A DNA stretch of 64,000 bases from Mycobacteriales bacterium (GTDB taxonomy: Bacteria > Actinomycetota > Actinomycetes > BP-191): positions 4,132 to 68,131 of the forward strand of contig DATLOQ010000123.1 in assembly GCA_035536235.1 (NCBI GenBank), read 5' to 3'. The notes under the pieces were generated by a model. That model saw only the letters and a program-made list of their open reading frames with translations. It did not search any database and had not been told where the DNA came from. Made by a program: the position numbers and the translations under genes. This document shows, piece by piece, positions 1 through 64,000 of this stretch; the first letter of the stretch is position 1; each line of letters begins with the position of its first letter.

Positions 1-112
1 TGACCGTCCTGGCGGCTGGTCGGGTCATCGCGACTGGGCGTCCAGATGACGTACGGCGGATGTCGGCGGTTCGCGCGGCTTACCTCGGCGGGACGCCCGA
101 AGAGGACACGCT

Positions 113-1333
113 GTGATCAGCGTGCGCATCGCTCTTGCGGTGCTTCTGGCGTCGTCCAGCCTCAGCGGATGTGGTCGCGGCAGCACGTCGAGCGACGACG
201 TCGTCCGGGTCGTGGTGAGCGCCCCTCTGACTCGGTCGCCGTGGGTCGGCGAATTCCTCGACCGTGGCGCTCGGCTGGCGACGGAGGAGATCAACGCCGC
301 GGGCGGGATCGAGGTCGGCGACGTGAAGTTGAAGATCGAGCTCGACGTCCGCGACCATGCGGGATCCGCCCAGACGGCGCAGGCGCACGCCCGCGACGCC
401 GTCGACAAGGGGGCGGCACTGCTCATCAGCGACGGCATCGGGGCAGTCGCGGTGAGCCAGGTGACTGGCCCGGCGGCGCTGCCGACGGTGATCACGTTCG
501 AAGGCGGCACCGACCTCGTCGACGAGGACTCGCGCCCGACGCTGTTCCGGCTGGCACCGGCCAACCGCCCGATGACCATGCGCCTCGCCGACTACCTGGC
601 CGACAGAGCGAGCAAAGTCGCTGTGCTGCATGACGACACGTCGTACGGCCAGGACGGTGCGGCGGAGCTCGCTAAAGCCTTCGCGCGCAACGAGACCGCT
701 GTCGTCGCGACGGTCGAGATTCCCGCCGGAGCTGCCGACGTCGCGCCGCAGGTGCTGCGCGCTCGGCGCACTGGGGCGGACACCGTGGTGGTGTGGGCGC
801 GCGCACCGGTCGTCGCTGCCGTGGTGCAGGCCGCCCGCCGCTCGGGCTGGACGGTCCCGCTCTTCGCCGGTCCGACCGCCGAGGATCCGCTGGTGCGCCA
901 GCAGCTCGCCGACCGGCCGGAGTGGGTGGATGGGCTGACCTTCGTGTCCTTCCGCATCACAGCCGAGGTCGGCGCCGAACCGTGGCAGAAGTTCCGCGCC
1001 GCCTTTGAGAAGAGGTTCGGCCCCGACGAGATCGGCGTGGTGTCCGACGGCACCCCAGTGGTGCAGCCGCCGGACTGGGCGATGTACCCCTACGACGCGG
1101 TCTACCTGCTCAAAGCGGCACTGGAGCGCTCCGACTCACTCGGCCAGCCGCTCGTCGACGCGTTCAACTCGGTTTTCATCACCGGTGCCAACGGCGACGA
1201 GCGCAGCTTCGGCCCGCAGAACCACGAAGGCGTGTCGCAGGACGACATGTACTTCGGGCGCTTCGACCGCATGCGCTTCCAGCCGGTGACCGACGACATC
1301 CTCTCGGGGAACCTCCCGCCGATTCCGCAGTAG
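113..1333 (+). CDS. ABC transporter substrate-binding lipoprotein, branched-chain amino acid (LivK/LivJ-like) family
   Basis: 406 aa. N-terminal signal with lipobox LSGC. Periplasmic binding protein type I fold with LivK-like motifs (ISDGIGAVA, VLHDDTSYGQ). Confidence 0.75.
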   Translation: MISVRIALAVLLASSSLSGCGRGSTSSDDVVRVVVSAPLTRSPWVGEFLDRGARLATEEINAAGGIEVGDVKLKIELDVRDHAGSAQTAQAHARDAVDKGAALLISDGIGAVAVSQVTGPAALPTVITFEGGTDLVDEDSRPTLFRLAPANRPMTMRLADYLADRASKVAVLHDDTSYGQDGAAELAKAFARNETAVVATVEIPAGAADVAPQVLRARRTGADTVVVWARAPVVAAVVQAARRSGWTVPLFAGPTAEDPLVRQQLADRPEWVDGLTFVSFRITAEVGAEPWQKFRAAFEKRFGPDEIGVVSDGTPVVQPPDWAMYPYDAVYLLKAALERSDSLGQPLVDAFNSVFITGANGDERSFGPQNHEGVSQDDMYFGRFDRMRFQPVTDDILSGNLPPIPQ

Positions 1334-1356
1334 CGTCAACGGGTAGCGTCGCGGTC

Positions 1357-2103
1357 ATGTGCGGTCGCTTCTCTGCGTCGATGAGCACAGCCGACCTCGC
1401 GTCCTTCTTCGGCATCCGCGACCCCGAGGTGCGCACCGAAGCACTCGCGCCGAGCTGGAACGTCGCGCCCACTGACAGCGTGCACGCGGTGCTGGAGCGG
1501 CATCCTCGGGACGAGGCGGGCGGGCGGGACGAGACCGTGGTCGATCGGCAGCTGCGCGCGTGTCGGTGGGGCCTGGTGCCGTCCTGGGCGAAAGACCGCA
1601 AGGTCGGCGCCCGGTTGATCAACGCGCGGGCCGAGTCGGTCGCGGACAAGCCGGCGTTTCGCAAGGCCTTCCTCGCCCGTCGCTGCCTGATCCCGGCCGA
1701 CGGCTACTACGAGTGGCTGCGGCAGGCCGACGGTCGAAAGCAGCCGTTCTTCATCCGGCGTCGGGACGACGTGCCCGTGGTGCTGGCCGGGCTCTACGAG
1801 ATCTGGCGTGACCCGGCCGGGCCAGCCGACGGCGAGCTCCTGTGGTCCTGCACCGTCGTGACGACGGAGGCCTGCTCCGCGGTCCGGCAGATCCATGATC
1901 GGATGCCGGTGCTGCTCGCGCCGGCGGCTTGGGATCGCTGGCTCGACCCGGCGTACGACGATGCGGAGAGCCTGCGGGCGCTGCTGGTGCCGCCCCCGCC
2001 GGAGTCGATCGAGGCGTGGCCGGTGTCGCCCTTGGTGAGCAGCGTGCGCAACCAGGGCCCGCAGCTGGTGGAGCCGATCACGCCTGAGGAGACGTTGTTC
2101 TGA
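1357..2103 (+). CDS. SOS response-associated peptidase (SRAP/YedK/HMCES family, abasic-site processing)
   Basis: Starts MCGRF with the catalytic Cys2. WNVAPT and PVVL..LYEIW motifs typical of the SRAP domain. 248 aa. Confidence 0.85.
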   Translation: MCGRFSASMSTADLASFFGIRDPEVRTEALAPSWNVAPTDSVHAVLERHPRDEAGGRDETVVDRQLRACRWGLVPSWAKDRKVGARLINARAESVADKPAFRKAFLARRCLIPADGYYEWLRQADGRKQPFFIRRRDDVPVVLAGLYEIWRDPAGPADGELLWSCTVVTTEACSAVRQIHDRMPVLLAPAAWDRWLDPAYDDAESLRALLVPPPPESIEAWPVSPLVSSVRNQGPQLVEPITPEETLF

Positions 2104-2121
2104 CGGGCCGAGGGGAGCCCG

Positions 2122-3294
2122 CTACGTGCGATTCTTACCGGGCTGCGTCGGAGTGACCGTCGGCACCGCCGCGAAGGTGGCATAGGCCGGCAGCGAGTTC
2201 TTCTTGCCGTTCGGCGGCCGCGGCGGGCCCCCGGGCGGCGGCGGGGTCGGGTCAGGCGGCGGCGACGGGGTTGGCGCAGGGTCTGGGGTGGTCGACGGGG
2301 CGGGGCTCTGCCCGGCCCCGTCCGGGGAGGCGCTCGCCGTCGGCGACGCGACTCCCGAGGGAGCAACGACGGGGCTTGCGGACGCGCTGGCGTCGGGGGC
2401 CGGCGACACCGCGCCCGGGCCGCCCGTCGGGGTGGCAACGGGAGTGGGGGCAGGGGTCGGCTTCCCCGGTCCTCTCTCCGGGCCGGTGGGGCTCGCGGAC
2501 GCAGATCCGGCGGGTGACGCGGAGGCGCTCGGCACGGCCGAGGGACTTAGGGATGGAGCAGTCGAGGGCGTGGCGCTGGCCGTCGGGGGCGGAGTCGGGG
2601 CCGAGCCGTTGCCGTTGCCGTTGCCCTGGCCATTGCCGCGAGCGGGCGGCGGTGTTGACGCCGCGGCGGTCGGGGACGGCTGGCTCGCCGGAGCTTCGGA
2701 GCGGCGCGGCTCGACGCGCTCTTCGGCGGCCGGCTGTGGCTCGACGTGGTGTTCCGCGGGGCCGGGCTCCGGTCGGGGATGCGTCGGTCGGGAGGCCGGG
2801 GGCGCAGTCGCCTCAGGGCGAGTTGGCGCCCGATCTGCGGGGGGCCTCGGCCGGGGCAGCACGGGCGGGGACGCGACCACGGGAAGGACGATGCGGCTGC
2901 CGACCGGACTTGCCGTCGCCTCGGCGAAGGCACGGTTCGCCGCGGAAGCAGCCGCGCTCTGGCGGGTTGAGCCGGGCGCGGCTGCTTCCGCGGCGCGCCG
3001 GGCGTCTGCCGCGGAGACGCCCCGCCGGGCGGCCTTCTCGGGCCCGTTCTCGGCGCGGGAGTCGACTTCGACATCCTGGGGATGCGCACCAGAGCCCAAC
3101 AGCCGAGGAATGGCCGAGATCCCCTGCCCGCCATGCCCGGTTGCGAATAGCAGCAGGCAGGACAGCGTGGTGAGCAGGACCAGAGCGACGAGGGGCAGCC
3201 AACGGGCTTGCTCAGTCCGGGCCTTCACGCGCGCTCCTCGTAGCCTGCGGGACCGGCGCCGGTGAAACCGTGGTGGCCTCGCGGTCGACCTCAC
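2122..3294 (-). CDS. Pro/Ala/Ser-rich membrane-anchored hypothetical protein (low complexity)
   Basis: N-terminal basic stretch then one TM helix (WLPLVALVLLTTLSCLLLFA). Long P/A/S/T-rich tail with GNGQGNGNGNG. Orientation chosen because the neighbours are minus-strand; the antisense Gly-rich ORF 2204..3265 was rejected. Confidence 0.45.
   Translation of the reverse strand: MRSTARPPRFHRRRSRRLRGARVKARTEQARWLPLVALVLLTTLSCLLLFATGHGGQGISAIPRLLGSGAHPQDVEVDSRAENGPEKAARRGVSAADARRAAEAAAPGSTRQSAAASAANRAFAEATASPVGSRIVLPVVASPPVLPRPRPPADRAPTRPEATAPPASRPTHPRPEPGPAEHHVEPQPAAEERVEPRRSEAPASQPSPTAAASTPPPARGNGQGNGNGNGSAPTPPPTASATPSTAPSLSPSAVPSASASPAGSASASPTGPERGPGKPTPAPTPVATPTGGPGAVSPAPDASASASPVVAPSGVASPTASASPDGAGQSPAPSTTPDPAPTPSPPPDPTPPPPGGPPRPPNGKKNSLPAYATFAAVPTVTPTQPGKNRT
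2608..2645. repeat. Hexanucleotide (ccgttg)n simple repeat inside the low-complexity CDS
   Basis: gccgttgccgttgccgttgccctggccattgcc, encoding GNGNGNG on the minus strand. Confidence 0.5.
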
Positions 3295-3402
3295 TCAGAA
3301 GTGTGACGTGACTACTCTCTGTAGTCAATGCGCAACTGGTCACGGGCTGGCAAATCCGCGGGTTCGCATCCGATGTGCCCCACAGCCGCCGCGGCTGGCG
3401 CG

Positions 3403-4680
3403 CTAGAGCCGCCGCCAGGTGGCCACGCCGGCTCCGATGACAGCGACAGCGCCGAGGGCGGTCAAGGCGATCGGCACCGGCCGCGGCTGCACGGGCCGCG
3501 GCCGCCGAGAGCGGACCTGCGCCTCGGCCAGGGAGTAGCGGAAGACCGTGGACGTCGGACCCGGCCCGGGATGCCCCAGGTACGGCGCCACGTCATCGGC
3601 CCGGGCTGCGGCCGCTGCCGCGGCGACGAGCACGTCCGTCGCCGCTCGCCGGGCGTCCGCGTCAGGGCGCGTCGCTGCCCAGTCCCGCCAGGAGGCCGCC
3701 CCCGCTGGCGGGGTGAGCTGCCGCGGGTCGAGGGCGGGTACGACGGTGAGGTCGAGCACCAGCCGGCCGGCGGTCGGGACGTCGAGGGAGATCTGCGCGG
3801 ACCCCTGCAGGACGCCGGCCAGCGCCGCGCCGTCGCCGGCAGCGGTGGCGACGGTCCCCGGGCCGCTCACGGCAACGCCGCCGGCGCCCGGCACGGTCAC
3901 CGTGCCGGCGATGCGCAGCGGCGCGCTCACTGTCAGCGTTCGGGTGCCCACTCCGGTCGCCCGCAGCGCTCGGGGAAGCCCCCGACCGGCCACCGGCGGC
4001 GGTGCGTTGGTGCGATCTGCCGAGCTGCTGCGGAGCAGGTCGAGGGGCCCGGCCAGGTCGACGGCGGCGACATCGCCGGTGGGCACACTCACCGGCCGGG
4101 CCGTCTGGTTGACCAAGCGCAGCAGAGCTCGGCCCGCGCCGGGGAGGACCCCGCCGGGACCGATCGGCCGCGTGCCCGAGGTCGGTTGCCAGCCGATCTC
4201 CACCCGCAGCGGCAGCACGAGCGCCTCCCGTGCCGGGTCGAGCTCGAGATCGGCGGCGAGAGCGCGCTCGCCGGGCACGAAGCCCTGCCAGACCACGGTG
4301 CCGCGCTGGATGATCGGCGCGGTGGTCCCGTCGAGCGCGGTGACCCGCAGTGCCGGTCCCCGCTCGCGGATGGCGAAATCGCCGGTGCCGCGCAGGAGCA
4401 AGCGCTGGGTCACCGTGACTCGGGCGGGCGACCCGTCAGGGAGCAGGCGGACGACGATTCGCTCGTCATCGCGCACCGGGCCCGGGACGAACGTCGTCCG
4501 CCGACGCTCGGGCGTCACCACTTCAGGGGCGACCAGTGGAATCTCGCCAGTCGGCGTCGGCAGGAGGAGCTGAGCCGGCCGGGGTTCAGTCGGCGGAGGT
4601 GACTGAGCCTGGCTCGGACCGCTCAGCCCGCCGGCGAGGGACGCTGCGCTCAGGGCGGCGACGACACGCGACCGGTTCAT
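3403..4680 (-). CDS. Secreted hypothetical protein with C-terminal membrane anchor
   Basis: N-terminal signal peptide MNRSRVVAALSAASLAGGLSGPSQA. C-terminal hydrophobic helix IALTALGAVAVIGAGVATW followed by RRL. No recognisable catalytic motif. Confidence 0.6.
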   Translation of the reverse strand: MNRSRVVAALSAASLAGGLSGPSQAQSPPPTEPRPAQLLLPTPTGEIPLVAPEVVTPERRRTTFVPGPVRDDERIVVRLLPDGSPARVTVTQRLLLRGTGDFAIRERGPALRVTALDGTTAPIIQRGTVVWQGFVPGERALAADLELDPAREALVLPLRVEIGWQPTSGTRPIGPGGVLPGAGRALLRLVNQTARPVSVPTGDVAAVDLAGPLDLLRSSSADRTNAPPPVAGRGLPRALRATGVGTRTLTVSAPLRIAGTVTVPGAGGVAVSGPGTVATAAGDGAALAGVLQGSAQISLDVPTAGRLVLDLTVVPALDPRQLTPPAGAASWRDWAATRPDADARRAATDVLVAAAAAAARADDVAPYLGHPGPGPTSTVFRYSLAEAQVRSRRPRPVQPRPVPIALTALGAVAVIGAGVATWRRL

Positions 4681-4812
4681 AGCACGAGCGTACGGCGGTG
4701 TTTGTTCCGGCGAACTGTGGGCAGAGGCCGCGAAGAGGGTCTTGCGGGCAGTTGCCTGCGCCCGTTAGACACCTCGTGTCGGCTGCGCAGCGCGGTCACC
4801 CACCCGACGAGG

Positions 4813-5172
4813 AGCTCTCTCTTGGATGACGCCAGCGCCCGGAAACGTCTCGAGCAGCTGCTCGCCGACCTCGACTCGTCGGCGCAGACGTTGGATCCGG
4901 ACGACGCGACGGAGGCGGGTGTGCTCGGCCACTTGGACGAGCACCCGGCCGAAGTGGCGTCGGAGCTGACGGAGCAGGAGCGCGAAGCTGCCCTGATGGC
5001 GGTGGTCGCCCAGCAGCGCGAGGAAGTGCGCAGCGCTCTCACCCGACTTGATGACGGCGTCTACGGCACCTGCGTCGACTGCAGCAAGCCATTACCGGAT
5101 GAGCGACTCGACGCGCGGCCAGAGGCCGCGCGGTGCATTGGCTGCCAGAGCACTATGGAGAGCGCCCGATGA
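4813..5172 (+). CDS. DksA/TraR-family C4-type zinc-finger protein
   Basis: C-terminal CVDC...17 aa...CIGC four-Cys zinc finger preceded by a coiled-coil-like acidic region. The start was chosen at the TTG at 4813 because the 4702 ORF start lies in the intergenic region. The stop overlaps the next gene (ATGA). Confidence 0.6.
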   Translation, partial: SSLLDDASARKRLEQLLADLDSSAQTLDPDDATEAGVLGHLDEHPAEVASELTEQEREAALMAVVAQQREEVRSALTRLDDGVYGTCVDCSKPLPDERLDARPEAARCIGCQSTMESAR

Positions 5173-5489
5173 GCCGATCGAACAACCTTGCGCCGGAAGC
5201 GACCCGCGTCGTACGCCGGGACCCGCGATTCCGCGCCGCGCAGAGTGAACGGGTGCCCGCCCCGGAGTGGCGCAGTCAGGGCGAGTGCTTGCGGCACGAC
5301 CCGGAGATGTTCTTCCCCAACGCGGCCGAGGATCCCGGGGCGGCGATGGAGGTCTGCGGACGGTGCTCCGTCGTCGGGCCCTGTCTGGCAGCAGCGCTCG
5401 ACAGCGGCGAGTGCGACGGCGTGTGGGGTGGCACCACGCCCGAGGAGCGCCGCACCATGCGCGACGTCTGGCTGCGCCAGCGCGGTTAG
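5169..5489 (+). CDS. WhiB-family [4Fe-4S] transcription factor
   Basis: Four-Cys WhiB signature: C..HDPEMFFP, CGRCSVVGPC, and the GVWGG turn followed by a basic tail. Start ATG at 5169 overlaps the upstream stop. Confidence 0.8.
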   Translation: MSRSNNLAPEATRVVRRDPRFRAAQSERVPAPEWRSQGECLRHDPEMFFPNAAEDPGAAMEVCGRCSVVGPCLAAALDSGECDGVWGGTTPEERRTMRDVWLRQRG

Positions 5490-5545
5490 CAGGTCCGGCG
5501 GGCCCGCGACCGCGGGAGCAGGTCCGGCCGCGCGGTCGAGTGTGC

Positions 5546-6316
5546 TCACCCTCTCCGGCGGGCCGACGCGACCAGGTGGATGCCGATCGACTCGCCCTCG
5601 CGCTCGCGCGAGAGGGCCACCTCGGCATCCACCAGAGAGGCAAGCGACGAGGCATCCTCGCGCAGCGCGCGCTCAACGGCTTCGCGGCTCAGCACCGTCC
5701 GTGGTCGGATCCACTCCACGGCGAACCCGCTGTCATCGAGGTCGTCCGCCAGCTCTTCCGGCCAGAAGCACCGGGTGATCGAGCCGTCCTCGTGCGGGAT
5801 CAGCACGACATCGGCGGACGGCACGTCGGCGAGCTCGGCCCAGCGGGACTGCTCAGCCAGCCGTGACAGGCCCAGCCCCAGGGAGTCGACGCAGAGCAGC
5901 AGTCGGCCGCCCGGCGCCAGCATGCGGCGGATCGAGAGCAGCACATCCTCAGCGGCGAGGTGTGCCGACAGCGCTCCGGACTCCGCCACCACGCCATCGA
6001 CGCAGCCGTCGGCGATCCACCGCGTCGGAAAGCTCTCCGCGATGACGGGCGAGACGTCGGGTCGGGCCGGCTCCGCGATCAGCGTCGACTTCCTCGGGTC
6101 GTCGACAAGGCGGATCACATCGTGTCCCTCGGCCGCCATGTTCGCCGAGTGGCGGCCGGGCCCGCGGCTCAGGTCGAGGATGCGTGACCGTCGGTGTGGC
6201 AGCCACTCGTGCAGCTGATGACGGGCGACCTCGTCGTAGAAGGTCCAGAAGGGGGACGGGTCCTTCCCGGGAAGTAGAGGTCCGTCTCGACCACGCCGCT
6301 CGAAGTCTGGGAGCAC
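5546..6316 (-). CDS. Class I SAM-dependent methyltransferase
   Basis: ILDLSRGPG motif I and LLLCVDS motif. The start is uncertain; it was trimmed from 6373 to an internal GTG to avoid overlapping the divergent hydrolase start. Confidence 0.65.
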   Translation of the reverse strand: MLPDFERRGRDGPLLPGKDPSPFWTFYDEVARHQLHEWLPHRRSRILDLSRGPGRHSANMAAEGHDVIRLVDDPRKSTLIAEPARPDVSPVIAESFPTRWIADGCVDGVVAESGALSAHLAAEDVLLSIRRMLAPGGRLLLCVDSLGLGLSRLAEQSRWAELADVPSADVVLIPHEDGSITRCFWPEELADDLDDSGFAVEWIRPRTVLSREAVERALREDASSLASLVDAEVALSREREGESIGIHLVASARRRG

Positions 6317-6366
6317 ACCCCGCCCTCTACCCTCAGCGTTCGAGTCGAACCGGCACGAGGACGGCG

Positions 6367-7026
6367 ATGGCACAGGTCGAGACCAGGCGCGGACTGGCCG
6401 CCGTGCACCTCAGCGTGCCCGAGCGCGCCCCCGCGCTCGTGCTGCTCGGCCACGGCGCCGGCGGAGACTCGTCCGCGCCCGCCCTCGCTGCGGTCGCGAC
6501 CGCGCTGCTGGTCGCGGGAGTAGCGGTAGCCAGCTTTGACCAGCCCGACCGGGTGGCGGGCCGGCGGATGCCGGCCCCTGCGCCACACCTCGATGCAGCT
6601 GCGATGGACGTCGTCCACTGGCTGCGCTCACGCCCGGGTCTGGCCTCGGTCCCGCTCGTGGTGGGCGGCAAGAGCAGCGGGGCGCGGGTCGCGTGTCGCA
6701 CGGCGCACGTCGGCGGAGCGGTCGGGGTCGTTGCGCTCGGCTTTCCGTTGCATCCGCCGACGAGCCCCGGCCGGAGCCGCGCCGCAGAGCTGCACCTCGC
6801 CAGCGCTCCGGTCCTGGTCTGCCAGGGCAGTCGGGACATCTTCGGTTCGCCGGCGGAGGTGGCCGACGCGGGACTCGGCCTGGCGGGACTCACCGTCCAC
6901 GCAGTGGCCGGCGGGGACCACTCCTTTCGGGCGCGTCAGGTGGACGGCCGGACGACGGCGCAGTGCCTGGCTGAGGTGGCCGACGTGGTGGTGCAGTGGG
7001 TGGGTGCTCAGACCGGCACGACGTAG
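6367..7026 (+). CDS. Alpha/beta-hydrolase (KANL3/Tex30-like, dienelactone hydrolase-like) family protein
   Basis: HGAGG oxyanion region, GGKSSGA nucleophile elbow, and a C-terminal GGDH motif. ATG at 6367 within ORF 6184..7026. Confidence 0.7.
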
Positions 7027-7673
7027 ACGTACGCCGCTACGGTCGTCGCCAGCTCGACCTTGAGATCGCCCGCCGCCATGACCCAGGTCGAGTCGGGATC
7101 GGAGCTCACCACCTGCACACGCGCACCGGGGATGAACCCATGCTCTTCGAGGACGCGCAGCCCGGCCGTGTTGGACTCGAGGGCCTCGTCGATCCGGCTG
7201 ACCCGCACCGACACGTCGTACGGCGCCGCAGACAGGGCCACGGCGTCCTCCATCGGCACCTCGTTGGTGGACCCGGGGATCGGGTTGCCGTGCGGACAGC
7301 TGCCGGGGTCGCCGAGCAGGGTCACCAGGTGCGCTTCGAGGTTGGGGCTGATCGCGTGCTCGAGCCGGCAGGCTTCCTCGTGGACTTGGTGCCAGGGCAC
7401 CTTCAGCACGTCGACGAGCAGTCGCTCGGCGAGGCGGTGCCGGCGGACCATCGATGTGGCGTAGGCACGCCCGGTGGGGGTGAGGCGCATCTGGCGGTCC
7501 GCCCCCAGCACGAGGTAGCCCTCGCGCTCGAGCCGGCCCACTGTCTCCGAGACACTCGGCGCGGAGACGCCGAGGCGTTCGACCAGGCGGGCGCGCATCG
7601 GCGGGATGCCCGCTTCCTCGAGCTCGAAGATCGTCTCGAGGTATTCCTCCGTGGCCGGATGGAAGTCGCCCAT
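7008..7673 (-). CDS. ideR: Iron-dependent transcriptional repressor IdeR/DtxR
   Basis: N-terminal winged HTH ([28 protein letters not shown]), metal-site residues, and a C-terminal SH3-like/FeoA domain. 221 aa. Confidence 0.85.
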
Positions 7674-7895
7674 GCGCCCATCCTAGGCACAGAAGGCAGG
7701 CCGGCCCTGGGGGCTGGAATGCGTCGGTGGCTCCTCAGCGTTGGGCCGATCATGGTTGGCCCTCCGCGAGCCGTCTCCTCTTCCCAGTGCCGCGTGCCCG
7801 CTGGCCGCTGCGGCACCCGGGGTGCGCATGGCAGCCGGCGGCGCGGTGCCGTAGCCTCGGCGGTCCCGGCGACCTCCGTCGCCCCCCGCTTGGAG

Positions 7896-8504
7896 GTGAG
7901 TCGCGTCGAAGAGACGCTCGAGCAGCGCAGTGACCGGTTCGAGCGCACGGCCCTGCCGTTCCTCGACCAGCTCTACTCAGCCGCCCTTCGGCTGACTCGC
8001 AACCCTGCCGACGCCGAAGATCTGGTGCAGGAGACCTTCGTCAAGGCCTTCGCTGCATTCCACCAGTTCGAGGAGGGCACCAACCTCAAGGCGTGGCTCT
8101 ACCGCATCCTGACCAATACCTACATCAACATCTATCGCAAGAAGCAGCGTGAGCCCCAGCAGCACGGTGTCGACGAGATCGAGGACTGGTCGCTGGCCCG
8201 TGCGGCCGAGCACACTGCTGCGGGGCTGCCGAGCGCGGAGACCCAAGCTCTCGACCACCTGCCGGACAGCGACGTCAAGGACGCGCTGGCGGCGCTGCCC
8301 GATGACTTCCGGATGGCGGTCTACTACGCCGACATCGAGGGCTTCTCGTACAAGGAGATTGCCGAGATCATGGGGACTCCGATCGGTACGGTGATGTCGC
8401 GCCTGCACCGAGGGCGCAAGTCGTTGCAGAAGGCGCTCTACGCCTATGCGCTTGACCGCGGCGTCATCCGCCCACCGACGCAGGCTGAGGGGGCTCAGGC
8501 ATGA
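7896..8504 (+). CDS. ECF sigma factor, SigH/SigR/SigE-type
   Basis: Region 2 motif [14 protein letters not shown]...[25 protein letters not shown] and region 4 HTH ([25 protein letters not shown]). Its stop overlaps the start of the downstream ZAS anti-sigma gene. The N-terminal 300 aa of ORF 6996..8504 is antisense to ideR and was excluded. Confidence 0.85.
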
Positions 8505-8782
8505 GCTGCGGCACACCGCATGATGGCTGCGCCAAGGTCATCGAGGCCGTCTACCTCTACCTCGATGGGGAAATGGACGACGCTGACTGCGCCGAGGTGC
8601 GCTCCCACCTCGAAGACTGCGTCCCATGCTTGCGCGAGTACGGCCTGGAAGAGGACTTCAAACGGCTGGTGGCCCGCAAGTGCGGGTGCGACCCGGCTCC
8701 CGAGGAGCTCCGGTCTCGGGTGCTGACCCGGCTCCGCGAAGTGCGGGTCGAGCTGGCGACAGTGGAGTTCCGCACCGACTGA
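8501..8782 (+). CDS. Zinc-binding anti-sigma factor (ZAS family, RsrA/RshA-like)
   Basis: HLEDCVPC (HxxxCxxC) ZAS motif plus an upstream Cys. 93 aa. Translationally coupled to the sigma gene. Confidence 0.8.
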
Positions 8783-8791
8783 TCTGCCTGA

Positions 8792-9823
<1,032 letters not shown>

Positions 9824-9828
9824 GTCGA

Positions 9829-9903
9829 TCAGGCGTTGGGGCGCCGACCGTGGTTTGCCTTGTTCTTCTTCCGAGCGCGCTTCTTCCGGCCCTTTTTCGC
9901 CAT
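9829..9903 (-). CDS. Putative 50S ribosomal protein bL37 (24 aa)
   Basis: Encodes MAKKGRKKRARKKNKANHGRRPNA. A GGAGGA Shine-Dalgarno lies 6 nt upstream. Matches my recollection of the actinobacteria-specific bL37 peptide from mycobacterial ribosome structures. Confidence 0.5.
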   Translation of the reverse strand: MAKKGRKKRARKKNKANHGRRPNA

Positions 9904-9964
9904 GATTCCTCCTGTGGTGTGAGCGCGATCGTCGCACACCCCGCTGTAGGGGCGAGATCGAGAC

Positions 9965-10609
9965 TCAGAGGCGAAGGCGCCGGTTGAGTCCGTCCAGGAC
10001 TGCCCGGACGACAGCATCAGCCTGGTCGCCGCGCACCAGGGCTGAGCCGGTGAGCATGCTCTCGCCGTCGGCGGTGAGCAGCTGGATCACGCAGATCGCC
10101 ACCTCGCGCCCGCCCACGTGGCTGACCTGCGCATGCTCCAGGTCCGCGGCCGCAAGCGGGAACAGCTGCATGGCAGCCGCCAGGGTGGCCCGACCGATCA
10201 GTCGAATGCGGCTGCTCGGCGTGGCCGGCGCCGTTGCTGTCCCGTCGTAGAGCTGACCATTGCAGGCGAGGGTGACAGTGGCCGAGGCGTGCAGGCCGGC
10301 GGTGTTGGCGGTCACGCCGGCGACGAGCACCCGGACGGTGCTGGTGCCCTGGGTCTCGGCCTGGGGTGTCTCGTCATCATCGAACTGCACGATGGACACG
10401 ATGCGGTGGTCCAGCTCGAGGTCGAATTGGGCCATCGCCACTGACTGGATGTCGCGCACCAGAGCCTTGGGGCTCTTCCCCCGGTCGCTCAGGACGTGGA
10501 TCTCAGTGGGTGCTGCTGCACCGTCGGTGACGACCCGGGCAGCCTGGACACCCGGTAGTCGACCGATTGTTGCCTCGAGGTCGGGGAGCAGCCGCAGTGT
10601 GGTGACCAT
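9965..10609 (-). CDS. Hypothetical protein with apparent internal duplication
   Basis: 214 aa. Two ~90-aa halves with similar patterns (EIHVLSDRGKSPKALVRDIQSVA versus EVAICVIQLLTADGESMLTGSALVRGDQADAVV). No family recognised. Confidence 0.5.
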   Translation of the reverse strand: MVTTLRLLPDLEATIGRLPGVQAARVVTDGAAAPTEIHVLSDRGKSPKALVRDIQSVAMAQFDLELDHRIVSIVQFDDDETPQAETQGTSTVRVLVAGVTANTAGLHASATVTLACNGQLYDGTATAPATPSSRIRLIGRATLAAAMQLFPLAAADLEHAQVSHVGGREVAICVIQLLTADGESMLTGSALVRGDQADAVVRAVLDGLNRRLRL

Positions 10610-10617
10610 GGGTGTGG

Positions 10618-11070
10618 TTAGCCGAGGTGCGCGAGCCGGGCAGCAACGGCGCTGCGGCGAATCTCGAGCAGATCGTCAGTCGCTGCGTCCGGGGACGGTG
10701 CGGGCGCTGCCGGCGGCTGTCCGACAGGGGTGTCCGCGGGCAGCGGCGCAGCGTCGGCGAAGTCGATCTCGGCCGGGCCGTGGCTGCGCCACGCATCGCT
10801 GCCTCGGTCCGTCGCGGCCTGCGCCTCTGCCTGAGCCCGGGCCATCACGTCGAGAACGGCTGGCAGGGCAGAAGCGGCGTACTGCTTGGTGTTGTGCACC
10901 GACTCCCGTTGCCAGAAGCGCAGCGCCCGGGCGGTCATCTCGTCGAGCCCGGCAGCGGCGAGCACCGCGTCGAACGTGGTCGTCGCCGGGTCGTCGAACC
11001 CGGCCATGACCTCCCAGGCGAGCCCCGCACGGTCCACGGTCATGCGAAGTGTCCATTCGTCAGCCAGCAT
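10618..11070 (-). CDS. Hypothetical protein
   Basis: ORF 10618..11175. The likely start is the internal Met MLADEWTLRM. Ala/Pro-rich acidic C-terminus. No family recognised. Confidence 0.4.
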   Translation of the reverse strand: MLADEWTLRMTVDRAGLAWEVMAGFDDPATTTFDAVLAAAGLDEMTARALRFWQRESVHNTKQYAASALPAVLDVMARAQAEAQAATDRGSDAWRSHGPAEIDFADAAPLPADTPVGQPPAAPAPSPDAATDDLLEIRRSAVAARLAHLG

Positions 11071-11377
11071 CCGACGATGCAGGCTAGCGCCGGGGGCGAC
11101 CCGAACCGGGGATCTCTCCACGACAAAACTGGGTGTTGCCAGAGTGACTGATGTGCGCCACGATGCTGCGAGCAACGGACAAAGCGGGCAAAGGTGGGGG
11201 GCGCACGGCCCTGCACTCAGCGTGCGGGATTCCGCGGCGTGGCACGTGACAACTACAGACTGAGTGGTCGGGACCGGCAGTGTCGGCTAGCTCTTCTTCG
11301 CATCACGAGCGGAGCGGATTATGCGTGAGCCCTTAGCGGTGCTCGCGACATAAATCTGCGAAGGGGGCGATAGCCCA

Positions 11378-11455
11378 ATGAAGAAGATCGCTGCTGTGTT
11401 CGGTGGACTGACTGCACTATTCATGTCCGCAGGCGCTGGCTGGAACTGGGGTTAG
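11378..11455 (+). CDS. Candidate 25-aa hydrophobic micro-ORF (MKKIAAVFGGLTALFMSAGAGWNWG)
   Basis: ATG preceded by AAGGGGG about 10 nt upstream. The local GC is low, and codon GC3 is atypically low for this genome. It sits in the 338-bp leader of the HD-GYP operon. Confidence 0.25.
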   Translation: MKKIAAVFGGLTALFMSAGAGWNWG

Positions 11456-11512
11456 TCGTCTCTGCCGGTCCCCGCCACTCTGTCTGTAGCCCCCGGCGAA
11501 AGTGACTTCGGC

Positions 11513-12850
11513 ATGCGGGAGCTTCCCCCTCGCGCTCGCGCCTACTTCTGGGCGGTCTGCGCGCTCGCGGGCGCAGTGCTCGTCGGCTCCGGCTTCGCTC
11601 TTCGCGACGCCACGGCGGCGGACCTCGCTCAGGTCGCGATCCTGCTGCTCCTCCTCGGTGCGGTGAACAGCTTCTCCACCCGCACCTCGGCCGACATCAC
11701 CGTGTCGATCGGCTTCATCGTCTGCTTGGCGTCGGTGGTGCTTCTCGGGCCCTCCGGTGCCGCGATCGTGGCCGCTGCCGGCGGCACGACTGGCCCCCTG
11801 CTCTACAAGCGGGTGTTCAACTCAGCGCAGTACGTCCTCGCGTCGTGGATGTCAGCGATCGGGTGGGCGCTCGTGCTCGGCGCGGCGCGCCTGGGCAACC
11901 AGCCCGAGTGGCGGGTCCTCGTCGCTGCGTCCTTCGCGACAGTGGTCTTCTGCTTGGTCAACTCACTTCTCGTGGCCTGCATCATCTCGCTGACGACCTC
12001 CATCTCCGTCGCGCGGGTGTGGTCGGGCACGCTGTCCTGGGGCACCTTCACTTATCTCGGTTATGGCCTGCTCGGCGTCCTCATGGCGCAGCTGTATCGC
12101 AACGTAGGGCCCGCGACATCGATCTTGTTCCTGGCGCCGTTGCTCGTGGCGCGGAGGGCGTTCGCCAACTACGCCGAGCTGCGCAATGCCTACGACGGCA
12201 CGGTGTCTGCACTCGTTCAGGCCGTCGAGACCAAGGACTACTACACGCGCGGCCACTCCGAGCGGGTCGCCCGGGTCACCGAGATGGTGGCCCGCGAGTG
12301 GGGCATGCGGGAGGACCGGGTCCAAGTCATCAAGATCGCCGGAATGCTGCACGACGTCGGCAAGCTGGGGGTGCCGACCCGGGTGCTTCAGAAGCAGGGC
12401 AAGCTCAGCCAACTCGAGTTCGAGGCGATCAAGATTCATCCGCTGCGGGGCTTCGAGATGCTGAGCGAGATCGACTTCCTGAGCGAGGCGATCAGCGGCG
12501 TCTACCACCACCACGAGCGGATGGATGGCCGTGGCTATCCGCTGGGGCTGGTCGGTGAGGAGATTCCGGAGTTCGCTCGCATCATCATGGTGGCCGACGC
12601 CTTCGACTCGATGACGTCCACCCGGGCCTACCGCCAGGCGAAGTCTGTGGCGGACGCCGTCATCGAGCTGCGCCGCTGCCAGGGCGACCAGTTCGACGAG
12701 AACGTCGTCGACTGCCTGGTCGCTGGTATCGACAAGCACGGGTGGTCACCGCACCCCGAGGACTTCTTCGGGGAGCAGGTCGACCGCGACGGCCGGCCGA
12801 TGGTCCAGGCCGCCGCGGCCGGGGCGGAGGGCGTCCGTGAAGAGGACTGA
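11513..12850 (+). CDS. 7TM membrane receptor fused to HD-GYP phosphodiesterase domain (c-di-GMP PDE family)
   Basis: About 7 predicted TM helices in the first 215 aa. HD motif MLHDVGK and a complete HHERMDGRGYP (HD-GYP) signature. Confidence 0.8.
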   Translation: MRELPPRARAYFWAVCALAGAVLVGSGFALRDATAADLAQVAILLLLLGAVNSFSTRTSADITVSIGFIVCLASVVLLGPSGAAIVAAAGGTTGPLLYKRVFNSAQYVLASWMSAIGWALVLGAARLGNQPEWRVLVAASFATVVFCLVNSLLVACIISLTTSISVARVWSGTLSWGTFTYLGYGLLGVLMAQLYRNVGPATSILFLAPLLVARRAFANYAELRNAYDGTVSALVQAVETKDYYTRGHSERVARVTEMVAREWGMREDRVQVIKIAGMLHDVGKLGVPTRVLQKQGKLSQLEFEAIKIHPLRGFEMLSEIDFLSEAISGVYHHHERMDGRGYPLGLVGEEIPEFARIIMVADAFDSMTSTRAYRQAKSVADAVIELRRCQGDQFDENVVDCLVAGIDKHGWSPHPEDFFGEQVDRDGRPMVQAAAAGAEGVREED

Positions 12851-14126
12851 GCCCGTCGTCGTACGGCGACTGCTGCTCGTCCTGGCCGTCGGGGTCGCCG
12901 CCGCTGCCGCTGCCGCCTCGATCATCGGCGCGCGCGAGATGAGCTCCCCGGCCGACTACCAAGCGGCGATCGCCTTCTGTTGTCTCGTCGCCGTAGGGGA
13001 GCTGCTGCGGGTCAACCTCCCGGGCGACCGTGACGCGGCCCCGATCGGCGGAGCCGCGGTCATCGGCTACGCGCTGCTCGTGCGAGTAGACGGCGAGGTC
13101 GCGCGGCATGCTGCCGCCGACGTCATCACGGTGGCAGCGGCCGGCTGCTTTCTCACCGCAATAGTCCACCTGCTGGCCCAGCGTGATCCTCGTCCGGTTG
13201 ACATTGCTGCGCGGATTCTTGGCGCCGCCACCACCGCCTGGCTCTTCCGCCCGTGGCTCGCCGACCATCCGGCGGAGGCGCTGGGTCGGCCGTCGACGTC
13301 GCTTGTGGTCGCCATGGCCATCGCCACTCTCGCCGGTGGGGCGGTCGGCACGACTGTGGCCGCGTGCGAACGCGCCGCGCGCTTGCGAGCGCCCTTCATC
13401 GCGACGCTGCGCAACGAGGTGCAGGCGCAGCTGGGCCTCGGCGCCGCCATGGCGTCGACCGGAATCCTGCTGGCGCTTTCGGTGCCCAAGCTGGGCTTGT
13501 GGGCGCTGCTCGTATTCATGGGCCCGCTGCTCGTGACGCAGTTCTCATTCCGGCGCTATGCGTCGATCTCGGCGACGTACCGGCAGACGATCCGTGCCTT
13601 GTCCCGCGTGACGGAGGTGAGCGGGCACGTCGAGACAGGTCACAGCCGTCGGGTGATGAACCTCTCGGTGGCCATGGGGCGCGAGTTCGGCATGACGGAG
13701 TCGGAGCTGCTCGACCTCGAGTACGCCGCGCTGATGCACGACATCGGCCAGCTCTCGCTCACCGACCCCATCCCCCGTGGGTCGACTCTCACCGTCGCAC
13801 CGTCAGAGCGTCGCCGCATCGCCGAGCTCGGCGCGGCCGTCATCCGCTCTACGGGCACCATGGACCGGGTCGCGCACATCGTCGGCTGTCAGGCCAACGC
13901 CTATCGCAAGATGCGCGAGACCGTCGACGTCGAGGTGCCGTTGCCGTCTCGCATCGTGAAGACCGCGTCGGCGTACGACGACCTCATCACCGCAAGCCGC
14001 GTTGTCCGCGGAAAGCGCGCGTCGTGGGACGCCCTGGAGCGGCTGCGTCTGGGGATGGCCTACGAGTACGACCCGCGGGTGATCGAAGCCCTGACCAAAG
14101 TCCTGCGGCGCAGCGGCGACCTCTGA
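12837..14126 (+). CDS. 7TM membrane protein with degenerate HD(-GYP)-like domain (paralog of the upstream gene)
   Basis: Same architecture. The HD motif LMHDIGQ is present, but no GYP motif and no HHE.D metal-site equivalents were recognised. It overlaps the upstream gene by 14 nt. Confidence 0.75.
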   Translation: MKRTEPVVVRRLLLVLAVGVAAAAAAASIIGAREMSSPADYQAAIAFCCLVAVGELLRVNLPGDRDAAPIGGAAVIGYALLVRVDGEVARHAAADVITVAAAGCFLTAIVHLLAQRDPRPVDIAARILGAATTAWLFRPWLADHPAEALGRPSTSLVVAMAIATLAGGAVGTTVAACERAARLRAPFIATLRNEVQAQLGLGAAMASTGILLALSVPKLGLWALLVFMGPLLVTQFSFRRYASISATYRQTIRALSRVTEVSGHVETGHSRRVMNLSVAMGREFGMTESELLDLEYAALMHDIGQLSLTDPIPRGSTLTVAPSERRRIAELGAAVIRSTGTMDRVAHIVGCQANAYRKMRETVDVEVPLPSRIVKTASAYDDLITASRVVRGKRASWDALERLRLGMAYEYDPRVIEALTKVLRRSGDL

Positions 14127-14179
14127 GCCCCCGGGCACAGCGTCGCCCGTTCGTCGTTGCGGGGAGTCGTACGCCCCGG

Positions 14180-14965
14180 CTAGCCGCGAGGATCAGGGCG
14201 AGACGCCCCCCGGAACCAGGGGGCAGCGGGCTGCACGGGAGCCTGAGCACGGGTGGGGGCGTGGGCGGGCGGTGGAGCGGTGGGGACGTGGGCGTGCGCG
14301 TGCGGTGGAGCGGCTGTGGCGGGGCCGGGGGAGGCGGTGATCTGGCGGGAGCGTCGGCCAACGCCGGGCCGGATCATGGCGTTGGTGACGAGCACACCGA
14401 TGCCGGCTGCTAGGACGACGTCGCCGACCGAGACGATGTTGGAACCGCGACGCACCGGAAGAGGAGCCGGGATCACGTCGGTGAGCGGACGCAGCGCCGT
14501 GCGCCGAGTAGCGATCTCGTGCTTGGCATCCTCGCCCCGGGTGAGCGGGCTCAGGTCGACCCCGACCCTTGCGGCCGCCCACTGGGACACCGGCATCGCG
14601 CCGTTGGCCGAGACGGCGATGGCGTTGAGCAGGAATCCTGCGGCGATGAGCGGCATCCCGCGCAGGTGCCGATTGCGGAGCACGAAGGCAGTGATCAGCA
14701 AGGCTGAGAGCACGAGCCCGGTGACATAGAGCACCCGGGGGGAGGGCAGGTCGAGTGCCCCGGCGAACGCGCCGAGCGCCTGCACGCCGAGCGCCAGAAA
14801 GATGAGCGGCCACCCCGGCAGCTCCAGCACCGAGAGCCGGGTCAGGGAGCCACCGCGCGCATAGCCGATGGCGACGGCGGCGAGCACGACCAGAAGCACG
14901 ATGGGAATCTCGACCACCTCCTCCGTCCGGCGCCGTGGCTGTCGAGGGGCCTCGATAGGGTGCAC
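14180..14965 (-). CDS. Integral membrane hypothetical protein with His/Pro/Ala-rich C-terminal tail
   Basis: 5-6 hydrophobic helices. C-terminal PPHAHAHVPTAPPPAHAPT. Start uncertain; it was trimmed relative to ORF 14180..15076 because of the divergent accC-like start at 15012. Confidence 0.5.
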   Translation of the reverse strand: MHPIEAPRQPRRRTEEVVEIPIVLLVVLAAVAIGYARGGSLTRLSVLELPGWPLIFLALGVQALGAFAGALDLPSPRVLYVTGLVLSALLITAFVLRNRHLRGMPLIAAGFLLNAIAVSANGAMPVSQWAAARVGVDLSPLTRGEDAKHEIATRRTALRPLTDVIPAPLPVRRGSNIVSVGDVVLAAGIGVLVTNAMIRPGVGRRSRQITASPGPATAAPPHAHAHVPTAPPPAHAPTRAQAPVQPAAPWFRGASRPDPRG

Positions 14966-15011
14966 CGGCGTCCGCTGCAGCCACGGTAGCTCCCGGGCGG
15001 CGTAGGAGGGT

Positions 15012-16358
15012 GTGACGTTGTTCGAGACGATTTTGGTGGCCAATCGCGGCGAGATCGCCCGCCGGGTGATCCGCACCGCTCAGCAGCTGGGCGTGAAAGC
15101 GGTCGCGGTCTACTCCGAAGCCGACGCCAAGTCGCTGCATGTGCGCGACGCCGACGATGCAGTGCTCCTGGGACCGGCCCCGCCCGCGGAGTCCTACCTC
15201 GACGCCGCCAAGGTGATCGAGGCGGCTCGCCAGAGCGGGGCGCAGGCGATCCACCCGGGGTACGGCTTCCTCTCTGAGAATGCGAGCTTCGCTGCCGCTG
15301 TCGCGGCGGCCGGCCTCGTCTGGATCGGCCCGTCGCCGGAGTGCATCTCGGTGATGGGCGACAAGATCAACGCCCGCAATCTCATGGAAGCAGCCGGGGT
15401 CCCGGTGGCGTCCGGCACGCCCACCCCGCTCTCCGACGTCGAGGAGGCCGTCGCCGAAGGCGCGCGCATCGGCTACCCGCTCATGGTGAAGGCCACAGCG
15501 GGCGGCGGCGGCATCGGGATGAGCGTGGCGTACGACGAGGCCTCGCTGCGCACGTCCTTCGAGACCGCGCGGACTCGCGCAGAGCGGTTCTTCGGCAACC
15601 CCGCGATTCTGCTCGAGCGCTACCTCCCTCGCGCGCGGCACGTTGAGGTGCAGATCCTCGGCTTGGCCGACGGTCGGGTGGTCGCGCTGGGTGAGCGCGA
15701 CTGCTCGGTGCAGCGTCGCCACCAGAAGGTCCTCGAGGAGACACCGTCCCCCGGTGTGGACGGGCCGCTGCGGGCGCGGATGCTTGCTGCGGCGGTCCGG
15801 GCCGGCGAAGCCGTGGGATACCGCAATGCGGGCACGGTCGAGTGCCTCGTTGCCGACGGTGACTTCGTCTTCCTCGAGATGAACACCCGGCTTCAGGTCG
15901 AGCATCCGATCACCGAGCTGGTCACCGGGCTCGACTTGGTGGCGGAGCAGCTACGGGTCGCCGCTGACCTGCCACCGGGCTTCGACCCCGACGCGATCAC
16001 GACAAGCGGGCATGCCATCGAGATGCGCGTCTACGCCGAGGACCCCCTGCGCTTCCTACCCGGACCGGGGGAGATCAACGTGTGGCGCGAGCCGAGCGGC
16101 AACGGCATCCGCGTGGACTCCGGTTACGGCGAGGGGGACACGGTCACGCCGTACTACGACCCCCTGATGGCCAAGCTCTGTGTCCACGCGGACGGTCGTG
16201 CCGCCGCGCTGGACAAGGCCCGTGCGGCGGTGGAGGGATTCGAGATCGTCGGCCCGAAGAACAACCTGCCCTTCTTCCTCGAGCTGCTCGCCAACGAGGA
16301 GTTCGCGAGCGGCGACTACGACACCCGTCTCGTCGAGCGGATGCGGGCAAAGCAGTGA
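15012..16358 (+). CDS. Biotin carboxylase (ATP-grasp), stand-alone subunit
   Basis: ILVANRGEIA. Complete ATP-grasp and biotin carboxylase N-terminal, central and C-terminal domains. No fused BCCP. GTG start at 15012 with an AGGAGGG Shine-Dalgarno. Confidence 0.9.
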   Translation: MTLFETILVANRGEIARRVIRTAQQLGVKAVAVYSEADAKSLHVRDADDAVLLGPAPPAESYLDAAKVIEAARQSGAQAIHPGYGFLSENASFAAAVAAAGLVWIGPSPECISVMGDKINARNLMEAAGVPVASGTPTPLSDVEEAVAEGARIGYPLMVKATAGGGGIGMSVAYDEASLRTSFETARTRAERFFGNPAILLERYLPRARHVEVQILGLADGRVVALGERDCSVQRRHQKVLEETPSPGVDGPLRARMLAAAVRAGEAVGYRNAGTVECLVADGDFVFLEMNTRLQVEHPITELVTGLDLVAEQLRVAADLPPGFDPDAITTSGHAIEMRVYAEDPLRFLPGPGEINVWREPSGNGIRVDSGYGEGDTVTPYYDPLMAKLCVHADGRAAALDKARAAVEGFEIVGPKNNLPFFLELLANEEFASGDYDTRLVERMRAKQ

Positions 16359-17137
16359 GCGAGTCAGCGTCGAGTGATCTCGCCGTCCGCCGGGACGGCG
16401 CGGTGCTGCGGCTGCACATCGACCGGGAGGCCAAGCGCAACGCGCTGAGCGGGGAGGTGTTGCGGGGCATGCTCGACGCGCTCGCTGCGGTCGGCGATGC
16501 GCGAGTCGTCGTCGTCACCAGCGCGGGAGACCGGGTCTTCTGCTCTGGGGCCGACCTCGTGCAGATGGCCCCCGACGCGACGGGGCTCGAGGTGCACGAG
16601 AGCCGCGGCCTGCTCCGCGAGGTGATCCTGGCCATCGGCCACTGCCCAGTGCCAGTGGTCGCCCAGGTGCAGGGCCTGTGCCTCGCCGGGGGAGTCGGCC
16701 TGATCCTGGCGTGTGACCTGGTCGTTGCGGCTGAGAACGCAGCCTTCGGTCTCCCGGAGGTCGATCTCGGCCTCTGGCCCTTCATGGTGTCCGCGCTGTT
16801 GGGCCGCCACGTCAGTCCGAAGAGGGCGATGGAGATGATGCTCTCGGCTCGCCGGGTCCCGGCGTCGGAAGCGCTCGACATGGGCTTGGTCTCTCGCGTG
16901 GTCCCGACCTCGTCGCTGCGCGACGAGGCCACCGCGCTCGCTGCCGAGCTCGCCGCCAAGCCTCCTGTCGCTGTCCGGCTGGGCAAGGCGGCGTTTCGGG
17001 CCGCACTCGAGTCCTCGCTGCCGGCCGCGCTGGACGCGATGCAGGCACAGCTGTCGTTGCTGGCGACGACGCAGGATGCTGCCGAGGGGGTCGGCGCCTT
17101 CCTCGCCAAGCGCCCGCCGGAGTGGACCGGCCGCTGA
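16355..17137 (+). CDS. Enoyl-CoA hydratase/isomerase (crotonase-fold) family protein
   Basis: Crotonase signature (VVVVTSAGDRVFCSGADL ... CLAGGVGLILACD ... GLPEVDLGLWP). GTG start overlaps the biotin carboxylase stop (GTGA). Confidence 0.8.
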   Translation: MSESASSDLAVRRDGAVLRLHIDREAKRNALSGEVLRGMLDALAAVGDARVVVVTSAGDRVFCSGADLVQMAPDATGLEVHESRGLLREVILAIGHCPVPVVAQVQGLCLAGGVGLILACDLVVAAENAAFGLPEVDLGLWPFMVSALLGRHVSPKRAMEMMLSARRVPASEALDMGLVSRVVPTSSLRDEATALAAELAAKPPVAVRLGKAAFRAALESSLPAALDAMQAQLSLLATTQDAAEGVGAFLAKRPPEWTGR

Positions 17138-17179
17138 GGCGTGGCAGGATGCCGCCACGCAGTCGACTGAGGGAGCAGC

Positions 17180-17396
17180 CGTGGCCGAGCAGGTCGTCGC
17201 CGAGATGGTGGCCAACGTCTGGAAGATCGTCGTCGCTCAGGGGGACGACGTCGCCGAGGGCGACACGCTCCTGATCTTGGAGTCGATGAAGATGGAGATC
17301 CCGGTCATCACCGAGACTGGCGGGCGGGTCGCCGAGCTGAAGGTTGCCGAGGGCGACGTGGTCCAGGAGGGCGACGTCCTGGCGGTGATCGAGTAG
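17180..17396 (+). CDS. Biotin carboxyl carrier protein, minimal biotinyl domain (~70 aa)
   Basis: Biotinylation motif ILESMKMEIPV and the hammerhead fold pattern (GDVVQEGDVLAVIE). Exact start (GTG 17180 or ATG 17204) uncertain. Confidence 0.75.
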
Positions 17397-17555
17397 GCAA
17401 GGACCCTTCTGGCCTGAGCCGGACCGGCCGAATCTGGGCTGACAGGGGTCAAGGATTCCGCACCGCAGGCCGAGACTTCAGACGAGGGCGCTGTCTCGGT
17501 GCCCTCGGCGTGCGACACCGATGTCGTGGGCCGGCATGGGTGATCAGGAGTTCAT

Positions 17556-18635
17556 GTGGCCAGCACCATCGAGCCCTTCCTCAAGGCTCTTGTCGAGTCC
17601 GGTGGCTCCGACCTGCACTGCAAGGTGGGTTCCCCGCCGCGCGTGCGCATCGACGGCCGGCTGCGCAAGCTGCAGACCCGCGACCTCACCGGCGCGGACA
17701 CCGAGGCGATGGTGGGCGAGGTGCTCCGCGGTGACCTCGTGGAGAGCTTCCGCCGTACCAACGAGGCTGACTTCGCCTACTCCGTGCGCGGGGTGGGTCG
17801 TTTCCGGGTCAACGCGTTTCGCTCCCGGGGGTCGGCCGGCCTGGTCTTCCGCAAGGTCTCGGTCGGCGCGATCCCGCTTCGGGATCTCGGCTTGCCCCCG
17901 GTGCTCGAGTCACTCTCTCTGGAGCCCCGCGGCCTCGTGTTGGTGACCGGTCCGACGGGCGCCGGGAAGACCACCACCCTCGCCGGCATGATCGACCACA
18001 TCAACGAGCACCGCGAGGTGCACGTCGTCACGATCGAGGACCCGATCGAGGTCCTGCACTTCGACAAGATGGCGATGATCAACCAGCGTGAGGTCCGCGT
18101 CGACACTGAGGACTTCCAGGTCGCGCTGCGTGCCGCGATGCGGCAGGACCCCGATGTGATCCTGGTGGGCGAGATGCGCGACATGGAGACGGTGAAGGCC
18201 GCGCTTGCCGCGGCCGAGACCGGCCACTTCGTGATGTCGACACTGCACACCACCGACGCGGCGGAGACCATCAACCGGGTCATCGACTTCTTCCCCCCGC
18301 ACGAGCAGAAGCAGGTGCGGCTGGCCCTCGCGGGATCTCTCCGCGGCATCATCTGCCAGCGTCTGGTGCCCCGCGCCGACGGGGAGGGCCGCTGCGTCGC
18401 GATGGAGGTGGCCATCAACACGGGCCGCATCGCGGACGCCATCGCCGACCCGGACAAGACCTCCACGATTCCGGGACTCGTGGCTGAAGGCACCTTCTAC
18501 GGGATGCAGTCGTTCGACCAGCACCTCGTCGCGCTCATCCGCGACGGGGTGGTGTCCCTCGACGACGCGATGGCTGCCTCCACCAGCCCGCACGATCTCA
18601 CCGTCGAGCTGCGCCGGCTCGGCCTCGTCGCCTGA
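17556..18635 (+). CDS. pilT: PilT-family type IV pilus retraction ATPase homolog
   Basis: Walker A GPTGAGKTT, Asp box, Walker B DVILVGEMRD, His box TLHT, and a PilT-specific C-terminal region. 359 aa. Confidence 0.8.
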   Translation: MASTIEPFLKALVESGGSDLHCKVGSPPRVRIDGRLRKLQTRDLTGADTEAMVGEVLRGDLVESFRRTNEADFAYSVRGVGRFRVNAFRSRGSAGLVFRKVSVGAIPLRDLGLPPVLESLSLEPRGLVLVTGPTGAGKTTTLAGMIDHINEHREVHVVTIEDPIEVLHFDKMAMINQREVRVDTEDFQVALRAAMRQDPDVILVGEMRDMETVKAALAAAETGHFVMSTLHTTDAAETINRVIDFFPPHEQKQVRLALAGSLRGIICQRLVPRADGEGRCVAMEVAINTGRIADAIADPDKTSTIPGLVAEGTFYGMQSFDQHLVALIRDGVVSLDDAMAASTSPHDLTVELRRLGLVA

Positions 18636-18690
18636 CGGCAAGTCGGGGCCGTACAGATCGGCGCCGTGCAGTTCGGGGCCGTACGGATCG

Positions 18691-19371
18691 CTAGCCGCCG
18701 GTCGTCCCGTGCTCGGAGCACTGCGCGGACCACCCTGTGGGGGTCACCTGCACCGTCATCCGTCGGCCGCACTGCGCGCAGAACCGGGGTGGCTCCAGCT
18801 CACGCGCACGGGTGCACGCCACGTGGTCACCGGTCGCCGATGCTGTGCCGCACCGGTCGCAGAAGCCACCGATCGGAGCAGCCACCAGATCCAGTGCGTA
18901 GGTGATCAGGTCCACGCCGGGTCGTACGGTCCAGTCGTCGGCTGGGGTGCGGACGAAGCCGAGGCGTTCGTAGAGTCGATGCGCGTCGCGCATCATCGCC
19001 TGGGTCGACAGGCGGAGTCGGTGGAGGCCGAGTGCTCGCGCCCGGTCGATGCACGCGGTGACCAGCGCCTCGCCCGCCCCTCGGCGTCGGGCCGCTGGGG
19101 CGACCGCGAGCATGCGGAAGACGGCTTCGCCCGGGGCAGCCTGCTCGGCGTAGTCGCTGCCGAAGTTGGCGAAAGCGACCGACCCGAGCAGCGTGCCCTT
19201 GTCATCGACGGCAACAAGGACCTCAGCCGTGGAAGCCCGCCGAGCCACGTCCCGCAGCTCGATCTCGTACTCGCCGAGGGTGCTGCCACGCAGATCGCGG
19301 TATACCTCCGCGGTCAGCTCGGCGATGCCGTCGTACTCCTCGGGAACGGCCGCCCGGACTCGCACGCTCAT
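18691..19371 (-). CDS. GNAT N-acetyltransferase with C-terminal Cys4 zinc-ribbon
   Basis: GNAT motif A ([10 protein letters not shown]) and a C-terminal CDRC...CAQC ribbon. The start was set at MSVRVR (19371), not the ORF start 19542. Confidence 0.7.
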
Positions 19372-19547
19372 GTGCGCCGAGCCGGTTGAGGGCACCGGCG
19401 AGTGGGCAGGGCGTAGGTCATGTTCTTCTTCTTCTCCAACCGTCTCGGCTGCGCCGGCTCGATTGCGGTCTCTGTGGTGGCCAGCCTGGTGCTGTTCGCG
19501 TTGCTGAGGTCGTGTTCCTAGCCTGCGGCGGACAGCAACCACAGCGC

Positions 19548-20540
19548 TCAGAACGTCGCGCCCAGCGCCTTCACCGGCATCTGCAGCCGCTCCAGCATGG
19601 CCAGGTCCTCGGTGGGCTCGCGGCCGAGCGTCGTGAGGTAGTTGCCGATGATGACGGCGTTGATGCCGCCCACCATGCCCCGCTCGGTCAAGTCGCCCAG
19701 GGTGATCTCGCGTCCACCGGCGTAGCGCAGGATGGTGCGCGGCAGCGCGAGGCGGAAGGTGGCGATCGTCCGCAACGCGTCGCGGCCGGCGACGACCGGC
19801 AGATCGCCGAACGGGGTGCCCGGGCGGGGATTGAGGAAGTTGAGCGGCACCTCATGCGGCGCCAGCTCTGCCAGCTGGCCGGCTAGCTCGGCCCGCTGCT
19901 CCAGCGACTCGCCCATCCCGATGATGCCGCCGCAGCAGAGCTCCATGCCGGCCTCCCGGACGCGCACGCAGGTGTCCCAGCGCTCCTGCCAGCTGTGGGT
20001 GGTCACCACCTGGTCGAAGTGCGAGCGAGCAGTCTCCAAGTTGTGGTTGACCCGGTGCACCCCGGCCGACTGGAGCGTGGCTACCTGCTCGTCGTCGAGG
20101 ATGCCGAGGGAGACCGCGATGTTGATGTCGACCGCCGCCCGAATCGCCGCGATGCCGTCGAGCACCAGGCTCATCAGCCGCTCATCCGGGCCGCGCACGG
20201 CCGCCACGATGCAGAACTCCGTCGCGCCGGTCGCGGCTGTCTCTTTGGCCGCAAGGACCAGGGAGGGTACGTCGATCGTCACGGAACGCACGGGCGAGCT
20301 GAACGTGCCGGACTGGGAGCAGAAGTGGCAGTCCTCAGGACAGCCGCCGGTCTTGATCGACACGATGCCCTCGACCTCGACCTCTGGGCCGCACCAGCGC
20401 AGGCGGACCTCATGGGCTAGCGCGAGCAGGTCGTCGAGCCGGGCGTCGGGAAGCGTCAGGCAGGACAGCGCCTGCCCGGCGTCGAGACCCCGGCCGTCTT
20501 CGAGCACCTGCTGCCGAGCGATGTGGAGAATGTCGGTCAC
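19548..20540 (-). CDS. bioB: Biotin synthase
   Basis: Radical-SAM [11 protein letters not shown] motif and YNHNLE/[2Fe-2S] ligand region. 330 aa. Confidence 0.9.
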
Positions 20541-20610
20541 TGTCGAATCCTGTCAGAACCGCCGGCCGTTCACTCGATGCGCATGCTGGTGTGCTGCCGC
20601 GGTCGCCCTG

Positions 20611-20856
20611 TCAGTACGGGAGCAGGACTGTGCGCCCGCCCGGCAGCGCGTTGGGGGTCTCGACGAGATTGGTCTCGTCACCGATCCCCGGGTCCTGTGA
20701 CCGGTTCGGGTCGACGTAGCGCCGGAAGACTTCGAGGGCGCCCCAGGCAATCAGCGCCAAGAGCAGGATCACGACGATGCGAAACCGCAAGACCGGGAGC
20801 CAGGTGGGCTCCGGCTCGCGGGCCCGAGTTACTGGCCGTACGTAGGACTCACCCAT
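20611..20856 (-). CDS. Small membrane protein (one TM helix), hypothetical
   Basis: 81 aa with a single TM helix (IVVILLLALIAWGALEVF). It sits downstream of bioB, as in mycobacteria. Confidence 0.5.
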   Translation of the reverse strand: MGESYVRPVTRAREPEPTWLPVLRFRIVVILLLALIAWGALEVFRRYVDPNRSQDPGIGDETNLVETPNALPGGRTVLLPY

Positions 20857-20892
20857 GGGCGCACCGTCTCACAGCCGCGTCGCGGGTGTGTC

Positions 20893-21144
20893 TCAGGCGA
20901 TGCGGCTGCGGGCCCGCGCACCGCGGCGCTTGAGTGCGCGGCGCTCGTCCTCGCTCAGCCCGCCCCATACGCCGGCATCCTGCCCCGTCTCCAGTGCCCA
21001 CTGAAGGCACTCAGCGCGGACATCGCAGCGCTTGCACACGAGCTTGGCGTCATCGACCTGCTGCGCCGCCGGGCCGGTCGTCCCGATCGGGAAGAACAGC
21101 TCGGGGTCTTCGTCGCGGCAGAGCGCGCGGTGACGCCAGTCCAT
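20893..21144 (-). CDS. whiB1: WhiB1-like [4Fe-4S] transcription factor
   Basis: MDWRHRALCRDEDPELFFP...CKRCDVRAEC...GVWGGLSEDERRALKRR, a near-identical pattern to mycobacterial WhiB1. Start at MDWRH, not the upstream Met. Confidence 0.85.
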   Translation of the reverse strand: MDWRHRALCRDEDPELFFPIGTTGPAAQQVDDAKLVCKRCDVRAECLQWALETGQDAGVWGGLSEDERRALKRRGARARSRIA

Positions 21145-21184
21145 GTGGAACAACTCCTCTGTAGCGCCGGCCACGGCCGGACTT

Positions 21185-21200
21185 TGTGAAAAATTTCACG
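21185..21200. promoter_or_regulatory. CRP/Cmr-like binding site (TGTGA-N6-TCACg) upstream of whiB1
   Basis: tgtgaaaaatttcacg lies about 45 bp upstream of the whiB1 start codon, in an AT-rich promoter region. Confidence 0.4.
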
Positions 21201-21443
21201 AAGTAGTCGCGATGTCAGGTTCTCGGAAACGGTGGTGGTGACTACGTCAACGGCTTGCTGACGAACCGTACCGGGCTAGGGAAGCCCGGTCCATAGGTCC
21301 AACGGGGTTCACAGTAGCCCCTGGAGCGAGTGCTAGCAAGCACTTTGCAAGCACTTTTCGGCACTTTATGTCAGGTATGGCACTCGGGCTCTACCTTGGC
21401 AGTCGGCGTACCCAGATTCCGGCGTACCCATGCCCGGGCGCGG

Positions 21444-22355
21444 TCAGACGACGACCGAGAGCGCGCGGGGCACGGATCGGAAGACCACTCGCTCCCGCTC
21501 GCCGATGTAGTCCCCGTCGAGCTGGAGGGCGATGGGTCGGCTGCTGGAGACGGTGAAGTCCTCCAGATCGTGTCGCGCAACAAGGCGTCGGCCCTTGACC
21601 CGGGCCCGCACCACCAGCATCTGGCGAACAGTGCGGAGCATCGAGAACGTGCTCAGCCGGGTCAAGCCGAGCGCGTCGAGGCCCGCATCGAAGTCCCCAG
21701 CAGGGCAGGGGTCGACGGCGCGCCCACCCAGGTAGGTCCAGGGGCGGCCGTTCGCCACGACCAGGTTGAAGAGGCCGTGGACCGGCTCGGCGTCCGGCTC
21801 GTGCAGCGTCAGCGCCGCCTGCCGGCGATCACAGTCTGTGTAGAAGTGGCGGACAGCGCTGCGGACGAACAGGCCGGGGGTGGCTCGCCGGCCGGCGCGG
21901 CGACGGCGTTCCACCTCATGCACGACCTCCGCGTCGATGCCCAGCCCGGCGCAGAACGTGAAGTAGCGGTCGTCCGCCTGGCCCAGGTTGATGACCCGCC
22001 GCCGGCCGGCCCGCAGCGCGTCCAGGATCTCGCTGGTGGCTTCGACGGGAGAGGCGGACAGACCCAGAGCGCGCGCGAAGACGTTGGTCGACCCCCCTGG
22101 TACGACGGCAAACGAGAGGCTCGAGCCGGCCAGCCCGTTCACCGCCTCGTTCACCGTGCCGTCACCTCCGAGGGCCACCACTACGTCGAGGTCATCTGCG
22201 ACGGCTTGGCGCGCAAGGTCGGCCGCATGGCCGCGGCGTTCGGTCTCCACGATGTCGAGCTTGAGGTCGCTGGCCAGCGCGCGGGCGAGCACGTCGCGGG
22301 TCCGGGCGGTGGTTGCGGTGGCCTGGGGGTTGACGATCAGTAGGGCGCGCATCGA
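21444..22355 (-). CDS. Diacylglycerol kinase catalytic-domain (DAGK_cat/YegS/LCB5) family lipid kinase
   Basis: LLIVNPQA....GGDGTVNEAVNGL....VPGGSTN. Start at MRALLIV. Confidence 0.8.
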   Translation of the reverse strand, partial: SMRALLIVNPQATATTARTRDVLARALASDLKLDIVETERRGHAADLARQAVADDLDVVVALGGDGTVNEAVNGLAGSSLSFAVVPGGSTNVFARALGLSASPVEATSEILDALRAGRRRVINLGQADDRYFTFCAGLGIDAEVVHEVERRRRAGRRATPGLFVRSAVRHFYTDCDRRQAALTLHEPDAEPVHGLFNLVVANGRPWTYLGGRAVDPCPAGDFDAGLDALGLTRLSTFSMLRTVRQMLVVRARVKGRRLVARHDLEDFTVSSSRPIALQLDGDYIGERERVVFRSVPRALSVVV

Positions 22356-22411
22356 GACAGAGTAGCCCCGCACGCCCGGCAGCCCTGCCCGGCAGCCCTG
22401 CCCGGTACGCC

Positions 22412-23343
22412 TCAGTCTTCGGAGAGCAGGCCCACGCGCAGCTGGGCCAGGGTGCGCGCCAGGAGGCGTGAGACGTGCATCTGCGAGATGCCCAGCTCGT
22501 TCGCGATCTGCGACTGCGTCATGTTGCCGAAGAACCGCAGCATGAGGATCCTCTTCTCGCGCGAGGGCAGCTGCTCCAGGAGCGGCTTGAGGGACTCCCG
22601 GTACTCCACGCCCTCGAGGGCCTCATCGAGCTGGCCGAGCGAGTCGGCAACGGCGGGGGAGTCCTCGTCGCCACTGTCGGTGGCGTCAAGGGACACCGCC
22701 GAATAGGCGTTAGCGGATTCGAGACCCTCGAGGATCTCCTCCTCTGTGAGCCCGATGTGGGCCGCCAGCTCCGCCACAGTCGGTGATCGGCCGAGGGTCT
22801 GCGACAGCTCACCGGTCGCCTTCGTCAGCGTCAGCTTCAGCTCCTGCAGGCGCCGTGGCACCCGGATTGCCCAGCCCTTGTCGCGGAAGTGCCTCTTGAT
22901 CTCTCCCACAATCGTGGGTGTGGCGTAGGTCGAGAACTCCACTCCGCGCTCGAGGTCGAACCGGTCGACGCTCTTGATCAGCCCGATGGTGGCCACCTGC
23001 ACGAGGTCCTCCAGCGGCTCCCCCCGGTTGCGGAACCGCCGAGCGAGGTACTCGACGAGCGGCAGGTGCATCCGCACGAGCTCGTCGCGGACCTCCGGCA
23101 CCGGGTTCGCCGCTAGCTCAGCGAAGAGCACCCGGGCGCGGGCTCGCTCGCCCGCCGTGCGTTCTGACCGGGTCGCCAACACGTCGTCGCTCTGCACGGC
23201 GTCCAGGGCCGCGGCGGCATCGGGGTCGGTGATGTCGTCATCTGCTGCCTCAGCGTCCGCTGCGTCAGCGTCCGCTGCCTCAGGATCAGTCGAGCCGGGC
23301 GGTGCCGACTTCGGCTCGTGGGAGCCGGGAGGCGCCGCCGTCA
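22412..23343 (-). CDS. sigF: Group 3 sigma factor SigF/SigB-family with acidic N-terminal extension
   Basis: Region 2.x (LVQVATIGLIKSVDRFDLERGVEFSTYATPTIVGEIKRHFRDKGWAIRVP), region 3, and region 4 HTH (QSQIANELGISQMHVSRLL). The start overlaps the rsbW stop. The D/A-rich N-terminal stretch is about 50 aa. Confidence 0.8.
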
Positions 23344-23751
23344 TACACCGGCCTCCTCGTCCATCGCCTCGCGGTGCTTGGAGAGCCGGATCGTCACCTG
23401 GTCCCCGTCCAGGGTGGCGTCGACCTCTCCCGCCAGGGCCGAGAGCACCGTCCACGCGAAAGTGTCGCGGGAGGGCAGCGCGGAGTCGTGCGTGGGCAGG
23501 CTAACCGCGATGTCGAGCACCCCGGGGCGGAGGTCGAATCGGCAGGTGAGGTCGGCACCGTCCACGGCCCGCGGCAGGAGCATCGCACAGGCCTCGTCCA
23601 CGGCGATCTTCAAGTCCTCGATGTCGTCGATGGTGAAGTCAAGGCGAGAGGCGAGCCCGGCAGTTGCGGTCCGCAGCACGGATAGATAGGCGCCGGTCGC
23701 CGGGAGCCGGAGGGCCACGTGGTCCCCCGTCGACGGGCTCTGCTCAGTCAT
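23341..23751 (-). CDS. rsbW: Anti-sigma factor RsbW/UsfX-like (HATPase_c serine kinase fold)
   Basis: 137 aa. EACAMLL...DLKIAVDEA pattern of RsbW/SpoIIAB anti-sigma factors. Only the 3' end of the 963-aa ORF 23341..26232 is real. Confidence 0.7.
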   Translation of the reverse strand: MTEQSPSTGDHVALRLPATGAYLSVLRTATAGLASRLDFTIDDIEDLKIAVDEACAMLLPRAVDGADLTCRFDLRPGVLDIAVSLPTHDSALPSRDTFAWTVLSALAGEVDATLDGDQVTIRLSKHREAMDEEAGV

Positions 23752-23844
23752 CCGCGCTCCTACCTCTGTCGGCGTACGTCCGTCGCAGTCTGCCGTGCGG
23801 ACGGGATTCTTGCGCAGGGCGCGCAGCCACGACACGGTAGGACA

Positions 23845-25758
23845 GTGCGGAAGCCGACGAGACGCGACGTGCTGCGCAGCGCTGTGCTGCTTGGCGGCAG
23901 TGCAGTAGCCCCCACCTTCTTCCCCTCCCGCGGGTCCTGGGCTGCCAGTAGACCCATCCAGCGCGGGGGTACGACGCTGGCTGGCACGGTACTGCGTGAT
24001 GACGCCACCGCCAATGCTGGCGGCTACCGCCTGCTCCGCGCCGGGCCGGGCGAGCCGCATCTCGTCCGCACCGACCTGATGACCGCGGCGAAGCCCGGGC
24101 GGTCCACTCGCCGGGCCGGGGTCGCGGCCTTCGTCCACCTCACCGACATCCACGTCATCGACGCGCAGTCCCCTGCGCGGGTGGAGTTCCTGGACCGCTA
24201 TGACGACGAGCCGACGAGTGTGCGGGTCTTCGACGCCGCGTACCGTCCCCAGGAGATCTTCAGCGCTCAGCTCGCTGACGCGGTGATCCGGGGGGCCCGG
24301 CAGCTGCGCCAAGGGCCAGTCACCGGTCGGCCCACCGAGTTCGCCATCTGCACGGGCGACAACATCGACAACGCGCAGTACAACGAGCTCCGGCAGTACA
24401 TCGCCCTGCTCGACGGCAGCGTCGTCGTGCCGGACAGCGGCGACCTCAGCCGGTGGGAGGGGGTGCACGACGGCGACCCGCTCACCTACGACGTCCACTA
24501 CTGGCATCCGGACGGCACACCGAGCGGGGTCCCGGCCGGCACCGACGACAACGCCCGTCGGCTGTACGGCTATCCGATAGTGTCCGGCGCACTTGACGCC
24601 GCGCGGCGTCCGTTCCGGGCGACCGGGATCGGCACCCCGTGGTACACGGCGTTCGGCAACCACGACCCGCTGGTGCAGGGCAACGCCCCCCGTACCAGCT
24701 TCTTCAACGCCATCGCAGTGGGCAGCACCAAAGTCGTGGGTCTGCCTGCCGGGGCCTCTGCCGGCGACATCGCGCAGGGTGTGAGCAACGGCGATCCGGC
24801 TGCCCTTGCAGCCGCGCTGGGTGGGCCGGCGCGTCCGGTCAGTCCCGACCCGGATCGTCGGCTGCTGAGCCGTGCCGAGATCGTCGCCGAGCACTTCCTC
24901 ACCAGCGGTACGCCGGTCGGACACGGCTTCACCCAGCGCAACGTGACCGACGACGTGGCCTATTACGCGTTCGACTCTGGGTCCGTGCGGTGCGTCGTCC
25001 TCGACACGGTCAACCCCGGTGGGAACAGCGACGGCTCGATCGACCGGGCGCAGCTGGCCTGGCTGAAGGCTGAGCTCGCCGACAGCAGCCGGCAGACGGG
25101 CGGGCGGGACCGGCTGGTCGTCGTTTTCAGCCATCACACCATCGCGACCATGAAAAACGAGGTGCTCGCGCCGGGGGAGACCCAGCGCCGGGTGCTCGGA
25201 CCCGAGGTGCGCACTGTGCTGCTGGGCGCCCCGCAGGTGGTGCTGTGGGTCAACGGCCACACGCACAACAACGCCGTGCAGGCGCACCTCCGTCCGGGCG
25301 GCGGCGGGTTCTGGGAGGTCAACACCGCCGCCCACGTCGACTTCCCGCATCACTCGCGCATCATCGAGATCGCCGACAACCGCGACGGCACGCTGTCGAT
25401 CTTCGCCACGATCGTGGACGCAGACGCTCCCGTGCGGTCTGCCGGTCGCGTTGACACGCCGCGGGCGATGGCCTCGCTGGCCCGCGAGCTCGCGGCCAAC
25501 GACTGGCAGTTCCGAGATGACGTTCGCCGGGGTGCGGTCGAGGACCGCAACGTCGAGCTCCTCGTCGCTGCGCCCTTCCCGCTGACCGCCGCCCCCGTGC
25601 GCGGGCGACCCGAGCCGGTGGCTCGCCCGAGACCGCTCCCCGCTACCGGCAGCGCGGCTCGTCCGGAGGCGGTCGCGGCGGCTCTCGTGATCGCTGCCGC
25701 CGGTCTGGCCGCCGCCGCTCGCCAAGACGGAGCCGGCCGCCCCGACGCCGGCAGCTAG
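23845..25758 (+). CDS. Tat-secreted metallophosphoesterase (calcineurin-like), C-terminal membrane anchor
   Basis: Twin-arginine signal TRRDVLRSAVLLGGSAVAP. Metallophosphatase motifs (GDNID, GNHD, VNGHTHNN). C-terminal hydrophobic helix. Start GTG at 23845. Confidence 0.75.
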   Translation: MRKPTRRDVLRSAVLLGGSAVAPTFFPSRGSWAASRPIQRGGTTLAGTVLRDDATANAGGYRLLRAGPGEPHLVRTDLMTAAKPGRSTRRAGVAAFVHLTDIHVIDAQSPARVEFLDRYDDEPTSVRVFDAAYRPQEIFSAQLADAVIRGARQLRQGPVTGRPTEFAICTGDNIDNAQYNELRQYIALLDGSVVVPDSGDLSRWEGVHDGDPLTYDVHYWHPDGTPSGVPAGTDDNARRLYGYPIVSGALDAARRPFRATGIGTPWYTAFGNHDPLVQGNAPRTSFFNAIAVGSTKVVGLPAGASAGDIAQGVSNGDPAALAAALGGPARPVSPDPDRRLLSRAEIVAEHFLTSGTPVGHGFTQRNVTDDVAYYAFDSGSVRCVVLDTVNPGGNSDGSIDRAQLAWLKAELADSSRQTGGRDRLVVVFSHHTIATMKNEVLAPGETQRRVLGPEVRTVLLGAPQVVLWVNGHTHNNAVQAHLRPGGGGFWEVNTAAHVDFPHHSRIIEIADNRDGTLSIFATIVDADAPVRSAGRVDTPRAMASLARELAANDWQFRDDVRRGAVEDRNVELLVAAPFPLTAAPVRGRPEPVARPRPLPATGSAARPEAVAAALVIAAAGLAAAARQDGAGRPDAGS

Positions 25759-25767
25759 CCTGGGTGC

Positions 25768-26460
25768 ATGACAGAGCCCGCCGACCTCTCTTTCGACCCC
25801 GCCGACGTCGCACTGGATCCCGACGCCACGGCGGCCACGTTGGCGACTCCCAAGCCGACGATGGCGGAGGTTTTCGGCGGGCCGCGCGGTTTGCTCGACA
25901 GCGGCCTGCCGCTCGTCGCCTTCGTCGTGGTCAATGCGCTGGCCGACCTGACCGCCGCTGTGCGCGCCGCGGTGGCGGTGGCCGCCGTGCTGCTGCTGGT
26001 GCGGGTGGCTCGCCGCGAGGTGGTCCGGCACACCATCTCCGGCTTCGTCGGGGTGCTCTTCGCCGCCGGCTTGGCCCGGGCGACCGGCAGCGCCCGCAAC
26101 TTCTTCATCCCGGGCATCGTGCTCAACGGCGTCTACTTCACGGCCATGGTGGTCTCCCTCGCCGTACGCCGGCCGCTGGTCGGCATCGTGCTGCGGCAGT
26201 TCAGCGACAAGCCGCCAGAGTGGCACGGCCATCCCACCGTCCGACGTGCTTACGCCGAGGTCACCGTGCTGTGGGCGGCGATGTTCGGGCTGCGGCTGCT
26301 GGTCCAGTCGATCCTTTACCGCGCCGACGAGACTGGCCTGCTGGCGACTGCCAAGCTCGGCCTCGGCTATCCGCTCTTCATTCCCGTCCTCGCGGTGACT
26401 CCGCTATGGGTCAGTCGTCGAACCGCTCACGTCGAGGTCGCACCGGCCCCGGAGGGGTGA
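25768..26460 (+). CDS. DUF3159-family integral membrane protein
   Basis: 230 aa with ~6 TM helices. The pattern is typical of actinobacterial DUF3159. Confidence 0.6.
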   Translation: MTEPADLSFDPADVALDPDATAATLATPKPTMAEVFGGPRGLLDSGLPLVAFVVVNALADLTAAVRAAVAVAAVLLLVRVARREVVRHTISGFVGVLFAAGLARATGSARNFFIPGIVLNGVYFTAMVVSLAVRRPLVGIVLRQFSDKPPEWHGHPTVRRAYAEVTVLWAAMFGLRLLVQSILYRADETGLLATAKLGLGYPLFIPVLAVTPLWVSRRTAHVEVAPAPEG

Positions 26461-26945
26461 CTGTTTTCGCTCAGCGCGGCTAGCGCTGTGCCGGTAAGGC
26501 GGAAGACGGTCCACTCGTCCATCGGCTGGGCGCCGAGTGCGGTGTAGAAGTCGATGGCTGGGGTGTTCCAGTCGAGCACCGACCACTCCAGGCGAGCGCA
26601 GTCGAGGCGCACCGCCTCGCTGGCCAGTACTTGGAGCAGCATCCGGCCGAGCCCGCGGCCGCGGTGCTCGGGCCGCACGTATAGGTCCTCCAGGTAGATG
26701 CCGTGCCGGCCCCGCCAGGTCGAGTAGTTGAAGAACCAGACCGCCATGCCCACGACCGTGTCATCGACCTCAGCAACGTGCGCGAAGACTCGAGGTCGCT
26801 CACCGAAGATGCTCGCCTGCAGCATCCCCTCGGTGAGCTCGACCTCGTGCGCCGCTCGCTCGTAGGTGGCCAGCTCTCGAACCATGGCGACGATCTCCGC
26901 CACATCGGCCGGAGCGGCCGGCCGTACGCCGATGCGGTTCACGCC
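26427..26945 (-). CDS. GNAT-family N-acetyltransferase
   Basis: Motif A (RGRGLGRMLL). Probable GTG start near 26945 (VNRIGVRPA). The long N-terminal extension of ORF 26427..27359 is antisense to the dehydrogenase and was excluded. Confidence 0.6.
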   Translation of the reverse strand, partial: GVNRIGVRPAAPADVAEIVAMVRELATYERAAHEVELTEGMLQASIFGERPRVFAHVAEVDDTVVGMAVWFFNYSTWRGRHGIYLEDLYVRPEHRGRGLGRMLLQVLASEAVRLDCARLEWSVLDWNTPAIDFYTALGAQPMDEWTVFRLTGTALAALSENSHPSGAGATST

Positions 26946-27805
26946 GAGCCGGCGATGTGCCCGATGACCGCGGCGTAGTCCTCGTCCGAGTGGCCAGCGT
27001 GCAGGGCGCTGCGGGCCTGCTCCAGCGCAGCGCGGGTCACCGGCAGCCCGGTCTCGGCAACCCCGGCAGCAGCGCGGACGGCGAGGTCGAGGTCCTTGGC
27101 CATGAGGTCGAGCGAGAACGCGGTGGCGGAGTAGTCGCCGGCTTCGATCATCGGTCGCTTCTGGTTGAGCACCCAGCCGTACGCCGTCGCGCTGAGCACA
27201 TCGAGCAGCATCGTGCGGTCGAGCTCCAGGTCTGAGCCAAGGCGCAGCGTCTCGCCCAAACCAGCGGCCAGCACTCCGATGCCTTGGTTGACGCAGAGCT
27301 TCAGGGCACTGCCGGCGCCGACCTCGCCGACCCGACGCACCTTGGCCGGGTCGCCCCACAGGTGCAGCAGTGGCTCCGCATCCGCGAAGTCAGCGACGGA
27401 CCCGCCCGCGAAGACGCCAAGGGTGCCCTCCTTCGCCGGTGCTGTCGAGCCGGCGACCGGGACGTCGAGGTAGCGCGCACCTCGGAAGCCGCAGAGAGCG
27501 CCGAACTCGCGCGCGGCATCCGGGCCGATCGTGGTGCTGTCCAGTACGAGGGCACCCTCGGGCGCGCCCTCCAAGACCTCAGGCAGGACCGCGCGCACGC
27601 TGTCCGGGCCGAAGAGCATCAGGACGACGGCCTCGGCGTCCCGCGCCGCGTCCGCCGGTGACGGGGCTTCCCGGGCTCCGGCGGCGATGAGGCCGGTGGC
27701 CTTCCCTGCCGTGCGGTTCCACACGACGAGGTCGTGACCGGCGTCGACGACATGGCGCGCCATGGCCGATCCCATCCGGCCCAGCCCGAGGAACGCGACC
27801 TTCAC
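26939..27805 (-). CDS. NAD(P)-dependent 3-hydroxyisobutyrate/6-phosphogluconate dehydrogenase-family oxidoreductase
   Basis: MKVAFLGLGRMGSAMA Rossmann motif plus the HIBADH C-terminal domain. Confidence 0.8.
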   Translation of the reverse strand: MKVAFLGLGRMGSAMARHVVDAGHDLVVWNRTAGKATGLIAAGAREAPSPADAARDAEAVVLMLFGPDSVRAVLPEVLEGAPEGALVLDSTTIGPDAAREFGALCGFRGARYLDVPVAGSTAPAKEGTLGVFAGGSVADFADAEPLLHLWGDPAKVRRVGEVGAGSALKLCVNQGIGVLAAGLGETLRLGSDLELDRTMLLDVLSATAYGWVLNQKRPMIEAGDYSATAFSLDLMAKDLDLAVRAAAGVAETGLPVTRAALEQARSALHAGHSDEDYAAVIGHIAGSA

Positions 27806-27833
27806 GGCAATCGCCTCATCATGGGTGCGACGG

Positions 27834-28241
27834 TCACGCCTTCTTCGTGGCTTTGAAGATTTCGTCGACCTGGTCGACGAGATCGAGAAGTCGCTGCGCG
27901 TCGGCGACGTCGAGGGAGCCCTTGGCCGCGCCGGCCGCCTTGGTCGCGTCCCAGATGAGCTGGTGCAGCTCCGGGTGCGCCTCGAGGTGCGGCGGCTTGA
28001 AGTAGTCGGTCCACAGAACCCAGAGGTGGTGCTTGACCAGCTCGGCGCGCTCTTCCTTGATCAGAACGGCCCGCTGCCTGAACTGCGCGTCGTCGCTGGT
28101 TGCGTGCTTCTCCATGCAGGCCTTCACTGCCTGGGCCTCGATGCGGGCCTGCGCGGGGTCGTAGATGCCGCAGGGCAGGTCGCAGTGAGCGTGCACGATA
28201 GTGCGAGGGGCGAATATCTGGTGGACCAGCATGCGGTTCAC
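27834..28241 (-). CDS. sodN: Nickel superoxide dismutase precursor
   Basis: Ni-hook HCDLPCGIYDPA immediately after an N-terminal propeptide. Four-helix bundle body. Confidence 0.9.
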   Translation of the reverse strand: MNRMLVHQIFAPRTIVHAHCDLPCGIYDPAQARIEAQAVKACMEKHATSDDAQFRQRAVLIKEERAELVKHHLWVLWTDYFKPPHLEAHPELHQLIWDATKAAGAAKGSLDVADAQRLLDLVDQVDEIFKATKKA

Positions 28242-28295
28242 TCAGCTCTCTTGGCGGGGAGACCGTGGACTTCGCCGGTGCCAGGGCCCTACCCC

Positions 28296-28619
28296 GTGCA
28301 GAGGAGCGGAAGCGTGCGTCCCAGATGGGGTCGGGTCGGAGTGGTCGGCTCGAGTATGGTGCCGGCGCTCGTCGCGGGGGAGCAGCTTCTCGTGCGCTGG
28401 GGAGGGGAGCCCGCAGTCGGCGACATCGTGGTCGTGCGCCGGGGCGGGCGCCTCGACGTCAAGCGAGCGGTACGCCGTGAAGCGGCCGGGTGGTGGGTCG
28501 CCGGCGACAACACGGGCGCCAGCGAGGACAGCCGCGTCTACGGCGTCGTGCCGGATGCCGACGTGCTCGGGGTAGCGCGGTGGCGGTGCTGGCCGTGGCG
28601 AAGCCGGGGCCGGGTGTGA
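28296..28619 (+). CDS. sodX: S26-family peptidase, Ni-SOD maturation protease SodX-like
   Basis: SSMVPAL catalytic Ser region, then GDIVVVRR and GDNTGASEDSR boxes of signal peptidase I-like proteins. Divergent from sodN. Start ambiguous (GTG at 28296 or 28314, or ATG at 28356). Confidence 0.6.
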   Translation: MQRSGSVRPRWGRVGVVGSSMVPALVAGEQLLVRWGGEPAVGDIVVVRRGGRLDVKRAVRREAAGWWVAGDNTGASEDSRVYGVVPDADVLGVARWRCWPWRSRGRV

Positions 28620-28664
28620 TCCGGTGCTACCGTCCGCGGCGTCAACATCGAGTGATGTCGGAGG

Positions 28665-29396
28665 GTGGCCGTGGAGATCTTCACGCAGCAGGGTGGCGAA
28701 TTCCTCTCGCGCTGGGCGCACTACCTCAGCGGGGTGACCTGGATCGGCCTGCTCTACTACTTCAACTTCGTCCAGGTGCCGGCCTTCGCAGACTTCGAGG
28801 CGGGAGCGCGCACTGAGGCCATCCGCAAGCTCGTGCCGCGTGCCCTGTGGTGGTTCCGCTGGGCCGCGGTTCTCACCCTGCTGAGCGGCCTGTCGATCCT
28901 CGCCTTCAGCCCGCTCTACCGCGTCGACGGGATCTGGAAGACCCCCGTCGGCTACAGCATCTCCACCGGCATCCTGCTTGCCGTGGTGATGTTCGCCAAC
29001 GTGTGGGGTGTCATCTGGCCCAACCAGCGGATCGTCATCGCCAACGCCGAGGGCGTCGCTGCCGGGCGCGAAGCCGACCCGGCGGCTGCCGTAGCCGGCC
29101 GCAAGGCGCTGCTCGCCTCGCGGACCAACACCGTCTTCTCCATCCCGATGCTGTTCTTCATGGCCGCGACGAGCCACTTCGCGGGCACCTTCGACCTGGC
29201 CGAGGGTGGCCAGCGAGCGACCTACGCTGTCATCACCCTGCTGCTCGTGGTCGCCCTCGAGCTCAACGCGCTCGGCCTGATCGGCGGCACCGCCCCCGGC
29301 CCGACGAAGAAGTACCTCGACACGCACAAGAACGCGATCATCGCCGGCTTCGTGCTGGCGACCGTCTTCTACGTTCTCTTCGAGATCGTCTTCTAG
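28665..29396 (+). CDS. Integral membrane hypothetical protein (4-5 TM)
   Basis: WIGLLYYFNFVQVP and WWFRWAAVLTLLSGL helices. Family not recognised. Confidence 0.55.
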   Translation: MAVEIFTQQGGEFLSRWAHYLSGVTWIGLLYYFNFVQVPAFADFEAGARTEAIRKLVPRALWWFRWAAVLTLLSGLSILAFSPLYRVDGIWKTPVGYSISTGILLAVVMFANVWGVIWPNQRIVIANAEGVAAGREADPAAAVAGRKALLASRTNTVFSIPMLFFMAATSHFAGTFDLAEGGQRATYAVITLLLVVALELNALGLIGGTAPGPTKKYLDTHKNAIIAGFVLATVFYVLFEIVF

Positions 29397-29397
29397 T

Positions 29398-30000
29398 TCA
29401 GGTACCCGCGCCGAGAGTGCGGACGTAGGCGGCGCATTCGTCGTACGACGGCAGCAGGCCCTGGGCCGCGGCGTCCGCGAGGCTGGGGGCCGCCTCGTCC
29501 TTGGGTGAGAGCAGCGGCGCAGCCGCTCCCCAGGCGATGCCCAGCGCCGGGTCGAGCGGATGCACGCCGTGCTCGTTCGCTGGCGTGAACGGTGTGGAGA
29601 CGAGGTAGGTCACGGCCGAGTCGTCTTCGAGCGCGAGGATCGCGTGCCCGAGACCCTGAGCGAGGTAGACGCCCCGTCGATCGACGTCGTCGATGCGCAC
29701 TGCCTCGTGGCGGCCGAAGGTCGGCGACCCCACCCGGATGTCCACGACCACGTCGAGGAACGCGCCGCGGGTGCAGTAGACGTACTTCGCCTGGCTCGGC
29801 GGGTGCTGCGCATAGTGGACACCGCGCAGAACGTCCTTCCGCGAGATCGAGTGGTTGGCCTGCACCACCTGCGGCGGATGCCCGATCGCCTTCTCGACGA
29901 CCTCGGCCTTGAACCACTCGAGGAACAGGCCTCGCTCATCGGGGTGCTGGCGCGGGGTGAACACCCAGGCGCCGGGGATCGAGAGCTCGGTGACGTCCAT
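29398..30000 (-). CDS. rmlC: dTDP-4-dehydrorhamnose 3,5-epimerase
   Basis: Cupin fold with RGLHYQ-like RGVHYAQ and catalytic His/Tyr context. 200 aa. Confidence 0.85.
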   Translation of the reverse strand: MDVTELSIPGAWVFTPRQHPDERGLFLEWFKAEVVEKAIGHPPQVVQANHSISRKDVLRGVHYAQHPPSQAKYVYCTRGAFLDVVVDIRVGSPTFGRHEAVRIDDVDRRGVYLAQGLGHAILALEDDSAVTYLVSTPFTPANEHGVHPLDPALGIAWGAAAPLLSPKDEAAPSLADAAAQGLLPSYDECAAYVRTLGAGT

Positions 30001-30029
30001 GGCCGCAGAGTCTCTCAGAGATGTCCGGA

Positions 30030-30800
30030 CTAGAGGATCTTGGAGAAGAAGCTCTTGGTCCGCTCCTGCTGGGGATGGCGAAAGACGTCGTTCGGCTTGC
30101 CCCGCTCGACGACGACCCCCTCGTCCATGAACACCAGCTCGTGACCGACCTCGCGCGCAAACCCCATCTCGTGGGTCACGACGATCATGGTCATACCGCG
30201 ACGGGCCAGGTCCTTCATGACGTCAAGCACCTCGCCCACCAGCTCGGGGTCGAGTGCACTGGTCGGCTCATCGAAGAGCATGAGCATGGGGTCCATGGCG
30301 AGGGCACGGGCGATGGCGACCCGCTGCTGCTGTCCGCCGGAGAGCTCGCCGGGGTAGCTGTCGGCTTTCGCGGTCAGACCGACCTGGTCGAGCAGGTCAC
30401 GCGCACGCTCCACCGCCTCGCCCCGAGTCTGCTTTCGGACCCGCATCGGCGCTTCAACGACGTTCTGCAGTGCGGTGAGGTGGGGGAAGAGGTTGAACCG
30501 CTGGAACACCATCCCGATCTTGGCCCGCTGGCTCGCGATGGCCTTCTCCGGGAGCTCGTGCAGCTTGCCGCCGTGTTCCCGGTAGCCGATCAGCTTGCCG
30601 TCCACCCATAGCCGTCCGGCGTTGATCTGCTCCAGGTGGTTGATGCAGCGGAGAAACGTGCTCTTCCCTGAGCCGGACGGACCGACGATGACCAAGACCT
30701 CGCCGCGCTCTACCACGAGGTCGATGCCCTTGAGCACCTCGAGGTGACCGAACGACTTGTGCACGTCCTCGGCGACGACCATCGGATCGAGAGCGGTCAT
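30030..30800 (-). CDS. Polar amino acid ABC transporter ATP-binding protein
   Basis: Walker [10 protein letters not shown], signature [15 protein letters not shown], Walker [12 protein letters not shown]. Confidence 0.9.
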
Positions 30801-31756
30801 GCTGCCCCGCCCATGCCGCCGGCTGGCACCTGGACCGGCAGGTCCTGCTGACGCCTACCGAAGCCGCGGGAGAAGCGCTTCTCGAGGAAGTGCTGCCCGA
30901 CGAGCAGAACGCTGGTCAGCGCGATGTACCAGAGACAAGCGGCGACCAGCACAGGGAAGACCTGGAACGTTCGTGAACCCACGGCCTGGAGCTGGAAGAA
31001 GAGCTCGTTGGACACCGGCACGGCGACGACGAGCGCGGTGTCCTTGAGCATCGCGATCGTCTCGTTTCCGGTCGGCGGCAGGATGACTCTCATCGCCTGC
31101 GGCAGCACGATGCGTCGCAGGGTGAGCGGCCGGTTCATGCCCAAGGCAAGAGCTGCTTCGCTCTGCCCGGAGTCGACCGAGAGGATCCCGGCTCGGACGA
31201 TCTCGGCCATGTAGGCCGCCTCCGAGAGGACCAGGCCGATGAGGGCGGCGCTGAACCCGGAGAGCACCTCACGGCTGTCGAGGCCGAAGATTCGGGCGTC
31301 ACCCTCGACTCCGAAGAGGTCGAGCAGCTGTCGGTCGAACGGCAAGCCGAACTCGATCTGACCGTTCGCGAAGATGATGCCGAGGTTGCCGGCGAGGACA
31401 AGCAGGACGAGTCGCGGGACCGACCGAAAGATCCAGACATAGACCCAAGCGGTCCACGACAGCACCTTGTTCGGCGAGAGCCGCATCACGGCGAGAACGA
31501 TTCCCAGCAGCACTCCGAGGATCATCGACAAGACCGTCAGCACGATGGTGGTCCGAGCGCCCTCGCGAATGGGCTCGGAGAACATGTTGTCGACCATGAA
31601 TGACCATTGGAACGCGTCATTGGTCACGAGCAGGTGGGCGAACATCGCGAGGAGGACACCGATGATTCCGATGCCTACCCAGCGCCCCGGGTGGCGCACC
31701 GGGACGGCCTTGATCGGATTAGGCCGTCCCGACCGTGCCGAGCCTTCTGCCGTCAC
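30797..31756 (-). CDS. Polar amino acid ABC transporter permease (His/Glu/Gln/Arg/opine family)
   Basis: EAA-like loop ([21 protein letters not shown]). Multi-TM. Stop-start overlap with the ATPase gene. Confidence 0.85.
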
Positions 31757-31765
31757 GCGCAGGTG

Positions 31766-32688
31766 TTACGGGTTGACGGCGGGATCGGTGATGCCACCGT
31801 CCTCGACGCCCCACTTCTCCAGTGCCGTCTTGTAGCTCCCGTCGGCGATGGTCGCCTTGAGGGCCTCAGCGAGCACGTCGGCGAAGTCCTTCTGGTCCTG
31901 CTTGACGACGTAGCCGTACGGAGCGGAGTCATAGATGTCACCGAGCAGCTCGAGCTTGCCGGCCGTCTGCTCGACGGCATAGGCCACGACGGGCGAGTCG
32001 GCGAGTACCGCGTCGTCCTTGCCGGTGACGACGGCAGCCGTCGCGTCGGCCTGACTCGCGTACTGGTCAACCGTCAAGGCCTTCTTGCCGGCATCGGTGC
32101 ACTTCTTCGACCGAGCAGCGAGGTCGTCGACCTGCACGGTGCCCTTCTGCACGGCGATCCTCTTGCCGCACGCGTCGTCAATGTCGATCTTGCCGGGGTT
32201 GCCGGCCTTGGTCGCCCACTGGGTGCCGGCGTTGAAGTAGCTGACCATGTTCGCGACCTTCTTGCGCTCGTCGTTGATCGTGAACGACGAGACGCCGATC
32301 TCGTACTTGCCGGACTGCACTCCCGGGATGATCGCGTCGAAGGACGCGGTGACGAACTCCGCCTTGAGCCCGAGCTTGGCCGCCACTGCGTTGAACAGGT
32401 CGATGTCGAAGCCCTGGATGGTCTTGCCGTCGGCGGCGAGGAACTCGCTCGGCGCGTAGGTCGAGTCGGTGCCGACGACGATCTTGCCGTCGGCCTTGAT
32501 CGCGTCGGGCACCTTGCTGGCGAGGTCGTCGCCTGCTGGGGCGGAGGTCTCGGCTCCCGCAGTCGTCGCGCCGGCATCCGGCGTGACGGTCGAGTCGTCA
32601 TCGCCACAAGCACTGAGCGACAGGCCAAGGGCGACGACCGCGCCAAGGGCGAGAGTGCGACGAGCTTGTCCTCTGGTAGCTCTGCTCA
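31766..32688 (-). CDS. Polar amino acid ABC transporter substrate-binding lipoprotein
   Basis: Lipobox LSACG. SBP type 3 fold. GTG start at 32688 with a GGAGGAA Shine-Dalgarno. The N-terminal 120 aa of ORF 31766..33055 were excluded. Confidence 0.8.
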
Positions 32689-32804
32689 CGTGTTCCTCCT
32701 GAGACCGAGGGGCGCGGTGCCCCGGTGCTGGCGTCATCGTGCCGTATGGCGACGCAATGCCAAAGGTGGCCGCAGCGGGATCGTGCCGTTGTGCCAGAAT
32801 CGTG

Positions 32805-33776
32805 ATGATGCTCGCCGCCGTCGCTGTCGCCCAGTCGTTCGAGAGTCCACTGGACGGACTGCGGGTCGGCGACCACCCGGAGCCGGCAGTGCCGAACGGC
32901 TGGGAGCTGGTCCGGGTCCGCGCTGCGGCACTCAACCACCACGATCTGTGGTCCTTGCGCGGCATCGGCCTCGCGGCGACAGAGCTGCCGCGGGTCCTCG
33001 GCTGCGACGGCGCCGGCGTGACCGCTGACGGCCGCGAGGTGATCCTGCACGCCATCGTCGGGGACCCGTCTCAAGGCGGTGGGGACGAGACGCTCGACCC
33101 CACGATGTCGCTGCTGTCGGAGCGATACGACGGCACCCTCGCGGAGTGGGTCGCGGTGCCTCGGCGCAGCCTCGTGGAGAAGCCAGCGGAGCTGTCCTGG
33201 GCCGAGGGGAGCTGCCTGCCGACCGCGTGGCTCACGGCGTACCGGATGCTCTTCGTCCGTGGCGGGGTCCGCCCGGGGCACCGGGTGCTCGTCCAGGGAG
33301 CCGGTGGGGGAGTGGCAACGGCCTGTCTGCTGCTGGCCAGGGCAGCAGGCGCCACCGTCTACGTGACGAGCCGCGACGAGGGGCGGCTCGACCGGGCGAG
33401 AGAGCTGGGCGCGTCTGTCGCGGTGCGCTCCGGTGAGCGGCTGCCGACGCGGGTCGACGCGGTGATGGAGACGGTCGGTGCGGCGACCTGGGACCACTCG
33501 CTCAAGGCACTCGAGCCCGGTGGCGTTGTGGTGGTGTCCGGCGCGACGAGCGGTCCGGCGCCGTCGGCTGACCTGGCCCGGGTCTTCTTCCGCCAGCTCC
33601 GGGTCGTCGGCTCGACGATGGGCTCCCGCCGCGAGCTCGAGGACCTGATCCGCTTCCTCCTCGCGACCGGGGTCCGTCCACTGGTCGACTCAGTGCGGCC
33701 GCTGGCCGACGCCTCATCCGCATTCGCCGCCATGGAGCGCGGCGACATCTTCGGAAAGCTGGTGCTGACGCCATGA
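32805..33776 (+). CDS. Zinc-type alcohol dehydrogenase/quinone oxidoreductase (MDR superfamily)
   Basis: GroES-like N-domain and Rossmann motif VLVQGAGGGVATA. Start at MMLAAVA. Confidence 0.75.
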   Translation: MMLAAVAVAQSFESPLDGLRVGDHPEPAVPNGWELVRVRAAALNHHDLWSLRGIGLAATELPRVLGCDGAGVTADGREVILHAIVGDPSQGGGDETLDPTMSLLSERYDGTLAEWVAVPRRSLVEKPAELSWAEGSCLPTAWLTAYRMLFVRGGVRPGHRVLVQGAGGGVATACLLLARAAGATVYVTSRDEGRLDRARELGASVAVRSGERLPTRVDAVMETVGAATWDHSLKALEPGGVVVVSGATSGPAPSADLARVFFRQLRVVGSTMGSRRELEDLIRFLLATGVRPLVDSVRPLADASSAFAAMERGDIFGKLVLTP

Positions 33777-34954
33777 GAAATCTGGGTCGTGGAGGGGTCG
33801 TTCTTGCATCGCTCGCGGCACTGCTGGTCGCCGGGGCGCCGACGTACGCGATCGACCCGCGCACAGTCCGCATCGGGCTCACCCGGGTGGCGAGCGGGCT
33901 GCGCAGCCCAGTGGCGATTGCTGCGTCGCCGGATGGCACTGGCCGGATCTTCATAGCGGAGCAGGGTGGGCGAGTGCGGCTCATCACGTCGTCCGGTCTG
34001 GCAGCGACGCCGTACGTCGACATCACCAGCCGTGTGTCGAGCGGGGGCGAGCGCGGCCTGCTCGGCATCGCGTTCCACCCGGCGTTCAAGACCAACGGGT
34101 ACTTCTTCCTCTCCTACACCGACGCCGAGGGCGACCTGCGGGTGTCCCGGTTCGGGGCCAACCCAGCCCGCAACGCCGCCAACCCGGCCACCGAGATCGG
34201 CTTCCTCGAGATCCCGCACCGCGAGGCGAGCAACCACAACGGCGGCCAGATCGCGTTCGCGAAGGACGGCTTCCTCTACGTCTCGACCGGAGACGGCGGC
34301 GGTGGCGGTGACCCGAACGGCAACGCGCAGAACCTCGGCTCACCGCTCGGCAAGATCCTGCGCGTGGACATCAACCGGGCGTCGTCGACCAAGCGCTACT
34401 CGATCCCGTCGACCAACCCGTTCGCCACCCGCAGCGGTGCACGACCGGAGATCTGGCACTACGGCCTGCGCAACCCGTGGCGGTTCTCCTTCGACCGGCA
34501 GTACGACAACATCGCGATCGCCGACGTGGGCCAAGGTGCACGGGAAGAGGCCAACTACACGCCGCGCGGTCAGGGCGGCATCAACTTCGGCTGGGACTGC
34601 CGTGAGGGCACCAACGACACCACCGTCCAGTACGGCGGCTCCTACTGCAGCGGTCGGAGCTTCACCGAGCCGGTGTGGCAGTACTTCACGGGAAGCAGCG
34701 GCCGCTGTGCGGTCATCGGCGGCTACGTCTACCGCGGCGCGCGCTACTCGTCCGTGATGAACGGCGTCTACCTCTACGGCGACTACTGCACCGGCGAGAT
34801 CTGGGGACTGGCCAAGAACAACGGGGGATGGTCGAGCGCGCTGCTGCTCGACCACAGCGGCAACATCACCAGCTTCGGCGAGGACTCGAGCGGCGAGCTG
34901 CTGATGGCCGACGCCGGCGGCATCGTCTACCGGATCGCCGCCGCGCGTCGGTGA
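33773..34954 (+). CDS. Secreted PQQ-dependent sugar dehydrogenase (soluble glucose/sorbosone dehydrogenase family)
   Basis: Signal peptide. GSDH beta-propeller motifs (ERGLLGIAFHP, HNGGQIAFAKDGFLYVSTGDGG, WHYGLRNPWRFSFD). Confidence 0.75.
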   Translation: MRNLGRGGVVLASLAALLVAGAPTYAIDPRTVRIGLTRVASGLRSPVAIAASPDGTGRIFIAEQGGRVRLITSSGLAATPYVDITSRVSSGGERGLLGIAFHPAFKTNGYFFLSYTDAEGDLRVSRFGANPARNAANPATEIGFLEIPHREASNHNGGQIAFAKDGFLYVSTGDGGGGGDPNGNAQNLGSPLGKILRVDINRASSTKRYSIPSTNPFATRSGARPEIWHYGLRNPWRFSFDRQYDNIAIADVGQGAREEANYTPRGQGGINFGWDCREGTNDTTVQYGGSYCSGRSFTEPVWQYFTGSSGRCAVIGGYVYRGARYSSVMNGVYLYGDYCTGEIWGLAKNNGGWSSALLLDHSGNITSFGEDSSGELLMADAGGIVYRIAAARR

Positions 34955-36153
34955 GCGGGCCCGGCCGCGCCCGCCGACTCGCAGTGGTGGCGGGGCCGGA
35001 CCCTGGTCACGCTTTCCCCGCCATCGCTCTCGCGGTGGCGCTGCACGAAGCCGGTCATGCAGTGACGGTGTGCAGTGGAGACCGCTGGGCGGACGCCGGA
35101 CGACGCTGCGGGCCGAGCTTCGTCTCCCTCCCGCGGCTCGGCCCCGACCCGCGGGACGACGACCTCGGGTTTCGGCTGTGGGGGCGCGGCCAGCAGATCG
35201 CCCCGCTGCTGGTCGACCTGCTCGCACCCTGGCGTCCGGAGGTTGTGGTCGCTGATGCGATCACCGTGCCGGGCTGGTTCGCCGCCGACCTGATCGGGGT
35301 GCCGCGGGTCGAGCTAGTGGCGACGGCGCTGCAGGAGCCGTCGATCGGGCTACCGCCACCGGGATCCGGGCTGCTGCCGGGCCGTGGGGTGCTCGGCCGC
35401 GGTCGCGATGCCTGGCTGCGTCGGCTGGCCCGCCCGGCCCAGCGAGCAGGAGCCCTGCAGTGCCGCGCCGCTCGGCGCGCCCTCGGCCTGGCGGACGACG
35501 GACCGCCGGTGCTGCGACTCGTGGCCACACTCCCGGCGCTAGAGCTGCCCCGCCCGGACTGGCCGACCCGCACCCACCTGGTGGGCCCGCTGGAGTGGGA
35601 GCCCGACGACGGTCTGCTGGCGATGCCGCCGGGGCCGGGACCCGTCGTGCTCGTCGCCGACTCCTCCGCGTCGGGGGCCCGCCAGGGTGGTCTGCTCGAC
35701 CTGGCCGCCGACGTGCTGCCCTCGGCCGGGATACGGGTGGTCGGCACGCGCTTCGGGGGAGCCGCCGTGGAACGTCCGGGAGTCGCAATCGGCGTCGGTC
35801 GGCACTCGGCGCTGCTCAACCAGGTGGACGCCGTGGTGCTGCCCGGCGGGCACGGGCTGTTGAGCAAGGCCCTGGCGCGCGGCAAGCCTGTCGTGGTCAT
35901 CCCTGGCCCCGGCGACCAGCGCGACAACGCCGTCCGGGTCTGCGCATTGGGGGCCGGCGTGATGATCGAGCCGCGCCGGCTGAGTGCGGAGACCCTGGCG
36001 ACCGCAGTACGCCGGGTCGTGGATGAGCCGTCGTACGCCGCCGCCGCAGCCCGGGTGGCGGCCAGTGCCCGCGGCCTCGGCCCGGCTCGAGCAGTCGACC
36101 TCGTCGAGTCGGTGTTCGCGCGGGAGTTCGGAGCGCCGGCGCATCATCTATGA
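34951..36153 (+). CDS. UDP-glycosyltransferase, GT1 family (MGT/macrolide glycosyltransferase-like)
   Basis: GT-B fold. C-terminal donor-binding motif (HGGHGLLSKALARGKPVVVIPGPGDQRDNA). GTG start overlaps the upstream stop. Confidence 0.7.
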   Translation: MSGPGRARRLAVVAGPDPGHAFPAIALAVALHEAGHAVTVCSGDRWADAGRRCGPSFVSLPRLGPDPRDDDLGFRLWGRGQQIAPLLVDLLAPWRPEVVVADAITVPGWFAADLIGVPRVELVATALQEPSIGLPPPGSGLLPGRGVLGRGRDAWLRRLARPAQRAGALQCRAARRALGLADDGPPVLRLVATLPALELPRPDWPTRTHLVGPLEWEPDDGLLAMPPGPGPVVLVADSSASGARQGGLLDLAADVLPSAGIRVVGTRFGGAAVERPGVAIGVGRHSALLNQVDAVVLPGGHGLLSKALARGKPVVVIPGPGDQRDNAVRVCALGAGVMIEPRRLSAETLATAVRRVVDEPSYAAAAARVAASARGLGPARAVDLVESVFAREFGAPAHHL

Positions 36154-36191
36154 CGCACCCGCGCTCCACCCCAGCTGCGCCGCGCCGGAGG

Positions 36192-36764
36192 TTACTTCTT
36201 GTCCCCGGGGAAGACGTCGGTCTCGCTCTCGTGCCACACCGGGTGGTCCCCGGCAGTCTCGACGTTGAAGCCGTAGTCGAAGATCAGCGACCCGCCGAAC
36301 GTCGAGCCGACGGACACGAAGGCTGCGGCGACGAGGCTGAGCAGCAGGCAGATCGCGGGGACCTTCGGCTCGCCGTCACCCGGTCCGAGACGGAGCACGA
36401 GGTTGGTCACCACCATCAGCGTGGTGAGGATCATGATGCCGGCATGGGCGTTGATGGTCCGCCGCGCCTGCGTGCCGGGCTGCGACGACCGGTGCCAGTC
36501 GGCCCAGCCGGTGAGCGTGGCGAGCAGCGACACGGCAGCGCCACCGATGAGCACCCAGGTCGCCGCGCGGTAGAGCTCGGTGGGCAGGTCGCTTTCGCGG
36601 TTGCGGGTGAGGAACGACAGCAGGTCGAAGACCGCGGCGAAGAGGTACGCCCCCACCGGGATGTCGGTGAGCGGCGGATGCAGCGGCTTGCCGGCCCAGC
36701 CGCGGAGGCCCTTGAACGTGCGACCCCGCAGGGTGAGCGCCGGGCGAATGGAGAACTTCCGCAT
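36192..36764 (-). CDS. DUF2231-family membrane protein
   Basis: 190 aa with 4 TM helices. Cytoplasmic N-terminal region. Confidence 0.55.
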   Translation of the reverse strand: MRKFSIRPALTLRGRTFKGLRGWAGKPLHPPLTDIPVGAYLFAAVFDLLSFLTRNRESDLPTELYRAATWVLIGGAAVSLLATLTGWADWHRSSQPGTQARRTINAHAGIMILTTLMVVTNLVLRLGPGDGEPKVPAICLLLSLVAAAFVSVGSTFGGSLIFDYGFNVETAGDHPVWHESETDVFPGDKK

Positions 36765-36778
36765 GACTGCTCCTCGAT

Positions 36779-36952
36779 CTAGTCGTCGTCGTCGAGCCTA
36801 GCCAGCCAGGTGGCCAGTCGGTCGACCGTCGACTCGGACTCCGGATGCAGGTCGACGTAGTCGCGGAGCCGCCCCGCCACCCAGGCCAGCGACACCGACT
36901 CTGCGCCTCGGCGCTCCTCGAGCTCTTCGATGCCCTTGTCGGTGAAGTACAT
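36779..36952 (-). CDS. Small conserved actinobacterial protein (57 aa; DUF6104-like) downstream of kgd
   Basis: Encodes MYFTDKGIEELEERRGAESVSLAWVAGRLRDYVDLHPESESTVDRLATWLARLDDDD. Not in the ORF track because it is under 60 aa. Occupies the entire kgd/DUF2231 intergenic gap. Confidence 0.45.
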   Translation of the reverse strand: MYFTDKGIEELEERRGAESVSLAWVAGRLRDYVDLHPESESTVDRLATWLARLDDDD

Positions 36953-36961
36953 CGACGTCGA

Positions 36962-39900
36962 CTAGTCGGCGAACGCTGATTCGAGCAGCGCCTGCTGCTC
37001 GAGCTCGTGCATCTTGGCGCTGCCGGTGGCCGGGCTGGCCGCGGCCTTCCGCGAGATCCGGCGCAGCTGCTGGTCACCCGCGAGCAGCTCGGGCAGGTGC
37101 AGCGCCATGAACGGCCAGCCCCCCTGGTTGGCCGGCTCCTCCTGCACCCACACGATGTCTGCTCCGCTGCCGTACGACGCCAGCGTCGCGCGGATCTCCT
37201 CGGTGGCGAGCGGGTAGAGCTGCTCGACACGAAGCAGCGCCACATCGGTGACGCCGAGCTTCTCGCGCGCCGCAGCGAGGTCGTAGTGCACCTTCCCTGC
37301 TGAGAGCACGACGCGACGTGCCGTCGTGACACTCGCGTCGCCGATGATCGGCTGGAAGGCGCCCTGGGTGAGCTCCTCCGACTTCGACGCGGCGGCCTTG
37401 AGCCGCAGCATCGACTTCGGGGTGAAGACGACCAGCGGACGGCGTACGACGCCGCGCACCTGTCGGCGCAGCAGGTGGAAGTAGTTGCCCGGTGTCGTGG
37501 GCACAGCGACGGTCATGTTGTCCTCGGCGCACAGCGTGAGGAACCGCTCGATGCGGCCGCTCGAGTGGTCCGGTCCCTGTCCTTCGAAGCCGTGTGGCAG
37601 CAACAGGACGACGCCGGAGCGCTGTGCCCACTTGGCCTCACCGGCTGAGATGAACTCGTCGATGATCGACTGCGCGCCGTTGACGAAGTCGCCGAACTGC
37701 GCCTCCCAGCAGACCAGGGCTTCGGGCCGCGCGACGGCGTATCCGTACTCGAAGCCGAGTGCAGCGAACTCGCTCAGCAGCGAGTCGTAGATGCTGAACC
37801 TCGCCTGCTCACCCGAGAGGTGCGACATCGGCGAGTACTCCGCGCCGGTGACTCGGTCGGTGACGACTGCGTGCCGCTGCCCGAAGGTGCCGCGGCGGCA
37901 GTCCTGGCCGGCGACTCGCACTGGGGTGCCCTCGAGCAGCAGCGAGCCGAAGGCGAAGGACTCACCCAGGGCCCAGTCGATCGTGCCCTCCTCCAGCATC
38001 GTCGCGCGCCGTTGCAGCTGCGGAAGCAGGCGCGGATGCACCGTGAACCCCTCGGGGAAGTCGAGCTGGGCCGCGATGATTCGCTTGAGCACCTCGTCTG
38101 ACACCGCGGTCTCCACGGGCCCGCTCTCGACGTTGTCGGCCCGCTCGGGGCTCTCGCTGGTCGCGCCCGTGTCGCGGGTCTGGAGGAACACCTCCTCCAG
38201 GTGGCTCTGGTAGTTGCGCAGCGCTTCCTCGGCCTCGGCCAGCGTGATGTCGCCGCGCCCGATGAGCGCCTCGGTATAGCGCTTGCGGGTCGACCGGTGC
38301 GCTTCGATCATGTCGTAGAGCAGTGGCTGCGTGAACGACGGCTCGTCGACCTCGCTGTGCCCGCGGCGGCGGTAGCAGACCATGTCGATGACGACGTCCT
38401 TGCGGAACTCCTGGCGGAACTCGAATGCCAGCCGCGCGACGCGGACGCAAGCCTCGGGGTCGTCGCCGTTCACATGGAAGATCGGCGCTTGCACCATGCG
38501 CGCTGCGTCGGTGCAGTACACGCTGGAGCGAGCCGACGCCGGGGAGGTGGTGAAGCCGAGCTGGTTGTTGACCACCACGTGCACCGTGCCACCGGTGCGG
38601 TAGCCCGGCAGCTGGCTCAGGTTGAGCGTCTCGGCCACCACGCCCTGGCCGGCGAAAGCAGCGTCGCCATGCAGCAGCACCGGGAGCACGGTGAACCCGT
38701 CAGCGCCCTTGTCGATGCGGTCCTGCTTCGCGCGGACGATGCCCTCGAGGACAGGGTTGACCGCCTCGAGATGACTCGGGTTGGAGGCCAGCGAGACCTT
38801 GACGGTCGAACCGGCGCGGCCCTCATAGGTGCCGTCCGCCCCGAGGTGGTACTTCACGTCGCCGGAGCCGTGTGAACTGCTGGGGTCGATGTCGCCGTCG
38901 AACTCGCGGAAGATCTGCCCATAGCTCTTGCCGACGATGTTCGCCAGCACGTTGAGCCGACCGCGGTGCGGCATCCCGATGGCCACCTCGTCGAGCTCGG
39001 CGTCCGCGGCCGCGGACAGCATGGCGTCGAGCAGCGGGATGACGCTCTCCCCGCCCTCGAGCGAGAACCGCTTGTGGCCCACGTACTTGGTATGGAGGAA
39101 GTTCTCGAACGCCTCGGCGGCGTTGAGCCGCTCGAGGATGTGCAGCTGCTCGTCCCGGTCGGTCTTGTCGTGCTGACGCTCGACTCGCTCCTGGATCCAC
39201 CGTCTCTGGTCGGGATCCTGGATGTGCATGTACTCCACGCCGACGGAGCGGCAGTAGGAGTCGCGCAGCACGCCGAGGACGTCGCGCAGCTTCATCACGG
39301 GCGCCCCCGCGAAGCCTCCAGTCGGGAACTCGCGGTCGAGGTCCCACAGCGTCAGCCCGTGGTTGACGATGTCGAGGTCGGGGTGGCTGCGGCTGCGGTA
39401 GTTGAGCGGGTCGGTGTCGGCCATCAGGTGACCGCGCACGCGGTAGGCGTGGATCAGCTCGAGCACCCGGGCCGGCTTCGCCACCTCGTCCTGGGCCGTG
39501 TCACTGATGTCCCGGATCCAGCGGACCGGCTCGTAGGGGATCCGCAGGCTCAGGAAGATCAGCTCGTAGAAGCCCTCCTCGCCGAGCAGCAGCTGGTGCA
39601 GCCGGCGCAGGAAGTCACCGGACTGCGCGCCCTGGATGATGCGGTGGTCATAGGTGCTGGTGATCGTCAACGTCTTGCTCACAGCGAGGCGCGCGAGGGT
39701 CTCTGGGGACGATCCGGCGTACTCCGCGGGGTGCTCCATCGCCCCGACCCCGATGATCGCGCCCTGGCCCTGCATCAGTCGGGGGACCGAGTGCACAGTG
39801 CCGATGGTGCCCGGGTTGGTCAGGGTGATCGTGGTGCCGGCGAAGTCGTCGGCGGTGAGCTTGTTGGCGCGCGCCCGGCGTACGACGTCCTCGTAGGCGG

Positions 39901-40516
39901 CCCAGAAAGCCACGAAGTCCATGCTCTCCGCGGCTTTGATCGACGGGACGAGGAGCGTGCGGGTGCCGTCCTCCTTCTGCATGTCGATCGCCAGGCCGAG
40001 GTTGATGTGCTCGGGGGTCAGCAGGTGCGGCTTGCCGTCGACCTCGACGTAGCCCCGGTTCATCTCCGGCATCTCGCGCAGCGCCTGCACGAGGGCGAAC
40101 CCGATGAGGTGGGTGAAGCTGACCTTGCCGCCCCGCCCGCGCGCCAGGTGCCGGTTGATGACGGTGCGGTTGTCCTCGAGGAGCTTGGCCGGCACCGCGC
40201 GCACCGAGGTCGCGGTCGGCACGCCGAGGCTGGCCTCCATGTTGGCGACCGTGCGGGCCGCCGCCCCCTTGAGCGGAGTCCCCGCGGGGGTCGCGGACTT
40301 GGTTGCGGACGCCGGCTCAGCTGCTGCGGGCGGTGCGGCCGGCGCGGCGGACGCCGACGGGGGCTCGCTGGTCGACGCGGCAGGCTCGTAGTCGGCGAAG
40401 AAGTCGACCCAGACCTGGTCGACGGAGGCGGGGTCGGCGAGGAACTGCTGGTAGATCTCGTCGACCAGCCAGACGTTGGTGCCGAACTCGGCCATGCGGT
40501 CGGACTGCGAAGCCAC
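36962..40516 (-). CDS. kgd: Multifunctional 2-oxoglutarate decarboxylase / 2-oxoglutarate dehydrogenase E1 with fused E2-like acyltransferase domain
   Basis: 1184 aa. N-terminal E2 catalytic-like segment ([14 protein letters not shown]), ThDP motif GDAAFAGQG, and transketolase-like C-terminal domains. Confidence 0.9.
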
Positions 40517-40614
40517 GACGACGCCCCCTGCGGCGGTAGTGGGAGACTAGGAATGAGCGCTGCGCTGTCGAGCCCGCCCAGGCTACGCCGGTGAGCGGAC
40601 CGGGCGAAACGCGG

Positions 40615-41778
40615 TCACAGGCCTAGCGCCTTGGCGATGACGACCTTCTGCACCTCGCTCGCACCTTCCACGACGCGGAGCATGCGCAGGTGCCGCAGCA
40701 CCTGTTCGATGGGGCCCTCCTTGAGCAGGCCCTGGCCGCCGAAGACCTGCAGGCACCGGTCGGCGACGGCGTACGCCCGCTCGGTGTTGTAGAGCTTGAC
40801 GATCGACGCGTCGAGCATCGGCATCTCGCCCTGGTCGCACTGCCAGGCCAGGTGGTAGGTCAGCCAGCGCATCGCCTCGATCTCGACCTTGGACTCCGCC
40901 AGCGGGAACGAGACGCCCTGGAACTTCGACAGCGGCTTGCCGAAGGCGGTCCGGGCGGTCGTGTGGGCGACCGCGGAGTCGAGGCACCACTGGGCCAGCC
41001 CGAGGCACTGGGCGCCGATGAATGCCCGACCCGCGTTGAGGAACCGCATGGCCGCGAAGAAGCCGAGCCCGACCTCGCCGATGACGTGGTCCGCGGGGAT
41101 GCGCGCGTCGTCGAAGCGCAGCTCGGACGGGTGCGCGTCGGAGATCGTGAGCTGCTTCTTGCCGACGGTGTACTGGTCCTTGGGCACGACGAAGGCGGTG
41201 ATCCCGCCGGCCGCCCGCTTGTCCTTGTCGGTCACCGCGAAGACGACGGCGAAGTCGGCCTTGTCGCCGTTGGTGATGTAGTGCTTGAGGCCGTTGAGGA
41301 CCCAGTGGTCCCCGTCGCGCACGGCCGAGGTGCGGATCGCCTGGGCATCCGAGCCGGCCTCGGGCTCGGTCAGCGCGAAGCACATCGACTGCTCGCCGCG
41401 CACAAGCGGGAGCAGGTAGACGGCCCACAGGTGCTCCGGGAGCTCGAGCAGCAGCGGCGTGGGGGCCTCGGGGTTGGGCGGTCCGACGGCGTAGTTCGCC
41501 AGGCGCAGCCCCGATCGTGCCGCGTCCTCGACGAGCAGGCTCATCCCCAGCGTGGACAGCCCCCAGCCGCCGACGGCCTCCGGCAGGTGGGCGGCGTAGA
41601 AGCCCTCCTGGCACGAGCGCGCCTTCACCGTGCGGGCCGCCTCGGCCAGCTCGAGCTCTCTGCCGGGGGTCCAGAAGGCCTCTTTCACCCGATCCTCGAC
41701 TGGGCGCACCTCCCGGTCGAGGAAAGCACCGAACGAGGCACGCAGGGCCGTCAGCTCGTCAGATACGGCGAAGTCCAT
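40615..41778 (-). CDS. Acyl-CoA dehydrogenase
   Basis: ACAD N-terminal, middle and C-terminal domains (CFALTEPEAGSDA, catalytic-base region VVEGASEVQ). Start at MDFAVSDEL. Confidence 0.85.
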   Translation of the reverse strand: MDFAVSDELTALRASFGAFLDREVRPVEDRVKEAFWTPGRELELAEAARTVKARSCQEGFYAAHLPEAVGGWGLSTLGMSLLVEDAARSGLRLANYAVGPPNPEAPTPLLLELPEHLWAVYLLPLVRGEQSMCFALTEPEAGSDAQAIRTSAVRDGDHWVLNGLKHYITNGDKADFAVVFAVTDKDKRAAGGITAFVVPKDQYTVGKKQLTISDAHPSELRFDDARIPADHVIGEVGLGFFAAMRFLNAGRAFIGAQCLGLAQWCLDSAVAHTTARTAFGKPLSKFQGVSFPLAESKVEIEAMRWLTYHLAWQCDQGEMPMLDASIVKLYNTERAYAVADRCLQVFGGQGLLKEGPIEQVLRHLRMLRVVEGASEVQKVVIAKALGL

Positions 41779-41835
41779 GCGCGGCACCGTATCGGCCGGG
41801 CAGGTGCGAGCCGACGTGCCGTCGAACCTCCCCTC

Positions 41836-43245
41836 ATGCGCAGACTCGCCGCCGTACTCGTCGTCGTACCTCTGGTCGTGGCCCTCCAGCCGGTGCTCGC
41901 CGGCCCGCGGTCTACGAAGCCGGCATTCACGAGCTATGAATCGCCGCCGCTGGAGGGTGCGAGTGCGGGCGAGCCGACGCTGGGCTACAACCCGGAGACC
42001 GGCGCGGTGATGTTCCAGGCGTTCCTGGAGACGCTGCGGGTGACCGACTTCGACAAGAAGGGCCGCGGTACGGCGACCTGGAAAGACGTCTCACCGGGCC
42101 TCGCCAACACCACGACACTCGACCCGATCATCGAGACTGACGTGGTGACCGGCCGGCACATCGTCAGCCACCTGACGCTGGCCTGCAGCCTCAGCGCCTA
42201 CAGCGACAACGACGGGGAGAGCTGGACCGAGGTGCCGCTGGGGTGCGGCGCCGGCGCCCTCTTCGACCACCAGACCGTCGGCACCGGGCCGTTCGTGAAG
42301 GGCGGCGTGCTGAGGCCCGCCGGGGCGTACCCGCGGGCGGTGTACTACTGCGCCCAGGACGTCACTCAGGCCAAGTGCTCGACCAGCCTCGACGGCGGTG
42401 CCACCTACCTGCCGGCGGTGACGGTGTACGCCGGCGGGCCGGGCAGCAACTGCAGCGGGCTGTTCGGTCACCTCAAGTCCGCCCCCGACGGCACCATCTA
42501 CCTGCCCCCCACGCAGTGCGACAAGGGCACGTCGTCGTTCGTGACCGGTCCGCTCAATCCCCTGGGTCGGCCGGGCCAAGCCACGGCGGTCAGCGAGAAC
42601 AACGGGCTCACCTGGGAGCTGCGCTACATCCCGGGCAGCGTCTCGGGCAACGCTGGTCACCCGTCGATGGCTGCGGCCTCCGACGGGACCGTCTACTACG
42701 CCTACGGCAGCCGCGAGGGCGGCGCGCGCACCGACGCCGGCGGCCCGCCGATGGCCGCGGTCAGCCGGGACAAGGGCAAGACCTGGACTCCGCCGACCCA
42801 GCTGGGCCGCGAGTTCGGCATCCGCAACACCAAGTTCGTGACGACGATCGCCGGCGACGGCGACCGGGCTGCGGTCGCCTTCCTCGGCACACCGACGGCG
42901 GGCGACGACCAGCTCAACACGTTCGACGGCGTATGGCGGCTCTACACCGCCTTCACCTACGACGGCGGCCGCACCTGGAAGACCGTCAACGCGACGCCGG
43001 GCAGCCCCATCCAGGTCGGCTCGATCTGCACCTCGGGTGTGCTCTGCATGGGCAACACCCGCAACCTGCTCGACTTCAACGACGTGATCATCGACGGCCA
43101 GGGCCGGGTGCTCGCCGCCGTCGCCGACGGCTGCCTCGACGTCGAGTGCACCCGCAACGAGCGGGCCGATCGGGCGCTCATCGTCCGCCAGACCGCCGGC
43201 CGCGGGCTGCTGAAGAAGTTCGACAAGGAGCTCGCCCGCCGCTAG
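41836..43245 (+). CDS. Secreted BNR/Asp-box repeat protein (sialidase-like beta-propeller)
   Basis: Signal peptide MRRLAAVLVVVPLVVALQPVLA. Five SxDxGxTW-type boxes (SDNDGESWT, SLDGGATY, SENNGLTWE, SRDKGKTWT, TYDGGRTWK). Only the 3' 470 codons of ORF 40690..43245 are real. Confidence 0.7.
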   Translation: MRRLAAVLVVVPLVVALQPVLAGPRSTKPAFTSYESPPLEGASAGEPTLGYNPETGAVMFQAFLETLRVTDFDKKGRGTATWKDVSPGLANTTTLDPIIETDVVTGRHIVSHLTLACSLSAYSDNDGESWTEVPLGCGAGALFDHQTVGTGPFVKGGVLRPAGAYPRAVYYCAQDVTQAKCSTSLDGGATYLPAVTVYAGGPGSNCSGLFGHLKSAPDGTIYLPPTQCDKGTSSFVTGPLNPLGRPGQATAVSENNGLTWELRYIPGSVSGNAGHPSMAAASDGTVYYAYGSREGGARTDAGGPPMAAVSRDKGKTWTPPTQLGREFGIRNTKFVTTIAGDGDRAAVAFLGTPTAGDDQLNTFDGVWRLYTAFTYDGGRTWKTVNATPGSPIQVGSICTSGVLCMGNTRNLLDFNDVIIDGQGRVLAAVADGCLDVECTRNERADRALIVRQTAGRGLLKKFDKELARR

Positions 43246-43250
43246 GCGGC

Positions 43251-44816
43251 TCAGGCCGGGGCGCGGCCGAGGTCGGCGAGGATCCGCTGGGCCGCGTTGT
43301 GGCCAGCGGCGCCGATGACAGATCCGGCCGGGTGGCAGCCAGCGCTGCCGGCGTAGAGGCCCGGGATCCCCGCGGCGTAGGGCATCCGGTCGCTGAAGGC
43401 CACGGTGTTGTCGATGTGGTGGATGTGCCCACCGGTGATGCCGAAGTGCGACTCGATGGCGGGCGGCGGCAGAGCGAAGGTGTCGACCACGAGGTCGCTG
43501 GCGCCGGGCGCGAAGCGGTCGCACAGCGACAGCAGGTGGTCGACGTACGCCGGGAGCGCTGCGTCCCACGTCGTACCGCTGGGCTGGTAGGGCACGCTCT
43601 GCACGAACAGCGCGGACGTGTGCCGGCCCTCCTCATCGCGCAGCGACGGGTCCGCGGTGGAGTGGACGTACCACTCGATGGTCGGGAAGTCCGGCAGCCG
43701 GCCTGCCACGACGTCGCTCCACATCGTGCGGACCGCGCCTATGACGTCGTCGACCTGCGGCAGCAGGTGAATGGTGGCGCTGTGCTGGCCGCGCTCCTCG
43801 GGAAGGCTGGTGAAGGCTGGCAGGCCGCGGAGAGCCAGGTTCACCTTCAAGGTGGCGCCGGGACGTCGGGCCCGGTCGAGCAGTGCGTCCGTGGCGGGGC
43901 CGAGGGAACCGCCGGCGAGCGCGCGGAGGCGGAAGGGGTCGCAGGCGCCGAGCACGACGGTCGTAGCGATTGCCCGACCGTCAGCGAGCACCACACCGTC
44001 GACCGCGCCGTTCGAGGTGGTCACTCCGACAGCCGGCGCTGACGTCTGGATGTGTACGCCGGCAGCACGCGCCGAGTCGGCGAAGGCGGAGGTGACCGTG
44101 CCCATCCCGCCGCGCACGATCATCCAGGTGCCGTCGGACGACGGAAGCCGGCACATGTTGTGCACCAGGAAGTTGTGCCCGGTGCCGGGTGTGTCCGGGC
44201 CCGCGGCCAGGCCGGACAAGCCGTCCGTGACGGCGTACATCGCGACGATGAGGTCGCTGGTGAAGCCGAAGCGGCCCAGGTAGTCGGCCACCGACCCGCG
44301 ACACAAGTCGACGAAGACGTCACGCAGCGCCGGCCGGACGAAGCGCTCAGCGGTGTCCTCCAGGGTGAGCGGCTCGGTCAGCCAGGCGGGCGCTAGGTCG
44401 CACCGCAGCCCGTCGAGCTCGCGCTGAAGGGCGACGTCCGCGGCCCAGTCACCCGGGGAGAAGAAGCTCTCGAACTGCGCTTGCAGCGAAGCGCGGTCGG
44501 ACCCGAAGAGCAGATGCTCGGGACCGAACGTCGGCAGGAAGTAGTGCGGATCCCGACGCAGCAGCGGCAGCTCGACGTCCAGAAGGCGCAGCAGCTCTGG
44601 CGGCATGAGGCCCAGCAGGTACGCGCCGGTGGACGCCTGCAGCGACGGCGCACGACGGAAGGGCCGCTCGGTCCGGCAGGCGCCGCCGATGACCCCGGAC
44701 GCTTCGAGCACCACGACGGACAGGCCGGCGCGGCCGAGCAGGGTCGCTGCGACCAGGCCGTTGTGCCCCGCGCCGACAATGACCACATCAGCACGGGCGG
44801 GCAGTGTGTCGCTCAT
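43251..44816 (-). CDS. Phytoene desaturase-family NAD(P)/FAD-dependent oxidoreductase (CrtI-like)
   Basis: Dinucleotide motif VVIVGAGHNGLVAA and the CrtI-family C-terminal region. Start at MSDTLPAR. Confidence 0.75.
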   Translation of the reverse strand: MSDTLPARADVVIVGAGHNGLVAATLLGRAGLSVVVLEASGVIGGACRTERPFRRAPSLQASTGAYLLGLMPPELLRLLDVELPLLRRDPHYFLPTFGPEHLLFGSDRASLQAQFESFFSPGDWAADVALQRELDGLRCDLAPAWLTEPLTLEDTAERFVRPALRDVFVDLCRGSVADYLGRFGFTSDLIVAMYAVTDGLSGLAAGPDTPGTGHNFLVHNMCRLPSSDGTWMIVRGGMGTVTSAFADSARAAGVHIQTSAPAVGVTTSNGAVDGVVLADGRAIATTVVLGACDPFRLRALAGGSLGPATDALLDRARRPGATLKVNLALRGLPAFTSLPEERGQHSATIHLLPQVDDVIGAVRTMWSDVVAGRLPDFPTIEWYVHSTADPSLRDEEGRHTSALFVQSVPYQPSGTTWDAALPAYVDHLLSLCDRFAPGASDLVVDTFALPPPAIESHFGITGGHIHHIDNTVAFSDRMPYAAGIPGLYAGSAGCHPAGSVIGAAGHNAAQRILADLGRAPA

Positions 44817-44938
44817 CGTCTGTTCTCCCGTCGTGAGGTCAGGCGATCCTCCTTCGTCCGCGATTCGCCCCACGGGCTGCTTGCCCGCCGGCCGCCACGC
44901 GGTCGGCCCAGGTGGTGATCTCGTCAGCCACCTGCTCA

Positions 44939-45481
44939 TCAGAAAGTGGGTCGAAGTTCCTCATGACGAGACGTTACAGATCCACTGGGCGGGAGCGACG
45001 CCAGCTCGTAATGGACGATCTGATCGCCGAGGTCGTCGGCCTTCTCGCGGCCACTTCGCACGAAACCCGAACCTTCGTAAAGCCGTTGGGCTCGCGTGTT
45101 GTCCGCGTGGGTCCACAGCTGAGCTCTGTGGTAGCCGCGGCGGCCCGCCTGCTCGACGACCCCGGCGACGAGCAGCTTTCCGATGCCCCGGCCCCAGTGG
45201 TCGGGGTGGACGAAGACCAGCGACACGTGGCAGAGGCCCGGGACGGGCGGCCCGGCACCGTCGTCGGCCTTCCCCTGCATGCCGAGCGATATCCCCGTGA
45301 GCTCGCCGTCGGCCTCGGCCACGACGAGAAATGCGTCCGACTTGTCGAGGTAGCCTCGCACCCGCTCCTCGTCGATATCGGGCATCGGCGCTCCGCCGCG
45401 CCGCGCGAGGTTCGAGTGGCGCCAGACGCTCACCGCCGCGTCGGAGTCGGCGGGTTCCCCAGGTCGGATCGACATCGGCAC
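44939..45481 (-). CDS. GNAT-family N-acetyltransferase
   Basis: Motif A (GRGIGKLLV). 180 aa. Confidence 0.65.
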   Translation of the reverse strand: MPMSIRPGEPADSDAAVSVWRHSNLARRGGAPMPDIDEERVRGYLDKSDAFLVVAEADGELTGISLGMQGKADDGAGPPVPGLCHVSLVFVHPDHWGRGIGKLLVAGVVEQAGRRGYHRAQLWTHADNTRAQRLYEGSGFVRSGREKADDLGDQIVHYELASLPPSGSVTSRHEELRPTF

Positions 45482-45664
45482 GACGGCATCATCCCGGGTC
45501 GACCAAACCGGGTCGACCCGATGACGCGCCAGCTACGCCGACTGGACTGGCGGGAAGTTCACTGACGAGTCTCGATCACACGTGTCTGTGTACCGGCGGC
45601 CATCAGCAGCCTCGTCGTAGCAGCGTCTCCATCAGCCCGGGTGCTGGAGAAGTCACCCGTCCGT

Positions 45665-46459
45665 CTATGTGCCGCTGCCGAGCGCGAGCAGCCAAGGCGG
45701 CTGGATGGTGACCAGCGCTCCCCATCCGAGCAACGCGACGCCGACTGGCGCGACGATCCGGTCGCCGCGGGGGACCGCCTTCTCCACCACCATCACGGCG
45801 GTGAGGGCGGCCATCCCCCACAAGTTGGCGACGCCGGCAGCGAAGCCGACCAGCATCAGCGCCCAGCAGCAGCCGAGGCAGTACAGCCCGTGCTCCCGTC
45901 CCAGCCGGAAGGCAGCCCTGGGTCCTCGCCGGTAGCGGGGAAGCAGGAACGCCGCGGGGTGACGGCATTGCTTCAGGCACGCCTGCTTGACGTCGGAGAA
46001 CTGGAAAGCGCCAGCCAGCATGAGGGTAGGTCCCGTGATCAGCCAAGGGTGTTGGTCCAGCCACGCGGCTGCGTGGACGACGCGGTGAATTCCGATATCA
46101 CCGAGGAAGGCCACCGCGCCGAATGCAGACCACACGGCCGCGTAGCCGGCGATGAAGGCGACTTTCACGGAAGCGGCATGTGGCTGGTCCCGGGCGGTCA
46201 GGAAGAACAGGCGCACGAGCGGCAGGCTCGACGGCAGCATCATGGACGCGGTCATGGTCTGCCAGGCCAGCAGGAAGAGCGGCAGGGCGACCCACGGCGG
46301 GAGCGAGCCCTCGATCAGCGGGTCGTGATGGAACCGCGGTGCAGCCCCGGTGCTCGTCGCGACGATCGCCACGCCCCACGAGGCCGCGATGGCAACGACG
46401 ACAGGCACGAGGCCGCCGACTCGTCGCGGTCGGACGGCCGCGACGACCGAGTCGGTCAT
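45665..46459 (-). CDS. DUF2182-family predicted metal-binding integral membrane protein
   Basis: 264 aa, multi-TM, with conserved Cys/His/Met positions (CLKQCRHP, CLGCCWALM). Confidence 0.6.
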   Translation of the reverse strand: MTDSVVAAVRPRRVGGLVPVVVAIAASWGVAIVATSTGAAPRFHHDPLIEGSLPPWVALPLFLLAWQTMTASMMLPSSLPLVRLFFLTARDQPHAASVKVAFIAGYAAVWSAFGAVAFLGDIGIHRVVHAAAWLDQHPWLITGPTLMLAGAFQFSDVKQACLKQCRHPAAFLLPRYRRGPRAAFRLGREHGLYCLGCCWALMLVGFAAGVANLWGMAALTAVMVVEKAVPRGDRIVAPVGVALLGWGALVTIQPPWLLALGSGT

Positions 46460-46462
46460 GTC

Positions 46463-47092
46463 TTAGCCGGCGAACTCGATCTGGTAGTCGGCCTGGATTG
46501 CGTTCGTTCCCTCGTACGACCACTCCATACCGTACTGGGGGAGGGTCACGATGAGCTTCGAGGCTTTGCCGACCCACGCCGGCGACCCTGGAACGGTCGA
46601 GAACAGTGAATCCCGTAAGGTGGTGACCGTGCCGTCGGCACCCCGGTAGGGCGCCATCTCGGCGTCAAGCACACCGTCGATCCTCAAGGTGCCGTTGCCC
46701 TCGGAAAGCTGGTGCACGATCTCCGCGCTCTCGACAGCGACAACCTCCCCGATCAGTCCGGCCAAGTCCGCAATCGGGCCGCCCAGCTCCCCTTTGTACA
46801 GCCGCACGATCGCGTCCTTCTGAGCTTCGTCGGCGCTGGCATCGACGTACATCACCAGCCGCCAGCTGTTTGGCGTGAGCACGTTGCCGGGGATGTGCAC
46901 GATGTTGACGAGGTTCAGGCCAGAGACATCGACCCCGCCGATGTCTCCGCTGTCGAAGTGATAGGCGTTGGCCGCCCAGCACTCGCCGAGGTCGGGATCC
47001 TCACCGATCCAGCAGGGGCAGAGGACCCCGCAGGAGCAGGCCTCCAGCAGTGTCCCCTTCAGCCGGTAGCCGGTCATCGTGGCCGTCGTCAT
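46463..47092 (-). CDS. DUF1326-family protein (partner of DUF2182)
   Basis: N-terminal Cys cluster CSCGVLCPCW. About 209 aa. Only the 3' end of the 765-aa ORF 46463..48760 is real. Confidence 0.6.
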   Translation of the reverse strand: MTTATMTGYRLKGTLLEACSCGVLCPCWIGEDPDLGECWAANAYHFDSGDIGGVDVSGLNLVNIVHIPGNVLTPNSWRLVMYVDASADEAQKDAIVRLYKGELGGPIADLAGLIGEVVAVESAEIVHQLSEGNGTLRIDGVLDAEMAPYRGADGTVTTLRDSLFSTVPGSPAWVGKASKLIVTLPQYGMEWSYEGTNAIQADYQIEFAG

Positions 47093-47175
47093 GATTGCCC
47101 CCTCGCCCCCGACGCGGAACCGCCCCAGATGCGTTGCCGCGACCGTAGACGCGCCTCCCTGGGCCGTCAAGGGTG

Positions 47176-47250
47176 TGGTGCCCCCGGCAGGATTCGAACC
47201 TGCGCTTCTTCCTCCGGAGGGAAGCACTCTATCCCCTGAGCTACGGGGGC
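47176..47250 (-). tRNA. tRNA-Arg (anticodon CCG)
   Basis: Reverse complement folds as a cloverleaf: acceptor GCCCCCG/CGGGGGC, anticodon stem CTTCC/GGAAG with loop CTCCGGA, T-arm GCAGG-TTCGAAT-CCTGC, and an encoded CCA. Confidence 0.85.
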
Positions 47251-47293
47251 TCGGGTGCCCGCACGATACCGCACGCGGCGGTAGCCTCGGCGG

Positions 47294-47668
47294 GTGCCCA
47301 CCCGTGTGCTCGTCGTCGAGGACGACGCCGTCATCCGCCAGTTGGTGAGCGTCAACTTGGAGCTCGAGGGCTTCGAGGTGTTCACCGCCGAGGATGGGCA
47401 AGACGCACTCGACAAGGTGGTCGAGGTGGACCCGGTCGTCATCACCCTGGACATCATGATGCCGCGACTCGACGGCTGGGAGACGGCGGCCCGGCTGCGG
47501 GAGGACCCGCGGACCTCCCACATCAAAGTGGTGCTCCTCAGTGCCCGCGCCCAGGAGGCGGACCTGCGCCGCGGCAAGGGACTCGGCGTCGACGCCTACC
47601 TCACCAAGCCGTTCGACCCGGACGAGCTCATCGAGATCGTACGGCGGCTCGCGGGCGAAACTGCCTGA
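47294..47668 (+). CDS. Stand-alone response regulator receiver domain (CheY-like)
   Basis: 124 aa. Phospho-acceptor Asp in VITLDIMMP, plus T/K residues (LLSA, KPF). Confidence 0.8.
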   Translation: MPTRVLVVEDDAVIRQLVSVNLELEGFEVFTAEDGQDALDKVVEVDPVVITLDIMMPRLDGWETAARLREDPRTSHIKVVLLSARAQEADLRRGKGLGVDAYLTKPFDPDELIEIVRRLAGETA

Positions 47669-47701
47669 CGACTGCTCGATCTCCCACTGTAGCCTCGCCG
47701 C

Positions 47702-49354
47702 ATGACCCCGTCGGAGCTCGCAGAGAGCGTGCGCGCCGCCGTGCGCGACGCAGTGGGCGCCGGCGAGCTCACGGTGGCGGTGCCCGACAGCGTCGTCATC
47801 GAGCGGCCGAAGGTGCGCGACCACGGCGACTACGCGACCAACGTCGCCCTCCAGCTCGCCAAGGCCGCCGGACGGTCGCCGCGCGATGTCGCAGAGGTCG
47901 TCGCTAGCCGGTTGCGGACCGACCCCGGCATCGAGAGCGTGGCGGTGGCCGGTCCCGGCTTCCTCAACATGCGCTTGGCCGGCGCAGCGCTCGGCGAGGT
48001 GGCCCGGCAGATTCTCGCCGCGGGTGCGGCGTACGGCAGCAACGACCGGGCCGCTGGCCAGCACATCAACCTGGAGTTCGTCAGCGCCAACCCGACCGGC
48101 CCGATCCACATCGGCAGCACGCGTTGGGCCGCGGTGGGGGACTCCCTGGCCCGGCTCCTCGAAGCCAGCGGCGCCACGGTCGCCCGTGAGTACTACTTCA
48201 ACGACCACGGCGCCCAGATCGACCGGTTCGCCCAGTCGCTGCTCGCGGCCGCTCGGGGAGACGCGCCGCCGGAGGACGGGTACGGCGGCGCGTACATCGC
48301 CGACATCGCGGCCCGCGTCCTGGAGCTGGTGCCGGACGCTCTCGACCAGGCCGACCCGCAGGAGGTCTTCCGCGCCAACGGCGTCCAGCTGATGTTCGAC
48401 GAGATCAAGGAGTCGCTGCACGACTTCGGCGTCGACTTCGACGTCTACTTCCACGAGAACCACCTGCACGAGAGCGGCGCCGTGGAGCGCGCGGTCGATC
48501 GACTGCGGGCGATGGGCCACCTGTACGAGAAGGACGACGCCCTCTGGCTGCGGTCCTCCGACTTCGGCGACGACAAGGACCGGGTCGTCATCAAGAGCGA
48601 CGGCGTGCCGGCGTACATCTCCGGTGACCTCGCCTACTACCTGGACAAGCGGGAGCGCGGGTTCGACCGCGTCGTGATCATGCTCGGCGCTGACCACCAC
48701 GGCTACATCGGTCGGTTGATGGCCATGTGCGCCGCTTTCGGTGACACGCCGGGTGTTCACCTCGAGATCCTCATCGGCCAGCTGGTCAACCTCGTCCGCG
48801 ATGGTCAGCCGCTGAAGATGAGCAAGCGGGCCGGCACGGTGATCACCCTGGTCGACCTGGTCGAGGCGATCGGGGTCGACGCAGCGCGTTATGCACTGGC
48901 GCGGTCCAGCGCCGACTCGGTTCTCGACATCGACCTCGACGTGTGGTCGCGGCAGAGCAGCGACAACCCCGTCTACTACGTGCAGTACGCCGCGACGCGC
49001 GCCGCGTCCGTCCTGCGCAATGCGGGCGAGCTCGGTCTGGCCGTCGACCCCGCTGCCGACGTATCGCTGCTCACCGACCCGCGGGAGACGGCCCTGCTGC
49101 TAGCCCTCGCCGAGCTGCCGCAGGTCGTGGCGACCGCGGCGGAGCTGCGCGAGCCGCACCGGGTGGCGCGCTACCTGGAGGAGAAGGTCGCCCGGTCGGC
49201 GCAGCGGTACTGGGACGAGTGCCAGGTGCTGCCGAAAGGGGACGAGGAAGTCCTCGCCACCACCGCACCGCGGCTGCTTCTGTGGCAGGCGACCCGCATC
49301 GTGCTCGAGAACGGCCTGAGCCTGCTCGGGGTCATCGCCCCGGAGCGGATGTGA
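47702..49354 (+). CDS. argS: Arginine--tRNA ligase
   Basis: 550 aa. HIGH-like [16 protein letters not shown] motif, and the C-terminal DALR anticodon-binding domain. Confidence 0.9.
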
Positions 49355-50688
49355 CGGGGCGCCACTCCAGTGCTGACCTCGCGCCGTCGGTCTGGCCCTG
49401 CACCGCTGCGCGCAACGGTGATGGCGCACTGGAGATCGGCGGGCTCGACGTCCGGCGGCTGGTGCAGGACTACGGGACACCGCTGCTCGTGCTCGACGAG
49501 GAGGACCTCCGCCAGCGGTGCCGGTCCTGGCGTGCGGCGTTCGACGGGTGGCCGGCCGGCGCGGACGTCGCCTACGCCGGCAAGGCGCTGCTGACCAAGG
49601 GCGTCGTCACGATCATCGGCGAGGAGGGTCTGGGCCTCGACGTCTGCACCGGCGGGGAGCTGGCCGTCGCGCTAGCGGCTGGCTTTCCTCCTGAGCGCAT
49701 CTGGTTCCACGGCAACAACAAGTCGCTGCCCGAGCTGACCCGCGCAGTCGGCGCGGGTGTGCGGACGGTCGTCATCGACTCGTTCGAGGAGGTCCACCGG
49801 CTGGCTGCAGTCGCGGCGGAAGCCGGCACGCGACAGCGGGTCTACGTCCGAGTCACGCCGGGTGTCGAAGCCCACACCCACGAGTACGTGCAGACCGGCC
49901 AGGAGGACCAGAAGTTCGGCTTCTCCCTGGCCTCCGGCGCGGCGATGGAGGCCTGCCAGCAGGTGATCGGCGAGGCCGCCCTGGAGCTGGTCGGGCTGCA
50001 CTGCCACATCGGCTCGCACATCTTCGACACCCATGGGTTCTCCCTGGCCGCGCATCGCATGGTCGAGCTGCTCGCGGCGATCAGGGCGGAGTGCGGCCTG
50101 GAGCTGCCCGAGCTCGATCTCGGCGGTGGCCACGGCATCGCCTACACCGCTGCCGACGACCCGATGAGCGCCGCAGACCACGCGACCGGTCTACGGGCGA
50201 TCGTCGAACGCGAGTGCGGGGCGGTCGGGCTGGCGATACCGCGGGTCGTGGTCGAGCCCGGCCGCGCTGTTGTCGGTCCGACCACGATCACGGTCTATGA
50301 AGTGGGGACGGTGAAGGTCTTACCCGGGCTGCGCACCTACGTCAGCGTCGACGGAGGCATGAGCGACAACATCCGCACGGCCCTGTACGACGCCCGTTAC
50401 ACCGCAGTGCTCGCATCCCGTCAGTCGAGTGCGGAGCCGCGCAACGTCACGATCTGCGGCAAGCACTGCGAGAGCGGCGACATCGTGGTCCACGACGTGG
50501 CACTCCCGGGCGATCTGGCACCCGGTGATCTCGTCGCCGTGCCCGCTTCGGGCGCTTACCATCGCTCGATGGCGAGCAACTACAACCACGTGCCACGCCC
50601 GCCCATCATCGCCGTCCGGGCCGGGACATCCCGCGTGCTGATCCGCCGCGAGACCGAGGACGACCTGCTCGCCCTGGATGTTGGATGA
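49351..50688 (+). CDS. lysA: Diaminopimelate decarboxylase
   Basis: PLP fold-III decarboxylase with the conserved GGG and EPGR motifs ([19 protein letters not shown]). GTG start overlaps the argS stop. Confidence 0.85.
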
Positions 50689-52010
50689 CGTCGCGCGGGA
50701 TGACAGCGCGTGGGAGCTCAGGGCGGCCGCTGCAGGTAGCGCTGCTCGGCTGCGGAGTCGTCGGATCGGAGGTTCTCCGCCTGATGCACACCCACGCCGA
50801 CGACCTGGCCGCTCGCATCGGAGCCCACCTGGAGATTGCCGGCATCGCCGTGCGGGTGCCTGGCAAGCTCCGCGACCTTCCGGTCGACCCTGCGCTGTTC
50901 ACCGCGGATGGCTTAGGTCTCGTTTCGCGGGATGACGTCGACGTCGTGGTTGAGGTGATCGGCGGCATCGAGCCGGCCCGCACCCTGCTCATGGCTGCGC
51001 TGGAGAGCGGCAAGTCAGTGGTGACCGCCAACAAGGCGCTGCTCGCCAGCGACGGCGCCTCGCTCTACGACGTCGCCGACAAGCACGGGGCGGATCTCTA
51101 CTACGAGGCAAGCGTGGCGGGCGGCATCCCGCTGCTGCGCCCGCTCAAGGAGTCGCTCGCCGGTGATCGCCTGCACCGGGTGCTGGGCATCGTCAACGGC
51201 ACGACCAACTACGTCCTCAGCCGGATGGACGAGACAGGGGCCTCGTTCGCCGAGGCGCTCGACGAGGCCACTGCACTCGGCTACGCGGAGGCGGACCCCA
51301 GCGCCGACATCGAGGGCTTCGACGCGGCGGCGAAGGCAGCGATCCTGGCGAGCATCGCCTTCCACACCCGCATCGCAGTCGGTGATGTGCATCGCGAGGG
51401 AATCACCGACGTGACCTCTGCCGACATCGCCAGCGCTCGCGCGATGGGGCGGGTGGTCAAGCTGCTCGCCATCTGCGAGCGGGTCGACGACGGCGTCAGC
51501 GTGCGTGTCCACCCGGCGATGATCCCGCGCAGCCACCCCCTCGCCGGCGTGCGTGACGCGTTCAACGCCGTGTTCGTCGAGGGCGAGGCAGTCGGGGAGC
51601 TGATGTTCTACGGCAGGGGCGCCGGCGGCGCCCCTACCGCCAGTGCGGTGCTCGGCGACCTCGTCGCAGTCGCGCGCAATCGGCTGTCGGGGTCACGGGG
51701 CGCCGGGGAGTCGGCGTACGCCGCACTGCCGGTGCGACCGATGGGTCAGACCCGCACTCGCTATCACGTGAGCCTCGACGTCGCGGACGTGCCGGGTGTG
51801 CTGGCTGAGGTCGCCGGCGCCTTCGCCGCACAGGACGTCTCGATCCGCACGGTCCGGCAGGAAGGACACGGGGCGGACGCCACGCTCGTGCTGGTCACCC
51901 ACGAAGCCCCCGATGAGGCACTTGCTCGCACTGTCGGCTGGCTGCGGGGTCTCGACGTGGTGCGGGCAGTCACCAGTGTGATGCGCGTCGAGGGCGGGGA
52001 GCCGGCATGA
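50685..52010 (+). CDS. hom: Homoserine dehydrogenase
   Basis: NAD-binding [11 protein letters not shown], catalytic domain, and a C-terminal ACT domain. ATGA overlaps with both neighbours. Confidence 0.9.
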
Positions 52011-53071
52011 CCGCTCCGGCGTCGTGGCGCGGCATCCTCGAGGAGTACCGCGCACGGATGCCCATCGACCAGAGCACCACGGTCATCACTCTGCGCGAGG
52101 GCGGCACTCCACTAGTGCCGGCCGACGTGCTGTCCGAGCGAACCGGGTGTGAGGTGTGGCTGAAGGTGGAGGGCGCCAACCCGACCGGGTCCTTCAAGGA
52201 TCGCGGCATGACCGTGGCCATCACCAAGGCAGTCGAAGAAGGCAGTCGGGCAGTGATCTGCGCATCAACCGGCAACACGTCAGCGTCGGCAGCGGCCTAC
52301 GCCGCGCGGGCCGGCATCGTGTGCGCCGTGCTGGTGCCGAGCGGGAAGATCGCCCTCGGCAAGCTCGCCCAGGCGCTCGTGCACGGCGCGCAGCTGCTGC
52401 AGGTAGACGGCAACTTCGACGACTGCCTGGACCTGGCGCGCGATCTGGCGAAGAACTACCCCGTCACGCTCGTCAACTCCGTCAACCCGTACCGCATCGA
52501 GGGGCAGAAGTCCGCGGCGTTCGAGATCTGCGACGTCCTGGGCGCACCTCCCGATGTGCACTGCTTGCCGGTCGGCAACGCCGGCAACATCACGGCCTAC
52601 TGGAAGGGCTACCGGGAGTACCACCGCGACGGCGTGATCGACGCGCTGCCCGTGATGCGCGGCTTCCAGGCGGCCGGCGCCGCCCCGCTGGTCTCCGGCG
52701 CACCGGTCGCGAAGCCGGTCACCATCGCGACCGCCATCCGCATCGGCAACCCTGCGTCGTGGTCCGAGGCGCTGCAGGTGCGCGATGAGTCGGGCGGGGC
52801 GATCGAGTCCGTCACCGACCGGCAGATCCTCGACGCGTACCGGCTGTTGGCTCGGTCGGAGGGCGTCTTCGTCGAGCCGGCGTCAGCGGCGAGCGTCGCG
52901 GGACTGCTTCAGGCCAGCGCCCAGGGCACGCTCGAACGAGGTCGCCGCGTCGTCTGCACGGTCACCGGTCACGGCTTGAAGGACCCGGAGTGGGCGATCT
53001 CCGGAGCTCCGGCGCCGCGCACCATCGCCGTCGACGCCCCAGCGGCTGCGGCGGCTCTGGGCCTGATCTGA
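52007..53071 (+). CDS. thrC: Threonine synthase
   Basis: PLP lysine motif PTGSFKDRG and the GNAGN loop. Confidence 0.9.
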
Positions 53072-53112
53072 GTGGGCTCAGGCTGGGTCGCCTCGACTGA
53101 GTCGAGCGAGAT

Positions 53113-54396
53113 GTGATGAGGCCGGCCCCGGGCAGCCGCGGCTACGTCCGGCTGCTCCGCGACGAGCGCGACTTCCGCCGCGTCTACCTCGCGCAGGTCA
53201 TCAGTCTCGGAGGGGACTGGTTTGCCCTGATCCCGCTGCTCACCTTGCTCGAGCGGCTGACCGGAGGGGGCTTGTGGGGCGGTCTCGTGCTCGCCGTGGA
53301 CACCGCAGCCTTCGCGGTGCTCGCGCCGTACGCCGGCACGGTGGCCGACCGTTACGACCGACGTCGCACGATGGTGATCGCCGACTTCGTCTCGGCCGCG
53401 ATGGTGCTGCTGCTCCTCCTCGTCCGCTCGGAGTCGACAGCCTGGGTAGCGCTCATCGCGATCGGCGGCGTGTCCGCCGCCAAGGCGTTCTTCACACCGG
53501 CGTCCGGGGCGGCGATTCCCAACCTGGTGCCGCCGGCTGATCTGGTGCGCGCCAGCGTTCTCGGCGGCGCGGTGTGGGGCACGATGCTCGCAGTGGGAGC
53601 GGCAGCGGGTGGGCTGGCGGCGCTGGTCATCGGTGCTCGGTGGTGCTTCGTGCTCGACGCGGCCAGCTTCATCGTCTCTGGCATCCTCGTCATGCGCACC
53701 CGCCGGCCGTTCAGCCAGTCGCGCGAACGCGCCGTCGTGCCGTCGGTCCTCGACGACATCCGCGAGACAGTGCGCTACGCCCGATCAGAGCCCCGGGTGC
53801 GGGCGCTGTTGACCTGCAAGGCCGGTGTCGCGCTGGGCAATGGCACCCTCGCCCTGTTTCCCCTGTACGCGACCAGGGTGTTCCGCATGGGTGAGCTCGG
53901 CACTGGTCTCCTCTACAGCGCGCGTGGCGTCGGAGCGCTGGTCGGACCGTTCTTCATGCGGCGCTTCATCAGCCGTGATCCGACTCTGCTGTGGCCGGTG
54001 CTCGCCGTCAGCATCGGGCTCTTCGGGGTGTCCTACCTCGGCTTCTCGGCGGCTCCGGTCTTTGCGGTCGGGCTGTTCTTCGTCGCCCTCGCGCACTTCG
54101 GCGGGGGAGCCAACTGGGTCCTCTCGACGTACGGCATCTCCTCCCTCGTCCCAGACCACGTCCGGGGCCGGGTCTTCAGCGCCGACTACATGCTGGCGAC
54201 GGCCGCGATCACGCTGAGCCAGGTGGTGGCCGGCGTGCTCAGCGAGACGGTGGCAGTGCGATCCATCTCGGCCGGCTTGGGTCTAGTCGTCCTGATGTAC
54301 GCCGGGATCTGGTTCGCCGCAACGCGGCGCCTTCGTCGGCTGCCCGCGCGTGGGGCGGCGGACGCGGTGTGGACACCGCCGGAGATTCCGACTTAG
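53113..54396 (+). CDS. MFS transporter
   Basis: 12 predicted TM helices with an MFS motif-A-like GTVADRYDRRR loop. Confidence 0.75.
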   Translation: MMRPAPGSRGYVRLLRDERDFRRVYLAQVISLGGDWFALIPLLTLLERLTGGGLWGGLVLAVDTAAFAVLAPYAGTVADRYDRRRTMVIADFVSAAMVLLLLLVRSESTAWVALIAIGGVSAAKAFFTPASGAAIPNLVPPADLVRASVLGGAVWGTMLAVGAAAGGLAALVIGARWCFVLDAASFIVSGILVMRTRRPFSQSRERAVVPSVLDDIRETVRYARSEPRVRALLTCKAGVALGNGTLALFPLYATRVFRMGELGTGLLYSARGVGALVGPFFMRRFISRDPTLLWPVLAVSIGLFGVSYLGFSAAPVFAVGLFFVALAHFGGGANWVLSTYGISSLVPDHVRGRVFSADYMLATAAITLSQVVAGVLSETVAVRSISAGLGLVVLMYAGIWFAATRRLRRLPARGAADAVWTPPEIPT

Positions 54397-54477
54397 GTCG
54401 AAGCGGCGTGCGGCGTAGGGCGTACGACGTGCGGCCATCGCCGCCCATGCGGCCACCCTGGCGTGGAAGGAGATCGA

Positions 54478-55389
54478 GTGGCAGGTCCGAGCTTTCGGGC
54501 GGCGCCGGTGCGGGTGCGGGTGCCCGCGACGTCCGCGAACCTAGGGCCGGGTTTCGACTCACTCGGGCTGGCCCTGGCGCTCTACGACGACGTGGTCGTC
54601 CGCATCGCCGACTCCGGCCTGCACGTCGACGTCGCCGGCGAAGGTGCTGAGGACCTCCCACGCGACAAGCGGCACCTGGTCGTTCGAGCGGTGCGCGCCG
54701 CGTTCGACGCGCTCGGCGGCCAGCCGCGTGGCCTCGAGGTCGTCTGCGCCAACCGCATCCCCCAGGGGCGCGGGCTCGGATCCTCTGCGGCGGCGATCGT
54801 GGCGGGGATCACCGCGGCCCGACACCTCGTGCTCGGCGGGATGACCGACCACGACGCGCTCGCACTCGCCGTAGCGCTTGAGGGGCACCCCGACAACGTC
54901 GCTGCCGCGCTGCTCGGCGGCCTGACGGTGGCGTGGTCCGGCGCGACCGACGTGCGGGCGACGCGGATCGGGCTGCACCCGGATCTGTGCGCTGTCGTCT
55001 TGGTGCCGAACTCCCGCTCATCGACCGCCAAGGCCCGCCGGATGCTGCCCGAGACGGTGCCCCACGCCGACGCCGCCTGGTCGGCCGGCCGGGCGGCGCT
55101 GCTCGTCGAGGCGGTGAGCCGTACCCCAGACCTGCTCTTCGACGCCACCGAGGACGTGCTGCACCAGCCCTACCGGGCGGAAGCCATGCCAAGGACCGCG
55201 GCCCTGCTTCGGTCGCTGCGCGGCAAGGGCGTCGCGGCCGCCATCAGCGGCGCTGGACCCTCGCTGATCGCGCTGGGCGTCAGCCCCGGTGAGCTGGACG
55301 CCGTCGCGGCCGGCGCTCCGCGTGGCTGGACGGCACAGCGGCTCGACATCGACCGCAACGGCGCGCAAGCGGTGCCGGTCGGCGGCTGA
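54478..55389 (+). CDS. thrB: Homoserine kinase
   Basis: GHMP kinase motif [12 protein letters not shown] and an N-terminal [12 protein letters not shown]. Confidence 0.85.
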
Positions 55390-55777
55390 AGGGCGCGGGC
55401 CGCCCGTCGCCGGGAATTGCCGGCGGCGTGGCGCTGTTGCTCTGGCCGCGACGCATCGTTACGCTTCGCCCTGTCCCACCTGCTCGCGCAGCTTGGCCGC
55501 CGTTCTTCTCGGCGCCGTACACCGGACGCACTTCCTCCCGGTGGCCCGCGGCCCGCCCCGCACCCGCCTTCCAGGCACCGTCGTCGGACCGCCCCAGCGC
55601 GCCACGACTCCCGGACGACGACGGGGTCGACGATCGGCAGCCTCGTCGCGACAACGCCGCCCAGTCAGCGGCTCACACACTCCCTCGCCTCCCGCGGGGG
55701 CGTCACACCGCACGGCTGCGAGACGCCGTGCTGGGCCCCGTCGATGCCGACCGGCCCGCACTCGAGAGGATCAGCGT

Positions 55778-57817
55778 TTGAGCGACACCACAGAGGTCAC
55801 CGGCTCCGGCAGCGCGGACGGTGGCGCGGGGTCCGCGGCACGCAAGCCGCGCGGCGCCACCGGCGGGCTCACCGGCATGAAGCTCGCCGAGCTGCAGCAG
55901 GTGGCTGCCGGCATGGGCATCAGCGGGGTAGCCAAGCTTCGCAAGAGCGAGCTGATGGCCGCTATCAAGAGCGCCAACGGCGCAACGGCAGCAGCGGGCA
56001 ACGGCCCGAAGGCCCCGGCCGACCAGGGTAGGAGAGCACCGGCCGACAACGGCACGAGAGCGCCGGCCGACCAGGGCACGGGAGCAGCGGCCGACAACGG
56101 CACGCGCGCACCGGCCGACCAGGGCACGAGAGCAACCGCCGACAACGGCATGAGAGCGCCGGGGGCCAACAACGCGCAGGACTCCGCCGGCGGCGGTGAC
56201 GTCCCCCAGGCCCGGCCGAGCATCACCATCGGCGATGGAACCAGCGGTGACTCCCGCGCCGAGGGCGGCGAAGGCCGCAGTGGCAGCACGTATGCCGAGC
56301 GTCGGGAAGCGCGGGAAGCGCGCTACCGCGAGCGAAGTCGCGACCGCCAGGTCTCTAGCGAGGGCGCGGACCGTTCCCAGGGCCAGAGCCACGGCGACCG
56401 CGCCCAGGGCACCCAGGTATCTGGCGACCGAGCCCAGGGTGACCGTGCCCAGGGCGGCCAGCCGCCGGCGGATCGGGGTCAGGGACAGGGCGGCCAGCAG
56501 CAAGGTGGCGGCGGACCTCGACAGCAAGGCGGCCAGGGCGGTGGCCAGGGCGGTCAGCGCGACGAGGAGTTCGGTCGCAGCGCCCGGCGCGGCCGATTCC
56601 GCGAGCGAGGGCGCAATCGTTCAGGCGGTCAGGGCCAGCGCGGCGGTCTGGGCTTCGGCGAGCCGGACACCATCATTCGCGAGGACGACGTCCTCGTGCC
56701 GTGCGCGGGGATCGTCGACATCCTCGACAACTACGGCTTCGTCCGGACCACCGGCTACCTCCCCAGCCCCAACGACGTGTACATCGCGCTCTCGCAGGTA
56801 CGCCGTTACGGCCTGCGCAAGGGCGACGTCGTCACCGGGGCCGTGCGCCAGCAGGCTGAAGGGGAGCGCAAAGACAAGTTCAACGCGCTCATCCGCCTCG
56901 ACACAGTGAACGGTGCGGACCCGGAGAAGGCCAAGGTCCGGCCTGACTTCAAGGACATGACGCCGCTCTACCCCCAAGACCGGCTTCGCCTCGAGACCGA
57001 CTCTCACTTCCTGACGACGCGGATCATCGACCTCGTCGCCCCGATAGGTAAGGGCCAGCGCGGTCTCATCGTCTCGCCGCCGAAGGCGGGCAAGACGATG
57101 GTGCTGCAGGCCATCGCCAACGCGATCACCACCAACAACCCCGAGACCCACCTCATGGTCGTCCTCGTCGACGAGCGGCCCGAGGAGGTGACCGACATGC
57201 AGCGGTCGGTGAAAGGGGAGGTCATCGCCTCCACCTTCGACCGACCTGCAGAGGACCACACGACAATCGCCGAGCTGGCGATCGAGCGGGCCAAGCGGCT
57301 GGTCGAGCTCGGTCACGACGTAGTCGTGCTCCTCGACTCGATCACCCGACTCGGCCGTGCCTACAACCTCGCCGCGCCGGCTAGCGGCCGCATCCTCTCC
57401 GGCGGTGTCGACTCGACGGCGCTCTACCCCCCGAAGCGCTTCTTCGGCGCAGCGCGCAACATCGAGAACGGCGGCTCGTTGACGATCCTCGCCACTGCCC
57501 TGGTGGAGACCGGGTCAAGGATGGACGAGGTCATCTTCGAGGAGTTCAAGGGCACCGGGAACATGGAGCTAAAGCTCGACCGCAAGCTCGCGGACAAGCG
57601 GATCTTCCCGGCCGTCGACGTCGACGCCTCGGGCACCCGCAAGGAGGAGCTGCTCATGTCACCGGAGGAGCTGCAGATCACCTGGAAGCTGCGCCGGGTC
57701 CTGCACGCGCTGGAGACCGGTCAGGCGCTCGAGCTGCTCATCGACAAGATGAAGTCGACGAAGGGCAACACGGAGTTCCTCATGCAGATCTCGAAGACGG
57801 TGGCCTCGTCCGACTAG
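55778..57817 (+). CDS. rho: Transcription termination factor Rho with low-complexity N-terminal insertion
   Basis: TTG start (LSDTTEVTG). Rho N-terminal [13 protein letters not shown], a long R/G/Q/D-rich insertion, OB-fold, Walker A PPKAGKT, and Walker B. In-frame within ORF 55289..57817. Confidence 0.85.
56028..56165. repeat. Tandem ~30-nt repeats encoding ([16 protein letters not shown])-like decapeptides within the rho insertion
   Basis: gccgaccagggcacgagagc/gccgacaacggcacgagagcgccg units repeated about 4.5 times. Confidence 0.6.
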
Positions 57818-57830
57818 CCGACGCTGCTCC

Positions 57831-58253
57831 TCAGTCGGCGACGCTGAGGTCGACCTCGATGTTGCCGCGGGTGGCATTGCTGTAGGGACACACCTGGTGG
57901 GCCTTGGCGACCAGCTCCATCGCATCGGATCGCTCCAGCGCGGGCAGGGAGACCACGAGCTCCACGGTCAGCACGAACCCCACGCCCGACGGTGCGGGGC
58001 CCAGGCCCACCCTGGCAGTGACGGTCGAGTCCGTCGTATCGGCGGAAGCCGCGCGGGCGACGAGCTGCAGCGCGGAGTGGAAGCACGACGCGTAGCCGGC
58101 GGCGAAGAGCTGCTCCGGGTTGGTGCCGTCGCCGCCGTCCCCGCCGAGCTCCTTCGGCACGTCGAGCTCTACATCGAGCCGGTCGTCCGAGGACGTAGCC
58201 CGGCCGGCGCGACCGCCGTACGCCGTCGCCTCGGCTGTGTAGAGCGTCTGCAT
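57831..58253 (-). CDS. ohr: Ohr/OsmC-family organic hydroperoxide resistance peroxiredoxin
   Basis: Two conserved Cys (ASCFHSA and VCPYSNA). 140 aa. Confidence 0.75.
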
Positions 58254-58378
58254 CGTCGGCCTTCCCTCTCAGTCGCCAGAGCGGAGCGAGTCTGGCACAC
58301 TGGACCTACCGCGAACCGGTTCACACCTCACCAGCGGGTGGGGTGACCCGGCGTCGCCTGAGCAGAAGAGGACCGATC

Positions 58379-58600
58379 ATGAAGGCCGGCATCCACCCCG
58401 ACTACGTCGAGGCGACCGTGCACTGCTCGTGCGGCGAGACCTTCACCACGCACAGCACCGTGAGCGACATCCGAGCCGACGTGTGTTCGAAGTGCCACCC
58501 CTTCTACACCGGCAAGCAGAAGATCATGGATGTCGGCGGCCGGGTGGAGAAGTTCGAGAAGCGCTTCGGCAAGCGCGACGCCGGCGCGAAGCAGGGTTAG
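58379..58600 (+). CDS. rpmE: 50S ribosomal protein L31
   Basis: MKAGIHPDY start. CxxC...CxxC zinc ribbon (CSCG...[13 protein letters not shown]). Confidence 0.85.
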
Positions 58601-58680
58601 CGGGGGCGGCGCCTAGCGCTGCTCCCTTGCCCGCTCCGCGCCCGCCACCTCCGCCGGGCGCCTGACCCTCGAGGCGACCC

Positions 58681-59742
58681 ATGTTCGACAAGCTCGGCGA
58701 GATCGAGGCGGAGCACGCGCAGCTCGAGCGCGAGATGTCCGATCCTGACCTGCACAACGACCAGGCGCGGGCGCGCACCGTCACCAAGCGGTATGCCGAG
58801 CTGACGCCGGTGGTCGAGGCATATCAGGAGTACGTCGTGGTCGCGGCCGACATCGAGGCGGCGCGCGAGCTCGCAGCGGAGGATGCCTCGTTCCGGGAAG
58901 AAGTGACCTCCGGCGAGGCCCGTCTGCAGGAGCTGCACACCCGGCTGCGAGAGCTGCTCGTGCCAGCCGACCCCAACGATGAGAAGGACGTCATCCTCGA
59001 GGTCAAGGCAGGCGAGGGCGGTGAGGAGTCAGCGCTGTTCGCCGGCGACCTGCTGCGCATGTACCTCCGCTTCGCGGAGCGCCAGGGCTGGAAGACCGAA
59101 ATCCTGGAGTCCAACGAGAGCGACCTCGGAGGCTACAAAGACGTCTCCGTCGCGGTGAAGGCGAAGGGGACCGGTGCATGGCGCCGGCTCAAGTACGAGG
59201 GCGGCGTCCACCGGGTGCAGCGGGTGCCGGCGACCGAGAGCCAGGGGCGCATTCACACCAGCGCGGCCGGAGTCTTCGTGATGCCTGAGGCCGAGGACGT
59301 CGACGTGACCATCGACCCCAGCGACCTGCGCATCGACGTCTACCGGTCCAGCGGCCCAGGCGGTCAGAGCGTGAACACCACAGACTCCGCCGTACGCATC
59401 ACCCATGTGCCGACAGGCACTGTCGTGTCGTGTCAGAACGAGAAGAGCCAGCTGCAGAACAAGGAGTCCGCGATGCGTATCCTGCGGGCCCGGTTGCTCG
59501 CTCTCGCACTGGAGGAGCAGGCAAGCGCCGCCAGCGCCGAGCGGCAGAGTCAGGTGCGTACGGTGGATCGCAGCGAGCGGGTCCGCACCTACAACTTCCC
59601 GGAGAATCGAATCTCAGACCACCGGACGGGCTACAAGTCCTACAACCTCGACCAGGTGCTCGACGGCGACCTCGACCCGGTCATCCAGTCGCTGGTCGAC
59701 GCCGACAACGCTGCGCGAATGGCTGGTGGCGATGAGGAGTGA
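58681..59742 (+). CDS. prfA: Peptide chain release factor 1
   Basis: PAT-type recognition region, GGQ motif (SGPGGQSVN), and a C-terminal [12 protein letters not shown] region. Confidence 0.9.
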
Positions 59743-60637
59743 CCCGCTGGCACCACCAGACGCAGTCACCACCACAGTCGACCGCGAGCTGCGCTGGGCC
59801 GAGGCCCGGCTCGCGGACGCGGGAGTGGAGTCGCCCCGGTGGGACGCCGAGCAGCTCGCTGCCCACGTGCTGGGCGTCCGCCGCGTCGACCTCGTTCAGC
59901 TGAGCGAGATGACCGGGGACGCTCACGCGGCCTTCATCGGGCTCGTCGGCCGGCGGGCCGAGCGCGTGCCGCTCCAGCACCTCACCGGCACGGTCGGGTT
60001 CCGCTACATCGACCTCGAGGTCGGACCGGGTGTCTTCATCCCGCGTCCCGAGACTGAAGTCGTGGTCGGGTACGCCATCGACCACCTGCGATCCGTCGGC
60101 ATCCCTGCGCCGCTGGTCGTCGAGCTGTGCGCGGGCAGCGCCGCCATCGCCCTGTCCGTCGCGCACGAAGTCCCCGGCGCTGTCGTGCATGCCGTCGAGG
60201 TCGACGCAGGGGCCCTCGAGTGGGCAGCTCGCAACGCGGACGCACGTGCTCTCGCCGGCGACCCGAGAGTGCAGCTGCACCACGCATCCGTCGAGGGGGC
60301 GCTGAGCGAGCTCGACGGGACAGTGGACTGCGTGGTCGCCAACCCGCCCTACGTTGCAGTGGATGAGATGGACGATGTGCACCCAGAGGTGCGCGATCAC
60401 GACCCGACCACCGCCCTGGTCGCCGGGCCAGACGGCCTCGACGTGATCCGGGAAGTCGTCGCCCGCAGTGCGGGCCTGCTGCGCCCGGGCGGGCTGCTGG
60501 TCGTCGAGCACTCGGACCGCCAGGGCGAGAGCGCGCCGGCCGTGCTGCATGCCGACGGGCGCTGGATCGACATCGCCGACCGCGAGGACCTCACCGGTCG
60601 TCCGCGATACCTCACCGCGAGGCGGGCCCCCTCGTGA
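59732..60637 (+). CDS. prmC: Release factor glutamine N5-methyltransferase (HemK)
   Basis: NPPY motif (VANPPYV) and a SAM-binding region. Overlaps the prfA stop. Confidence 0.85.
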
Positions 60638-61275
60638 GCCGGCTCTTCGACTGCCAGGACGAGCAGTCCCGCGCGGCTGGCATCGCCGCCGCAGCCTCCG
60701 CCGTACGCCAGGGTGAGCTCGTCGTCTTTCCGACCGACACCGTCTACGGTCTCGGCGCTGACGCCTTCTCGCCGGACGCCGTACGCCGCCTGCTCTCCGT
60801 GAAAGGCCGGGGCCGCGACCTGCCGGTGCCGGTGCTCATCGGCAGCTGGCGCACCGTCAACGGCCTGGTCGACGTGCTTCCCCCGACGGCCAACGACCTC
60901 ATCGCGGCTTTCTGGCCCGGTGCGCTGACCCTGGTGCTGACGGCAGGCAGCGGGCTGACGTGGGACCTCGGTGACACCCAGGGCACGGTCGCGGTTCGCA
61001 TGCCGCTGCACCCGGTAGCGCTCGAGCTGCTCGCCGAGACTGGCCCGATGGCGGTCTCCAGCGCCAACCGAAGCGGCTCACCCCCTGCCGTCTCCGCTGC
61101 CGCGGCGCTGCAGGACCTCGGTGACGACGTAGCCGTCTTCCTTGAAGGCGGTGTCGCGCCCGAATCCGCTCCGTCGAGCATCGTTGACCTCACCGACGTC
61201 ACGCCCCGGCTGCTACGCGACGGCGCTGTCTCACGGGCCGAGCTCGAGGACGTCCTCGGAGCACCCCTTGGCTGA
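60634..61275 (+). CDS. L-threonylcarbamoyladenylate synthase (Sua5/YrdC/YwlC family)
   Basis: YrdC fold motifs (VVFPTDTVYGLGADA, SSANRSGSPP). Confidence 0.8.
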   Translation: MSRLFDCQDEQSRAAGIAAAASAVRQGELVVFPTDTVYGLGADAFSPDAVRRLLSVKGRGRDLPVPVLIGSWRTVNGLVDVLPPTANDLIAAFWPGALTLVLTAGSGLTWDLGDTQGTVAVRMPLHPVALELLAETGPMAVSSANRSGSPPAVSAAAALQDLGDDVAVFLEGGVAPESAPSSIVDLTDVTPRLLRDGAVSRAELEDVLGAPLG

Positions 61276-61900
61276 GGACGTCTTCGACCTGCTCACTGTC
61301 TGCACGGGCAACATCTGCCGCTCGCCCATGGCAGAGCTCATCGCTGCTCGCGAGCTGGCGCATGGCCTCGGCGCGTCGGCCGCGCGGTTCCGAGTGCACT
61401 CCGCGGGGACCCACGGGCTCGAGGGCTGGGCAGTCAACGAGCCCGCCGCAGCCCGACTCGAAGCGCTCGGCATCGGCCACGTCGATTTTCGGGCGCGGCT
61501 GCTGGTCGCGGAGATGGTGGCCCACGCCGATCTGGTGCTGACCGCGACTCGCGAGCACCGCTCCGCCGTCGTACGCCTGGGCCCGCGGGCGGCCAGCCGA
61601 ACCTTCACGCTGCGCGAGTTCGCCCGGTTGGTCGCCCTGGTGGACCGCGACGCACTCCCCTCCGACGACCCGGTGGGCCGGGCGAAGGCACTCGTCGTCG
61701 CCGCGGCGGCGGGCCGGGGTCGAGTGTGGGTGGACCCGGCGGACGACGACATCGCTGATCCCTACGGGCGCAGCGCATCGGTGTTCGAAGCGTGCAGCGC
61801 CGAGATCGCCGAGGCTCTCACCGAGCCCCTGCGCGTGATCTGGGAGCCGTTTCACGCGATGCACTCCGCGCCGGCGTCGACCCGTGAGGCTTCTTCGTGA
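61268..61900 (+). CDS. Low-molecular-weight protein tyrosine phosphatase family protein
   Basis: P-loop CTGNICRSP near the N-terminus and a DP motif (DDDIADPYG). TTG start inferred. Confidence 0.7.
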
Positions 61901-62382
61901 CGGAGCTCGTGCAGATTCCTGCGCCAACGGCCGGCCGGACCCGGCTGGTGATGGGTGCCGACCATGCGGGATGGCGGCTGAAGGACAGCCTCGCGGACGC
62001 TGCCCGAGCGGCAGGCTGGGATGTCGTCGACCTGGGTACGTCCTCCGACGCCCGGGTCGACTACCCCGACTTCGGCCGCGACGTCGCGCGGGCGGTCGCC
62101 GACAACTCCGCGGATCTCGGCGTGCTGGTGTGCGGCACAGGCATCGGCGTCTCGATGGCCGCGAACAAGGTGCCGGGTGTGCGAGCGGCGGTCGTCCACG
62201 ACAGCTTCACCGCCTACTACAGTCGGGAGCACAACGACGCCAATGTGATCTGCCTCGGCGCGCGGGTGGTCGGAGAGGGTGTGGCCCACGCCGCGCTCGC
62301 CGTGTTCCTCGCCACCCCGTTCGGCGAGGGCCGCCACTCCGGCCGGGTCGCGAAGATCATGGAAATCGGGAGCGAAGCATGA
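61897..62382 (+). CDS. rpiB: Ribose-5-phosphate isomerase B
   Basis: RpiB/LacAB family motifs ([22 protein letters not shown]). Confidence 0.8.
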
Positions 62383-63635
62383 CGACCTTCTGGGGACCGG
62401 ACTTCTCGGCCTTGCAGCAGAGCGACCCGGAGATCGCTGGAGTAGTGCTGAGCGAGCTCGACCGGCTGCGGGGTGGCCTTCAGCTCATCGCCAGCGAGAA
62501 CTTCACCTCACCCGCGGTGCTGGCCGCGCTGGGCTCGACCTTGTCGAACAAGTACGCCGAGGGCTACCCCGGCAAGCGCTACTACGGCGGCTGCGCCGAG
62601 GTCGACAAGGCTGAGGTCGTCGGGATCGAGCGGGCGAAGGCGCTCTTCGGCGCCGAGCACGCCAACCTGCAGCCGCACTCCGGCGCGAGTGCCAACCTCG
62701 CGGCGTTTGGCGCGTTCCTCGCCCCCGGCGACACCTACCTGGCGATGAGCCTGCCGCACGGCGGCCACCTGACCCACGGCGCGAAGGTGAGCTTCTCGGG
62801 CAAGTGGTTCACCCCGGTCCACTACGGCGTGAGCGCGACGACCGAGGACATCGACTACGACCAGATGCGCGACCTCGCTCGAGAGCACCGGCCGAAGATG
62901 ATCGTCTGCGGCGGATCCGCGATTCCCCGGCTCATCGACTTCGCGGCGTTCCGCGAGGTAGCCGACGAGGTCGGCGCGATCCTGATGGTGGACGCCGCCC
63001 ACTTCATCGGCCTGGTGGCGGGTCAGGCCATCCCGAGCCCGGTCCCGTACGCCGACGTGGTCACCTTCACCACCCACAAGGTGCTGCGCGGACCGCGCGG
63101 CGGCATGCTCGTCTGCAAGGCCGAGCACGCGGCCAAGCTCGACAAGGCAGTGTTCCCGATGATGCAAGGCGGGCCGCTGATGCACGCCGTCGCAGCGAAG
63201 GCGGTCGCGCTCAAGGAGGCGGCGACCCCGGAGTTCCAGGCCTACGCTCGCCAGGTCATCTCCAACGCTCAGGCGCTGACCGAGGGCCTCGCCGCCGAGG
63301 GGATGCGCCCGGTGTCCGGTGGCACCGACACCCACCTGGCGCTGCTGGACCTGCAGCCGCTCGGGGTGACCGGTGCCGAGGCCGAGGCGCGCTGCGACGC
63401 GGCCCGCATCGTGCTGAACAAGAACGCCATCCCCTACGACCCGCAGCCGCCGAGTGTCGCGTCCGGCATCCGGGTCGGATCGCCCGCGGTGACGACGCAG
63501 GGCATGGCGGAGGGTGAGATGAAGGAGATCGCCTCTCTCATCGCTCGGGCCGTGCGCGACAGCTCCGCGGCTGCCGAGGTCGGCGCGACGGTGGCGGCGA
63601 TGGTGGCCCGACACCCCGCCTACCCGCAGGGCTAG
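62379..63635 (+). CDS. glyA: Serine hydroxymethyltransferase
   Basis: PLP lysine motif ([14 protein letters not shown]) and the full SHMT fold. Confidence 0.9.
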
Positions 63636-63666
63636 GCACCGGAGAGCGGGGAGGCGGAGCAGCGCA

Positions 63667-64000
63667 GTGCGCGAGTACACCCTCGTCTTCCTCGTCGCCG
63701 CTGCTGTGACGTACCTCCTCACGCCGATCGCCCGGCGGGTGGCCATCCGCACGGGGACGATGGCCCAGCCTCGGGACCGTGACGTGCACGCCATCCCGAC
63801 CCCACGCCTCGGCGGCGTAGCGATGTACGGCGGCGTCGTGGCCGCGTTCTTCGTCGCCCGCCGGCTGCCGACGCTGCGCAACACCTTCGACGGGTCATCC
63901 GAGGACACCGCGCTGCTCGCCGCGGGCGGGCTGATCTGCCTCCTCGGAGCCGTAGATGACCGGTGGGGCCTGGACGCCTTCACCAAGCTGGCCGGCCAGT
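63667..64000 (+). CDS. wecA: UDP-GlcNAc:undecaprenyl-phosphate GlcNAc-1-phosphate transferase (WecA/Rfe, GT4/MraY-like), 5' partial at window edge
   Basis: N-terminal TM helices and the motif GAVDDRWGL. Position after sua5 matches mycobacterial synteny. Truncated by the window end. Confidence 0.7.
   Translation, partial: MREYTLVFLVAAAVTYLLTPIARRVAIRTGTMAQPRDRDVHAIPTPRLGGVAMYGGVVAAFFVARRLPTLRNTFDGSSEDTALLAAGGLICLLGAVDDRWGLDAFTKLAGQ

Follow-up and report, generated by a model that had tools for sequence, protein, structure and literature searches.

HD-GYP gene pair and the boundaries of its leader

In a Mycobacteriales bacterium (GenBank assembly GCA_035536235.1), two genes for HD-GYP proteins are preceded by a stretch of low-GC DNA that carries two micro-ORFs. 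To understand what this stretch does, we analyzed 64,000 nucleotides of contig DATLOQ010000123.1 (positions 4,132 to 68,131 of the forward strand), referred to here as the window; coordinates are those of the window. A preliminary description made from the letters alone had considered a small membrane protein, a leader peptide, a structured 5' untranslated RNA, and a remnant of a horizontally acquired gene start.

The first gene (11513..12850, plus strand) encodes an HdgA-like protein with a membrane domain and an intact HD-GYP domain containing both the HD and GYP motifs (Pfam HD_5, 1e-37, and a weak match to MASE9, 4e-5); a Mycobacteriales MAG encodes a protein with 100% identity to it. The second (12837..14126, plus strand) overlaps it by 14 nt and encodes an HdgB-like protein with a membrane domain and a degenerate HD-GYP domain, in which HDIGQ is present and GYP is missing (HD_5, 4e-12). 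Other neighbors encode a DUF5317 protein, a biotin carboxylase, and an epimerase. The hdgA-hdgB operon of Streptomyces venezuelae is, by its description, alike in architecture (six transmembrane segments plus an intact HD-GYP domain, followed by six transmembrane segments plus a degenerate domain without GYP), and its products are membrane bound (PMC6205966). By predicted domain content, the pair in the window is an operon of the hdgA/hdgB type. In S. venezuelae, hdgA is among the least expressed c-di-GMP genes, its activating signal is not known, and no leader or upstream open reading frame (uORF) is described for the operon (PMC6205966).

The preliminary description placed the leader at 11176-11512. 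This segment is indeed poor in GC (0.623, or 62.3%, versus a mean of 0.700, or 70%, for the window), and values this low occur in only 0.9% of 337-nt windows. Its right end stands, while its left boundary merely reflects the end of an over-extended TTG open reading frame on the minus strand (10618-11175). Because orthologues put the start of that minus-strand gene at the ATG at 11043, the comparisons indicate that the true intergenic region spans 11044-11512 (469 nt). Within it, a promoter-like block (11136..11164, plus strand) consists of TTGCCA (11136-11141), a 17-nt spacer, and CACGAT (11159-11164), which would give a transcription start near 11171-11173. A generic sigma-70 scan did not call this block. 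Positions 11131-11195 share 86% identity with positions 2516-2581 of a relative, L001, with diverged flanks, and an equivalent TTGAC-N18-TTCACT block lies 95 to 150 nt 5' of the long helix described below (P1) in most homologous loci. A search of 10900-11700 revealed nothing resembling a terminator, and no antisense promoter was called at the leader.

Conservation and distribution of the leader

We aligned the leader with 20 upstream regions of orthologous HD-GYP genes from other actinobacterial contigs, giving an alignment of 21 sequences. The element is found in 21/21 orthologous loci with upstream sequence, whereas 31 loci with distant HD-GYP genes and some 114 chance-hit loci lack it; a metagenome DNA-pattern scan returned true homologues in 6 of the 120 loci listed. 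The preliminary description had named lack of conservation in close relatives as evidence against a functional leader, and the element is kept in 20 independent relatives. The leader is more conserved than the genes downstream of it, since 284 nt of leader match at 90% of nucleotides between the window and L001, compared with 67% identity of their HD-GYP proteins; across the relatives, the downstream proteins are 47 to 67% identical to those of the window. A single copy of the element is present in the 64-kb window, and it occupies the same syntenic site in every relative. Strict synteny across orders contradicts the idea of a horizontally acquired remnant.

Rfam 15 covariance models gave no match at E<=10 in 10900-11700 of the window and none at the gathering threshold in four homologous loci (L003, L072, L168, and L170); at E<=5 in the first three of these, the sole match was an irrelevant miRNA elsewhere. 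This Infernal/Rfam comparison over the leader, suggested by the preliminary description, thus returned no known family, the c-di-GMP-I/II riboswitches, the Trp/His/Leu/Thr leaders, and the Mg sensor included. The leader DNA was unmatched in a plasmid collection; a protein search of that collection led to a Nonomuraea chromosome that is filed there as a plasmid. Our literature searches found no report of this leader, which is a previously undescribed RNA element absent from Rfam, Pfam, and NCBIfam.

In three cultured Streptosporangiales (Nonomuraea, Microbispora, and Streptosporangium roseum), the conserved RNA boxes described below are absent, and a weak repeat resembling P1 is present only in Microbispora, which also has a GC-rich hairpin without a U-tract 3' of its uORF. 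The uORF persists in all three, so uORF and P1 need not be one device.

A conserved upstream open reading frame ending in Trp-x-stop

The second of the two micro-ORFs (11378..11455, plus strand), as the preliminary description had proposed, is a genuine feature. It comprises 25 codons and a TAG stop, encodes MKKIAAVFGGLTALFMSAGAGWNWG, and has homologues in 21/21 leaders; its landmarks are Trp22 (11441-11443), the invariant Trp24 (11447-11449), and the stop codon (11453-11455). The G-run claimed as its ribosome-binding site, GAAGGGGG (11360..11367, plus strand), is present and usable, but its spacing is slightly long rather than ideal, since it ends 10 nt before the ATG. The same position is G-rich in all 21 sequences, as a Shine-Dalgarno sequence (SD) of the form GGAGG, AAGGGG, or GGGGGG. 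The codons are unlike those of the host, as first noted: CTA, GGA, and ACT are rare or absent in three neighboring genes, and third-position GC (GC3) is 0.58 to 0.60 in the uORF versus 0.86 to 0.89 in the two downstream genes. Non-optimal codons are a family-wide property of the uORF (mean GC3, 0.67 versus 0.85).

Several features of the alignment bear on the peptide. Its length is 20 to 25 codons in 21/21 leaders, a 12-nt in-frame indel separates clades, and indels in the uORF are exclusively in frame. Third-position changes are in excess, with pN/pS of 0.28 to 0.54, and the window and L001 differ by 6.5 synonymous and 3.5 nonsynonymous changes (Nei-Gojobori path averages). As judged from this pattern of substitution, the uORF peptide is under purifying selection, and we infer from its evolution that the uORF is translated. 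Conservation in frame and length class, together with purifying selection, lends support to the earlier suggestion of a leader-peptide regulator. Conservation of an N-terminal MKK(I/L) and of a hydrophobic periodicity is more than most leader peptides would require and also fits a functional small protein.

The C terminus is the most constant part. Trp stands at position -2 from the stop in 20/21 sequences and at -1 in the remaining one (L170); a second, non-adjacent Trp two codons upstream occurs in only about 7/21. The three Streptosporangiales uORFs vary from 16 to 35 codons, and all three end in PG(I/V)SWT-stop with synonymous differences among them. In the sequences compared, no feature is conserved more widely than a C terminus of the form G-hydrophobic-x-Trp-x-stop, which is shared across actinomycete orders. 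The hydrophobic appearance that had suggested a signal peptide, transmembrane helix, or small membrane protein applies to the clade of the window and fails in homologues: a segment resembling a transmembrane helix is limited to the window clade, Nonomuraea, and Microbispora, clades B and C carry E, H, or R in mid-peptide (e.g., MKSIATALGNIVEHMLSASTHFGWK and MSKIVSAVERFLSGGAGWSWG), and the 16-codon uORF of S. roseum has lost the hydrophobic middle and kept both ends. Because this S. roseum uORF keeps SWT-stop without a hydrophobic middle, the hydrophobic look is, across the aligned peptides, clade specific and the C-terminal motif is the conserved core.

These observations bear on a possible alternative, in which the uORF encodes a small protein that is amphipathic or membrane associated, is co-expressed with HdgA and HdgB, and acts as an MgrB- or SafA-like modulator of the membrane sensor domain, the RNA serving only to tune its synthesis or mRNA stability. 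Selection spans the whole peptide rather than a few codons, hydrophobic positions 4, 8, 11/12, and 15/16 are conserved along with the N-terminal MKK, and the versions in the window clade, Nonomuraea, and Microbispora resemble transmembrane segments with a terminal Trp, a residue typical of membrane interfaces. In Nonomuraea, the reading frame lies 18 nt before hdgA, as an ordinary operon gene might, and the presumed partners HdgA and HdgB are membrane bound (PMC6205966). However, hydrophobicity varies (clades B and C are charged, and the 16-residue S. roseum peptide lacks the core and yet retains PGISWT-stop exactly), and over a length range of 16 to 35 residues the constant is the distance from Trp to stop, which is a property of translation and not of a folded peptide. 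The peptides show no consistent similarity to their cognate HdgA proteins, and scans of four uORF peptides against Pfam and NCBIfam gave no match at E<=10. A conserved transmembrane helix like that of MgrB or SafA is not found in this family, where S. roseum has lost the segment and other clades have charged residues within it. We regard the small-protein reading as unlikely, albeit the most serious of the competing explanations. For the narrower idea of a peptide mimicking a transmembrane segment of HdgA, most pairs gave z about 0, and we rejected it.

The tryptophan codons raise two further readings. A Trp attenuator might explain one or two Trp codons at the end of the reading frame; against it, there is no tandem Trp run, no downstream gene for Trp biosynthesis, and no terminator. 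The WNW motif of the window peptide recalls the W-N-W of darobactin and thus a RiPP precursor, but WxW occurs in only a subset of the family and no maturase-type gene lies nearby.

A long covarying helix encloses the uORF

The preliminary description had proposed a structured leader, an idea that holds, and had missed its largest element, an inverted repeat of 37 nt with 84% complementarity (11253-11289 and 11453-11489) that encloses both micro-ORFs. From RNAalifold predictions and pair counts in the alignment, this repeat forms a helix, P1, of 26 pairs, with 94.5% of cells paired and both sides changed in 12 pairs. The 5' arm (11255..11281, plus strand) has a nearly invariant inner half, GGGACCGGCAG, and a covarying outer half; the 3' arm, which begins CUGCCGGUCCCC (11461..11487, plus strand), is defined by the inverted repeat and the alignment pair counts. 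In the window, pairing of the 5' arm reaches 11289, and on the 3' side it runs over the uORF stop. P1 closes a domain of about 235 nt, its inner duplex (GGGAYCGGCAG/CUGCCGRUCCC) is invariant across the alignment, and its contribution is about 33 to 47 kcal/mol by difference in minimum free energy. With P1 closed, the SD of the uORF has a mean unpaired probability of 0.3 to 0.6.

For the structure as a whole, pairing reaches 95.7% of cells, and 15 pairs show changes on both sides. The covariation score is 0.352 versus 0.150 in shuffles (0/500 reach the observed value) and about 0.06 when partners are slid, and the fold of the whole leader has a z-score of -4.7. The presence of G-U pairs implies that the plus-strand RNA is the selected molecule. 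A conserved antisense open reading frame was considered and rejected: no frame is consistently open, and the G-U pairs favor the plus strand. Strong covariation thus supports a structured 5' untranslated RNA, which proves to form one element together with the leader peptide.

Invariant boxes accompany the helices. An ACAACU box (11249..11254, plus strand) lies directly 5' of P1; in the 21-sequence alignment it is identical in 20 (the remaining sequence has ACAUCU), and in most relatives it lies within UUGACAACU. A second box, AGCGGAGCGGAU (11308..11319, plus strand), is likewise identical in 20/21, with AGCGAAGCGGAG in L172. The 3' half of this box (GCGGAU, 11314-11319) can pair with AUCUGC (11354-11359) to form a short helix, P3, that stacks below a hairpin, P4. 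A P3 of 4 to 6 bp (GCGGAU with AUCYGY) is possible in all sequences, with a 5' side that is invariant. A different helix, between AGCGGAGCGGAU and codons 4 to 7 of the uORF, was predicted from 12 sequences and disappeared with 21, and the local P3 is more consistent. P4 (11324..11347, plus strand) has a stem of 11324-11330 with 11341-11347 and a loop of 11331-11340 (CCUUAGCGGU). All seven pairs of its stem are 100% paired in the 21 sequences, three with compensatory changes, and its mean pair probability exceeds 0.9 in single-sequence folds. Its loop holds the third AGCG(G/A) motif, AGCGG occurring three times in the leader.

P4 also accounts for the first micro-ORF. The reading frame encoding MREPLAVLAT (11321..11353, plus strand) exists in the window as the preliminary description stated, but it is not conserved as an open reading frame: its ATG at 11321 is TTG in the nearest relatives (L001, L130, and L160) and absent in clades B and C, and conservation over the segment, which overlaps P4, tracks base pairing rather than codons.

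A fold of this kind could be explained by a ligand- or protein-binding RNA, such as a riboswitch that senses a cyclic dinucleotide or a docking site for RNase III or an RNA-binding protein, with the uORF serving only as the expression platform. Riboswitches are classically found ahead of c-di-GMP turnover genes, which is the context of this leader. The ACAACU box, the inner part of P1, AGCGGAGCGGAU, and the P4 loop are invariant despite protein identities of 47 to 67%, AGCGG is repeated three times in a leader that folds with a z-score of -4.7, and the near-perfect 26-bp duplex would make a plausible RNase III substrate. Yet Rfam is unmatched (E<=10 in the window and E<=5 in three homologous loci), the RNA boxes are missing in Streptosporangiales where the uORF persists, and the peptide sequence is under selection, which an expression platform would not need. 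We consider a purely RNA-based sensor distinctly unlikely.

Two readings follow from the fold-back itself. The 37-nt inverted repeat might mark a MITE-like element, and a helix enclosing a reading frame for a hydrophobic peptide, as in the window clade, recalls the hok mRNA of a type I toxin-antitoxin system. For both, the single copy in the window and the constant syntenic site argue to the contrary, as do compensatory changes with G-U pairs, which indicate selection at the RNA level; for a toxin-antitoxin system, moreover, the peptides are not hydrophobic in most clades and no antisense promoter was called. Together with the Trp attenuator and the RiPP precursor, these readings are very improbable and largely refuted already.

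A proposed role for translation of the uORF

From sequence comparison, we favor the interpretation that an hdgA/hdgB-type operon has this region as its 5' leader and that the leader carries a composite cis-regulatory element, with the uORF as leader or arrest peptide; we consider this interpretation on balance probable. The leader, as its conservation and position suggest, probably controls expression of the downstream genes. In this proposal, the uORF would encode a regulatory leader peptide or arrest peptide, and sensing would fall to the ribosome arriving at the end of the uORF. P1 would normally sequester a C-rich 3' strand. A ribosome that pauses or terminates slowly at Trp-x-stop would cover and melt the invariant inner part of P1, because in most members the stop lies 5 to 12 nt before the 3' strand of P1. 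Whether that strand is paired, ribosome covered, or free would then set the amount or translation of the HD-GYP message.

The spacing varies across the family. In the window, the CUGCC core starts 6 nt past the uORF stop (the annotated arm, 5 nt). The distance from stop to invariant CUGCC core is 5 to 12 nt in 16/21 sequences and 14 to 35 nt in the other five, including L168 and L169 (30 to 35 nt); in these five, a terminating ribosome would probably stop short of the stem. The stability of P1 (about 33 to 47 kcal/mol) counts against the model, since something would have to hold so stable a stem open.

Downstream effects could be exerted through occlusion of the main ribosome-binding site, through access of Rho or RNase to the C-rich spacer, or through both. 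This spacer separates the main start codon from the uORF stop (11456..11512, plus strand); it measures 48 to 87 nt across the family, with mean C of 41% versus G of 26%. When the 3' arm was freed in silico by blocking the 5' arm, accessibility fell from 0.43 to 0.35 at the main SD (P = 0.003) and from 0.56 to 0.40 at the main AUG (P = 0.016), a modest effect; blocking interior segments of equal length left accessibility unaffected. A simple model, in which P1 hides the main ribosome-binding site until a ribosome at the uORF stop unmasks it, is unsupported, as forced unpairing of the stop region or the 3' arm in silico left predicted accessibility of the main SD and AUG unchanged.

The sensed signal may be a metabolite (Trp or another) detected through the nascent chain, or a general stress on translation. 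In Frankiales and Mycobacteriales lineages, the invariant RNA boxes suggest a second input, from a protein or small ligand, acting on initiation at the uORF. A bolder extension, tentative and in our view doubtful, is that G-hydrophobic-x-Trp-x-stop peptides form a new class of arrest or sensor peptides that, when a small molecule or stress is present, stall the ribosome on the stop codon or beside it and that, with the RNA domain as second input in Frankiales and Mycobacteriales, act as a dual sensor gating hdgA/hdgB across Actinomycetes. Its candidate signals are Trp or indole, a nucleotide second messenger, and membrane or translation stress; its RNA part would be the P1/P3/P4 domain with the invariant AGCGG boxes.

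Comparison with known leaders

Arrest at the stop codon of a uORF is an established mechanism in TnaC and PepNL (PMC11890864). Like TnaC, SpeFL, and PepNL, the peptide described here is encoded by a short uORF (14 to 34 codons in that group) directly upstream of the genes that would be regulated, and its conserved residues are set by their distance from the stop codon, as in TnaC-type peptides, with Trp being key in TnaC. A C-rich spacer follows the uORF in both cases, and the ribosome at the stop codon is regulatory in TnaC-type systems, as we propose here. By position and by the placement of conserved residues relative to the stop, the uORF thus resembles a termination-arrest peptide; stalling itself is our proposal. 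The TnaC motif is W12...D16...P24-stop, and there is no sequence similarity between the two peptides, the conserved arrangement here being G-h-x-W-x-stop. The tna operon also differs in that tryptophanase rather than HD-GYP proteins is encoded downstream, and it has no counterpart of the 26-bp covarying stem and invariant RNA boxes.

Other leaders share parts of this design. The whiB7 leader is a conserved actinobacterial leader of several hundred nucleotides in which uORF translation is thought to set downstream expression. It is similar in being a long conserved leader with a conserved uORF and differs in peptide, RNA, and downstream gene, as well as in its terminator hairpin, of which none was found here. 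The mgtA and mgtCBR leaders combine an Mg2+ riboswitch with the proline-rich uORFs mgtL and mgtP and thus likewise place a short open reading frame within a structured sensory RNA; they rely on Pro codons rather than Trp by the stop, belong to another phylum and other genes, and no Rfam match links them to this leader. The hok/sok-type mRNAs share a long-range 5'-3' helix around a small open reading frame. They differ from the present leader, in which no membrane toxin is conserved among the family peptides, no antisense gene was seen, and the element occurs as a single copy at a strictly syntenic position.

Implications for HD-GYP regulation in actinomycetes

The list of regulatory nascent peptides in bacteria is short, and the uORF peptides of this leader are a candidate for a new family on it. 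They have an unusual signature, an invariant Trp one residue ahead of the stop in versions of 16 to 35 codons across orders. The leader also contributes a new structured RNA motif, one that Rfam lacks. Both the peptide and RNA parts are testable in cultured relatives (Nonomuraea, Microbispora, Streptosporangium roseum, and Acidothermaceae B102). Actinomycete HD-GYP phosphodiesterases such as hdgA/hdgB in Streptomyces are conserved yet almost silent (PMC6205966), and the leader offers a mutable handle on when they are switched on.

A conserved leader precedes the HD-GYP operon

The HD-GYP gene at 11513-12850 encodes a weak MASE9-type membrane domain and an HD_5/HD-GYP domain in which the HD motif and the GYP motif are both present; its product matches an annotated protein of "MAG TPA: Mycobacteriales bacterium" with 100% identity. 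The GTG start (12837) of a degenerate HD-GYP gene (12837-14126), whose product combines a membrane domain with an HD_5 domain that has HDIGQ but lacks GYP, lies within the end of the intact gene, and this 14-nt overlap (12837-12850) suggests translational coupling of the pair. The same architecture is found in hdgA/hdgB of Streptomyces venezuelae (PMC6205966; MASE9 preprint), an operon with low expression whose inducing signal is not known (PMC6205966).

Two conserved hypothetical genes on the minus strand (9965-10609 and 10618-11043) diverge from the leader and keep their place beside it in virtually all Frankiales/Mycobacteriales-type loci. Neither matches Pfam or NCBIfam, and the promoter-proximal one (10618-11043), the sole PDB query, has no PDB sequence match; both may be functionally tied to the HD-GYP operon. 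An ORF listed at 10618-11175 (TTG start, 185 amino acids) is over-extended: orthologues, 133 to 165 amino acids long, start where the window has the ATG at 11043, and the intergenic region is therefore 11044-11512. Gene order is constant, running from an epimerase, HSP20, or ECF-sigma gene through the two minus-strand hypothetical genes and a 470- to 660-nt intergenic region to the HD-GYP, degenerate HD-GYP, DUF5317, and biotin carboxylase genes. In the window, a 570-amino-acid minus-strand ORF (14193-15905) has no Pfam match and is probably a high-GC artefact; the 298-amino-acid frame overlapping it (14180-15076, minus strand) carries DUF5317, in agreement with the synteny of other loci. Locus L169 of one relative has a called 24-amino-acid gene (114-188, minus strand; Pfam PF26427, HR_L37) between its epimerase and HSP20 genes, with no relation to the leader.

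The region 11176-11512 is as GC poor as the preliminary description held (62.3% versus 70.0% for the window, a value as low in only 0.9% of equal-size windows), and both micro-ORFs reported there are present. That description overlooked a 37-nt inverted repeat (11253-11289/11453-11489, 84% complementary) that flanks both micro-ORFs and whose arm sequence has no second copy elsewhere in the 64-kb window.

A scan with the window's HD-GYP protein identified orthologous loci in genomes of Mycobacteriales, Frankiales, and Acidothermaceae. The element is present in each of the 21 loci aligned below, including 10 of 10 encoding ever more distant proteins (48 to 66% identity); at locus L001, the protein is 67% identical and the leader 90% identical across 284 nt. 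At least six further loci came from scanning metagenomes for the invariant core, the other matches listed being chance. The arm motif is confined to these orthologous loci; neither the chance-match loci nor 31 loci with distant HD-GYP genes contain it.

The leader folds into a covarying RNA domain

We based the structure analysis on an alignment of 21 leaders, mostly from metagenome-assembled genomes. RNAalifold predicted a long helix, P1 (23 to 26 bp; arms 11255-11281 and 11461-11487 in the window), and a 7-bp hairpin, P4 (11324-11347). Across 33 named pairs in the 21 sequences, 95.7% of cells are paired, and both sides have changed at 15 pairs (75 cells). Covariation scores 0.352, compared with 0.150 ± 0.013 in shuffles (0 of 500 as high) and 0.05 to 0.09 with partners slid. 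Each sequence folded singly gives P1 and P4 pair probabilities above 0.9, and the leader folds far more strongly than shuffled controls (z = −4.7). The suggestion of a structured 5' untranslated RNA is thus upheld, and frequent G-U pairs identify the plus-strand RNA as the selected molecule. The first micro-ORF (MREPLAVLAT), by contrast, is not a gene: its ATG is lost even in the nearest relatives, and its site coincides with P4.

Covariation is free in the outer half of P1, whereas the inner 11 bp (GGGAYCGGCAG/CUGCCGRUCCC) are almost invariant. Little or no variation is seen either in an ACAACU box 5' of P1, a AGCGGAGCGGAU box, or a P4 loop containing AGCG(G/A). Immediately past P4, AUCYGY may pair with the 3' half of the AGCGGAGCGGAU box (helix P3), a pairing that covariation cannot test because one side never varies. 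An alternative helix between this box and codons 4 to 7 of the second micro-ORF, predicted from 12 sequences, disappeared with 21. A covariance search, as had been proposed earlier, found no Rfam family match to the leader in the window or homologous loci.

A promoter-like block lies 95 to 150 nt 5' of P1 (TTGCCA-N17-CACGAT within 11131-11195 in the window; about 2545-2585 in L003 and 2085-2120 in L168), with the conserved form TTGAC-N18-TTCACT. In most loci, position 2 of the second hexamer is not the usual A, and the block may therefore be read by an alternative sigma factor. Pairs of ECF sigma and anti-sigma genes occur nearby in L170 to L172, L174, and L175.

The enclosed uORF is constrained at its Trp-x-stop end

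A uORF of 20 to 25 codons (11378-11455, plus strand, in the window) occupies the same position, preceded by a Shine-Dalgarno sequence (SD), in 21 of 21 leaders. The good, ideally spaced ribosome-binding site first ascribed to it is right in part: the SD is G rich, but it ends 10 nt before the ATG. The uORF indel between clades is 12 nt and in frame, whereas flanking variable regions show arbitrary indels. The peptides follow the pattern M-[KSN]-x-[IL]-[AVT]-..., then [ST]-x-G-x-G-x-x-W-x-stop, with Trp invariant one residue before the stop except in L170, where it is the last residue. Nei-Gojobori pN/pS is 0.28, 0.54, and 0.53 in three groups and 0.04 to 0.5 in close pairs; this and an excess of third-position changes indicate that the uORF is translated and that its peptide sequence matters. 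This constraint, on a uORF present in all 21 leaders, favors the earlier reading of leader-peptide control. The atypical codon usage was also borne out (GC3 of 0.58 to 0.60 versus 0.86 to 0.89 in flanking genes, with rare codons used) and extends to the family (mean of 0.67 versus 0.85); such non-optimal codons are compatible with a timing device and with RNA-structure constraints alike.

The peptide had been likened to a signal peptide or transmembrane helix. This holds for the window clade, but the middle of the peptide contains E, H, and R in clades B and C, and hydrophobicity therefore does not appear to be important. Three cultured Streptosporangiales bear on this point: Streptosporangium roseum, Microbispora, and Nonomuraea gerenzanensis, whose 11.85-Mb sequence (NZ_LT559118.1, PLSDB; 10 annotated features) is filed as "plasmid I" but is evidently the chromosome. 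Each has the orthologous operon with an SD-preceded uORF just 5', encoding MFKVTVARLLTAVVLITPVIMLMGGVVPPGVSWT (Nonomuraea), MFGKTVVRLTVALALLTPVVALVGLAAGTPGISWT (Microbispora), or MLKETVNPARPGISWT (S. roseum), and the C-terminal motif shows synonymous differences among the three genera. In S. roseum, the hydrophobic middle is deleted in frame, while the N-terminal codons and an identical PGISWT-stop are kept. No other evidence argues as strongly as this pattern that what is conserved for function is the C-terminal Trp-x-stop motif, presumably read by the ribosome, and not a membrane helix. A small functional protein would account for constraint over the whole peptide and for the transmembrane-like versions; we consider it unlikely, given that length varies, that some variants are charged, and that S. 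roseum has the deletion. S. roseum also has a called 57-amino-acid ORF between its hdgA-like and hdgB-like genes (L174, 2853-3026), with no counterpart seen at other loci.

None of these three leaders has AGCGG boxes, and only Microbispora has a P1-like repeat, weak and surrounding the uORF, with a strong hairpin past the stop. A riboswitch-like or protein-binding RNA that uses the uORF as its platform would suit the invariant boxes of the other leaders, but the uORF persists in leaders that have lost the RNA domain, and this, together with selection on the peptide, makes such a reading more doubtful still. A Trp attenuator, type I toxin, MITE, or RiPP precursor each fails its own defining tests and is hardly credible. 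In Microbispora (L175), a perfect 12- to 15-bp GC hairpin directly past the uORF stop (1440-1473) overlaps the 3' arm of the long-range repeat in what looks like an arrangement of alternative structures; a small second hairpin (1480-1506) pairs the main AUG (CCGCAUU/AAUGCGG).

A uORF-based switch is the favored model

Comparative analysis shows a structured leader domain around an apparently translated, sequence-constrained uORF with Trp fixed relative to its stop. In 16 of 21 members, the stop lies 5 to 12 nt 5' of the invariant CUGCC core in the P1 3' strand. The spacer including this strand is C rich (41% C versus 26% G). Folding in silico gave mixed results: main RBS accessibility was unchanged by a ribosome at the uORF stop or by a blocked 3' arm, and equal-length interior blocks had no effect on accessibility. 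Freeing the 3' arm had a modest but specific effect, lowering accessibility of the main SD from 0.43 to 0.35 (P = 0.003) and of the main AUG from 0.56 to 0.40 (P = 0.016). Because of this reduction, the geometry of stop and P1, and the C-rich spacer, we favor a uORF-based switch as a model. A ribosome positioned at the uORF stop would occupy the invariant inner part of P1 and open it; the ribosome's dwell time at Trp-x-stop would set the state of the C-rich strand (paired in P1, covered, or free), and this state could in turn set hdgA translation, Rho or RNase access to the spacer, or both. Arrest at a stop codon by TnaC and PepNL offers a precedent in mechanism only.

The element falls within no Rfam, Pfam, or NCBIfam family, and the literature searched describes no leader or uORF for HD-GYP genes. 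Control by uORFs or leader peptides is a known kind of regulation; new here are this family, its Trp-x-stop signature, and their combination with a large covarying RNA domain.

Follow-up and report, generated by a model that had tools for sequence, protein, structure and literature searches.

The YN-GYP protein PA2572 of P. aeruginosa is a catalytically inactive HD-GYP regulator. HnoD and ECA3548 are catalytically inactive regulators derived from HD-GYP proteins as well (Galperin & Chou). HD-GYP domains dimerise through the stalk helices that precede them, and DvhD of Desulfovibrio vulgaris (9rbz), a membrane protein forming such a stalk-helix dimer, is a degenerate HD-GYP receptor of c-di-GMP that has lost the HD dipeptide (now SQ) and the HH residues and has kept the tyrosine of the GYP loop that clamps c-di-GMP (PMC13090378). 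A pair of genes that combines an HD-GYP protein with a degenerate one has been described in Streptomyces: in S. venezuelae, hdgA (vnz24090) encodes a transmembrane HD-GYP protein with a MASE9 domain (PMC6205966; Galperin & Chou 2021/2022), being a named example of MASE9 (Galperin & Chou 2021/2022), and hdgB (vnz24095) encodes a transmembrane protein with a degenerate HD-GYP domain that has no GYP motif (Al-Bassam 2018, PMC6205966). The two genes are adjacent and probably form one operon, both proteins are found only in the membrane fraction, and orthologs are present in 79 Streptomyces strains for HdgB and in 76 for HdgA; transcripts of hdgB increase in sporulation and hdgA is among the least expressed genes of S. 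venezuelae (PMC6205966). Deletion of hdgA or hdgB gives no phenotype on standard medium (PMC6205966; 2026 study), and a two-hybrid (BACTH) study of 2026 reported self-interaction of HdgB and reported no contact between HdgA and HdgB. Activity of S. venezuelae HdgA is reported solely in a personal communication cited by Galperin & Chou.

Relationship of the locus to Streptomyces hdgA-hdgB

The window, by which we mean the whole 64,000-nucleotide stretch of DNA analysed, comes from an uncultured Mycobacteriales-type MAG, a host unlike Streptomyces, and carries two overlapping genes, ORF1 and ORF2 (Table 1), that are almost certainly the orthologs of hdgA and hdgB; the products of both are identical to proteins annotated in this MAG. 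The link was made through the proteins of CP126066.1 (a Streptomyces violaceusniger-group chromosome, locus L085) and the SCO locus tags of S. coelicolor, with S. venezuelae being connected through its published description; a search for a Streptomyces copy among plasmid-collection proteins returned only an unannotated Nonomuraea chromosome. The CP126066.1 locus encodes an ECF sigma factor, a zf-HC2 anti-sigma factor, a 483-aa HD_5 protein and, at the position of hdgB, the protein P0410. The HD_5 protein shares 38% identity with ORF1 over the full length (E=1e-91) and shows the RxxS variant that Galperin & Chou give for HdgA; between P0410 and ORF2 the identity is 43% across 403 aa (E=6e-80). 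Gene order and domain architectures are those of S. venezuelae hdgA/hdgB and of S. coelicolor SCO5218, HdgB is devoid of GYP in Streptomyces and in the window alike, and both share the position downstream of an ECF sigma/zf-HC2 pair, which in S. coelicolor is sigR-rsrA (SCO5216 being SigR, SCO5217 RsrA and SCO5218 the HD-GYP protein). Since the pair has been named and described in Streptomyces, the window locus is one more ortholog. A previous reading of the DNA from its sequence only had presented the pair as a poorly characterised arrangement, and poorly characterised it is, but it is not a new one, having been published as hdgA/hdgB (Al-Bassam 2018). What we add here is the adjacency of the genes in 78 of 80 loci, the higher conservation of HdgB compared with HdgA, and gene fusions in two diverged lineages.

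Table 1. Features of the hdgA-hdgB locus and its surroundings (positions in the window)
Feature	Position	Strand	Details
Region with the ECF sigma gene and the zf-HC2 anti-sigma gene (8501-8782)	7900..8782	+	Pfam; sigma gene ends at 8504
Candidate upstream small ORF	11378..11455	+	25 aa, MKKIAAVFGGLTALFMSAGAGWNWG; 57 nt before ORF1
ORF1, hdgA ortholog (very probable)	11513..12850	+	ATG start, 445 aa; MASE9-type membrane domain and intact HD-GYP domain
ORF1 membrane domain, residues 1-222	11513..12178	+	7 helices, beta-hairpin after helix 2
ORF1 HD-GYP domain, residues 234-398	12212..12706	+	HD at 12350-12355; HHERMDGRGYP at 12509-12541
Gene junction	12826..12850	+	GGAGG 12826-12830, 6-nt spacer, ORF2 GTG 12837, ORF1 TGA 12848-12850
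ORF2, hdgB ortholog (very probable)	12837..14126	+	GTG start, 429 aa; paralogous membrane domain and degenerate HD-GYP-derived domain
ORF2 membrane domain, residues 1-240	12837..13556	+	motif GELxRxxLPGDRxxxPxG across helix 2 and hairpin
ORF2 degenerate HD domain, residues 265-415	13629..14081	+	HD at 13737-13742 (HDIGQ); GYP loop deleted
DUF5317 membrane protein, convergent downstream neighbour	14180..15076	-	Pfam DUF5317 E=1.5e-26

The overlap between ORF1 and ORF2 comprises exactly the 14 nt given in the sequence-only reading, and the Shine-Dalgarno sequence lies within the 3' end of ORF1, which makes the co-translation proposed there plausible. From the overlap and the internal Shine-Dalgarno sequence, the two genes may also be co-transcribed. 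In the Streptomyces chromosome CP126066.1, in contrast to the window, 867 nt separate the called stop of hdgA from the called start of hdgB, and the overlap is therefore lineage-specific; among the orthologous pairs, 49 of 78 permit a 4-nt overlap and 5 of 78 a 17-nt one. Neither promoter-like nor terminator-like sites were detected between, after or around ORF1 and ORF2, no Rfam family was found around the pair, and its RNA fold is unremarkable (z=-0.24).

An intact HD-GYP domain and a degenerate paralog

ORF1 matches the HD-GYP model of Pfam (HD_5, PF13487) with 130 bits (cutoff 27.2, E=1e-37), and its PDB matches include PmGH (4mcw, E=1.3e-36) and PA4781 (4r8z), both of which were also among the Foldseek matches of its AF2 model, together with DvhD. 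The fold and all the catalytic and substrate-binding motifs are common to ORF1, PmGH and PA4781, the difference being in the input, which is GAF or REC in the two characterised proteins and a MASE9 membrane domain in ORF1. Alignment to PmGH showed the ligands of the two-metal site to be complete (H248, H280, D281, H309, H333, H334 and D362), and confirmed the full HHERMDGRGYP signature that had been noticed before (H333-P343); ligands and signature are kept in 145-146 of the 146 HdgA-like sequences. The residues contacting c-di-GMP are present as K284 (the lysine of HDxGK), Y342 (the GYP tyrosine) and R371-A-Y-R374 (RxY[K/R]). ORF1 lacks, as PA4781 does, the glutamate that binds a third metal, and the tyrosine at the position of PmGH E185 places it in the two-metal class. 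These sequence features lead us to predict that ORF1, anchored in the membrane by its MASE9-type domain, is a two-metal HD-GYP phosphodiesterase that hydrolyses c-di-GMP, and HdgA would presumably be active in the Mycobacteriales host.

ORF2 also matches HD_5 (46.5 bits, cutoff 27.2, E=4.4e-12), as do 82 of 82 members of its family, and its HD domain retrieved DvhD, PgpH and PmGH in Foldseek, DvhD being the best match of the ORF1 and the ORF2 models alike. The paralogy of the two proteins is visible in BLASTP (25% identity, 288 aa, E=4e-21) and in the hhalign comparison of their family profiles (99.7% probability, ORF1 111-414 against ORF2 130-429), where the similarity between the HdgA and HdgB families is strongest in the stalk. 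We then compared the ligands in 158 HdgB-like and 146 HdgA-like sequences aligned to PmGH. Only three of the seven ligands of the two-metal site are left in ORF2 (H269, H301 and D302), and these are present in 158 of 158 HdgB-like sequences. MAFFT aligns no residue with PmGH H250, where BLASTP places an alanine; across the family, H276 is replaced by Q or S and H277 by A, C or S, and Asn or Ser takes the place of D305 (156 of 158 sequences). GxGYPxGLxG has been removed from ORF2 by a 10-residue deletion (hhalign), and a GYP motif was found in 0 of 78 HdgB orthologs. With regard to substrate contacts (PmGH numbering), K225 beside the HD dipeptide is Q in 158 of 158 HdgB-like sequences, Y285 is absent, R314 is S in most sequences and K317 is mostly absent. 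ORF2 thus has in common with PmGH and PA4781 only the fold and three ligands.

These alignments bear out the sequence-only reading of the pair as an intact HD-GYP enzyme and a degenerate paralog, the latter retaining the HD dipeptide without GYP. Because four of the seven ligands, the GYP loop and K225, Y285, R314 and K317 have been lost, HdgB is predicted to be neither a phosphodiesterase nor a canonical receptor of c-di-GMP, and we consider it very likely to be non-catalytic on c-di-GMP, that is, a pseudoenzyme. It would be an ancient paralog of HdgA in which catalysis was lost. A role as a canonical c-di-GMP receptor like DvhD was rejected: HdgB is the opposite of DvhD, keeping HD while its GYP loop is deleted and the binding residues are replaced.

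Membrane domains

The AF2 models have seven helices in the membrane region of ORF1 (pLDDT 89.9) and seven plus one short helix in that of ORF2 (pLDDT 93.1), a beta-hairpin after helix 2 in both, and a last membrane helix that in both continues into a stalk-type helix. Membrane helices were taken from the AF2 helices and hydropathy, because a crude Kyte-Doolittle threshold scan undercounted them. By these models the earlier estimate of about seven transmembrane helices is roughly right, and the predicted membrane topology is also backed by Foldseek matches to integral-membrane ECF S components. The family label of 7TM-receptor given together with that estimate is wrong: the family is MASE9 (PF20972), for which most of the close homologs of ORF1 carry a precomputed match and ORF1 itself scores 24.0 bits, just under the gathering cutoff of 24.3 (E=4.3e-5). 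No 7TMR Pfam model matched ORF1 or ORF2 at E<=1, and a label of the 7TMR-HD or PgpH type was discarded. MASE9 was matched by 0 of 82 members of the HdgB family at E<=0.01, but the ORF2 membrane domain can be regarded as a divergent relative, because hhalign aligns its three final helices with the ORF1 family and the layout of the AF2 models is the same. Residues F47, G54, E55, L61, P62, R65 and P69 are invariant or nearly invariant in the HdgB membrane domain, and at the hairpin motif, LPGDRDAAP in ORF2, the Streptomyces protein has an insertion.

Both membrane domains superpose on ECF S components (FolT, RibU, BioY and ThiT) with TMt of 0.59-0.67, the Foldseek matches including FolT (5d0y_A, TMt 0.67), RibU (0.66) and BioY (0.60) for ORF1 and TmRibU (0.67) for ORF2. 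The likeness is one of fold only, the signal in the sequence being marginal (weak match of ORF1 to NCBIfam ECF_S_folT, E=0.0085). The membrane domains differ from S components in having one more helix and in being fused to a cytosolic domain, and genes for ECF T or A components are absent from the vicinity of the pair.

Conservation, adjacency and gene fusions

In 78 of the best 80 actinomycete genome loci, belonging to several orders, hdgA lies directly upstream of hdgB on the same strand. In 63 of 66 loci the HdgB ortholog resembles its counterpart in the window more closely than the HdgA ortholog does (49.9% versus 46.5%). Clustered at 50% identity, the HdgB family counts 419 representatives (E<=1e-30), with dozens of invariant positions and motifs of its own in both the membrane and the cytosolic domains, and these sequence data indicate that HdgB is under strong purifying selection.

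Natural HdgA::HdgB fusions were identified in two diverged lineages, represented by P0290 (950 aa) and P0304/P0393 (979 aa), which are 44% identical over the full length and are each present on several independent assemblies; the P0393 fusion sits at the same sigma/anti-sigma locus as the pair. In the HdgA half of the fusions the first His is itself gone, as are K225 and RxxK, and those lineages may not report on the relationship between enzyme and regulator. Pairwise distances of HdgA and HdgB are correlated (r=0.989; partial r 0.956 or 0.908 when neighbouring genes are controlled for, against a control partial r of 0.85), but this mirror-tree correlation is weak evidence because the 43-locus sample is dominated by one clade.

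Functional fate of HdgB

Taking all these results together, the best explanation as a whole is that HdgB is a non-catalytic regulatory subunit complexed with HdgA, to which we assign a probability of about one half. According to this model, HdgB would be the sensory or regulatory subunit of a membrane complex in which the last transmembrane and stalk helices join it to HdgA, and would set the activity of HdgA upon a signal sensed in the membrane; in the lineage of the window, the overlap and the internal Shine-Dalgarno sequence could couple the translation of both subunits. Whether the two proteins act in one complex at all is evenly balanced in our view: adjacency, the higher conservation of HdgB and the fusions support a shared complex without proving it. 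The direction of regulation, the inactivity of HdgB and the physical association of the proteins are inferred, and so is the heterodimer of enzyme and pseudo-enzyme that the sequence-only reading suggested, for which the fusions, the adjacency and the correlated divergence speak and against which other data can be set.

In a possible, though rather less likely, alternative, HdgB would act on its own as a homodimeric sensor or scaffold in the membrane and signal through partners other than HdgA, the adjacency being due to an ancestral tandem duplication and shared regulation. The self-interaction of HdgB in BACTH with no HdgA contact reported (2026 study), the retention of hdgB without hdgA at locus L073 and the numbers of Streptomyces strains (79 with HdgB, 76 with HdgA) favour this alternative and count against a complex, as do, for the latter, the lack of a deletion phenotype and the 867-nt spacing in Streptomyces. 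The expression profile of hdgB, unlike that of hdgA in S. venezuelae (PMC6205966), is in line with independence too, and this unequal expression argues against strict 1:1 co-expression; the same holds for independence with the invariant motifs peculiar to HdgB and with the DUF5317 membrane-protein gene that neighbours hdgB convergently in part of the loci. What speaks against an independent HdgB is an adjacency maintained across orders with frequent overlap of start and stop, the HdgA fusions conserved in two diverged lineages, and the fact that the two families are most alike in the stalk, the part that mediates dimerisation. A quite improbable alternative would make HdgB a one-metal HD-type hydrolase that acts not on c-di-GMP but on, for instance, pGpG or some other nucleotide. 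The invariant H269, H301 and D302, together with D381 (the position of PmGH D308, second Asp of DxxD, kept in 155 of 158 sequences), resemble three of the four classical H...HD...D ligands, the nearly invariant E266 and D364 might stand in as ligands, and the fold also matches the HD domain of PgpH. Yet the classical HD site would need the Asp of PmGH D305 to be complete, which is the one substituted, the lysine beside HD is always Gln, the loop of the nucleotide pocket is deleted, and the retained HD residues could be purely structural. Hardly credible, finally, is a reading of ORF2 as a duplicate in decay, on its way to a pseudogene, or of the locus as a plain duplication with two active enzymes, as only the low identity between ORF1 and ORF2 and the loss of motifs would suggest: the gene is full-length and intact in hundreds of genomes and better conserved than hdgA. 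The conservation data refute pseudogene decay, and substitutions fixed throughout the HdgB family leave room neither for decay nor for a second active enzyme of the HD-GYP type.

Returning to HdgB as a regulatory subunit of HdgA, its predicted non-enzymatic derivation from HD-GYP proteins would be shared with PA2572, HnoD and ECA3548, which act through protein-protein interactions; these are soluble, linked to REC or PilZ, and have no tandem active paralog with the same membrane domain. HdgB stands as a large, strongly conserved, actinomycete-wide family of predicted pseudoenzymes, and adjacency and natural fusions lead to the testable hypothesis that it forms one complex with HdgA as its regulatory subunit. 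If true, this model could account for the uninformative outcome of single deletions on standard medium, and would add a case of control by a pseudoenzyme to HD-GYP signalling, a field much less well understood than EAL/GGDEF signalling. A bolder and doubtful version of the model would have an obligate asymmetric HdgA-HdgB complex whose ECF-S-like membrane domains bind a membrane-soluble small molecule, actinomycete-wide, tied to sigR-rsrA and often preceded by a Trp-rich leader ORF, with HdgB representing a new class of HD-GYP derivatives that has an HD remnant without a catalytic or canonical c-di-GMP site.

Genomic neighbourhood

The sigma and anti-sigma genes of the window are of the SigR/RsrA (SigH/RshA) type and are separated from hdgA by an epimerase gene and two genes of unknown function; upstream of the pair, a sigma gene was found in 65 of 80 loci and an anti-sigma gene in 66 of 80. 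No SigR-type promoter was found upstream of hdgA, the only nearby match being a GGAAT-N19-GTT promoter-like site at 7716-7742, upstream of the sigma gene, of a pattern that is not enriched in the window. A DUF5317 homolog is present in 21 of 80 loci and lies, in 15 of the 19 with a mapped hdgB stop, at no more than about 160 nt from it on the opposite strand; at one further locus, L073, which is without hdgA, it overlaps the 3' end of hdgB. We regard this gene as a context neighbour of the pair and at most as a candidate for membership of the system. With respect to the candidate small ORF upstream of ORF1, 17 of 67 loci have related peptides ending in W-x-W at 104-211 nt ahead of hdgA, compared with 1 of 67 in the reverse-complement control.

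The gene pair and its identity

The sequence-only reading had placed two same-strand ORFs with a 14-nt overlap in this stretch, and ORF calling confirmed both. Each product has an identical annotated counterpart on a 69,327-bp contig of a 'Mycobacteriales bacterium' MAG. The GTG of ORF2 is the earliest possible start in its frame, the same N-terminus is called in close homologs and, owing to the GGAGG and the spacer before this GTG, ORF2 has a good ribosome-binding site within the 3' end of ORF1. Pfam HD_5, the HD-GYP model, matches ORF1 (E=1e-37) and ORF2 (E=4.4e-12), and in BLASTP the two proteins share 25% of residues across 288 aa (E=4e-21). When the family profiles were compared with each other (99.7% probability, ORF1 111-414 to ORF2 130-429), the match ran from the last three membrane helices through the linker helix and took in all of the HD domain. 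Judged by this similarity, ORF1 and ORF2 are paralogs.

Features of the hdgA-hdgB region (window coordinates)
Feature	Position	Strand	Details
SigR/SigH-type promoter-like site	7716-7742	+	GGAAT-N19-GTT, upstream of ECF sigma gene
ECF sigma gene overlapping zf-HC2 anti-sigma gene	about 7900-8782	+	anti-sigma gene carries an HxxxCxxC motif
ORFs of 214 and 185 aa	9965-10609, 10618-11175	-	between epimerase gene and hdgA
Small ORF	11378-11455	+	encodes MKKIAAVFGGLTALFMSAGAGWNWG; 57 nt before ORF1
ORF1 (HdgA)	11513-12850	+	ATG start, 445 aa
ORF1 residues 1-200	11513-12112	+	superposed membrane domain
Junction	12826-12830, 12837, 12848-12850	+	GGAGG, 6-nt spacer, GTG; ORF1 TGA
ORF2 (HdgB)	12837-14126	+	GTG start, 429 aa
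ORF2 residues 1-220	12837-13496	+	superposed membrane domain
DUF5317 membrane-protein gene	14180-15076	-	convergent, 54 nt past the hdgB stop
Biotin carboxylase, enoyl-CoA hydratase, small biotinyl carrier protein, PilT-type ATPase	15012-18635	+	downstream

A profile of the ORF2 family retrieved 419 cluster representatives (clustering at 50% identity, E<=1e-30), one cluster being made of Streptomyces violaceusniger-group proteins. Its member P0410 matches ORF2 across 403 aa at 43% identity (E=6e-80), and directly before it on chromosome CP126066.1 is encoded a 483-aa HD_5 protein with 38% full-length identity to ORF1 (E=1e-91), which presents the RxxS variant reported for HdgA and has ECF sigma and zf-HC2 anti-sigma genes upstream. 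A matching sigma/anti-sigma pair lies upstream of the window genes, and in S. coelicolor SigR is SCO5216, RsrA SCO5217 and SCO5218 an HD-GYP protein. On homology and gene order, the window pair is the already published hdgA-hdgB of Streptomyces, considered a probable operon by Al-Bassam et al. (PMC6205966), who found no developmental phenotype on deletion of hdgA or hdgB; a 2026 paper repeated these findings and reported HdgB self-interaction in two-hybrid assays. The earlier reading as an enzyme and a pseudoenzyme held, and since the arrangement already has a name, the window locus is one further example of a known pair.

HdgB as a degenerate paralog under selection

We aligned 146 HdgA-like and 158 HdgB-like sequences onto a PmGH fragment and read off the ligand and contact positions. 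The residues kept in ORF1 are conserved in 145-146 of the 146 HdgA sequences, except at the K317 position (Arg in 143, Ser in 3), and the tyrosine at the E185 position puts ORF1 in the two-metal class, to which PA4781 also belongs. In the HdgB family, profile-profile alignment revealed a 10-residue deletion that takes out exactly GxGYPxGLxG; none of 78 HdgB orthologs has GYP, and HHE[RK]x[DNS]GxGYP is present in 77 of their 78 upstream partners. The proposal of an intact first enzyme and a degenerate second paralog was thus borne out: ORF2 does not keep the full set of metal ligands in the PmGH alignment. These residues predict that ORF2 neither hydrolyses c-di-GMP nor binds it in the canonical way, in contrast to DvhD, the degenerate HD-GYP receptor of Desulfovibrio vulgaris with a solved structure, which is without HD and HH but keeps the base-clamping Tyr (PMC13090378).

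Metal-ligand and c-di-GMP-contact positions (PmGH numbering)
PmGH	Role	HdgA family	HdgB family
E185	third-metal ligand	Tyr 146/146 (two-metal class)	Val or Thr
H189	metal ligand	ORF1 H248, kept	ORF2 H269, kept 158/158
H221, D222	metal ligands (HD)	ORF1 H280, D281, kept	ORF2 H301, D302, kept 158/158
K225	c-di-GMP contact	ORF1 K284, kept	Gln 158/158
H250	metal ligand	ORF1 H309, kept	gap (MAFFT), Ala (BLASTP)
H276	metal ligand	ORF1 H333, kept	Gln or Ser
H277	metal ligand	ORF1 H334, kept	Ala, Cys or Ser
Y285	c-di-GMP contact (GYP loop)	ORF1 G341-Y342-P343, kept	deleted
D305	metal ligand	ORF1 D362, kept	Asn or Ser
R314	c-di-GMP contact	ORF1 R371, kept	Ser 126/158
K317	c-di-GMP contact	ORF1 R374 (K/R allowed)	mostly absent

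Scanning a single genome for each species turned up at least 555 ORF2 relatives; the 80 best came from Frankiaceae, Mycobacteriales MAGs, Sporichthyaceae, Jiangellales, Motilibacteraceae and many Streptosporangiales. The pair is conserved in these: 78 of the 80 have a co-directional ORF1 ortholog as the gene directly before hdgB; the exceptions were a contig end and one locus (L073) truly without hdgA. In 49 of the 78 pairs, start and stop could overlap by 4 nt. Compared with the window proteins, HdgB was better conserved than HdgA at 63 of 66 loci (identity 49.9% against 46.5%), and it has invariant motifs of its own (GELxRxxLPGDRxxxPxG, LEYAALMHDIGQLSL, QAxPYR and ERLRLGMAYEYDP), from which we infer that it is a selected pseudoenzyme: as far as sequence conservation tells, HdgB is under selection with no sign of decay. 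A decaying duplicate was rejected on the same grounds.

Membrane domains

The label of 7TM receptor proved wrong, as no 7TMR model matches and the family appears to be MASE9 (PF20972), whose definition was based on just this kind of protein and whose only studied member is HdgA. ORF1 scores 24.0 bits against a cutoff of 24.3 and most of its homologs carry PF20972; none of 82 ORF2-family proteins matches the model, and the ORF2 family is hence a divergent version. In Streptomyces, fractionation recovered HdgA and HdgB in the membrane fraction only (PMC6205966). The AF2 models, both of high confidence (ORF2 pLDDT 93.1, pTM 0.86; ORF1 pLDDT 89.9), share a layout of two helices, a short beta-hairpin and further helices, five in ORF1 and five plus a short one in ORF2, the last membrane helix continuing as a 40-45-residue helix into the HD domain.

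The MASE9-type domains also superpose on S components of ECF transporters, vitamin-binding membrane proteins: the ORF1 domain on FolT (5d0y_A, TMt 0.67, rmsd 3.5), RibU (0.66), ThiT (0.61) and BioY (0.60), and the ORF2 domain on TmRibU (TMt 0.67), with a weak NCBIfam ECF_S_folT match (E=0.0085). This likeness between models hints at ligand binding inside the membrane; a narrow search of the MASE9 literature found no mention of it.

A shared complex or an independent sensor

Our preferred reading is that HdgB would sit in a membrane complex with HdgA and serve there as the non-catalytic subunit with a sensory or regulatory role, the two being probably translationally coupled in the window lineage. 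The strongest new, though indirect, support for such a complex comes from metagenomic actinobacteria of high GC content (about 71%), which encode HdgA and HdgB naturally fused in a single polypeptide. P0290 (950 aa) has an HdgA half at 37-468 (31% to ORF1, E=3.5e-44) and an HdgB half at 672-907 (44.5% to ORF2, E=4.4e-60); in P0304/P0393 (979 aa) these lie at 23-471 (31%, E=9e-45) and 723-969 (46%, E=3e-62). The fusion loci are L082-L084, with the fusion gene at 6001-8940 in L082. Three observations speak for the fusions being genuine: the two proteins share just 44% identity yet are colinear over their full length, several independent assemblies carry each, and the P0393 locus (EPSP-synthase, SRAP, Abhydrolase_11, sigma and anti-sigma) is common to Streptomyces hdgAB. 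They also imply that the N-terminus of HdgB would be cytoplasmic. HD-GYP domains dimerise via the helix preceding the domain (PmGH, DvhD; PMC13090378), and each window protein has such a helix, which extends without a break from its last membrane helix; nowhere else are the two families as similar. HdgA and HdgB pairwise divergences were correlated more tightly than either was with neighbouring genes, weak evidence given the clade structure in the sample. The heterodimer proposed earlier is a reasonable idea, unproven and now indirectly supported.

Against a shared complex stand the two-hybrid result of the 2026 paper, in which only HdgB self-interaction was reported, the unequal expression of hdgA and hdgB in S. 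venezuelae (PMC6205966), the existence of hdgB-only genomes such as L073, the 867 nt between the called genes in the Streptomyces locus, and the HdgA half of the fusions, which retains HHERxDGxGYP but has lost the first His of the metal site, the HD-adjacent Lys and the RxxK motif. That HdgB acts instead as an independent homodimeric sensor seems to us less likely. We consider it improbable that HdgB is a residual one-metal hydrolase acting on another substrate.

Genomic neighbourhood

Among the best 80 loci, neighbours included an ECF sigma factor (65), an anti-sigma factor (66), a biotin carboxyl carrier protein (64) and biotin carboxylase (54), the biotin genes being syntenic with hdgAB in 54-64 and PilT in 24. 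The sigma and anti-sigma genes of the window, together with the promoter-like site, would fit an autoregulated SigR-RsrA / SigH-RshA module; the GGAAT-N19-GTT pattern is not enriched in the whole window (4 matches against 4.3 expected). The 214-aa and 185-aa proteins gave no Pfam matches, and the former has same-position homologs in 23 of the 80 loci, also in L073. DUF5317 homologs occur in 21 of the 80; where the hdgB stop could be mapped (19 loci), 15 homologs are on the opposite strand no more than about 160 nt away from it, and in L073 the gene overlaps the 3' end of hdgB.

The small ORF upstream of hdgA is conserved and could encode a Trp-rich leader or regulatory peptide; neither an Rfam match nor an unusual RNA fold was found there. 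Such ORFs were detected at 17 of 67 loci (listed loci: L002, L008-L015, L018, L020, L021, L024, L055, L079), compared with 1 of 67 when the reverse complement served as control, and MKKIVSAVEQFLQAGANWRW-type peptides are encoded 104-211 nt upstream of hdgA in other actinomycete lineages. At the fusion locus L082, a 53-aa ORF (5691-5852) contains two TWWWHPKP repeats.
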